Assembly (NCBI GenBank): GCA_053919585.1
Contig: CM132784.1
Reading direction: 5' to 3' (one strand)
Source: Euprymna scolopes
Lineage: Eukaryota
DNA: 64,000 nucleotides
A program made the position numbers and the translations under genes. The notes under the pieces are model-generated. The model did no database searches. It was not told where the DNA came from and saw only the letters and a list, made by a program, of their open reading frames with translations. This document shows, piece by piece, positions 1 through 64,000 of this stretch; within the stretch, counting starts at the first letter, position 1; each line of letters starts with the position of its first letter.

Positions 1-3000
1 GGATTCTCTCATCGAAGACGATGAATGAGGATTCAGTATACAATTTTCAGCAGCTTCTAAGCTCTGTGACATCGCATCTATAATTGCAATCCTGCAGACG
101 TCCAGCACACTCCTCTGCAGATGGTAAACTTGCATATGCTCGTCGGTCAAAGATGCTTCTTGAGTGAAAAGATAATCCTGCTTTGCTTCGGGCTTTGAAA
201 CCACAGTGGCATACATATTCATTTTTTCTGGGTGGAGTTTTCAGGTGCTTTGCCTTCATATTTGCACGAAGAGCGTCCCTATGACGATGGCGGTTATTTT
301 CAAATTCTCTAGTCCTTAAAAAACACATCTACTTCCATTCACTGCGATCCTCTGCTGCACTCTCCCAGGAGCTCAGAGAAATTTCACAACGCTTAAGGTT
401 GTCTTTTAGTTCATCCTTGTAACGAAGCAGGGGACGCCCTATTGGGCGGCAAGAATTTTTTAGTTGCCTATAAAAAAGGTTGCTTAGGAACTCTTGAGTC
501 ATCCATTCTCATAAGATGACCCGACCACCGCATTTGTCTCCTGATCAAAAATGATTCAATACCAGTGATTTCACATCTCTCCAGCAATTCACTCTTTGGA
601 ACACGATTCTACCATCCAACATTGCAAATAGAACACAGGCATCTCATATAGAAGGAATCAAGTTGAATTATATACTTGCGATACAAGGTCAAGGTTTCAG
701 CACAGAAGAGTAGGCAGAACAACAGATTTGTAGACTGCTACCTTCTCTTTTAGAGCCGCATCATGTCTGTTACAGAGTCTTTATCGCAACCTACTAAATG
801 CCTTACTAGCTTTACTGGTTCTACTGTGGATGTCCTTTTCAAATTTAGCATCATCAGACACAACAGATCCGAGGTAATGTAAAAAAAAAGATACGGTTTT
901 CAAAGCTTTACCCGCAACATATGTCATTGGGTTTAAAGAGGGTATATCATTTTGTTTCGGCTGGTGAATGAGTCTTTGTTATGCTAATTGTAAGACGGAA
1001 GGCCTTACGTGCATCAGAGAAGCTATTGAGGATGTTCTGCATGGCATCAAGATTTTGGGTGACAAGAGCACAGTCATCGGCATAAAAGAGATCAAGAACA
1101 GTCTGCACAGAAGTCCTGGTTTTGGCCTTGAACCGTTGCTGGTTAAATATTCGTCCACTTCACTAATGCTCAACGCGTACACCTCCCGAGGTGTTCCTGA
1201 AAGGTGTCTTTAGCATTACCCAAAAGAAAAAAGAGCAAATAGGATCGGGGCAAGGATATATCCTTGCTTAGTTCCATTTGACACTTTAAATGTTCAGAGC
1301 CAGATCGTACTTGTCGTCAGTGAAAGGAGACAATCACATTTAACATACCGAACCTCCTCAAAACAGTCCACAAGGCATCCTTGGAGACGGTATCAAATGC
1401 CTATGTAAGGTCAACGAATGAAACAACCAGGTCATTATTCTGATCCCTCGCTTTCTCGTGTAGTTGGCGCAGGCTTAAGATTATGTCCACAATGCTCCTT
1501 TCTGCTCTAAAACCATACTGGCTTTCTAGGAATAAAGTTTTACAAATTGAACCATTGTGTCTGTTTAAGATTGCACGAGCTAGAATCTTACCAGCAACAT
1601 ATAAAAGAGTAATTGCTCCATGGTTATCACACTCACACTTATTTCCTTTGTGCTTAAACAGGTGTATAACTGATGCTTTTTTGAACTGTTGTGGCACGGC
1701 ACCAAGTTCTCATATAAATGAAAACAGGGCACTTAGTTTCCTGATTAGCAGTTTGCTTCCACATTTGTATACTTGCGCAGGTATGTCGCGATCACCTGGA
1801 GCCTTACTATTTGAAAGTTGCTTCACAACCCATTCAATCTCCAACATGGATGAACAAGCAAGTTCCTCGATGATTGGCCTCTGAGGAATATCATCAATCA
1901 CTTCCCAATCCATTGTCGATTCTCTGTTTAAAATATTTGAAAAGTGTTCAGCCAAGCGCTTTGTAATTTATTTCTTATCAGTGAAGAGAATGCCATTCGA
2001 CAAAAATATTGGAGATGCCCCCTTGAAATGGGTTCAAACACCTCCTTGAGGTTTTGGTAGAATGATTTAAAATCACATTTATCCGCCACATCTTGTAAGG
2101 CCTTAGCTTTTAACTCCAACCACTTTTGTTTCATTTTCCGGAGCGGAGATTTTGACCACTCTAAAAGCCTTGTGTTTCACTGAAGAATTTTTGTCAGTAA
2201 TCCACACTTGATGGGTTTGATGCATGTTATTGAGCAAAGGGAGGATAGTTGGATAATTTTCATCAAACCAATCTTGGTTTTTCCTCCGCACATATTCTAA
2301 TGATTCTTTGCCAGAGTCATACAATGCAGTTTTAAACTCCCTCCAAGATGCACCAATGTCATTTCCACATACAATGGAGGACAGCTTTTCATCAGTAGCC
2401 TTTTGAAACGAGTGCATTGTCTCCCTAACCTTCAACTTGCCTACATCAATTCTCTTGAACGAATTACGTTGATTTCGAACAGGGCGTTTGGTTTTCATCC
2501 TGACTGTGAAGCAGATCAATGTATGATCTGACCAACATTCCCCGATATTGTAAGAGCGTGTAACATTTATATCTTGTCTATGAGAACGACGTACAATGAC
2601 ATAGTCAATGAGATGGTAATTATTAGACCGGGGATGCTTCCAACTGGATTTCTTGCCATTAGGCAGGTGAAACACTGTATTAGTGAGCAAAAGATCAAAT
2701 TCACTGCAAAGAGAAAATAAGAGAACACCGTTTGAGTTGACTTTACCAATTCTGTGTGAACCAATGACATTTCTCCAAAATTGTGTATCATTACCCACAC
2801 GAGTATTGAAGTCACACAGACCTTGTTCACGTAAAGACGAGTAAAACCTCTCTTTTAGCTCATCAGATGAATTAAGTGTAGATGCATGGCAACTCAAAAA
2901 TGTGGCATATTTGTCCTTTCCTACTGCAACGCGCAAGGACATAAGTCTGTCATTTATACTAACGGGCAGGGACTCAAGAATTTTGGTTATATCATTCCTG

Positions 3001-3980
3001 ATAGCAAAACCAACACCAGATTCACGTTTCTCAGAACTTGGTTTTCCAATCCAATAAAAAGTGAATCCACCTTCAACTTCGTCTAGCTGTCCTGCATCAA
3101 CAAACCTAGTTTCGGAAAAGGCTGCAACACACGTACAATGATAGCGGCTTTTCTTTCAGGTTTCTTTTTGTTATCTTGAAGTGTTCTTACATTCCAAATC
3201 GCAATGAACATATTTGTTCCATGTATTTTGTTTCTATTCTTGATTTGGATCCAAATATTGGATGCCCAGATATCTGCACCTGATGACAGGAACAAGAGCA
3301 AGTAAACAATTTATAGGTCATCTTTTATAGACCCCTCCCCATGAAGAGGAAAGCAGTGGCATCCTATAAAAAACTGCTTTGTTATGAAAGGAGGACGCGA
3401 GTCACACAATTACTTGCGGGTGTTGTGAAAAAAAGGCCATCTACCTTTCACCGCCTATGTGCAATGTTCATGTTAGGAACTACTAACGACATCGTTTACC
3501 TGTTTCCATCACAATCCTATCATCGCCACAGAATTTATTGTTATAAATTAAAATAAATAAAAAGAACACATATTGATGTGCCAAACCTTAAGCTTAAATG
3601 AGTGAAAATGGTTCACTGAACAACCGGCGCTTTCATTTGTTTAAATTGGTCATTGCTTGTGCTAAACAAAGCACTCTCCCTCTATCGAATTGACATGGTC
3701 TGTACAGTTGTACATTGTGTCACACGTCAGATGATATAAACGATCGCAGGATTTTCTTGTAAGAGTGTTCTATCTCCTAGATCAGTTGTGAGCCAACACT
3801 AAAGGGCCTGATCCAGCCTTGTAAGCTTTCTGTACGGCTGGGCACCATACCAGCTATTTCTTGGTTCTTGGCCCTTAGTGTTAGTTCACTCTGGTGGACA
3901 TTTCGCTCAGTGGTGCTGCACCAACACAGGCCCCCTCACAAGGTTTTGCAGACCTGCTGAGGCCAGTACTCAGGTAATAT
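1..3980 (-). mobile_element. Decayed, near full-length RTE-clade LINE (APE endonuclease + RT + C-terminal Cys/His motif)
   Basis: Collinear frameshifted ORF pieces: IAIWNVRTL (3083-3301); CDFNTRVG, HLIDYVIVR, WSDH, KNQDWFDEN (2103-2942); KAPGDRDIPAQVYK and ESQYGFRAERS...FVDLT (1401-1955); YVCHCGF...GLSFHSR (47-328). The 5' boundary is approximate. Confidence 0.9.
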
Positions 3981-4451
3981 TTCTTAGATGTAGCAAGTGA
4001 GAGATTTAGGAGATGAGTGATCTCTGNNNNNNNNNNNNNNNNNNNNNNNNNNNNNNNNNNNNNNNNNNNNNNNNNNNNNNNNNNNNNNNNNNNNNNNNNN
4101 NNNNNNNNNNNNNNNNNNNNNNNNNNNNNNNNNNNNNNNNNNNNNNNNNNNNNNNNATATACTTATTAGTATATAAATTTGAATATATAAAAATTCCAGT
4201 AATTGTCATAAAGCAATAAAATTAAAGTAAAACTCAATTATTTAAGCTTCATGATCATCAGTTTTCATAATCGAGCATGCATATAATATTTTCGCAAAAA
4301 TCAAGACAACAAAATATAAATGAGAAAATCTTCTTGCGCATTTTCTTATGCGCTACAAGTGTTTCATAACTGTTTGGAAATTTTAAATATCATATCATTT
4401 TAAAATATTCCAAAACAGCTACTCATCAGACGGCAAAATACACTATTTATA

Positions 4452-6112
4452 TTAGGTTGGTGCAAAAACAATATCGTTTCTCACATATGTTACTTTTATA
4501 TATGACTAGCCTGGGTGCCCGACGTTGCCCGGGTGTTTGGAAGTGTGTTTTGAGCAAAAAAAAAAAAGTGGTAGTAGGCAGGCAGTCTCGAACCTGTACC
4601 GCGAATAAGGAAAAAGCGGGAAAAATAAAAATAAAAACAGGACGTCTTTGCTATTGCGCCCATCACCAAACCGGAAGTGACGTAGGTTTAAAGTAAGGCT
4701 AGTCAATCGAAAAGAGGGGATGACTTTCGAAAATATCGGCGACAATCTGACCCATCCCTATAGATAAAGTGCCCAGTTAAAGGCGAAGGAATTAATATTT
4801 TGAGCGAATTTTTCGATATTTGTCGTCCGAAAATTCGAGCTTAAAAACGATACCGATCTCGTGAAAATCCGTCGCCTCTGTCGGAAGTTTTAGACATACA
4901 TACATACATTTAAACAGACAGATGATATTTATATTATAGATTTCTGAATTTTTTCATGGATGTATATATAGCCATATTATACATTTTGAGGCTCATTTTT
5001 CGCTCTATCTAATCGAAATTCGTTATCGTTCTCTTCATTCATTTTCTGCAGGCTTTTCGACAGCACGATTTTCTTGTTTCAGTTTAAACTAGGCCGAAAA
5101 GCTGTCGAGACAGCTCGTGATATCAATGATGGATTTGACACAGGAACGTGTGGCACAACGGTGATTCAAGAAATTTCGAAATGTTAACAAGAGCCTCGAA
5201 AATGAAGACGGTCGCGACCGCTGAAAGCGGTTGATAACATTTAAAAGCCTTAATTGAAGCCGATCCTCGCAAAACCATACGAGAAGTTGCTGTTGAAACC
5301 GAGGTCGACCGCTTAACAGTCGTTCGCCATTTAAAGCAAGCAAGGAAGTAATAAAAAAAGGGTAGATAAATGGGTGCTGCATGAATTGAATGATAATTTA
5401 AAAAAAAAAATCATCGTTTTGTGCAACAAAAAAGACCCATTTCTTGAGCGAATTGTGACGTGTGATGACAATTGGATTTTCTACAACAACCGGCGACGTT
5501 CGGCACAAGGTTGGATGATGGAGAAGCTCCACAACACTTTCCGAAGCCGAAATTGCACACAAAAAAGATTACAATGACTGTTTGGTGGTCTGCGGCCGGT
5601 TTCATCCATCACAGCTGCTTGAATGCGGGCGAAACGATTACGACGGAGAAGTACTGACGACAAATTGATGAAATGCACCAGAAGCTCCAACGTATGTGCC
5701 CGAGATTGGTCAATATGAAGCGACCAATTCTCCTCCATGACAACGCTCGTCGGCATGTTGCTTAATTGACCCCGCAGAAGCTTAACGAATTGGGCTACGA
5801 GACTCTGCTTCATCCGCCATATTCACCGGACCTCTCGCCAACCGATTATCACCTTTTTTCAAGCATCTCGACAACTTTTTTGCGAAAAATACTTCAAAAG
5901 CCGAAATGATGCCGAATCGGCCTTCAATGACTTTATCGCTTCCAGAATTCCAGATTTCTATGCTAATGAGATAAATAAACTTGTTTCTCGTTGTAAAAAA
6001 AATGTGTCGATTCTAATGGTTCTTATTTCAATTTATAAAGTTTATTATGAAAGGAGTTATGATCTTTTGAATTTGAATGTCAAAAAACGACATTATTTTT
6101 GCATCAACCTAA
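4452..6112 (+). mobile_element. Mariner (DD34D) DNA transposon with decayed transposase, interrupted by a Helitron
   Basis: TIRs ttaggttggtgcaaaaa (4452) and tttttgcatcaacctaa (6112), each flanked by TA. Motifs WVLHEL, RIVTCDDNW, LHDNAR and HPPYSPDLSPTDYH across frameshifts. About 1.23 kb once the insert is removed. Confidence 0.93.
4506..4940 (-). mobile_element. Non-autonomous Helitron (family A, short form) nested in the mariner
   Basis: On the minus strand it starts TCTATAATATAAA and ends with hairpin cccgggcaacgtcggg followed by CTAG. Inserted between A4505 and T4941 with no TSD. Homologous to the copies at 18747, 19652 and 26058. Confidence 0.88.
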
Positions 6113-6129
6113 TATATGCGAGCTGTGAT

Positions 6130-6436
6130 TCCATTTGTCTCTTTAAGTGTTTTCTTCATAGGCATGTCTAGGTGTTTTCGTGCGTCTCGTCCCTCTTCAA
6201 TCTTATAAAGTGTCCACGTGGCTGTTTCTCATCCCACTTTTATTTTCTCATCTTTCTGCTTGCAGTTTCGCTATTTCTTATATTGTTCATTTTGGGGATG
6301 CTATTTGCTGCAATGCTCAGCCTTTCTGTGTTCTGGATTATGAATTTTCCAGTTATTTCAACTTACCTGCGATTTGTCAGCATAACCTGATTATGCTAGT
6401 TGGTTTCCGCGCTCGAGCACTTTTCTGAAATTTCAG

Positions 6437-6494
<58 letters not shown>

Positions 6495-6790
6495 GGAGTT
6501 TTCACACCGGCCATAATCAAAGATGTCTCCTTGAAAACGACCAGTGATATTCCCTGGAGTCTGAGTGACAAGTCTTTTCGGATTTTCAGTACTTTCCATC
6601 TCTTTCGATACATCTTGCAAATAAACTTGCGTCATCACCACATGTGTTTACCATTGATTTCTCGTTGGCAACGACCATCGGTTTTCACTGAAATTTGAGT
6701 GTCAATATCCTTTTCAGCTCTGTGTAACCTGTGTATTTGTCAACGAAGGTTCCAGACTTCCAATGCTTTTATTGTCATGGAAATTGCCTA
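6130..6790 (-). mobile_element. Dong/R4-like retrotransposon fragments around a (TTA)n tract
   Basis: ggagtctgagtgacaagtc (about 6556) matches the reverse complement of the 3'-end sequence at about 46045-46070. (TTA)n at 6438-6494 lies at the 3' end. Confidence 0.55.
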
Positions 6791-7360
6791 TTTTTCAATA
6801 AAATCGATTGATGGCCTGTTCTAGTCGGGGACCCGCCGCAGCGCACTAAGAAGAATCTTTACATGCCTCCCTATAGTGACTTAGTTCATAGTACAGTGTA
6901 GTCTACATTGCAGAACCTACTGTTGATTTTATAGAATCGTGTTTATATATAATGGCTTGAATTGAAGTTTAAATCGCAAAAGTCAAGTATCATGGTTTAA
7001 TTGTGTTCTAAACAGAAAAATTCGTTGCGAACGCACCCCTGTCTTATCAAAGGACATACGGTTGCTTTCATACACCGGACTTCTGCTTGTGCGTTGATAT
7101 AACTTCTCAAATGCACTTGTGATGTTACATTGAATAAGAGGGTTAACTTTGGTCAAGATCTGACTTTAGTCGAATCTTTTCTATTATCGATTGACTGTTC
7201 TTTCTTTAATCAAATCTTTTCTATTATCGATTTTCGATACTTATCGGAGTTATTCCGAAACAAAATCTATCAAAGAACACTTCCAGATACATAAAGTGCG
7301 ACATTAAAAAAAAAAATCAGCCCAACCATTTCGGAGTCCATAGGAACTCTCTATCCCCCC

Positions 7361-7401
<41 letters not shown>

Positions 7402-7839
7402 CACACACACAGACACACACAAACAAACAAAATGCTTTTTATATCTAGGTAGAGATTATTAACAAGCAGAGCTCACTAGAGATGTTGTTATTGTTATATA
7501 GTTGTTGTTGTTGTTGTTGATGTTTGTGCTGCTATCTTTCTAGTTATTTGTCCTTACATTGCAAAATAATTGTAGATATGAAGATATAGGGGGGGGGGAG
7601 TGAGCAAAACGTTGGAGAAGGAAAGACGGTCGCGGGAAGAATGGGTGGGATCGGCATCCGTCAGGGATGACGTCATTTGTTGGAGGGCGGTGGTGGGTTG
7701 TTGCTGTTGTTGTTGTTATTGGTGTTTGGGTAAAAGTCTGGTTCAAAATGTCTGCCGTGAAAGGAAGAAGCCAGAATTGTAAACATTTTTTCCATTCATT
7801 TATTAGATGTGTCCTTGAAACTCTCTGTAACGTTTTGTC

Positions 7840-8195
7840 CGTCAGTCGGTCGGTCGATCTAACACAATTCCGCTTGAAATAGCATTTCATGCTTCAGTAT
7901 AAATAGCATTTTTATTAGTCTGTCAAGTATCAGTTTGAAATAACATGTTCGTTGGTTTGTCACATTTCAGTTTGAAATAGTATTTTTATTTGTCTGTCAC
8001 CCTTCAGTTTTAGATAGCATTTTCATTGCTGAGCTCCCAAATAGCACGGGCGCATTTTATTTCATTTTAAATTTCGAAAAATGCCGTCTCGTTCAATTTT
8101 GAAACAAATATTTTCATCGGTCTGTCACGCTTAATTTTTTAAAAGCATTTTGATCGATCTGTCACACTTTTGTTTGAAATAGCATTTTCATAGGC
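7840..8195. repeat. Degenerate ~40-bp tandem repeat (gtctgtcacNNttcagtttgaaatagcatttt)
   Basis: About 8 diverged units, with further isolated units near 9130-9165 and 10520-10575. Confidence 0.7.
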
Positions 8196-8479
8196 AGATG
8201 TTCAGATTGAATGGGCGCATCTTATTTTAGTTAGGATCAGAAATTTTTGTTAGGAGGCTCTATCTGTCAGTAAGTTGGTCACGCTTAAAAACAAGGTTTC
8301 TATCTCTAAACTCTACGATTGAAAAGACGTATTTTATTTTAGAAGTGTGAAAGCATTTGTATAAAAGGCTGTGTCCGTCAGCCAGTCATTTAAGTTTGTA
8401 ATAGCAATTTTAATAGTATATCACGCTTTTAAAAAGTTATTTTTCGCCCTAAATAAGGTATATGGCCATCTGAATATAA

Positions 8480-9050
8480 GAAGCTATTATTTGGGATCAT
8501 GTCTAACAAGGGATGGCAAGGGGTTGAGTAGTAATATATTTGTTCATATTATATTTAAACTTCCGCAGGTTAGTAAAGTCGGAGGGAATTCCAAAGTCTA
8601 GCAATCCGAGAGAAGAAAATATTTGCGTAGAAGGCTTTCCGGCACATAGGGACCTCAACAGTGAAGGGGTGGAGTTTTACTGTTTGTCGCGTTAGTTGGA
8701 TGTATGTACGTCCTGGGCGCACAAGTACTATGAGGCCATCAGAACATATCAGGCACAGGGATGCAATAATTTGCGACGATGGGACAGAGGTTGGAGCTTT
8801 ATCGATAATGCGGGATTTATTAGAGTTGAGACTCTTTATTTGGACCCTAAGAGTGAAATACTGTTGGTAGATGTACTCGCCCAGATGTGGCAACAGTATT
8901 TTATGCATGAGTGAATTGTAGCCTTGTAAAAATATAGGATATTCACAGGTGTGAGTAATTTTTTTGCACGATAGTGGAAGCCCACTTTCTTTGCAGCAGT
9001 CTTGGCAATGTCCTAAATGTATTATTCAAATTCATGTTGCCTGTGAAGTT
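8480..9050 (-). mobile_element. 5'-truncated CR1/Zenon-type LINE 3' fragment
   Basis: HPFTVEVPMCRKAFYANIFFSRIARLWNSL aligns by eye to the C-terminus of the 969-aa ORF at 36555-39464. Confidence 0.85.
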
Positions 9051-9339
9051 TCAGATCTCATTTTTGTTTTAAATTTTAAATAAACTTTCGTGGTTCGGTC
9101 ATTTTTAAGTATTAAGTATAATGTTCGTTGGTCTGTCACACTTAAATTTAGAATAGAGCTTTTCGCAGTTCGTATCACTGGCTTCCCTTATTTTGTCATT
9201 TTAATCGTCACATTTCAGAAGCAATATTTCTGACAAAGGCGGAGGAATTTCTGTTTTCTTGATCGGAATATACTCAGCTAACACTTATCGCTGGCCAGTT
9301 TAGCTCCTTCCATCAGGTGGCCTCATGCCTTGTCTGACA

Positions 9340-10040
9340 GTGATTTCCATAAAAAAGAACACAGAAAAGACGTTGCGAACCTATCTCTGCTTTATCGTTA
9401 TTTTCACGGCAGGTGCTCGATTAAGATTCACTCTACTCCCCCCCCCTAAAAACATTCATTGCAAACACTCGCCTAGCTACAATTACAACCAGCAGTTTCC
9501 CCTATTCGCTATGTGTACCTAAAAACCAAACGAAAATTCCATGAGAAAATTCCTTCCACGTAAAACAGCCACTCTGTGGAACACAATACCGCAGAGCTGC
9601 TTTCCAGCTGACTATAACATGGTTATTATCAAGTCCAACTCCGACTGGAGAGTTTATTCCCGTCTCTTAAAACCATCAGGCCATTCCCGTAATCGTCTGG
9701 TTCCTGTTGATTGCGGTGTAATGCTGGTTCTTTGCAGTTCTAAGAGATCCTCGCTCCCAGGCTTTGTCTTCTCTCTCTGAGATGAGAAGAGGTTAGTTTA
9801 TTGCTACTCGCCTGAAGCGCCCTTACAGAGAAATGAACATTTTGCAAATCAGAGGCGGCGCTGACTTCTCAGTCCCACTTTCCGACCCTGGTGTTACAAT
9901 TCTTACATTGGAAGACAACTAAATACCCCATCACCACCACCGATAATTAGTGTGTTGACTTATCTGACACTTAATAACGCTTATCATTGAGTGGCTTCTA
10001 CTCCTTGATAAGTAGTGATTCGATTGTAAAAAAAAAAAGA
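9340..10040 (+). mobile_element. CR1/Zenon-type LINE 3' fragment with A-tail (second subfamily)
   Basis: FLPRKTATLWNTIPQSCFPADYNM; the 3' UTR cttatc...gataagtagtg is followed by poly(A) at about 10028-10040. Confidence 0.7.
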
Positions 10041-10057
10041 AAGAGCCTTTATGGGTC

Positions 10058-10400
10058 TTTTTATTTTTTATTTTTACAAAGGAGTTACCACTTATCAAGG
10101 CCCGGAGGCTACTCGAGGATAAGGGTTAATAGGTGTACAATAGTCAATGAGAAAATATCGTAGGAATCGTTAGTAGTGAAAATTTGGTGAATTGGGTTAC
10201 TTAAGAGGATGGCTCATCGAGAATTTGTTCACGTTGGACTTGAAGACAATCATATTGTAGTCAGTTGGAAAGCAGGAAAACGGAACAGAGTTCCACAGGC
10301 GTGCAGTTCTAAGAAAGAAGAAAAATTCCGATATATCAGGCAACTGCTCACGATAAAATACTGCCGACCTAGAATACAGCTTTTCTTCTCCCTTTGTCAG
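10058..10400 (-). mobile_element. CR1/Zenon-type LINE 3' fragment (second subfamily), tail-to-tail with the previous copy
   Basis: FFLRTARLWNSVPFSCFPTDYNMIVFKSNVNK; same 3' UTR. Further 3'-UTR pieces at about 10900-10950, 29445-29485, 35655-35850 and 58388-58450. Confidence 0.8.
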
Positions 10401-11339
10401 AAAAATCACTCGTTCTAAACGCGAACTGAGAAACAAATTAGGAGAAGCAAGAGTTACGGGAAAATGCATTGTCTACATTAAAAACAAATAATAATATTAA
10501 TTATTCTAGTTGTAATGACCAAGTTTTAGGTAGCATTTTCATCTGTCTATTAGGTGTGAGTTTGTAACAGCATCTTAATCACTAAACGCGCAGAATGCAC
10601 GGACGTATATTTAGTATGTGAGTTGTTGTTGATCGTGAGTTCGGTTTTCGAGCTGGAAATGGGATTAGAGGAGCTGGAGTGGGTGGGGAAAGGAGAAGGA
10701 TTGTAGAGACGCCCAAAATAAAAAAAAAAAAAAAAAAAAAGAAAGAAGAGGAAGCAAAGCTCGTTTGCAGGGCGTTTTTTTTTTTCTTTTAATAAAATTC
10801 TTTTTTTTTTTGCAAGGGGGGAAGGTGGTCTTCTAAGAAATTATTTCTGAATTCACTTAATGCATTATTTATCTATTTTGTTAATAACGTTTTATACAAG
10901 TGAGTCACCGCTTATGAAGGCCTAGAATACAATCGAGGATAAGAGTTAACGAGATTACCAGTTGGATGATGAACAGTGTGATGAGAGGATTGAAAACAAA
11001 ACGATGAATCAAATATAAAAAATATTGGTTAGTCATGAAAGTAGTCCAGTAAGTATTTATTAACATTAGACTTGAATACGATCATACTGTAATCAGCAGG
11101 GAAGCAATCTCATGGCAATGTTTTGTGTTGCAAAGGTGAGAAGTCCTTGGAAAGACACTCTGTTCATGGAAATTCTGTTTGGTTTTAAGCGCACGGAGGA
11201 AAAGGGTGTTTTTATTTTTAGGGGTGATAATAAGAGTGATTGCTGTAAATGTTTCATAGGGAACAACTAAAGAATGGGGTTCAATCGGATACCTTCCATT
11301 AAAATAACAAGTGAGTAGAGGAAGAATTTTGTTATTTAA

Positions 11340-12335
11340 GTTTTTATGTTTTTTAAAAAATATTTTCCTTCTGTTTATTTTTTGTTTCTTTCTCTTTCGT
11401 TCTTCTTTCCTTCTTTTCTTTCTCCCTTCATTTTTCCTTTTTCTTCCTTCGCTTGCTTTTCTGACCGTTTTTGATATTTGTTCTTTCCTTCTTTTTGTTT
11501 GATTTCATTTTTTTTTATTCTCCTTTCTTTTATTCATTCATTTATTCTATTTTTTTTTTTTACTTTTAAAACTCTTATCCTTGCTCATTTTAATAATTAA
11601 AAAATATCTTTTTCGACCTATCACGCTCAAGTTGCAAATGCATTTCTCTCTTTTTCTTCTTTTCTTTTCCAAAATATATTCCTTGTTTTGTTTCTTTAAT
11701 TTTTTCATTATTTCTTAAAAGATATATACCAGGTTTCGCACTTTCTTAATTTCTTTCTTTTATTGGCAGAAAGAAAATTTCCTTTCTTTCTTTTTTATTT
11801 TATTCTTTCCTTTCTTTGTTTATTCATTTATTTCGTTTAGCATTTCCCCTCGTTTTAATTGTTTCATTCTTTCACCTCGTCTCCTTTGTTTCTTTTTTCT
11901 TTCCCCCTTTCTTCCTCATAAACTTATTTTTCTTTTTACTTTTACTAAATTTCTCCATTCCGCCGATATTTCTCCCTTTCTTCCCGTTTTAATTTGTTTG
12001 TTTATTTATTTCGTTTATTTCATTTATCATTTTCAAGTTTTTACGTTTAATCTGTTTTTTCTTTTTTCTTTCTTTCATTCTTTCTTCCGTTTATTTTTTC
12101 TTTCTTATTATCTTCATTTTTCTCTTCTTTTCTTTCTCATATATTTATTCTTCTTATAAAAAAATTAATTTTCTCCCTTTTCTTTCATCCTTTTTTCTTT
12201 CTTTCATTCTTATTTCTTTCTATCGTCCTTTTCTTTCTTTGTTTCGCTCTTCTTCTTTTATTTTATATCTTCCTGATCAGAGTTTCTTATGCTAGTATAC
12301 TTATTCTTCTAAACTGCAGTTTTATCTTTCTTTAG
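11340..12335 (+). repeat. ~1 kb T/C-rich low-complexity tract
   Basis: Base composition seen directly. Confidence 0.9.
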
Positions 12336-12906
12336 GTCACCCTTATGTCAAAAGCCACCGTGATAACAAATCCGGTTTGTTTAACTGATGAACTACCCAC
12401 ACGCGCATTCATTGCGTCATTAACTCTCAATTGTTTTCCGCGTACTGAGAAATACAAAATTAGTTTAGCATCTGCTACTTAAGCTAATTTAAAAAACAAT
12501 GTACGCTTAAGACAAACAAATTGTAATGTAAGAGTTATCTCCCTTCAAACGGCTGAATATGAGTCAAATGTCTGAATGTGAAATATATGTGTTACTATAG
12601 CTTGCCGAGGAGTGTAACTTGACGTGTCAGTGGGGACGTTTCTGGAACGGCTGTTACGTTCTGTGAACAACAATCAGCTCTCCAGGTGTTAGACAATCAA
12701 CAGACGATAAACGTTCCTTACATCAACGATAGGCACATCCCTTTTTTAAATCAAAGTGTTGGCATGTCTGTTGCGTTATCGAATGTATATATAATTTTCT
12801 AGATTTCAAATGCTTGCTAAATCAGATATACACCTGACAATTCTTTTGTCGTTGTTCTTAAAATCAACACGGAGACGAATTTGTCAGCATAGAAATTTAT
12901 TTACAA

Positions 12907-15780
12907 CTAGCTGAAGTACCCGGCGTTGCCAGGTTGCATTTGATATATTTGTACTATTCCGTCCTAATACATTATTATCAACTGATTAAAGGAAACATGA
13001 ATAATGGCTTCTTTTTCCACAACATTCATGATGGTAGAAGCAGGTCTCGCTAGTAGCCTTTATTCTCTCTTCTAGTTTAATTTTTTATCTTTTAGTCTTT
13101 CTTCTTTCAAAATATGATGTAAAAATTGTAATTATCATTTCATATCTTAGTGCATATCTGAAAACTGTTAAATCGCCCTTTGGTTCAACTATTTAACGTG
13201 CAATATATACAAAGATGACATTAGCATTCTATTCTGCTAATGAAATAATTAAAATTTACTTTCTAGCAGTGCATATCTGAAAGCTGGTAAATATACCTGT
13301 AGCATTAATTTTGAAGAGCCTCAACATAAACAGCATGTTGGGCGTGAACTCTAACAGGTGTGTAAATGTAGAGGTTTCAGTTTCCAATGCGTGAGTAACC
13401 AACATACAACTGGCCATGAGGAAAGCAAGGTGCCTGAAGATTAAGTCCAACAACTTTTAGGCTTTGTCTTTGAGCTTTACTTATAGGCATGGCAAAAGTA
13501 ATTTTTATTGAGACTTGTAAATGCTTGAACTGAAATGGCATGTCAGAAGGAATAAAGGGGATCCAAGGAATTAACACAGTTTCACCCTTAAGATGTCCAG
13601 TTATTATAATGGTTTCCAGAACATTAGTTTTCAAAGATTTTATTGCTAACCGTGTGCCATTACACAGTTTAGGTGGATCAAGATTTCCTAATGATATAAT
13701 TGGAGCTCCTTCCTTCAATATCAGTGTATGATCTGGTATTCCAAGCGGTTGTTGTGAAGTTAGAAATTCTACATGAAATTCTAATGCCTGATTTCCAAAA
13801 ATAACACAATCCAAGAATTGATAAGATTTCTTTAACTCAGGCAACTCTTGCAAAAGATTATAAGTGATCATATCAACAGCATCATTTCTAGGGACCAAGA
13901 TTGCTCTTTCACAAAGCCATCCAACATTGTGGAAGTTATGAGCAATATCTGGAAAAACCTAAGTCATCATGTCACCAATTGAATTTACTATCTGATAACA
14001 TGATAATTTGTGCAGTTGAATATTTCTATTTAATGCTATTGAACCATTGTCAATGGGAAAGAGGCGATTTATGAAAAGTGCTGCAGACTGATGATCAAAT
14101 CGTAAAAGTGTCCTCATATTGACACTAAAAGTGAACTTTAGGCCAAAGAGGTGATGCCTTAAGGCATGTATTTAGCTCATCAGGTTTAGTGCCTTTGGGA
14201 ATCACAGGTAAGGTTTGACGAAAATCACCAGATAGCAAAAAAAAAAACAACAAAAAACAAAACAAAAAAACAACAACATTTTTTAAAATTTTTTATTTCA
14301 AGTCCCTAAGACTACAATCTAATGTCTGGAATCTTCCTTGATAAGACATGGTATATTCATCCCCAAATATTAATTTATTTCGTTGCAATAAACTGGCCAT
14401 GATGGAACCTCGCGGTATGTTGCAAACACATTCATTTTCAAAGTTCTTGGCCAAATCAAGACGAAACTTGAAAGTAGAGTGTGCAGTAAGACCCCCAGCA
14501 AGAAGTGTTGCTGCTGCAACTGAAGAAGCAACTGCTAATGCAATGGTTCCATTAGATTTCACTTTTGCAAAATTAAGATTTAAAAGGAATGTCTTCCCTG
14601 TCCCACCCAGATCATCAAGGTATAAAAGCCCGCCTGCATCATCATTTACTCTACTCGCAATGAAGTCATATATCCTTTGTTGTTCATCAAGTAGTTTTGA
14701 CTCATTTTCACACACATGCCTGCTCATCTCATGTAAGTTGCATGAAGCATGTTCATCCCTGTGAGATGATGGTAAGCCATTTTATAAAATATGTTTTCCA
14801 CCCTAAATGGGGGAGCTTCTCCTGAAGATGCCACAAAACTTCATTTAAGCTGTCACCTGAAAGAGTGATATCGACACGAGAATTGCTTTGCTGGACGCTA
14901 CATAGAATATCTTCGCTGAGATTGGTTTCATACTTCTCACACAGATCTGTTGGATTAGAAATATTATAATTATAACATATAAACTATGTAACTAATTGGG
15001 TGACTGGAAAAGTGGTACTTTATTCCATAGTTTTGTCCTTTTTTTAATTTTATTTTCTTCCTTTGAAGATTATAACGCTGGGTATCGGACAGCCAAACCA
15101 GCTGCCAACATTGCCCCGCTTTTTATTGAAACCAACCGAAAGCTCTTTTTAGTATCCTCGTTATTCCCTTACGTGAGTCATCCTGTAATAAACCAAGGGA
15201 TAGACATGCATGTTTAAATTTTTCCAAAATTGAGCCATTAACTGTTTTTAGGTCCTGGAAACTGTTTGGTCGTTTAACTTTATGCAGAAGGATGCGGAGG
15301 AAGTAGCATTCAAAGTTAGTTAGATGGATAGTGAACGCTGCCAATTGCATAGGAACTGAAAACATTTAACTAACCATAAACTCTGTTTCCTTTCTGTCTA
15401 TGTTGCCATTTTGGTACGATCACATATATTATTTATGTACTTCATTATAGAAAAGAGTACATGAAAAAACACCCTCCCTGCAAAATTCAAGCAAAGATGT
15501 AGGGAGCATCAAGTTGTTGTTCAACATTCTGTGGGGTTTCAAAATAAAAATAAATTCTTTGTCCTTTTTCCAGGTGTACATAACGATGAATTGCAGGGGA
15601 GTATCGCTAACAAATAGAGAAGCACAATAACCTCCAAACAGCCCCAATTGCTAATATACCTGGATTTCCTGTAACATTGGATTTTATCGTTCTCATTAGC
15701 AATACAAGACATAGCCATGTCATGCCCTTTGTTAATATATTTACATACTTACTTAATTATAGATAGGTATGCCTTCGTAT
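12907..15780 (-). mobile_element. Decayed autonomous Helitron (Rep/PIF1 helicase), 3' part
   Basis: Rep motif VCKYINKGH (about 15720-15750); ECYFLRILLH...SFQDLKTVNG; Walker A GGTGKTFL; PPKLCNGTRL and FAMPISKAQRQSL...HGQLYV...SR; 3' hairpin plus CTAG at 12907-12935. Confidence 0.92.
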
Positions 15781-16199
15781 ATTTAATTCAATGTCTGCAG
15801 CCTATAAATTCTTATTTCTTTACTAAAATAGAAAAAAATTATTTAAAGAAAAAAAGAGGAAATTACTTAAAAAGAAAGGGAGAAGCTATTTAAAGTAAAG
15901 GAAAAGTTATTAAGAGAAAAGAAAATTATTTCAAAGGAACAGGAGTAATAATTTAAAGAAAATAACAGATTATTAAAGTTAGGATAGACAAATATTTTCA
16001 TGTTCAGAATCCCGAGCAATATTTTCGTATTATTTGGAAAAAAAGAAGAAGAAGAAAAAAGAATACGTTGGGACTTTGACATTAGTCAAAGTAAGCTTTT
16101 CTATATTTCTATAAAAGAAACTTAGGAACCTGATATTAGCCCAAGTAAACTTTTCTATATTTCTATCTGTATTTAGAATTTGCCCCTATCGTGCAAAAT

Positions 16200-16920
16200 T
16201 TTCTTAAGAAATTCAATTTCATAAGTTCCAAATCTCAGCGACTATTGATCAGAATTTAACAAATGAATGCTCGTTGGAAAAGTTATTACCCTGAATTATG
16301 TAGTGAGCTATGTGACATTTGCCCGGGACTTAAAAAGGATCTAAGAACCTTGGCTTTATTCGTGAGGAACCCCAACACCAAATCTAGAAAGGATAAGGGC
16401 ACCAAGAGAAACCTTTCAGATCGTGATATTCAGAAAGTTCGTAGGGAAGTCAACCGAAATCCAAACAGCACCAGAGAATAATTGGGATAAGCTTTTGGAA
16501 CATCCTGAGTGTCAGAGGATGTAAAGATTACCAGCAATGCGTAAACGACCTTTTTAGACAATCATTTGTACTCATGGCTAGATGACCTACTATTGTCACG
16601 TCGCTTTCAGATTATTTTTATGACAATGCACCGTCCCATAGGGCGACTGCAACTATGAATCTATGGACTTCATAGGAGAAACCTTCATGACCTGCCCACC
16701 GTGTTCTCCAGGCCTTAACCCCATTGAACATTTCTGGCCAATATTGAAAAGAGGGGTTTATTAAGGAGGAGAGCAATTTACTTCAAAGGATGTCTTGTAG
16801 AGGAAAATAGTTGATGTCAGCAAAGCCATAACTCCTTTTTAGATTAAACAATTGGCTTCCTCGGTGGGTTATTTAAAGTTATTTTAAGAAATGATGGCTA
16901 TATTCCATTTATTTGAGACT
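16200..16920 (+). mobile_element. Tc1-like transposase remnant
   Basis: DNAPSH (about 16620) and PPCSPGLNPIEHFWPILKR (about 16695-16755); N-terminal LSDRDIQKVRREVNRNP. TIRs not identified. Confidence 0.8.
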
Positions 16921-17244
16921 TAGCACCTAGGATGTTCTTTTGTTTGTTATTCTTAGACATAAAACTATAATAAAAAATAAAGTTTTTATTATTAGACATT
17001 GTATTTTTTCCCTAAAACAACAGTTTAAGAGACCTACAATAAAGCGATGGACAATGGAAATTACTTGATAAAGAATAAAATGTCATAATTTCGTGAATAT
17101 CGCATGAATTTAAATAAAATTATGGGAAATAACTAACCTTAACCTTAGTCTTTTGATGATATAATTTTATTTTTTTTCTGACGTATATTTAGCGAAGTAT
17201 TTATATTTTACTAATTTGCAATAAAGCGATTGCTATAGTTTATA

Positions 17245-17610
17245 CATACATACAAACATACATGCATACATGATGATTGCAACGTCTTGTCAGACGAGTG
17301 CCACTCCTTCAGACACTTAAAGTCCATGAGCCCCAAAATGACTTCCATCGCCACAGGACCATTTTAATAGACAGATGCCTGAGAGAGTATCTATACACAG
17401 ATGATGTTACAGAGTCTTAGCTTTGTACGACAGCTAAGTCTCTCTCTCGGTTCAAAATGTTGAGATCCAGCAACAAGCAAGAGCAAGATAGCCAGCAACA
17501 AATTAAACTGCAGATCAGCTTAATGCGGGTACTGGTCTCCCGCTTTATGTTTTTTTTTATATCAGAGATTTGCTTCTTCTGGAAAGGTTGCCTTCACTAC
17601 GGCTTACGGG
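17245..17610 (-). mobile_element. Non-autonomous RTE-related short element/SINE (copy 1; head runs into an N-block)
   Basis: Highly similar to 59445-59770. Carries the shared 5' module and a 3' cgtct-gaca-agacg hairpin followed by a (TATG)n tail. Confidence 0.7.
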
Positions 17611-17756
17611 NNNNNNNNNNNNNNNNNNNNNNNNNNNNNNNNNNNNNNNNNNNNNNNNNNNNNNNNNNNNNNNNNNNNNNNNNNNNNNNNNNNNNNNNNN
17701 NNNNNNNNNNNNNNNNNNNNNNNNNNNNNNNNNNNNNNNNNNNNNNNNNNNNNNNN

Positions 17757-17935
17757 ATTTCAGCCCGGCGTTGCCCGGGTGTTTGGATGCGTATGTTGAG
17801 CAAAAAAAAAAAATAAAAAAGTGGTAGTAGGAAGGCAGGCTCGAACCCGTACCCCGAAGGAGGAGAAGAACGGGGAAAAAGCTTGACGTCTTTGCTGTTA
17901 CGACCACCGCCAAACCGAACGTGGCCTATGTAGGT
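17757..17935 (-). mobile_element. Helitron family A 3' fragment
   Basis: Near-identical to the reverse complement of about 19470-19642. Confidence 0.85.
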
Positions 17936-18676
17936 TAAAAAACAAAACAGACTAATTACCAATGCATATAATTGTCACAGGTTTTATTATTTCGTTACGC
18001 ACATGTGTGCATGTGTCTGTGTATGTGTTCGACTGGGTTGCTGATACGCTTATAAGTATGTGTGTGTATGCCTCATTGGAAACCCTATATACTAATTTAT
18101 CTTTATTCACCATCGACCTCTTTCTTAATTTGATACGTTAACTCTTAACCTTTAATCTAAGTTGATTTCTAATGTTTTTACGCTCCTCCCATTCCTTATA
18201 GTAAAGTAATGTACTCATACTGTCCCCTTCGCCCTTCTTCCGTCTTTCTGTTCTTTCTTTTTCTTTTTCGATGTCTTTTCGTTTCCCTGTTTATCCCTTT
18301 CTACCCTTTCCCTTTATCCTGTTAAGTCTTGACATTCTCTTTCTCCTTATTACCTTCTATTTTGAGTCTAAAATGTCAATTAATGTCACCTCCTCCAATT
18401 TAAATTTTAACGTTTTAATATTTTATTTTTGTAAATAAAAAATATATCTCACTCCTTCCATTTTTGAAACAGATGGCTTCGGTGGCAAATAAACTTTTTA
18501 CGTCGTCTAACGAGTGACTTTTGGTATCTTGCAAACCAATTTGTCCGAAACATTAGCCTGATCAGTGTAGCGACTATACAATATGTGACTATGTAAATAA
18601 AAATAATATATTTTGCTTATTTTTATTGAGCACTCTTAATAACATGATTTTAATACATGAATTTTATCTCCTAAAC

Positions 18677-18746
<70 letters not shown>

Positions 18747-18756
<10 letters not shown>

Positions 18757-19647
18757 TGAACGTGTCTGTGTGTCTGTGTATCTGTTTGTTTGTGTGTCTG
18801 TGTGTGTACATTTCCCTACGCAATGTCTCTGTTAATTTTTAGTCTACATACTCGAAATTTGATACGCAGTGTACTGAGATTTGGGAAAATCTTTATAATC
18901 CATTTTCGGCCAGAAATTTGGCTGTTAAGAGGTCAAAGTTCAACGATTAGACATTTGAGAACTCTACCAAACTCCTCCGACAATTTTGGGTTTAAACACT
19001 TGGAATTTTTGATATAGGTTTCTTAGACATGGACTCAATAACTCGATTTGAGCCATAACCAATAAAATGTTTAGGGGTCATAATAGGGTCAAAGTTAAAA
19101 AGAAATTGACCTCTGCGGTCTTTACGAAATTACTCAGACGATTTCTGGTCTAAACATTGGAAATTTTACATAAAAAGGTATTTAGAGATAGGGCAAGCTT
19201 TTTAATCGGTTTTGGTCGAAAATTTTTAGTTACCAATATATAAATGTCTGTATGTATGTTTGCATGTCTGCCTAAAACTTTCGACAGAGGCGACGGATTT
19301 TTACAAGATCAGTATCGTTTTAAAGTTCGACCTTTCAGACGACAAATATCGAAAAATTGGCTAAAAACATTAATATCTTCACCTGGACACTTTTCTACAG
19401 GGGGGGGGGTCACTTTTTCACCGATATTTTTTAAAGTCATGCTCTCCTTTCGATTGTCTAACCTTAATTTAAGCATAGGCCACATTCGGTTTGGCGGTGG
19501 TCGTAACAGCAAAGACGTCAAGCTTTTTTCCCGTTCTTCTCCTCCTTCGGGGTACGGGTTCGAGCCTGCCTTCCTACTACCACTTTTTTATTTTTTTGCT
19601 CAACATACGCATCCAAACACCCGGGCAACGCCGGGCTGAATTGCTAG
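18747..19647 (+). mobile_element. Non-autonomous Helitron family A (long form), inserted at (TA)n
   Basis: Starts tataaaagtgaacgtgtctg; ends with cccgggcaacgccggg hairpin plus CTAG|T. Confidence 0.88.
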
Positions 19648-19651
19648 TATA

Positions 19652-20140
19652 TCTATAAAAGTGAACGTGTCTGTATATCTGTGGTACCGTGTGCCTTTGT
19701 GTGTACATTTCCCTACGCAAAACCTCTGTCAATTTTAAGTCTACAGACTCGAAATTTGATATACAGGGTACTGAGATTTGGGAAAATCTTTGTAATCCAT
19801 TTTTGGCAAAAAATTTGGTGTTAACGGGTCAAAGTTAAACGATTTGACCTTTGAGAACTTTACCAAACTCCTCCGCCAATGTTGAGTATAAACAATTGAA
19901 ATTTTAGATAGAGGTTCCTTGGACATGGATCTAACTTAATAACTTGATTTGAGCCCCAAGCAATTAATGTTAAGGGGTCATAATAGGGGTCAAAGTTAAA
20001 AAAAAATTGATCTCTGCGGTCTCTACCAAATTACTCAGACGATTTCTGGTCTAAACATTTGAAATTTTATATTATTCAGAGATAGGGCAAGCTTTTTAAT
20101 CGGTTTTGGTCGAAAATGTTTAGTTACCGATATAAAAATG

Positions 20141-20174
<34 letters not shown>

Positions 20175-20600
20175 TGTTTGCATTATCGGTTTGGGTCGAA
20201 AATTTTTAGTTACCAATATATAAATGCATTTATTTATGGTAGCGTTATCGTTTTGAATTTCGACCTTTCAGACGACAAATATCGAAAAATTTGCAAAAAA
20301 CATTAATATCTTCCCCTTCAACTAGGCACTTTTCTACAGGGCAGGGGTTAGGGTTAGGGTTAGGGTTAGGGTTTTTTCGCCGATATCTTTCAAAGTCGTC
20401 ATCTCCTTTCGATTGTGCAGCCTTAATATAAACCTACGTCACCTACGGTTTGTCGATGGTCGTAACAGCAAAGGCGTCAGGTTTTTTTCCCCATTCTTTT
20501 CCTCTTTCGCGGTACAGGTTCGAGCCTGCCATCCTACTACCACTTTTCTTTTTGCTCAACATACACATCCAAACACCCGGGCAACACCAGACTGAAATGC

Positions 20601-20603
<3 letters not shown>
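19652..20603 (+). mobile_element. Second head-to-tail Helitron family A copy, with (TTAGGG)4 and an internal duplication
   Basis: Starts TCTATAAAAGTGAACG 4 nt after the previous CTAG. Ends with a degenerate hairpin plus CTAC, then (TA)n. Confidence 0.88.
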
Positions 20604-20676
<73 letters not shown>

Positions 20677-20829
20677 AGGGAACTTCATATGCCTTCATGC
20701 AGTAACTTAGTCCAAAATATATGTTATCCTACATTGCACTCTAGAGAACATACGGTTTCTTTTATAAAATTATTTTATATAAACTTCTTTCCAGTCAACG
20801 AAAAAAAAACCCCCCCAAAACATTAAGAA

Positions 20830-21102
20830 ATTTACGTGCGGCGGAGTTTGAACTCACAGACCACGTCATGCAAAAAAAAAACAAAAAAAAACAAACAAAC
20901 AAACAAACAAACAAACAAAACAAACAAAAAAAAAACAAAAACAACAAAAAATATGTAAATTTCCAAGTTTTATAAAATTTTTTGCAGTTGATGGAAAAAA
21001 TGAACAAACTTACGTGCGGAGTTTGAACCTACAGACTACGTCATGAAAAAAAAAAAACCCCACAAAAAAAAAAAAAAAACACGCTATCAATTTACCCACA
21101 GT
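20830..21102 (-). mobile_element. Degenerate tRNA-derived SINE-like sequence with a duplicated B-box segment
   Basis: The minus strand reads catgacgtggtctgtgagttcaaactccgc twice (about 20832-20870 and 21009-21046), with an A-box-like gtgggtaaattgatagcgt near 21080-21100. Confidence 0.45.
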
Positions 21103-21315
21103 AGAATTTTCATGGCCCCCTTGTTCTATTATTGTTGCTAAGTGATGACATGAAAAAAATGGCATTATCGATGATAAATTAAAATAATTGTTTCGAGTAT
21201 CGATTATCGAGACAAAAATAAACTAGGATCACTCCCAGTTCTGTAAATTTTAAAGAAAATATGTTCAGCCTTTTTGGAGTCTATAAGGAACGAACTCACA
21301 ACACAAAGACAAAGT

Positions 21316-21380
<65 letters not shown>

Positions 21381-22243
21381 GCGTGCGTATAGTGAGATCA
21401 ATATCGAGTGTCGGGTCTCGCATCCGTGAATGAAACGGATATAATGTGAATCACGATATTGTTTGCCTTATTTATTGTTCATAACAACTCCTACGAATAA
21501 TTGTATTTGTTTTATTTAGCTCTTTTTTGTTGTTCCGTTCTATTATTAGACGTTGCTTTTTCATTGCGATATACGAAAGCTTTGCATAGCATTTGTTGAC
21601 AGAAGGAAACGACCATTTATTTTCCTTCTTGTCCACATGGATGCATGTTACACACACACATACACATACACTACACACAATGTAACACGCACGCACACAC
21701 GCACACACGCACGCACACACATGCACACACTATGTAAACAAAAAAAAATATTTAAAGCTTTTATTTTTTATAAGATATAGAGTTTAAACGTTCAAAATTT
21801 GGTGTTTTAATCCAGTTCTGTTCCGATTTGGAGACTTTCTTTGAGTGATGTTAGGCGAGAAGACATAATATGCGGTGGTATCGTGAAACTGCAGTAAAGT
21901 GTTAAAATATGTATATATATTCAACATCATCTATTATAATAAATCCCTATTCCTGTCTGTTCATAATGACGTCATAGCATCTATATATGCACATTTATAA
22001 ACTAAAATAAGCCACACACGCTAATTGTCTCTTCTTAAAAGGGAAAATGGAGACACTGTTAGAATTTTANNNNNNNNNNNNNNNNNNNNNNNNNNNNNNN
22101 NNNNNNNNNNNNNNNNNNNNNNNNNNNNNNNNNNNNNNNNNNNNNNNNNNNNNNNNNNNNNNNNNNNNNNNNNNNNNNNNNNNNNNNNNNNNNNNNNNNN
22201 NNNNNNNNNNNNNNNNNNNNNNNNNNNNNNNNNNNNNNNNNNN

Positions 22244-22610
22244 CTCTATCGCTTCCGAAACTAAAAGTCGCAGAGCGGCGCTAAGGGCCACAAATGGTTG
22301 GATTTTTTGGACTGCTCTTTTATGGGTCTTTAGCCGGTTAAAATAGTTTTTAAGGGGTCAAAAAATGTGTTAAAATAGTTTTTAAGGGGTAAAAAAATGG
22401 GTTAAAATTGAAAAAAATCGTTATACACTTTCTACATTTATCTCAGTTTATTTTAATTTTTTATTTTGATCAGTCTGTATGTGTGTCACGTTCGTACAGT
22501 GGTAGCGTTACCAGATTTGAATGCTGCAGTTTTGCTTACGGTTTCGATTTTAGCTGATTGCACCAAAATACTTTTATTTTTTTTAATTTTGATATCACGA
22601 AATAATATTT

Positions 22611-22655
<45 letters not shown>

Positions 22656-22695
22656 TATACAAGATCTGGACAAATATAATTTCATATTTAAGCGT
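22244..22695 (+). mobile_element. Interspersed repeat (Helitron-like family B), copy 1
   Basis: Reverse-complement match to 56960-57330, for example actaaaagtcgcagagcggcgctaagggcc. Confidence 0.7.
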
Positions 22696-23279
22696 ATTTT
22701 ACGACTGGGAAANNNNNNNNNNNNNNNNNNNNNNNNNNNNNNNNNNNNNNNNNNNNNNNNNNNNNNNNNNNNNNNNNNNNNNNNNNNNNNNNNNNNNNNN
22801 NNNNNNNNNNNNNNNNNNNNNNNNNNNNNNNNNNNNNNNNNNNNNNNNNNNNNNNNNNNNNNNNNNNNNNNNNNNNNNNNNNNNNNNNNNNNNNNNNNNN
22901 NNNNNNNNNNNNNNNNNNNNNNNNNNNNNNNNNNNNNNNNNNNNNNNNNNNNNNNNNNNNNNNNNNNNNNNNNNNNNNNNNNNNNNNNNNNNNNNNNNNN
23001 NNNNNNNNNNNNNNNNNNNNNNNNNNNNNNNNNNNNNNNNNNNNNNNNNNNNNNNCGGTATTGAGTAGTGATCTGCTGTACCCTGCCTTACGCATGACTT
23101 TTTCGTTTGTCTTCTTTTCTGTCCATGAAATTCGTAGAGTTCTCCTTAAAAATATATATGTCCTCTACTTCCAGCCACCTTCGTTACTGTCCAACATTCC
23201 TAACCGTAAAGGAGAATTGACCATAGATGCGTCTTCAAGATTTAATGCTGGCGAACGGCTTGGAAAAAAGTTTGACGTT

Positions 23280-23460
23280 AAACAGTTCACTAACAATCTC
23301 AACAGTGTCACTGGAAATACGACTATAGATCTCGTCAGAAAGACCGAATGCAGAGAGGGCTGGAGAGGCATGATCATTGATGTCGTGAATAACAGACCTG
23401 ATACTTGAAGAAGAAGAAGAAGAAGAAGAAGAAGAAGAAGAAGAAGAAGAAGAAGAAAAG
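23280..23460 (+). mobile_element. RTE-like LINE extreme 3' end with (GAA)n tail
   Basis: FTNNLNS...DLVRKTECREGWRGMIIDVVNNRPDT* resembles RTE C-termini, and the stop is followed directly by (GAA)n. Confidence 0.6.
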
Positions 23461-25280
23461 ATAAGGCGTATCTTGCGCATTTAAAAGTGTAATCATCACG
23501 AACGTTTCAGGAAAGTCTTTCTTATTTTGCCCATAAGTTTTCACATTCCGCGAGCGATTTTTCTGACAAAGTGGGAAGAATTCCATTTTTCTGAGTCGAG
23601 ATCTCTCTACCTATTATTTATCTATGGTTAGTTTCTTGAACGGGAAGTAGTATTTTTAGCTCCTTACATCAAGTAGCTTCATGTTGCGTCTGTAACGATT
23701 TCCATTAAAAAGCAAAATAAGAAACCGACAGCTTAATTTTCCTTTATTTTAATTTTCATGTGACTGGTAAGTTTGTAGTTTATGTGGTTTGGTTTCCATA
23801 TTCAAAGATTTTCTTTAAATCTGTTTTTAAATCTTGCATCTCCCTTTTGATTCTATTTTTTCTAGTATTTATTCAGTTTCTTTTTTTTTTTCAGGAATAT
23901 TTCCTTGTGATTCTAAGTCATTGCTATTATATCGACTATTTTTACGTTTCACATTCAATTCGATTCCCCTGCAAGTTCTGTGTGTTTGCTTAAAATGGGA
24001 ATTCACGTATTCAATTGTGCTTTAAGCAGAAACATTCATTTATAACGCGCCCCTGTCATATAAAATAACCTACTGTTTATTTTATATGCCAGACTTTTTT
24101 TGCTTGTATAGTAATAAAACTTCTCAAATGTACTTTTGATGTTAGGCTGTATAAGGTGTTAACTTTGGTCAAAATCGCTTATTTTTCATCACCGGCACAT
24201 ACATAAAGTACATTTGTGTGAAATTTCATAAAAATCGGCACAGCCNNNNNNNNNNNNNNNNNNNNNNNNNNNNNNNNNNNNNNNNNNNNNNNNNNNNNNN
24301 NNNNNNNNNNNNNNNNNNNNNNNNNNNNNNNNNNNNNNNNNNNNNNNNNNNNNNNNNNNNNNNNNNNNNNNNNNNNNNNNNNNNNNNGTTGGGTCAGTAT
24401 GTAAATATTAGCTATAGGAATTCATGTATGAGTGTGACACTTGTGATGTAAAGAAAATAGTTTTTTTTGACATAACAGAAACATTTCTATGAAAGTATAT
24501 TAAAATGAAAAATCACGGACGGATCAACCAAACATGAAAATAAAAAATCCTCCCTATTCGTGTAAAGTTGCCTATTTTTCCAAATAATCGCTCAAAAATC
24601 GAAAATTAAACATGATTTTCCCACGAATCGAACGCCGACGAAAGTCATTTAGCAGCAAAAACGCACATGAACCTACCGATGAGAAATATAAGAATGAAAA
24701 ATCCATATTGGAATCCTTCAACCAAGTTATAGAAACTTAAAATCTAAAAAGAAAAATAATTAATAAAACCTGAAGCAAAAAAATAAAACCTAAATAAATA
24801 AAATAAAATAAAACTAATATTGAAACAGATTAGTAAATGTATCAACAAATTCACTGTTCTCACGCAACCATTTTGTATCTAGAAATGTAAACAAAAAATA
24901 AAAAAAGAAGGAAGGAAGGAAGGAAGGAAGGAAGGAAGGAAGGAAAAGGAACGGATAGAGAGTAGTAGTAGTAGTCTTGGTTTTACTACAATTGTTCTTA
25001 TATTTGTCAACGGGTTAAAGTTGTTTAGTTGTAAGAAAATAGCGACAGTATAGTTTTAATAAAGAATAGTTGCAAAACACCCCCACTCTTCCCATGTTAA
25101 ATAATAATTTCGAAATAATAACGTTAATATTTCAGTGCACAGGTCAAAATCTGCAAAAGAAGCGATTTGTGTTTATTTGCTTACGTTGTATATGGTTAAT
25201 TATTATGCGCGCATGCGCAACCAGATGTCGTAAACCGGAAAGTGAGTTAGATCACTTGTTACAATGTCATTTGAGTTTTA

Positions 25281-25351
<71 letters not shown>

Positions 25352-26057
25352 TTTTTTTAAAGTTTAGACAAAATTAATACACATTTCAAAATAAAATAGC
25401 TGAAATATTAATAATTACAAGTAAATGATATTCCGGCATACATCTTTTTATTCAATCCAATTGATAGTCTTTTTTTTGTCTTTTCTTCTTTTCTTGAGAT
25501 CTGTTATTACTGGGTATCCAGGATTGCAAGTTTTACGCCAGATATCCAACAAAATACATTGAAAAGAAAAAAACAATAGACAGAAAAGACTGCTATCAAT
25601 TCTATATGACAAGTAGATGTATTTGGAAATATTATACACTGATATCTTAGTTATTTTATTTTATAACCTGCATTGATGTGGCCCGAAAACATACGAGGAT
25701 GGCCTATTGACTCAACCCTTCTGACGAAACTCAACATTTTATTACACACTAGTTCGTCCGACCCAGAGTTGCCTGGGATAATATGGTTACGGTTAATCTT
25801 CAACAGAATTCTGGGGAAAAAACTGAAATTTGAAATGGTATGGTTAAATGTAAGAATGGTATCCCCTCTGAAAATACTGTTTATTAGATTCATCTTTTGA
25901 AACCGTTTTTATCCTTTCCTTTCACTAGTCATTCATTTAAGTATGACCAGATGACCCGACATAGTGTTTCCGAAAATGATACATGGTGGTCGCTAGAAAA
26001 TAGGGAAATTTGTTAAACGGTAGTTTATTTTTATAATGATTAACTTTTATAAATTTA

Positions 26058-26870
26058 CTAGCATGGGTGCCCCGCGTTGCCTGGGTGTTTGGAGGTGTGT
26101 GTTGAGAAAAAAAAAAGTGGTAGTAGGAAGGCAGGCTCGAACCTGTAACGTGAAGGAGGAAAAGAATGTAAAAAAAAAGTGACATCTTTACTGTTATGAC
26201 CACCGTCAAACCGAAAGTGACATAGGTTTAAATTAAGGCTAGACAACAGAAAAGAGGGGATGACTTTCGAAAATGTCGGCGAAAAAAGCGACCCCTCCCT
26301 GTAGAAAAGTTCCCAGTTGAGGGTGAAGAAATTAATGTTTTTAGCCAATTTTTCGGTATTTGTCCTCTGAAGGGTCGAGCTTCAAAACGATACTGATCTT
26401 GTAAAAATCCGCCGCTTCTGTCGAAAGTTTTAGGCATACATACATACATTTATATATTGGTAGCTCAAATTTTCGATCAAAACCGATTAAAAAGTTTGCT
26501 CTATCTCTAAATACTCTTTATGTAAAATTTCAAATGTTTAGACCAGAAATTGTCTGAGTAATTGGGTAGAAACCGCAGAGGTCAATTTTTTTAAAATTTT
26601 TAACTTCGACTCCTATTTATTGTTTTGGGCTCAAATCAAGTTATTAAGTTAGATCCATGTCTAAGGAACCTATATCTAAAATTTCAAGTGTCTATACCCA
26701 ACATTGGCGAAGGAGTTTGGTAGAGTTCTCAACTTTGACCCCTTAACAGCCAAATTTCTGGCCGAAAACGGATTATAAAGATTTTCCCAAATCTCACTAC
26801 CCTGTATATCAAAATTTGAGTCTGTAGACAGAAAATTGACAGAGTTATTGTGTAGGGAAATGTACATAGA
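26058..26870 (-). mobile_element. Helitron family A copy
   Basis: CTAG plus hairpin at 26058-26087; body collinear with 18800-19647. Confidence 0.88.
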
Positions 26871-27956
26871 TAGATTCATTTTTTTTTTGTGAACTGTTAT
26901 CCTCAACTTCCTAGTTGTTGTTTCAACGTGTTTCGGGCAACTTATCCTCGAGCTTTCTTTAGGTAAATAACCGAAGGAGTGTCTTAACTGTATATCCAGT
27001 AATTTCTCCCTCCGTAGTTGTTGGTGTCTTACCACGTTTTGGCCAACTAATCTTCTGTTCTGGATTGGGTAGGATTGAAACCGCTATCTTCAGACAATGC
27101 TCACTTTTCAACGCCTCTATCAAGTGTAGCACGGGCCCCAAAAGGTTGGATCTTTTGGTTTTATAAATTCAAGTTTTCTTTCTTACTCTTATCTGATCTT
27201 CTATTATCGGTTCCGTACTTAATGGCATTATATATTGTTCTTTTAATTTTTTGATTGGAATCCTTTGAGATAAGTAATTTGTGTATTTATTTGCGGACTG
27301 TTATCTTCATTTAAACATGGTGAAACAACAACTATAAAAATGAGAATAACAGTTCGCATATAAATCAATAAATAAATACACAAATCTCTCATCTCAAAGG
27401 AATCCAATAATAACAAACAACATATAACTTTCATATTTTTTTTTCAAAGACCAATATAATAATATTCTTATAAATACTCAAAATATCATCCGTGCACTTC
27501 ACGGCAACGCCCTAACCTAGAAATCCAAACTTGCGTGACGTTTGGAAGAGTAAACTACACGATAGCATTCCAAGCTACTGTTATGCACGTTTACAAATCA
27601 TCAATCGAATCTATGTCACGTAGACATAGCTGAGTTTCTACCAATAAAAACTTGCAAACATAGTAATCCATGACATTTAAGTCTGGTGTTTTTGAGAGCC
27701 AATCCTCTAGTGCAATAAAATAGGGAATAAGAAATTAAATCAAAACTCTTGTTGTGTGAGCTTTTGCGCCATCTTGCGGCCATGTTTATGCTTTGCCATC
27801 CATTACATTTCTTATATCGTGTAAAATTTGTTGGCACATCTTTTGACATAAACTTGTTAACTTACTGTTTTCTTCTTACGGTCGAGACTATGATAATACA
27901 TTTACGACCTCAAATATCCCGCTTTTTCTAGCGACCACGCTATATAATATGAATTA

Positions 27957-28137
27957 TTCAAAATACTATAGTCATTAACCTACGTGTAGCACAGCTAGCT
28001 GACCGGGATCGGCGTTTCCCGGTATTATATGGTTATAGCATTCAAAATACTATGGTCATTCACTTAAATATGGCACAGCTAGCTGACCGGGATCGGCATT
28101 TTCCGGTATTATATGTTTGTAGTCTTAAAAATACTAT
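27957..28137 (-). repeat. Two ~84-bp tandem units, each carrying a Helitron-like 3' hairpin + CTAG
   Basis: The minus strand reads accgggaaacgccgatcccggtcagCTAG; the second unit has 2 substitutions in the hairpin. Confidence 0.65.
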
Positions 28138-28961
28138 ACAGTATAGTAAATAATCGGAAACAAAAGAAAAGAGAAGGAAGAAAATTCCATGTTAACTTGA
28201 TTTTAGCAGTAATTGATCTGATTTAACCAGAAACGATTTGATTAAGAAAAGTTATTCATAATATAAATGAAATAACGGAGCTTATTTATTATTTAAAAGT
28301 CATGATATGGTGTTTATATTTTTTGTTGAGAATTAATGGGGAAAAATATATACTAGATTTTCAAGATTTTACTTTACGTCCTGTACGGAGGATTAGGAAA
28401 AGTGTCTTGAAGAGTGTCTTGAAGAGTGTCTAACGCCAATTAAAACAAACAAAAAAACCGGTTGTCATTGCTTACTTTAAAAAATTGACATTAAAATTTC
28501 AGAATTCTGACCTCTTTTTTTTTTAAAGCTATGTTCGAACCCACCAGCCGTGCCAGCTGTTTCTCAAATTTATATTTGTGTTGAAATAGATTTTTTTAAA
28601 AGAGTAATTCATTTCTACCACCCACCGCATGCGCACATTNNNNNNNNNNNNNNNNNNNNNNNNNNNNNNNNNNNNNNNNNNNNNNNNNNNNNNNNNNNNN
28701 NNNNNNNNNNNNNNNNNNNNNNNNNNNNNNNNNNNNNNNNNNNNNNNNNNNNNNNNNNNNNNNNNNNNNNNNNNNNNNNNNNNNNNNNNNNNNNNNNNNN
28801 NNNNNNNNNNNNNNNNNNNNNNNNNNNNNNNNNNNNNNNNNNNNNNNNNNNNNNNNNNNNNNNNNNNNNNNNNNNNNNNNNNNNNNNAATTTATGTGTAT
28901 GTGGCTATGGTTCTATTCATATAAATACATGAATGAATAAAAACATGTAAATATATATCTG

Positions 28962-29019
<58 letters not shown>

Positions 29020-29499
29020 CTTTTAAAGCCCGACTGACAACAGGATGTGATCTATTTAAGCGACAGCTGCTCATTGCTTTCAGTATGTATGTATGTATGT
29101 ATGTATGTATGTATGTATGTATGTATGTATGTGTGTGTTTATAGGTGTGTATGATGTAAGAGATGGGCGAATAAGGAAATCAATCGCTGAAACAACTGAT
29201 GTCGTGTTGGTGTTTATGTACAATATAAACTTGAAGGGGTCATAGGTAATCTCTTTGATTCACCCTAAAACAGGAGATGGGATTCAGATTTGTGGAAAAA
29301 GGAAAAAAAAAAAAATAGGAAGAAGCGTATGATGTTTGCAGGTACTTTTGACAGTCATCTCATTAATGGCTTCCCTTCTCAAACAGAGGTTTGAGGAACA
29401 GAATCATACCAATATATTTATAAATAAGTCTTTTTCTAACTTATGAATCATCACTTATCGAGGCTACAAAGCTACTCGAAGACAAATGTTGAATGGAGA

Positions 29500-30660
29500 A
29501 CCGTAAGAGAGCTCGAAGAATGTTTGATGAAAGTGACCAAATTCGAATACAAGAATCTATTGAAGACAAGAATCTATTGACATTGGTGTTGTAAGGCGAC
29601 CATGTTGTAATCTGCATGGGATCATTCTCGCGGTAATGTGTTCCAAAAAACGAAAAACCCCTTGTGAAGAAGTCGTATTCGCGGAAATTCCGCTTGGCGC
29701 CAAGCACTTGGAAGGGATTGGACATTTGTTTTCGTCGCGGTAAAATGNNNNNNNNNNNNNNNNNNNNNNNNNNNNNNNNNNNNNNNNNNNNNNNNNNNNN
29801 NNNNNNNNNNNNNNNNNNNNNNNNNNNNNNNNNNNNNNNNNNNNNNNNNNNNNNNNNNNNNNNNNNNNNNNNNNNNNNNNNNTGTAAGTATATAATGTGG
29901 CGAAAAATCACGACTGAGTTATAATGCCGAAAGTCAGACGCCTCCTTTTCTTTTATAAGTGCTAGAAAGACAATTATCCTCCGACGTCTGAACGCCAACG
30001 ACCTAATCTTAGCAGAAATAATCTAGACAGATGAAAAGGACATTATTTTTGCACCAACCTAATATATATATTTGTGTCATCCCCCTTCCCAAAAGTAAGG
30101 AGAAAAGAAATGAAGTAATTCCAACAGGGATAGCGTGGCGCGAAAAAAAAAAAAAAAAAAAGAAAGCCATGTACGAAAAAAACGCCCAAAAAGATTATTC
30201 AAGATGTAGTCAGTGTAAAGAGAGGCCGCTAAAGGTCTGACATCTTTTCAACTGCGTTATATGCGAATCTATGTCGTAACGATGCACCCAAGTCAATTCA
30301 CAGGGATGAACCTGAGGAAACATAGCAAAGCTGATGGCAGATTTTGCTTACGCATTGCACAGTGAAGGAACTTAAAACCCATGTTTGAATTTCAGTCGGA
30401 TCTACCTGTAACGATATGTATGGACATGAAACCCTAGATGGAAAAACGAACACATCAGTCCACATTATTAAGATTGGTGAATAGCCAAATTAAAGCTTAC
30501 GCCCATCGACGTAATGAGCCACAAAAGTCAAACTTGGACAGAATTGTTCTTTCATTATGCCACGAGGAATTATTCACCAAAGGAAAGCCACCAGGAAAGG
30601 AACAACGCGAATGCTGTTAAAAAGGATGTGAAGTAAAAGACTGGATTGTTGTGCGCTGAG
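29500..30660 (+). mobile_element. Possible highly decayed piggyBac-like transposase C-terminal remnants
   Basis: Only weak motif resemblance (RPLKV-HLFN, DMYGH, scattered Cys). No TIR or TTAA site identified. Confidence 0.25.
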
Positions 30661-32443
30661 TTCTCGGAAAACTTCGGAATCGGAAACGTTACTTCTTTTA
30701 GACATTTTATCAAATAGCTACGAACATCGTGTGATTTATCATCACACGACTCATCCCCTGTAGACAGCTAAAGTAAGTTTGTATGACTGTCATGTTTAAA
30801 TGTCATTCTTAGTCTTGGATTCGAGAGATTTAAAATTTCATTGCTTTTGTTCTAATTCGCCCCCTCATCTCGGCTCATGGAGTATTATATGAAAATTTAC
30901 TTTCGGGGTGATTTAATCCTATGCTGTAATAAAATATCCATATATAAATCAACGGTTATTAATACGTTTTGTAGTTTTTTTTCCATCCGTATGCATCACT
31001 TTGTTATTTCACGAGAATAACTGATCAAGAACCAGGCAACGTGTCATTGAGGGGACATAACCCTAACGGCCGACACATCGCTTTATCTTTCCTTTTTAAT
31101 TATTGTGTTGCGAGCAACGTAGAGAGAAACTACCGTACCATAGAGTTACGGATTCTGTACAGGCGACTTCGCCCGAGCAAAGTTAANNNNNNNNNNNNNN
31201 NNNNNNNNNNNNNNNNNNNNNNNNNNNNNNNNNNNNNNNNNNNNNNNNNNNNNNNNNNNNNNNNNNNNNNNNNNNNNNNNNNNNNNNNNNNNNNNNNNNN
31301 NNNNNNNNNNNNNNNNNNNNNNNNNNNNNNNNNNNNNNNNNNNNNNNNNNNNNNNNNNNNNNNGGAGAGAGGTCAGCAAGGTCATCTCTCTTTTAGGAAC
31401 AAGAAGTAAACTATGCATTTTATTATCACTGTTTATTTGGGAATCATTATTAACGGAACTAATTTCCTCTTTTACAGTACCAAAAGAACGGAATAACAAA
31501 AGCTTTTACAACTTTCCATTTTACTTCACACTTAGATATTTTCTATATGTTTATTAGTGTATGTGCTCCAAAGATTGGTGTGTGTGCATCTTGGTGAGAG
31601 GGGAATTTCATTACTGTTATTAGAAAAACTTGTCTCCAAATCCAGCAGTCATCATATTGGGTTGAAGGCTTGAGAGTTTTCTGGTCGATTATTTGTTTCC
31701 TTTATTAAATTCGAGAGGCTTCAGTAATTACGCTTAATAATTTTGTTGTAGACATCTGTGTTTTTATATATCTTTTAGTTTGCCATTGATTCTTGCTGAC
31801 CTAGTTGTATGCAACGAATCTCTGTTTTCAACCTCTATGTGTGCATTTCTTTAAAAAGAGAAAAGAAAGAGAAGAAAAAAAATAAAAGGAAAGAGTGGGT
31901 CAAAACGGGAAGCGAGGAGAAGGCAGTGGCTTGAAATCTTAGTAATTTATTTCACTTTCTCTCGTCTACCAAGCTTATTTCAGAAGAAAAGAGAGGTATT
32001 TAGGATAAAAAAAGAAGAGTCTAAAGGAAGAAGGTAACAATAGAAAGAAAAATGTAGAGGATAATACGAATAAGTGTCGGTAAAGGGAAGGGAGAGGAGT
32101 GAAAAATAATAACGTGAGGAACGGCTATAACGCGGAAATGACAATGTGAAGTTGAAGGAAACGAAAGAGGAAGAAAACAAAGGAGACAAAAAAGGAAATG
32201 GGAAGGAATCAAAGAAGAAAGTAAAAGAGCGAAGAGGAGGAGAAAAGAAGCAGAAACCAAAGTATAAAAGGAAAATAAAAGAAATTGATATGGTATTGAT
32301 TTTAAANNNNNNNNNNNNNNNNNNNNNNNNNNNNNNNNNNNNNNNNNNNNNNNNNNNNNNNNNNNNNNNNNNNNNNNNNNNNNNNNNNNNNNNNNNNNNN
32401 NNNNNNNNNNNNNNNNNNNNNNNNNNNNNNNNNNNNNNNNNNN

Positions 32444-32986
32444 TTGGACACATTCCAAGTCCTCATATCTATTTAACTATGAATGGTAGTAAGATGAAAT
32501 TGGTGTCATTTTAAAGTTAAATGCATTAAGTGTTTGTAATTTTGCTATTGAAATTTTTCATTTCTTTTCAGATCCAGTAATGGCGTTCACTCAACCAGAA
32601 AAGGCGTTTTTGTGCTTGAATTTGCAAAAACTGAATCATGGACATTTATTCACGTGCCTCTCAGATCTCCAAATATCACACCTTGCAATTATTTTGTCAG
32701 GCTTTGTGAAAGGACTGGTCTATATACCTCCCATTCCAAGAGACATGGATGAACTAAAAGCTCTAATAACAGAATCTGTTTCAACAATTTTCAACGCAAT
32801 GCTGGGACGCGTTTGGCAAGAATTGGAGTATCAGTTTAATGTGTGTTGTTTGGTGTCACATTGAAAATCTTTGAATATTCCATGAAAAGCTTGAGATTAC
32901 AAGCTTTCTGAGTATATCAGATGCGTTTTTATATCCTTAAACGTTCTACAAATATTCAATGTCCAAAGACTTTCAGAATACCCTGT
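32444..32986 (+). mobile_element. Internally deleted Tc1/mariner-superfamily element
   Basis: N-terminal MAFTQPEKAF(C)VLEFAKTESW fused to C-terminal GFVKGLVYIPPIPRDMDELKA...MLGRVWQELEY. Ends ...accctg|ta; the left end is in an N-block. Confidence 0.75.
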
Positions 32987-32989
32987 ATT

Positions 32990-35655
32990 GCAGTGGGGGC
33001 ATGTGTGGGTAATCGATTGAGCAGTGGAAGGTGCAGGAGGAGCTGTTGGTAGTAGATTTCTGCTTCCTCCTGTTTTCTGTGGCTTTATGGAGGTCCTTTT
33101 CTGAGTGATCCGTGTCTTCATGTACCATCCTGCTTCACATGCCCCTCTGGAAAGCAGCATCCTCCCAGCTTATGAGGCTGAAATGCCAGTGTCTCAGGTG
33201 GGTCTTTATATTGTCCTTATATCTCTTTTTCTGTCCCCCCCCCTGGAACTGTTTTCCCTCTTTTAGCTGACCGTAGAGCATTTGCGTTGGAAGGCGGTTG
33301 TCAGGCATGCACACAACATGGCCCGTACATCGCAGCTGGTGTCGGACAATGGTTGTGGTGATGGTAGGTATGCTGGCCTTCTTCAGGACGCTTACATTTG
33401 TTTGTCGATCCTCCCATCCAATCCTGAGACAACGCTGATGATACTGTTCCAGGGCCTTCAGAGGTCTGCGGTAGGTGGTCCAGCTGTCGGCCCCATAGAG
33501 AAAAGTGGGCAGGACAACTGCTTTACAGACAAGCAGCTTGACCCTGCTCTGTATGTCCCGATTTTCAAACACCCGTTTCCATAGCCTGGCAAAGGCTGCA
33601 CTGATGCATCCGATGTGGTGGTTAATCTCTGCGTTGATGATAAATCTTGTGAAGAGAAGAGGGCCAAATTGATCCACATTTTCTAAGGTTTCCACAGAGA
33701 TTGTGGGCGACTGTGGGTGCATGCCACGAGCTGGTTGATGTAGGATCTGGGTCTTTTTGATGTTAAGGTCAAGTACCAGGAGCCGATATGCTCTGGAGGT
33801 CCGCTTCTTAGTGAGAAACCAGCGCATTGTCATCTGCGTATTGAAGCTCTATGAGAGATGATGTGAGGACTTTGCTTTTTGCCCTAAACCTACTGATGTT
33901 AAAGAGTTCGCCATCTGTCCTGTACATGAGTTTGATTCCCTCAGGTAGGTTCTGTCTGGTGAGGTGAAGGATAGTGGAGATGTAGATGGCAGACAGGGCT
34001 GGGGGCAATGATGCAACCCTGCGTGACACTGGTGTCAACTTTGAAGTGAAATGTTTCCAAGCTGCCATTGCCGACCACAACTGCCGTCATGTCATCATGA
34101 AAAAAATCTCAAGATTTTTAGATACTTGTCTGAACATCCAATCTTGGAGAGGACACACCAGACGGCAGTTCTGTTCGTAGAGTCGAAGCCCTTTGTGAGG
34201 TCAATGAACGCCATATACAGCGGAAGGTGTTGCTCCCAACATTTCTCATGCAGTTGAAGAACTGTAAAAATCATATCAGATGTTCCTCTGATAGGACGAA
34301 AGCCACACCGTGACACTGGTAGAATGTTTTCTGACAGCCGAAACAACCGGTCAGCCAATATATGGGTTAGTACTTTGTCTGTTGTGGACAGTAAGAATAT
34401 ACCTCTGTAGTTGCCACAGTCCACTTTATCTCCTTTCTTGAAGATTGTGATGACCAAAGCATCCCTATGTTTTGCTGGTATTTCTTCCTTATCCCAGATT
34501 TTAATCAAGAGGCTATGGATGTGGCAATATAGTTTTGGCCTGCCTTGCTTGAGGATTTCTCCAGGAATTCCATCTGGCCCAGAGGCCTTGTTGTTTCTCA
34601 GTTTCCTGGTGGCATCATCGACCTCCTTTTCTGTTGGGGGGAGAGGCACCCAGGTGTTCCATGGCAGGAAGCTGAAGAAACTAGTTGATAGTTTCCAGCT
34701 CAACTGGGGTGTTTCGATTTAGGAGCTCCTGAAAGTGTTCTCGCCATCTGCAAATGATGCGCACACTGTCCTTCAGCAGAGTTTTTCCGTCCGATAGCTG
34801 GGCCCATACACAGCCTTGGTGGCATTAAAGAAACCCCTCGCGTCTCCTGAGTGAGCGAGCCTTTGGATTTCCACGGCCTTCTCCATCCACCATTTGTTCT
34901 TCAGCTCTCTTAATCTAATCTGGATGAGTGCCTTTGTCTTGGACTGGGTCTGCCTTTTGGCCTTACAGTTGATGTCATTTTTCCACATACAGAAGGCCTT
35001 TCTCTTGGCGTCAAGAAGATGTATTTCGACATCGTTGTCATCGAACCAGTCTTTGCGTTTCCTGGTTTTATAATCAATGGTGTCTTTGCTGGTCTCAAAA
35101 AGTGTGGTCTTAAGGGCTTTCCAGTGTTCTCCCACGCCCACTGGATATTCTTTAGGGAGCCTCTCAAGCAGGATGTTTTGAAATTATTGCACCCTGTTTG
35201 TGTCTCATAGACTGTTGATGTTGAATTTGGGGCGGAACTGCTTCCTTTGTGTCCTCCTCCTTATCCTCCTGCCCAGCTTGATGTTTATGGTTGAGCGGAT
35301 GAGGCGGTGGTCAGTCCAGGATTCGTCCGCACTTATCATGGCCTTGGTGATGTTGACATCTCTGCAATCCCGAGCCCTGACAATCACATAATCGATGAGA
35401 TGCCAGCGCTTCGATCGAGGATGCAACCAGGAGGTTTTGTGTCGGTTTCTCTAACGGAATTAAGTGTTTGTGATCACAAGTTCATGTTCTGCACATTTAG
35501 ACAGTAGGAGGAGTCCGTTAGTTTTGACATTCCCACATCCTCCCTGCCCAAAGTGCCTTTCCAGAGGTTGTGATCCCTGCCAACACTGGCATTGAAATCC
35601 CTGAGTGGAAGGATCTTGCCTTCCTTTGGGAGTTTTGATAACACCTGGTCAAGGT
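32990..35655 (-). mobile_element. 5'-truncated, frameshifted RTE-clade LINE
   Basis: MHPRSKRWHLIDYVIVR...WTDHRL; KASGPDGIPGE, NYRGIFLLS, CGFRPIRGT, FIDLTKGFDS; LQYADD; C-terminal HTCPHC. Confidence 0.93.
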
Positions 35656-36425
35656 TTTTTTTTCTACAGGAATCATCACTTATCAAAGCCCGGAGACCAC
35701 TCGAGGATAAGGATTAATGGTATACATTAGTCAATGTAGTCAATGTGATTATAGCGTAGTAAACATAAGTAGTGGAAATTTTGTAAATTGGATTACTTAG
35801 GGGAACGGTTCATCAAGAATTTGTTTACGTTGGACTTGAAGACAATCAGAGGTCTTCTTTTCTTCATCATGTGAGTCCAAAGTTGGAGTATAGGCACTCA
35901 CAGCCGTGGCTATGTTTTTTTGGGAGACTCAGTCGTAGAGTCATGAGACGATCATTGATGCCTACTGGAGATTCGGAAAATTGGGAAATGAGCTGGTTCT
36001 TGATGGCTAACCACAAAGTAAACAAACACATTGTCCAGAAGAAATCAGTAAAGCATACCGTTGATAACAGGGATGAGAGTGGATAAAGAAGAAATAGGCA
36101 TGCTGTGTCGCTAGTGGTTGAAAAAAGGATGTAAAGACCAACCGGAAGAGGAAATTAGGAAGAAAATAACTTTTAGTTAATAATAACTGAAAGGGAGATA
36201 ATGGGTTCAAAACAGGGAGGTAGAACACCTAATTTGAAGGCAAGAAAGGTATAAAATAACAAATATCCAAACAAGTTGACCTGATGAGAAAAAATATGAT
36301 TTTCGCAATCAGCAGCCCAAATTAGTCTAAATCAGCCAGGAAACCTTGGGTATCAAAAATGTGTTGGCCAGTCGTATATAATAGTTTATCAATTATAATT
36401 TTGCAATACTGGTTTCATCAGCGTG

Positions 36426-36447
<22 letters not shown>

Positions 36448-36475
<28 letters not shown>

Positions 36476-39400
36476 ATTCAATTTTCACCCCAAACAAGGC
36501 ACAGTGCCACTTTGAAGCAGGGGGCTACTATTAGGGAATTAATTAGCGGGGTCATTATGAAGGGAGAAGAGTAGAAAGATGTTTGTTAACATTACACTTG
36601 AACTTCTGCATATCATTGCAGTTGGGAAAGCAGAATCCCGGAAGGGAGTTCCAAAGACCCGCAGTTCTGGGGAAGAAACTATTGGAGTAAAAGGCTTTCT
36701 TGCACCTAGGGATCTCCACTGTAAAGGGATGAGACTTAGTAGCTTGTCGGGTTTGTCGGGGGTAGTTACGTCGGGGAGGTACAAGTGTTTGCAGTTCGTC
36801 AGAGCATTCACCATTAAAGTATTTGTAGAACAGGCAGAGGGATGCAACATCTCGTCGATGGGACAGAGGTTGAAGCCCAGATGACAGTTCAGGACCTATC
36901 AGGTTTGCGACTCTTTTTTGAACCCTGTCCAGGAGCGAGAGACAAGCAGCAGATGCACCAGCCCAGATGTGACAACAGTACTCCATACATGGGCGAATGG
37001 TTGCCTTATAGAGGTATAGGATACTGGCAGGCGTAAGTAGTTTTCTAGCACGGTAGAGGGAGCCAACCTTCCTTGCAGCAGCCTTGGCAATGCTCTCAAT
37101 GTATCTATTCCAGTTCATATTCCCTGTAAACGTTAGGCCGAGGAGTTTAAAAGAAGTACTTTCAGGCAATGTGTTCTTGGCCATTGCTATTGGTGGTAGA
37201 GAAGGTTTCTTGTAGTTATTGAAGGAAACAAGCTTAGTCTTAGCAGCATTGAATGAGACCAACCATTTTTGTCCCCATTCCACTACGGATTGGAGGTCAT
37301 CCTCTAGTGTTTCTGCCATTTTCTTGGATATGTGTTCATTTGTTTTCCCCTCATATCTGTTATAGAGAGTGGTGTCATCGGCAAATATACCCATCTCCGA
37401 AACAATATTATCAGGGAGGTCGTTTATGAATATCAGGAACAATAGAGGTCCAAGGATAGACCCCTGAGGCACTCCCGCATTTATGTCATATTGTTTGGAT
37501 GTACGTCCGTCGAGGACAACTTTGATTTTTCTATTACTTAAGAAGGATTTAATTACGTTATGAATTCTTCCAGTGATTCCATATGATCTAATTTTCCTTA
37601 GAAGACCATCGTGCCATACCCTGTCAAAAGCCTTAGATATATCAAGGGCCACCGCTCTACCCTCCCCTGTTTTATCCAATGAACGGTATATACGTTCAGA
37701 AACTACAGTTAAGATATCTGCTGTTGAACGGGCTTGCCTGAATCCATATTGTTTGTCAGTCAAGAGTTTAGCAGCTGTTAGGTGCTGGACTAGGGCTTTA
37801 TTAACTAAGGACTCAAATATTTTGGCGAAAAGCGGGAGGAGGCTAATGGGGCGATAATTTAGTGGGTCAGTTCTTTCACCAGAATTCTTGAAGACTGGTA
37901 CCACAGAGGCGGTTTTCCAGCAGTCGGGAAAACAAGATTCGTTAAGGCATTTATTGTAAAGTTTGGACAGAACTGGAGCAACCTCGGCAGAGCATTTTTT
38001 TAATAGCACAGCCGGGATGAGATCTGGTCCACATGCTTTAGAGGTGTCTAGGTTTTTTATAATAGCATGTACCTGAGAAGGGGTGATTTTCAAGTCGTCA
38101 AGTGTGGCGTCTGTTCGCAGAGGAAAATCAGGGAGTGAGTGGTGTACCGAGTTCAGTGTGGAGTTTGAGGCAAACCGACTGGCAAGCAGATTAGCCTTGT
38201 CAGTTGCCGTGCAAGCAACCTCATGATTGTTTGTTAGTGGGGGAATAATTGACTGTCCATTATTAACTACGCTGTTGTAGATTTTCCAAAAATCCCGGGT
38301 TCCTAATTTCTGTGCTTCGATGCGCTTTCTGGTGGTTTCAGAGTAATCTGACTTAGCTGTGTCTATCACTCTCTTACAATTATTTCTAGCTTCTATAAAC
38401 TTCTGTTTATTTGAGCTGGACTTATGTCGGTTGAATCTGCGGAACGCATGCTGCCTTTGACAAATGGCAGCTGCACAAGCAGAAGTAAACCATTGGGGGG
38501 AGTGGGGCTTGCTATAGTATTTCCGTGCGGGAACATGTGCTTCAATAGCAGTTTTGAACCATTCAGTTGTCTCATTTGCACACTGTTCCGCTGGAAGAGT
38601 AAAGATATTTTGCCATGGGGCATCTCTGATGAGCTCCCTGATGGCTTCCCAATCAGCCTTTTTGTAATACCTCGTTGTTTTGAGTAGTGGGTCTTCAGTT
38701 TTAGGGCGAGAATTTAGGCTGATTTCTACCATTATCACAGCGTGATCAGCATTCCCGAGTGGGCTATGGGCATTTGTTGTACAGTCATTGGGAACTGTTG
38801 TCAGAAAGAGATCTAGAAGTGAGGCATGTTGATCGTGCTGGTCTGGGAAACGTGTCGGAAATGTAACCATCTGAGATAGGGAATGAGATATAGAGAAGCT
38901 ATATGTGGCGCTACCAGCTACGTCTGTGTGATTTGAGAATCCTAGCCAGTTACTGTGGTGGACATTGAAGTCACCAAATACATGTATTTGTGCGCTAGTA
39001 TCGAGGGAGAGTGCTATATCTATGCTGTCTGAGACTTTGTTTATTAGGGTACAGTCTTGGTTTGAGGGAGAGCGGTAGAGAAAATATAAGTAGCTAATAT
39101 TGTGTTGCATATTTAGTCTGAAGCACATAAAGGCCTGGCCCTCTGATTCTAGTTTTATTTCTCTAGTTAGGGGGAGGGTGTTTCGAATATAGACTCCAAG
39201 TCCATGCATATGTCTGTCCGAGTCCTTACGGTAGAGTGGGAGATAACCAGGCATGTTAAAGTGGTTAGAGGGTATGGAGGAGTGAAGGTTAGTTTCACTT
39301 AATGCTAAGATATCCGGGGTGTTTACAAGGAGAAATGACTCAACATCATCTAAGTTAGTTCTAAGCCCGCGGATATTAGTAAATGCAAGCCTCAAGGGAG

Positions 39401-40240
39401 GAGGCAGGTTGGTTTTCTTTGAGTTTGGTCCTGGTTTAAACGTAACTTTTGCTTGAGCTGTCATTTCATTTTATTTTATTTAAAAGTTTCAGTTAGGGTG
39501 GATGAGTGAGGGGGTGCTGGACAAGTAGTTGTGCAGAATACCAGACATGCAATACAAGTAGACCATCAGCTGTCCTCACCCACAGGATTGTGGCCTCGGG
39601 AAAGCCCACCGGGGATGAGTGCAGGGTCCCTTTCCATGCGCGACATGGCACTACAAACATCCCGATATTTTACAACTGTTGATGGAGCAGCCGCTCTAAG
39701 CGCTACCAAAGAGTTAGGGCTCCTGTACTATCAGTCGGAAACAGCAGCCAGGAACTGTCAATCCGGTACCCTCAATCCATTAGGCAAAGCCAGCCCAGTC
39801 CAACTGCACTGACATATATGGCACTGAAGCACCCCACTGTGTCCAGTTTAGGGGGATGGGATGTGGCAGGAGTGGGGAAAAGCGGCGTTCATTACCCTAG
39901 TCAGGAAACAAGGTCAACCACTGGGTGATTCAAGCGAGTCCCTGTGATAGTACCTCTACGCCTGGCCAATAGGCAAAGAAGGAGTATGAAAGCCGAGCGA
40001 TAGACAGAGTCTATCTCCTCCTTAAGCAGTTTAGGTTTGCCAACCGGTGATTTGTTTGAGTCACCAGCTCTAGGAAGGTTGTCGTCCAGGACTGAAGAGG
40101 CCTCCCTCCCCTAGGTTTAGTTTCAGAGTTTTCCTTCTCCTAGACGGATGGCCTGGGAAGACCTACGGGTCCATCAGCTCCGAGGGGGTTCGCCCCGCGC
40201 CTGGGTCCTAATCCAGGTATTTCTGCGACCCCGCATGGGT
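36448..40240 (-). mobile_element. Apparently intact single-ORF CR1/Zenon-type LINE with poly(A) tail
   Basis: Uninterrupted 969-aa ORF, ~80-nt 3' UTR, poly(T) on the plus strand at 36448-36475 next to (TA)n, and a GC-richer ~750-nt 5' UTR. Subclade name is from motif recall; the 5' boundary is uncertain. Confidence 0.9.
36555..39464 (-). CDS. LINE endonuclease-reverse transcriptase polyprotein
   Basis: APE motifs TNIRGL, LSET, GDFN, LDL, ADH; RT motifs NYRPISLL, QYGFR, LDISKAFD, GVPQGSILGP, FADD, LLG. Confidence 0.97.
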   Translation of the reverse strand: MTAQAKVTFKPGPNSKKTNLPPPLRLAFTNIRGLRTNLDDVESFLLVNTPDILALSETNLHSSIPSNHFNMPGYLPLYRKDSDRHMHGLGVYIRNTLPLTREIKLESEGQAFMCFRLNMQHNISYLYFLYRSPSNQDCTLINKVSDSIDIALSLDTSAQIHVFGDFNVHHSNWLGFSNHTDVAGSATYSFSISHSLSQMVTFPTRFPDQHDQHASLLDLFLTTVPNDCTTNAHSPLGNADHAVIMVEISLNSRPKTEDPLLKTTRYYKKADWEAIRELIRDAPWQNIFTLPAEQCANETTEWFKTAIEAHVPARKYYSKPHSPQWFTSACAAAICQRQHAFRRFNRHKSSSNKQKFIEARNNCKRVIDTAKSDYSETTRKRIEAQKLGTRDFWKIYNSVVNNGQSIIPPLTNNHEVACTATDKANLLASRFASNSTLNSVHHSLPDFPLRTDATLDDLKITPSQVHAIIKNLDTSKACGPDLIPAVLLKKCSAEVAPVLSKLYNKCLNESCFPDCWKTASVVPVFKNSGERTDPLNYRPISLLPLFAKIFESLVNKALVQHLTAAKLLTDKQYGFRQARSTADILTVVSERIYRSLDKTGEGRAVALDISKAFDRVWHDGLLRKIRSYGITGRIHNVIKSFLSNRKIKVVLDGRTSKQYDINAGVPQGSILGPLLFLIFINDLPDNIVSEMGIFADDTTLYNRYEGKTNEHISKKMAETLEDDLQSVVEWGQKWLVSFNAAKTKLVSFNNYKKPSLPPIAMAKNTLPESTSFKLLGLTFTGNMNWNRYIESIAKAAARKVGSLYRARKLLTPASILYLYKATIRPCMEYCCHIWAGASAACLSLLDRVQKRVANLIGPELSSGLQPLSHRRDVASLCLFYKYFNGECSDELQTLVPPRRNYPRQTRQATKSHPFTVEIPRCKKAFYSNSFFPRTAGLWNSLPGFCFPNCNDMQKFKCNVNKHLSTLLPS

Positions 40241-40454
40241 AGTTAATATTTATTGGTTATTTAGGTTAATATCTCCTGGAAAATCGGGCATTTAGGTTAG
40301 CTTCTACAGAAGATTTTCACTCCTCAAGTGTGGTTTAAAAAGGGCATTATTATGCTGTCCATTTTCATTTATACTGAGAGAGGGCATACGTAAAAATTCA
40401 TGCAGTGGAAGCAGTTAAATTTGCTACAGTATTGGATCGAGAGAGTCGAGTTGA

Positions 40455-40556
40455 TGTATGGTTAGATATAGTTTTGTAAGTTTAGCAATGTATGGTTAGA
40501 TATGGTTTAGTAGGTTTAGGAATGTATGGTTAGATATGGTTTAGTAGGTTTAGGAA
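40455..40556. repeat. 3 x 34-bp tandem repeat
   Basis: Unit tgtatggttagatatggtttagtaggtttaggaa. Confidence 0.9.
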
Positions 40557-41754
40557 TTAGGATAAAGTGCTAGAGTATGATCTACTTTCTATTAGAAATT
40601 CTGATTTGGTGCCCAAACCGGACATTTAGTAAGACTGAAAGATTAGATATGTTCAGTATAGAGACAAGAGAACATTTGAAATGGAGTACAGTTATACCTG
40701 ATAGATATAGGTTATTGCATATTCTGTAAGTATAGTAAAAGTATAGATGGATGGATAAGTAGTATTGTATACGAATGCATGGAATTTTAGACAATTTGAG
40801 TAAGTTGCCTTTAGACTACAACTAAGGAGAATGACTTCGCCTTTCTCTTAATATCCGGAAGTTTTTATTTCAATGAGTACCGGTTTAGTTTGTGTAATAA
40901 TTATTGCAATACTATCTCTTAATAAAGAGATATTAACGGTTACTGTTCATTATAGATTACTTTAAGTCAATGTATTGGACTAAGGCTAGTAAGTATTTAC
41001 TTAGAAGCTTGGTTATGGGTTGGGAGTTATAATCGGGAGCATGCCTAGGAAATTTTAGGTGTTAATGGGTATCGATTTGCGAGTTTGTTAAGGTCAAGGG
41101 CGGAGAGCAAGGACCCATCTAAGTTACGGGAGACGGATTTGTTTAGTGTCAACTTAGGAAGTAGAGCAGATTTGATTTGTTAGTGATCAGGAGAAAGAGA
41201 ATTTAAGTAAAAAATAATAAGGTTTGTCATGCAAAACAGACAAGGCAGTCATCTTGGAGGTAAAGTATCTATAGGAGGTACTTGCTTAGTATACAAGCAG
41301 CAGTATTTTGTAGTTTGGAGAGGAATTTTAGGTACAATAGTTTCATGACTTATTGCAAAAGTCCGTAGTCAAGGTGAGGGACGATGTACTTCTAATATTG
41401 AAACTGGGTTTTTCTAATTTTAAAAGTAGTTGACTAGAGTGTTATTAGGTGTTCTACTTTGCTTAGGGATAGAATAAAGATTTAAGGTAATATTCAGGGT
41501 GATATAAGCAGTTTCATGAGGATTGGATATATGATCACTGGATGTTGAACTGCTCAGGAGGATTCTTGTATCAATTAAGAAGGATGTCTTGGTGATATAA
41601 GATTTGAGAAATTAAGAGTCTGGGGATACAGAGAGCTTTGAGCCGATGAGGATTCAGTATAGGCGATTTTATATAGGTAACAAAGGTGGTTTAGTTTAGT
41701 ACGCACGTATTGTACATATTAAGTATACTGCTTCAGTTCAATCCTCTAACGCAA

Positions 41755-41800
<46 letters not shown>

Positions 41801-41802
<2 letters not shown>

Positions 41803-41847
41803 ACAAACCAATTGTTTTCCTGTATCATAGCGCTTCAGTGCGGCTAG
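41801..41847 (-). ncRNA. Degenerate type I hammerhead ribozyme copy
   Basis: Minus strand: ctagccgca CTGAAGC gctatgatacag GAAA acaattggtttgtgg, then (TA)n. Homologous to 53994-54052. Confidence 0.5.
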
Positions 41848-42485
41848 ATATTGCTAGCTCTGTCAGTGTTAAACATGTTTCCGACCCATAAAAGTAATAA
41901 TAACCTGCATTTTATTTGTCTGAGTGATGATGAAACGGACCCTAAAGAACTGGATCCCTTTCAGAATGAATAAACATATGATTTTTGGAACTGTATTTTA
42001 AATTGTTTACTTATCCATTCTCTGGAATTANNNNNNNNNNNNNNNNNNNNNNNNNNNNNNNNNNNNNNNNNNNNNNNNNNNNNNNNNNNNNNNNNNNNNN
42101 NNNNNNNNNNNNNNNNNNNNNNNNNNNNNNNNNNNNNNNNNNNNNNNNNNNNNNNNNNNNNNNNNNNNNNNNNNNNNNNNNNNNNNNNNNNNNNNNNNNN
42201 NNNNNNNNNNNNNNNNNNNNNNNNNNNNNNNNNNNNNNNNNNNNNNNNNNNNNNNNNNNNNNNNNNNNNNNGGAAGACACAATTACTCAACATTTCGTCC
42301 AACCGTTTCGTTGGCTTTTTCAAGAGCGAAGAAAAATAGCTCAAATAGTAGACGTAGCATTTTTAGCTATATTCTTCGTTTTTGAAAAAGCCCAAGAAGC
42401 AGTTGGGTAATTGGGTCTTCCTTTCCCAATTTTTAATTCATACCATCTGATTTGGATTTGTTTCATGCTTTTATTATCATATATA

Positions 42486-42558
<73 letters not shown>

Positions 42559-43149
42559 TGCGCCTTCATTTTAAACGCACGCGCATTGTTAACGAGAAAC
42601 CTTTCGAAGCATGCAGCCCCTAAAGACCCCCAAAACATCGCTCGTTGCTGACGCATGCGCAGTCGTACATTCGTTCGCTGTACGAGAAAGCGAAAGAGGG
42701 GGAGAGGGATTATTATTGATTTTGCTCGCGAGCAGTGCGAAAAAGAAATAAAAGAAAAAGGACAAGATGAACGAAAGAGCGACACAAATTGGATGAAGCG
42801 AAAAGTATAAAGAACTGATATAAAACGTGAAATGGTGAAAATACAAAAAAAACAAAAAAAAACAAAAAAAAAACAGAAAGAAACAGATTATGGAAACGAA
42901 ACGGTAGCTTGAACGAACGCCCACCTACGTTTTTATGGAAAAATCTCATTTTCTTCAGTTTATGAANNNNNNNNNNNNNNNNNNNNNNNNNNNNNNNNNN
43001 NNNNNNNNNNNNNNNNNNNNNNNNNNNNNNNNNNNNNNNNNNNNNNNNNNNNNNNNNNNNNNNNNNNNNNNNNNNNNNNNNNNNNNNNNNNNNNNNNNNN
43101 NNNNNNNNNNNNNNNNNNNNNNNNNNNTTTTGCACATATTCTGTGTTGT

Positions 43150-45482
43150 ATTAATTTCTAAGATACAGTATAAAAATATTAAACACAACCACAATATTAA
43201 TAGCTGAAATACAGCTCAAGTGCGGAAACCATTGCCCGTAACCAGATAATGCTGACCAATCACAGATCAACTGGAACAGAATAACATAGTCAAACACAAG
43301 CAGGAACACAGAAGGAACATTAAACAAATCCAAGGGAACTCAAACTACCATAGAAATAAATAATGTCGTTTGATCCGTCCCGATTCTCGATCCCCGGCGT
43401 CATAAAAATAGATATACATGTGGCTGAATTGGCATTTGTTGGTGCTGCAAACATGGTCATGAAGAGTCAAGGAGGATGCAAAGATCGAGAATAGAGAGCA
43501 CCACCCACACTTTTACTATAAAGGCACAGAGTGTACTGGAACGATAGGGAAGAGAATGCCGCAACATCAACGCGGAAACTAGAGAGACCAATCACTGCGA
43601 AACCATAAAGTTCTATGGGGAATAAACAGTAGAAGTTATGAACGAAGAAAAAACAAAACTCCCCTCTCTAAAGAATTCAGAATGAAAGAAATTGAAAGTA
43701 GAAAAAGAAAAGGTGAACCGACTTTTCCCATTTAGGCCAACAGATATTATTACAAATGTAAACCGTTTGATTTATGCATTAACCAAAACAGTAAGTCTGA
43801 GATTTAAACTAGTAGTAAAACATGACCAAAAGAATGGACCAACAAATTCCAGATACGAAACCAGATTGGAAACCGAGATCAATAAACTACAAAAGTGGAT
43901 GGAACAGTAAATAAGGCAAAAAGGGGGTAGAAAATGACAAGTTTGATTAATAAAGAAGAGAAAAAAGACTAAATAATAACATGAAGAGCTAAAACAAAAG
44001 ATTCTAGCAAAATAAAGAAAAATTAGTTGATACTAATACAAATCTGAACAATACAAAACAAAATAAGATACTTGAAAATAATGACATTCAGTTTTACCAG
44101 AATATAAATGAAAGAAGAACAATAACAGAACAATCGAATCCGACAAAACCAACCAACCAACCAACCAACCAACAAAACAAACAAACAAAACAAACAAACA
44201 AACAAACAAACAAACAAACAAACAAATAAAAAACGGACAATATATATGAGAAAAAAAAAAGACAAACCATTACAGGGATGTCGAATGGCTGAAAAAATAT
44301 CAAAGAAAATTTTCTGGAAATCGAAGAAGGAATATAGATCGAAATTAATAAAGAAATATCCCGGATGGCCCAAAGAAAAACAATTGACAAACTGGAAAGC
44401 ACTTTTTTAACAGTTTAAAAATCACGATGCTACATGAATCACTAACAAAACAAATCTCATGTGTATACACGAAACAGACATACCAGATTGAACGAATAAG
44501 AGAAGACCATACGCTAGTACATAAATACATCAATAATTAAATAACCGCAAACAACTACAGACCGATGATCTGTCTACTAACAATGTGAAAAATTTTTAAT
44601 GGCGCAACTAAAAGAACAGATTTACAATGTTTTTAATAATCGTGAACTACCCATTAAGAAAAGAGAAGAATGACCGAAATAGACAAGAGTGATACATGTC
44701 TTGTTATATGTGAATCAAAAGATCCCGGAGGAGGTCAATATAGAATAAAGCACATAACCATTGCATGGATTGATTATAAGAAAGCGTATGAAAGAACTGA
44801 TCAATATAGAGGTCGGCGACATTAAAAAAAGAGACAAGGAAATAAAAATGGAAAGAAAATAACTACACGGACGATTCATGAAACTGGGCTGAGAAAAGAC
44901 ACACAAAAACTTCTGGATACGAACGAGTCATCTAGACAAAGAAACCGAATCGATATTGACAGCCGCACAGAACAGTGCAATTAGAATAGAATGTATATCA
45001 TAGCTAATATAGACAAAACCCCAGAAAACAGTAAATATAGACTTAATCGTCAAAGAAAGACAACACTAAATCACATAATGAGTAGATGCAGCAAATAAGC
45101 CCACAAATAAAACAAAAGCAAACACAACTACATCAGAAACTCAATACACTTGGAACGATACAAGACGCTGGATTTTGAATAAAAAGACAAATAGAATCAT
45201 CACAAACTAGGGATTATACTGGAAAACGAAAGGCACAAAATCCCATGGGACATGGAGTTACAAACAGACAAACTCATCCAAGCAAGGAGACCGGATATAA
45301 TTATAGTCATCAAGAAAGAAAACAACTGCTAAATCGGAAATTTCGTCGTCCCAGTAATTCACAAAATGAATATCAGGGACACAATAAAAACGAAGCAAAT
45401 TCATAGAACTTACCAAAAGATTAAAAAGAATGTTGAATATTAAGGATAAGCCAATGTAGTAGTAGTAGTAGTAGTAGTAGTA

Positions 45483-45539
<57 letters not shown>

Positions 45540-46110
45540 GTCGTATCACTAGCAACAATGCCGAAAAATATGCGAAAAAAAAGCTGGGATAAATTGGAAT
45601 CAAAATTAGAAGACAGACCATGCAACGAACGGACAGCAATGGTAAACACAGCTGACATTCCTTGAATCTGAAAACCAATCTGCATAAACTACAATCGTTA
45701 CGATGCTATGCAGAAGTTATAATAGAAAGCAAAGACATAGAAAGAACATATGATCCCCAAAGAACTGAAACAACCAGAAATTACATAAAATAAAACTGCA
45801 AGAAATATGATTGTACCAGAATCGGCTGATAAAAAAAAATAGTCGTAAAGGATTAAAGAGGTTGAATGATCGAAGCGGGAAAACACTAACCAGGTAGTGG
45901 AGAGTACTAAGATTATGGAGAACTTTATTATCATCCAAATACAAGAGAAGATCAATAGTTGTTTCCAGCGACAAATTAATGATAAGCGACTGTTTCGATA
46001 ATGCAATGGTTATCGAAAGAGGTGGAGAGTACTAAAAAACTGGGACGACTTGTTGTCACCCAGACTCTCGAGAACGTCATCGGCTATTACCAGTGAGTAT
46101 TCTCAGGCAA
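43150..46110 (+). mobile_element. Decayed Dong/R4-clade (RLE) retrotransposon sequence, probably more than one fragment
   Basis: AWIDYKKAYE (44763-44792), AAQNSAIR, LNHIMSRCSK, and WDMELQTDKLIQARRPDIIIV (RLE motif, about 45245-45308). Confidence 0.8.
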
Positions 46111-46264
46111 TAACTTGAGTGNNNNNNNNNNNNNNNNNNNNNNNNNNNNNNNNNNNNNNNNNNNNNNNNNNNNNNNNNNNNNNNNNNNNNNNNNNNNNNN
46201 NNNNNNNNNNNNNNNNNNNNNNNNNNNNNNNNNNNNNNNNNNNNNNNNNNNNNNNNNNNNNNNN

Positions 46265-46462
46265 GGCATTTTATAATTAAATCAGAAGGGACCTTTCCAG
46301 AGCATTTTATAATTAACCAACCACAAGGGATCTTTCCAGGGCATTTTTACAACTAATCAACCAGAAGGGACATTTCCAGGGTATTTTACAATCAATCAAT
46401 CAATCAATCGATCAATCAATCAATCAATCAATCAATCAGAAGGGACGTTTCCAGGGCATTTT
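46265..46462. repeat. Short tandem repeat (agaagggacNtttccagggcatttt) x4 with an (ATCA)n expansion
   Basis: Seen directly. Confidence 0.8.
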
Positions 46463-46629
46463 GTAACGTTAAAACTTTATTACATTAAATATAGTAGTAT
46501 AAAAACTACTCCTCTTTATTAGCTTTACCTTTAAAGCGACACCAATTTTTTTGTTTTATTAGAATTTTGAATATTCCACTTCCTTTTATGATGATACCGG
46601 CCGTAACAACAAACGTATTAATATAATAG

Positions 46630-48110
46630 ATAAGTTCAATGTAACTTAGATTATAAAAAAGAAAAGCATATGATATGGTGCCGAATTCGTGGGTGCTCAG
46701 GACGTTGAAAATGGTTGGGGTAGCTGAAAATATAATCGAGTTCATAGGGAAAAGTATGAGCAATTGGAAAATCAACCTTTTTTTTTTCAGATGGAAAACT
46801 ATTAGGAACAGTCAACATCAGATGCAGAATCTTCCAATGAGATTCCTTTTCACTGTTTCTATTCGTGATAGAACTCATACCATTGACACATGTACGAAAA
46901 GAAAGTAAGATGGGATGCCAACTGGAGAAGAATGGGCCGAAGATCAGCCACATGTTATTCACGGACGATCTGAAATTGTTTGGCAAAAAAAAAAAAAGAA
47001 GAAAAGGAAACTGAATATTTGGTTCAAACTATACAGCAGTGGCGTGAAGACATAAATATCGAGTTTGGAATGTCTAAATGTGGAGTTGTTGCTCTTAAAC
47101 GACGGAAGAAAGGCATCATTTTACCAAATGGTGAAAGATTAGGAGATCCTAATGCAGAAGGCTACAAGTACCTGGAGATACTTGAACTTGACACGATGCT
47201 CCGTAATGAAATGAAAAAGAAGACAAAAGAAGTGTACATGGAGAGACTCAATCTGCTTCTGAAATCTCGACTGAATGGTAGGAACTTGTTCACAGCCATC
47301 AATTCATGGGCTATTGTTGTAATTCGGTACAATGTAGCTTTGAATACAAGAGGAAATTAAATAGCTGGATAGAGACACACGGAAAAATGTGCTCATCACT
47401 ACTTAACAAACAGTCTTGAAGTGTTACTTGCTGCAGTGGTGAAATAGGAAGAGCTAGATAAAGATTTAATAAGAAAAAAATAAGCAGAAGTACAAGGAAA
47501 AAATCGAAACAGAAAAGATGACAGAGTTGGAAAAAATGAAAGTTCATGGCCAGTTTGAGCGAGAAAATGTCAGGACACGTGGGATTTTCTGTCTAAAGGT
47601 GACTTGAAAAAGAGAGAAAATCTTATATTTGCTGCTTAGGAACAGGCACTAAATAAATATGCAATCAATAGAAACATCTACGGGAGGGACTGCTCTCATT
47701 CTCTGCGATTTCATGATTCAGTATGATCAAGAGATATCTCACAGGAAACCAAATATTGTAGTTGTGAAAGAAAAGCACAACGAATGCCAAATTATTAGCA
47801 AGAAAGTAGAACGGGAAACTGAGGGTAGAGATTGATAGGTTGTGGAACAATAAAACTTTCATCGTGACCATCATCATAGGTGCGCTTGGCTCAATTCAAG
47901 ATGATCTTGAGAAACAGTTGAACTCCTTGGGAATCAAGCAAAACATCACCGTACTCCAAAAGTCAATTCTGCTTGGCACTTTAAACATCCTACGCCAAGT
48001 GCTTTCGATCTAATTGATCCTGTGAATACGCTCACTAGCTTTGGGGTAAAAACCCTCTATTGAATAGAAAATTAACCGGTGTAAAGCATCACAACACTGT
48101 GAAGGTAACA
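46630..48110 (+). mobile_element. Decayed Dong/R4-clade retrotransposon (RT to RLE)
   Basis: KAYDMVPNSW, LFTDDLKL, FGMSKC, GYKYLEIL, LNGRNLFTAINSWA, LQKSILLGTLNILRQVL. Confidence 0.85.
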
Positions 48111-48318
48111 AGGATAGTAGGTGATAACATACTACGAACATTAAATTAGCGTATTTATATACAAATTTAATGTTTGTAGTATTTTATCCTCCTTTTTAAT
48201 AAATAGGATCTCCCGATCTAATAATGCATAGTCTGGAAACCGTAACACAAGTACGTACGTTAAAGGTACTACGCTATAATAAGTAGACAATAACAACAAC
48301 AACAACAACAACAACAAC

Positions 48319-48366
<48 letters not shown>

Positions 48367-48384
48367 TCACGACACAACACGACA

Positions 48385-49188
48385 AATAATTCAAAACCCG
48401 AAAAGATTTATCCATGAAACAGAAGTACTGGAATGGATGACAGAAAGGTAGAACCACACTGATACAAAAGGACATGAAAAGAGAACTACCTCCAGCAACT
48501 ACAGACCCATAACATGCTTACCTACAATGTGGAAACTACTGAAAAGAAAATAAATTTACCACTGGCTTAATGATCGCAGACTACTCCCTGAGGAACAGAA
48601 GAGATGCCAAAAAGGAAAAAGAGGACCGCATGACATAGCCATAGTATGAATCGACTTCAAGCAAGCATGGATAATAGAATACCTGAGAATGTACAAAATA
48701 CCAGGCAAGATTATCAATTTGATTGAAAATACAACGAGAACGTGGAGACTTCAATTGGACAATACATAACTGCGATTAAAATACAAAGAGGTACCTCCAA
48801 GGGGATTCTCTATCATCACTACTTTTCACCATAGTCGTGATGTCCCTTAACAATATAGCAAGAAATGCAAAGTCAGATACAAGTTCTCTAATACAGATGA
48901 AAGAACGAACCACCTAATGTACATGGATCACTAGAGACGCTATAAAATATAACCAGAATCTTCAGCCAGGATATGCCAATGGAATTCGATATGGACAAAT
49001 GCGCACTGCTGATCATGAAAAGGGGGAAACTGGAAGGGAGAATAACAAAGAGCTACCCAACCAAACCAAGATAAGGGCACTAGGTGAAAATGACAGCTAC
49101 AAATATTTGGGAGTTTTGGAATAAAACACCATCAAAGTAACAGAAATGAAAGAAAAAATTGGAAAGGAATACCGCAGAACAACAAGAA

Positions 49189-49192
<4 letters not shown>
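48385..49192 (+). mobile_element. Dong/R4-clade RT fragment between (AAT)n and (TA)n
   Basis: EWMTEGRTTLIQKD, SNYRPITCLPTMWKLL, QGDSLSSLLF, NHLMYMD, SYKYLGVLE. Confidence 0.85.
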
Positions 49193-49265
<73 letters not shown>

Positions 49266-50599
49266 CGTAACTAAATGCAATAGACTCTCGGTAGGATTTT
49301 CTCTCTTTTTATTATCTATGCTCCTATAAGTTTGTGCTTGTTATTTGATTTGATTTTGCAACATAGGGTGAGAATTAAAAATGATTCTCTTTTTCTCAGT
49401 GTTTTCGCGCGTGCGTGTGTCGTTGCGGTGGTGGAGGAGAGGTCCTTTCAGTGTCACTGTAACAGACGTGAATAACAACAACATATGCTTCCGACTCTTC
49501 CCACTGCTACTCGCAAATGTGGCGAATCGAATCTAAAATCTATATAAAAGCGACATATTTTTTTATATGCTAAAAAGTGTATATTAATAAAACTATAGAA
49601 GAAAAAGAAGTAAAAAAAAAGAAGAAAAGAAGAAGGAAAAGATAAAAAGAAAAAGAAGAAAAGATAAAAACAGAGAGAGGCATTTTCTGGGGAGACGCTT
49701 TATCACTACTAATTTTTGTCACCACCGTGATGCAACTCAACGGCACATCTAGGAGGTGTAGGTCGGATATACACATATTGTGTGTTAATAACGTGGTTAA
49801 CGCGGTACTAGCTTGAACCAATTTGCTTGTGTTCAAGTTAAGTGCAGAGAGGTCCAAAGTTTAAATGTGACAGGCTTCAAATTCGTTGACTTCGATTGAC
49901 GTAAGCGTTGCACCTGCGTACTAGCAGGGGCCACGTAGCAGGTCAGTGCATGTTCAGTTGACGGGATTAGCCACCCCACACCACATATCAATATATAAGA
50001 AAGAGACACACGTGAGTTTTTAGTCAGACCAGAATCAGGTTCAATCAGAATGAGAGTCTTGTAGTCAAGATGAGGAAACAAAAAAGAGGAAAGAGATCTG
50101 AATCGATTCAGCGATGCAGAGGTCCTTCCCAGAATGAGAAGATCCTGAATAAAGATTGTATCTCAGGGGCATGCATGATTTGATTTCCAGATTGGAGGCA
50201 ACCGTTGTGAGGTGCACCAACCGAAGAAAAGAGAAAAGGTACGTGTCTGAAGATCCCCTTATAGATTGTATGGATGTGACACACACGCACACATGACTGT
50301 ATACAAATATGTGCACACACAAAGATAGTCGATCAACGGCCATGTCATCGTTATGTACACAACATGCATCTATATAGACCAGTACGCAACACAGACCCAA
50401 AGAAAAAACAAACAAACCATCACATGCATATAAACGACCTGAAACTACATGCAAAGAATAAATGAACAGGAAATTCTCATAGATACAATCTGAATATTTA
50501 TCTGGAAATTCTAATGCAATGCGAAATAGAAAGTGCACAACTAGAAATTAAAAGGAGGAAACTCGAGACAGTGGAGAACATGTAACTGCAGGAATGAGA

Positions 50600-64000: not shown

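What the first reader, a model, noticed from the sequence alone, without database searches (positions are those of the whole stretch)
40100..40240. Same ~30-nt 5'-UTR module in LINEs of different clades and in a non-autonomous repeat
Seen (minus strand): GGCCATCCGTCTAGGAGAAGGAAAACTCTGA upstream of the CR1/Zenon ORF (40123-40153); GGCAACCTTTCTAGGAGAAGCAAATCTCTGA in the short repeat (59717-59747, variant at 17562-17592); and a more diverged CAACTGATCTAGGAGATAGAACACTCT upstream of the RTE ORF (3762-3788). All are in sense orientation near the 5' end. From recall, such a motif occurs in RTE 5' UTRs. Inference: it is a portable cis-element (promoter, translation or RNA-processing signal) shared between single-ORF LINEs of different clades and their parasites.
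Basis: partly seen in the sequence, partly recalled or inferred. Interest (0 to 1): 0.7.

Follow-up and report, generated by a model that had tools for sequence, protein, structure and literature searches.

The report
Structured RTE-type leader module in retrotransposons
A roughly 75-base stretch shared by two unrelated jumping genes and a small parasitic repeat in this mollusc genome is the already described conserved leader domain of RTE retrotransposons. Comparing many copies shows that it folds into a conserved RNA shape whose job is still unknown.

Summary
All four instances sit at the stated coordinates, in sense orientation. A profile built only from foreign sequences finds exactly these four places in the 64-kb window (E 1.7e-12 to 3e-5) and nothing else.

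The module is larger than 30 nt. It is a unit of about 71-78 nt, and it is not new as a sequence. It matches the conserved RTE 5'-UTR domain (the RTE-derived half of the cephalopod 'Ceph-domain') described by Kojima 2018. That paper reports it in RTE LINEs, SINEs and a few LINEs of other clades.

- In the young 5.3-kb LINE it lies 1.6 kb from the 5' end, so it is not near that end.
- In the short repeat family it starts at the 5' end.

What I add:
- It is an integral part of the leader of a non-RTE, CR1-like LINE lineage, and a relative from another organism has it too.
- It forms tandem units at the 5' ends of metagenomic RTE elements.
- It has a covariation-supported fold: a 7-8-bp closing helix, a small hairpin, and a GGAG/CUCU hairpin with an A-rich loop. 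No Rfam family matches.

This points to an RNA-level function; the partner and mechanism are inferred. First-reader notes elsewhere in this genome (structured CR1 leaders, an 'HDV-like' RTE leader) may describe the same element. I did not check them.

The parts
40112..40187 (-). Module unit 1 in the leader of the young LINE ('LINE A')
   Evidence: Covariance model R1: 62.4 bits, E 1.6e-18. External-only nhmmer profile: E 1.7e-12. Present at the same place in all 12 fetched copies.
40170..40177 (-). 5' strand of closing helix P1 (unit 1)
   Evidence: Pairs with 40141-40148 (6 of 8 positions in this copy). The helix is predicted by RNAalifold on a sequence-only alignment and covaries across lineages.
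40150..40163 (-). Small hairpin H1 (GGUC / 6-nt loop / GGCC in this copy)
   Evidence: RNAalifold predicts the 3-bp stem. Other lineages have GCC/GGC, GUC/GAC or GUG/CAC, with unrelated loops.
40141..40148 (-). 3' strand of P1.
40125..40140 (-).
   Evidence: 100% paired in 14 sequences and 97% in 45. The stem is nearly invariant and the loop varies.
40040..40116 (-). Second, diverged unit directly downstream of unit 1
   Evidence: Recognised by eye in alignment A3/A4. The homologous second units of L064 and L067 are found by the model (34 and 23 bits). This copy itself is below E 1.
36457..41756 (-). LINE A: 5.3-kb poly(A)-tailed LINE with a 2.3-kb leader and no ORF1
   Evidence: The boundaries are shared by full-length copies. 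At least 40 copies are 100% identical over 936 nt. There is no sense ORF of 71 aa or more upstream of the pol ORF.
36555..39464 (-). Single ORF of LINE A, 969 aa, endonuclease plus reverse transcriptase
   Evidence: Pfam RVT_1 4.6e-35, Exo_endo_phos_2 2.1e-9.
3749..3825 (-). Module in the leader of the old RTE-like LINE
   Evidence: R1: 67.3 bits, E 3.3e-20 (a seed sequence of the model). External-only profile: E 3e-5 over 64 nt. P1 is 8 bp here (3808-3815 with 3778-3785), H1 is GUG/CAC, and the H2 stem extends to 6 bp.
1..4026 (-). Decayed RTE-like LINE, cut by the window start and by the N run at 4027
   Evidence: Copies elsewhere are about 85% identical. RT fragments hit Pfam. The endonuclease piece is nearest 'craniofacial development protein 2-like' clusters. 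It is 44-55% identical to the ORF of metagenomic element L186.
59441..59749 (-). Short non-autonomous repeat, a 5'-truncated copy. The partial module is at 59706-59755.
   Evidence: All other copies match only from 59749 onwards. R1: 28.8 bits. The 5' strand of P1 is missing. It has a (TGTA)n tail.
17241..17610 (-). Second copy of the short repeat. The visible part of the module is at 17551-17610 and continues into the N run.
   Evidence: The core is mutated (TCCAGAAG). The masked stretch was left as N.

Best explanation
Shown:
- The motif is the core of a 71-78-nt module that belongs to the conserved 5'-UTR domain of RTE-clade LINEs. [quoted passage not shown]
- In this genome it is built into three elements: the leader of an RTE-like LINE, the leader of a very young CR1-like LINE (as two tandem units), and the 5' end of a roughly 330-nt head-less non-autonomous repeat.
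- The sense strand folds as a 7-8-bp helix P1 that encloses a 3-4-bp hairpin H1. P1 is followed without a gap by hairpin H2 (GGAG / 8-nt A-rich loop / CUCU) and a tail ending in AAACC.
- P1 and H1 are kept by compensatory changes. G-U pairs are common, so the constraint acts on the sense-strand RNA.

Inferred:
- The module works on the RNA as a binding platform for a conserved trans-acting factor.
- That factor is more likely a host factor (for example a ribosome- or RNP-associated protein) than the element's own protein. The reason is that LINEs with unrelated proteins and non-coding parasites all keep the module.
- Carrying it would help a transcript to be translated next to, or loaded with, LINE protein. 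That would explain why non-autonomous elements retain or capture it and why it moves between leaders by recombination.
For: Identity with the known domain:
- SINE-like repeats on mis-binned MAG contigs carry the CORE/Ceph box CCTTGGGAAAG. They also carry 22 of the 23 nt that Kojima quotes as the start of the RTE-like part, and about 40 nt further on the exact core.
- In metagenome contigs the module lies roughly 300-650 nt upstream of RTE-like ORFs.

Conservation above the flanks:
- L067 against the window.
- The external profile hits only the four sites.

Structure:
- RNAalifold on the MAFFT alignment A5 predicts P1 and H2.
- On A5, 94.6% of cells are paired, against 25-49% when the partner is slid. 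There are 18 double-change cells, and 0 of 500 shuffles reach the covariation score. Pair types at single P1 positions are CG5/UA5/UG3/GU1, GC8/AU4/CG1/UA1 and AU9/GC4/GU1.
- 45 model-aligned instances give the same picture.
- H1 is predicted separately, with 2 of 3 pairs compensated.

Retention in non-coding elements.
Against:
- Single-sequence folding energies are no better than shuffles (z -0.66 to +0.70).
- The H2 stem is nearly invariant, so its pairing is not proven.
- Many aligned instances come from a few related families of unknown organisms, so covariation counts are inflated by relatedness.
- Identity with Kojima's domain rests on a quoted 23-mer and on context, not on alignment to the Repbase consensus sequences.
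- The binding partner and the benefit are pure inference.
- Tandem units that start exactly at element 5' ends fit a promoter reading at least as well.
- Some relatives of LINE A show no module (L063, L065, L066, L070).
Confidence: 0.6

Rival explanations
1. DNA-level internal promoter or enhancer 'monomer'. Each unit binds transcription factors and directs initiation at its own upstream edge, as the tandem monomers of mouse L1 do. The RNA helix would be secondary.
For: - Units are tandemly repeated with a 71-nt period in metagenomic RTE elements.
- Six of about thirteen visible junctions with unrelated DNA fall at the G run that opens a unit.
- The short repeat family also begins at the unit start.
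- Kojima speculated on binding of a transcriptional regulator.
Against: - Compensatory changes and frequent G-U pairs are not expected for a purely double-stranded DNA site.
- In LINE A the full-length copies start 1.57 kb upstream of the module.
- Pol III-type SINEs with their own head keep it.
Confidence: 0.2
2. A self-cleaving or otherwise processed RNA that defines 5' ends at unit boundaries. It would be either a degenerate HDV-like ribozyme or a new class.
For: - P1 of 7-8 bp encloses a 3-bp hairpin with a 6-8-nt loop and is followed by another hairpin, then C-U-G-A. This superficially resembles P1/P3/P4/J4-2 of HDV-like ribozymes.
- RTE elements are reported to carry such ribozymes (citing Ruminski 2011).
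- Element 5' ends coincide with unit starts.
- An unchecked scan note reports an 'HDV-like ribozyme' of 78 letters in an RTE-like leader elsewhere in this genome.
Against: - No P2 partner for the segment between P1 and H1.
- The H1 loop has no conserved C residues for P1.1, and there is no spacer between P1 and H2.
- Unit starts lie 4-5 nt upstream of P1.
- Genomic copies keep 2-4 uncleaved units.
- No Rfam ribozyme model matches, even at E 1-10.
- A loop-to-tail pseudoknot is only 43% paired.
Confidence: 0.07
3. A passive passenger. A fragment of an RTE leader or of a SINE was captured by the LINE A leader and by the short repeat, and it looks conserved only because the copies are young.
For: - LINE A copies are 100% identical, so within-family identity says nothing.
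- LINE leaders are known to be modular.
- Several LINE A relatives lack the module.
Against: - The module and its position relative to the downstream leader blocks and the ATG are shared with L067 and L064, whose proteins are only 56-58% identical.
- Flanks diverged while the core stayed at 88%.
- Helices are maintained by compensatory changes across lineages.
Confidence: 0.05

Closest known systems
[quoted passage not shown]
   Same: - Sense-strand domain of about 90-100 nt in the middle of RTE leaders.
- Sometimes present twice.
- Reused in SINE bodies, including cephalopod SINEs.
- Exceptionally present in LINEs of other clades (Ingi-3_AC of Aplysia, R4-1_ADi).
- Function unknown.
- The quoted 23-nt start of the SINE version sits directly upstream of this motif in SINE-like repeats.
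   Different: - Here it is carried by a CR1-like LINE lineage and by a head-less non-autonomous repeat.
- In some metagenomic RTE elements it is 5'-terminal and in tandem.
- The paper does not discuss a fold for the domain (its one mention of secondary structure concerns SINE 3' tails), whereas the fold is supported here.
- I could not align directly to the Repbase consensus sequences.
Pr77 hallmark of trypanosomatid retroposons (L1Tc/NARTc, ingi/RIME, SIDER)
   Same: A module of about 77 nt shared by autonomous LINEs and their non-autonomous derivatives, acting in cis on expression. This rests on my own knowledge and on Sanchez-Luque 2011 as cited.
   Different: Pr77 is strictly 5'-terminal and is an HDV-like ribozyme plus promoter. 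This module is internal in two LINEs and fails the HDV-like test. Sequence similarity was not tested.
5' protein-binding RNA of R2 elements and the Alu SRP9/14-binding domain (functional analogies, from my own knowledge)
   Same: Structured RNA outside the 3' tail that recruits a protein and improves retrotransposition of the carrier, including non-coding parasites.
   Different: No binding partner is known here, and there is no sequence or fold relationship.
Tandem promoter monomers of mouse L1 5' UTRs (from my own knowledge)
   Same: Short units repeated head to tail at the 5' end of a LINE, with copies starting at unit edges.
   Different: Mouse monomers are about 200 bp, lineage-specific and not known to be RNA-structured. 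This unit is 71-78 nt, shared between LINE clades, and covaries.

Membership tests
Conserved RTE 5'-UTR domain (Kojima 2018) | Lies in sense orientation in the 5' UTR of RTE-clade LINEs | tested here: met
   Window RTE-like element, 3749-3825. Metagenomic contigs L186, L188, L148, L133, L167, L196, L203 and L157 have RTE-like ORFs downstream of the module.
Conserved RTE 5'-UTR domain (Kojima 2018) | Continuous with the RTE-like part of Ceph-type SINEs, which starts with the quoted 23-mer after a CCTTGGGAAAG box | tested here: met
   The consensus of 26 SINE-like repeats on mis-binned MAG contigs has the box, 22 of the 23 nt, and the core about 40 nt downstream. The 23-mer itself is absent from the window.
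Conserved RTE 5'-UTR domain (Kojima 2018) | Aligns to the Repbase consensus regions (RTE-3_BF 325-423, SepiaSINE 127-213) | not testable with these tools
   No Repbase or Dfam sequences are on hand. The paper's figures and supplements are not held.
Conserved RTE 5'-UTR domain (Kojima 2018) | Internal to the leader; may occur twice | tested here: met
   LINE A: 1.57 kb from the 5' end, with two units. Tandem units in metagenomic elements.
HDV-like self-cleaving ribozyme | Nested double pseudoknot: P2 between the P1-P3 linker and the 3' end, and P1.1 between L3 and the nucleotides after P1 | tested here: not met
   Inspection of 14 aligned lineages (A5) shows no complementary 3' segment, H1 loops without conserved C residues, and no spacer before H2. 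A loop-tail pairing is only 43% paired.
HDV-like self-cleaving ribozyme | Match to curated ribozyme covariance models | tested here: not met
   The Rfam 15 scan at E<=10 over 39400-40500 gave only four weak matches to unrelated families and no ribozyme model. The scan at E<=1 over L142, L157, L186 and L043 gave nothing.
HDV-like self-cleaving ribozyme | Self-cleavage immediately 5' of P1 | not testable with these tools
   This needs a bench assay. Element and unit starts lie 4-5 nt upstream of P1.
tRNA-derived SINE (for the short repeat) | Pol III head derived from tRNA, 5S or 7SL | tested here: not met
   Conservation among 20 copies ends 50-73 nt upstream of CTAGG in a TG/TA run. ARAGORN finds no tRNA in L043-L045.
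Bipartite non-autonomous LINE (for the short repeat) | 5' part and 3' part both derived from a LINE | tested here: inconclusive
   The 5' part is one module unit, closest to the L067/L157 type. The 3' hairpin plus (TGTA)n tail has no identified partner LINE, and LINE A ends in poly(A).
CR1 clade (for LINE A) | Placement in an RT phylogeny with reference elements | not tested
   No labelled references are available. Indirect evidence: 26-31% RT identity to the RTE-like elements, and a C-terminal domain ending in FFPRT..LWNSLP..FK, which I recall as the CR1/L2 type (from memory). CR1-Zenon LINEs dominate some squid genomes.
CR1 clade (for LINE A) | ORF1, and a 3' end with hairpin and microsatellite | tested here: not met
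   No sense ORF of 71 aa or more in the 2.3-kb leader. The element ends in poly(A).
RTE clade (for the element at 1-4026) | RTE-type endonuclease and C-terminal region | tested here: met
   The endonuclease piece is nearest 'craniofacial development protein 2-like' clusters, score 0.94 (a lead). It is 44-55% identical to the L186 ORF across endonuclease, RT and C-terminus. The C-terminal RW.GH..RM...GRP...DR..W pattern is one I recall as typical of BovB/RTE. No phylogeny was done.

The most novel reading that the evidence does not exclude
The fold is a new kind of catalytic or processing RNA. It would cut or mark the transcript at unit boundaries and so create the 5' ends of RTE-type elements and of their parasites. 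It would be exchanged between LINE clades as a cassette.
Probability: 0.07. Interest if true: 0.85.

Novelty: new member of a known kind. Interest (0 to 1): 0.5.

Why it matters
Why unrelated SINEs and LINEs from different phyla share nearly identical internal domains has been an open question since the CORE, V, Deu and Ceph domains were described.

This case shows three things for one such domain:
- It is kept as part of the leader of a second, unrelated LINE lineage.
- It can form tandem 5'-terminal units.
- It has a compact fold maintained by compensatory changes on the sense strand.

That moves the question from 'some regulatory DNA?' to a defined RNA with helices that can be mutated and restored. 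It also gives a covariance model for annotating the domain, which no Rfam family covers.

Tried and rejected
1. Rfam scans found nothing relevant: gathering threshold on the whole window (only a 5S rRNA), and E-value scans on the LINE A leader and on four other loci.
2. I tried by hand to fit HDV-like and hammerhead layouts and rejected both. There is no P2 or P1.1, and no CUGAUGA...GAAA core.
3. An outer stem CUAGG/CCUAG, seen in LINE A and L064, is not kept in L067, the short repeat or the MAG repeat. I dropped it in favour of P1.
4. A pseudoknot between the H1 loop and the AAACC tail is only 43% paired.
5. A pairing AAAUC/GAUUU is present only in some families and overlaps P1, so I rejected it.
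The RTE-like family and the rarer core variants could therefore not be sampled.
8. The look-up of encoding contigs returned no DNA for the long contigs.
9. Literature searches for the motif string and for the C-terminal peptide motif gave only primers and noise. The supplements of the Helicoverpa SINE paper do not contain the core. Ruminski 2011 is not held.
10. Single-sequence folding of the LINE A region and of eight units shows no unusual stability.
11. Clade naming by PDB hits or atlas names is uninformative for LINE A.

Full report
**Observation**

A degenerate 31-mer gives 3 hits in the window against 0.00 expected. A 20-mer core pattern gives 3 hits against 0.02 expected. In the whole 5.9-Gb genome the core pattern occurs 13,503 + 13,447 times, against 5 for the reversed control. 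The motif is therefore a high-copy repeat component.

**The elements that carry it**

*LINE A.* The ORF at 36555-39464 (969 aa) has endonuclease and RT domains.
- At least 40 genomic copies are 100% identical to 39465-40400.
- Twelve copies fetched with flanks define a 5.3-kb element, 36457-41756. Eight share the 5' end at 41756 and three are 5'-truncated; one fetched stretch ends inside the element.
- The element ends in poly(A) and has no ORF1.
- The motif is thus about 1.6 kb from the 5' end and about 650 nt upstream of the ATG, not near the 5' end.

*The RTE-like element (1-4026).* It is an old family with copies about 85% identical, and it extends at least to 4020.
- Its fragments hit RVT_1.
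- Its endonuclease piece is nearest 'craniofacial development protein 2-like' clusters.
- Its C-terminus has a pattern that I know from BovB/RTE (from memory).

*The short repeat.* It is about 330 nt and ends in a long hairpin plus (TGTA)n.
- Twenty other copies show that the family extends 50-73 nt upstream of CTAGG and then loses conservation in a TG/TA run.
- The copy at 59.7 kb is 5'-truncated. The copy at 17.6 kb continues into the N run.
- I used other copies only to locate the family's 5' boundary and left the N runs as they are.
- ARAGORN finds no tRNA head.

**Is it more than a 30-mer?**

Relatives of LINE A (56-58% protein identity) were fetched from marine metagenome assemblies.
- L067 keeps the motif at 88% identity over 41 nt while most of the surrounding leader is unalignable.
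- The order of the parts is the same as in the window: unit 1, a diverged unit 2, a small conserved hairpin, a conserved leader block, then the ATG.
- L064 has diverged versions.
- L063, L065, L066 and L070 show none. They are either 5'-truncated or lack the module.

**Link to the literature**

Kojima 2018 (PMC5786205) reports 'a well-conserved domain' in the 5' UTRs of RTE LINEs from many phyla. According to that paper:
- It is sometimes present twice.
- Unexpectedly, it is also present in Ingi-3_AC (Aplysia) and R4-1_ADi.

The paper prints only one piece of it, a 23-mer that starts the RTE-like part in the SINEs.

A pattern scan of prokaryotic genome contigs gave about 25 scattered single hits. 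It also gave about 30 hits concentrated on contigs of two 'MAGs'. Those contigs carry a SINE-like repeat. Its 26-copy consensus has a tRNA-like head (by eye; ARAGORN calls none), the CCTTGGGAAAG box, 22 of the 23 nt of Kojima's segment, and about 40 nt further on the exact core of this finding.

A metagenome scan returned more than 120 contigs.
- Most belong to one family in which the module is a 71-nt unit repeated head to tail.
- Where enough DNA follows, the downstream ORFs resemble the window's RTE-like pieces. L186 is 44-55% identical; L188, L133, L148, L167, L196, L203 and L157 are more distant.

I conclude that the motif is part of the published RTE leader domain. A direct alignment to the Repbase consensus sequences could not be made.

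**Formal detection**

The hits cover 64-70 nt in the two LINEs.

**Are the two LINEs of different clades?**

- LINE A aligns to the window's RTE-like element only over 180 aa of RT, at 31% identity.
- It aligns to the intact RTE-like ORF of L186 only over 349 aa, at 26% identity. There is no detectable similarity in the endonuclease or the C-terminus.
- LINE A's C-terminal domain is of the type I recall from CR1/L2 elements.
- CR1-Zenon and RTE-BovB are the dominant LINEs of squid genomes.
- No reference phylogeny was possible, so 'different clades' is likely but not shown. LINE A also lacks the ORF1 and the microsatellite tail of classical CR1.

**Structure**

Single-sequence folds of eight units are no more stable than shuffles. 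Even so, several of them show the same layout.

On a MAFFT alignment of 14 units from at least nine lineages (A5), RNAalifold predicts a 7-bp helix P1 and hairpin H2.

Counting pairs on that alignment:
- 94.6% of cells are paired, against 25-49% with the partner slid.
- There are 18 cells with changes on both sides.
- No shuffle out of 500 reaches the covariation score.
- Four consecutive P1 positions are paired in all 14 sequences, with up to four pair types each.

The small hairpin H1 inside P1 is predicted on a second alignment. Its stem is GCC/GGC, replaced by GUC/GAC, GUG/CAC or GGUC/GGCC, and the loops are unrelated.

A covariance model built from A5 finds 45 instances in the loci held, including the second units of L064 and L067. 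Counts on that model-fitted alignment agree: P1 is 86% paired and 7 of 8 pairs have double changes.

The H2 stem is almost invariant. Its closing G-U pair and the many G-U pairs in P1 would be mismatches on the opposite strand, so the constraint is on the sense strand.

Caveats:
- The instances come from related repeat families of unknown organisms.
- The tool warns that relatedness inflates these measures.

**What it is not**

- No Rfam family matches.
- The layout recalls P1/P3/P4 of HDV-like ribozymes, and an unchecked note of this scan calls a 78-letter stretch of an RTE-like leader elsewhere in the genome 'HDV-like'. However, P2 and P1.1 cannot be formed, unit starts are 4-5 nt upstream of P1, and genomic copies keep several uncut units.
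- A loop-tail pseudoknot fails.

**Mechanism**

Shown:
- A conserved, sense-strand, structured module.
- It is present in the leaders of two unrelated LINE lineages.
- It sits at the 5' end of a non-coding repeat and inside SINE bodies.
- It is 5'-terminal and in tandem in some RTE elements.

Inferred:
- It acts on the RNA by recruiting a conserved factor, which I favour being a host factor, because elements with unrelated proteins keep it.
- Non-coding parasites benefit from the same recruitment.

The main rival is a DNA-level promoter monomer. It is favoured by the tandem arrangement and by element 5' ends at unit starts. It is disfavoured by the compensatory changes and by the 1.6-kb upstream start of LINE A. 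No RNA data could be obtained.

**Verdict**

The domain itself is published. The CR1-like carrier, the head-less carrier, the tandem 5'-terminal form and the fold are additions.

Other first-reader notes in this genome mention covarying or pseudoknot-like leaders of CR1-group LINEs. They may concern the same module, but I could not check them.

Noticed in passing
window 39590-39775 and 39996-40019 (minus strand): Two further conserved pieces of the LINE A leader. The first is a block that is 71-83% identical to relatives whose proteins are only 56-58% identical. The second is a small hairpin (GAUAGAC/GUCUAUC) that is compensated in L063 (GAUAGG/CCUAUC). They are candidates for another leader RNA element.
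   Followed up: partly
L078-L121 (GenBank contigs CAXXGD0100000..., 'Rhodospirillales bacterium' MAG, and CAXXMW0100000..., 'Arenicella sp.' MAG): These 'bacterial' MAG contigs of a GTDB species set are packed with an animal SINE-like repeat: a tRNA-like head by eye, a CORE/Ceph box and the RTE leader domain. In L078 part of the repeat forms a 123-nt tandem array. This is probably host DNA mis-binned into the MAGs.
   Followed up: partly
window 56490-56608 (+): A 5S rRNA gene: Rfam RF00001, 72 bits, E 3e-13.
   Followed up: no
window about 59495-59545 (minus strand), and the same part of the copy at 17.3 kb: The short repeat ends in a long perfect hairpin of about 15 bp, followed about 35 nt later by a (TGTA)n tail. 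This is the kind of 3' end used by stringent L2/CR1-type LINEs. The partner LINE was not identified, and LINE A ends in poly(A).
   Followed up: no
window 36457-41756: LINE A is extremely young. The 40 best genomic matches, out of 3,930 candidates, are 100% identical over 936 nt. Full-length copies are 99.7-99.96% identical over 2.4-5.3 kb.
   Followed up: partly
window 50608-51896: A tandem array of a 43-nt unit, about 30 copies at 95-99% identity in the core. It is already noted by the scan as a minisatellite.
   Followed up: no
window 27157-27195 (minus strand): A weak hit of the covariance model R1 (12 bits, E 0.26). It is probably chance or a very decayed fragment.
   Followed up: no
L186 9-500 (minus strand) and window 50-328 (minus strand): The RTE-like ORFs continue past the usual C-terminal motif into two C2H2-like zinc-finger motifs (C..C...H...H).
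   Followed up: no
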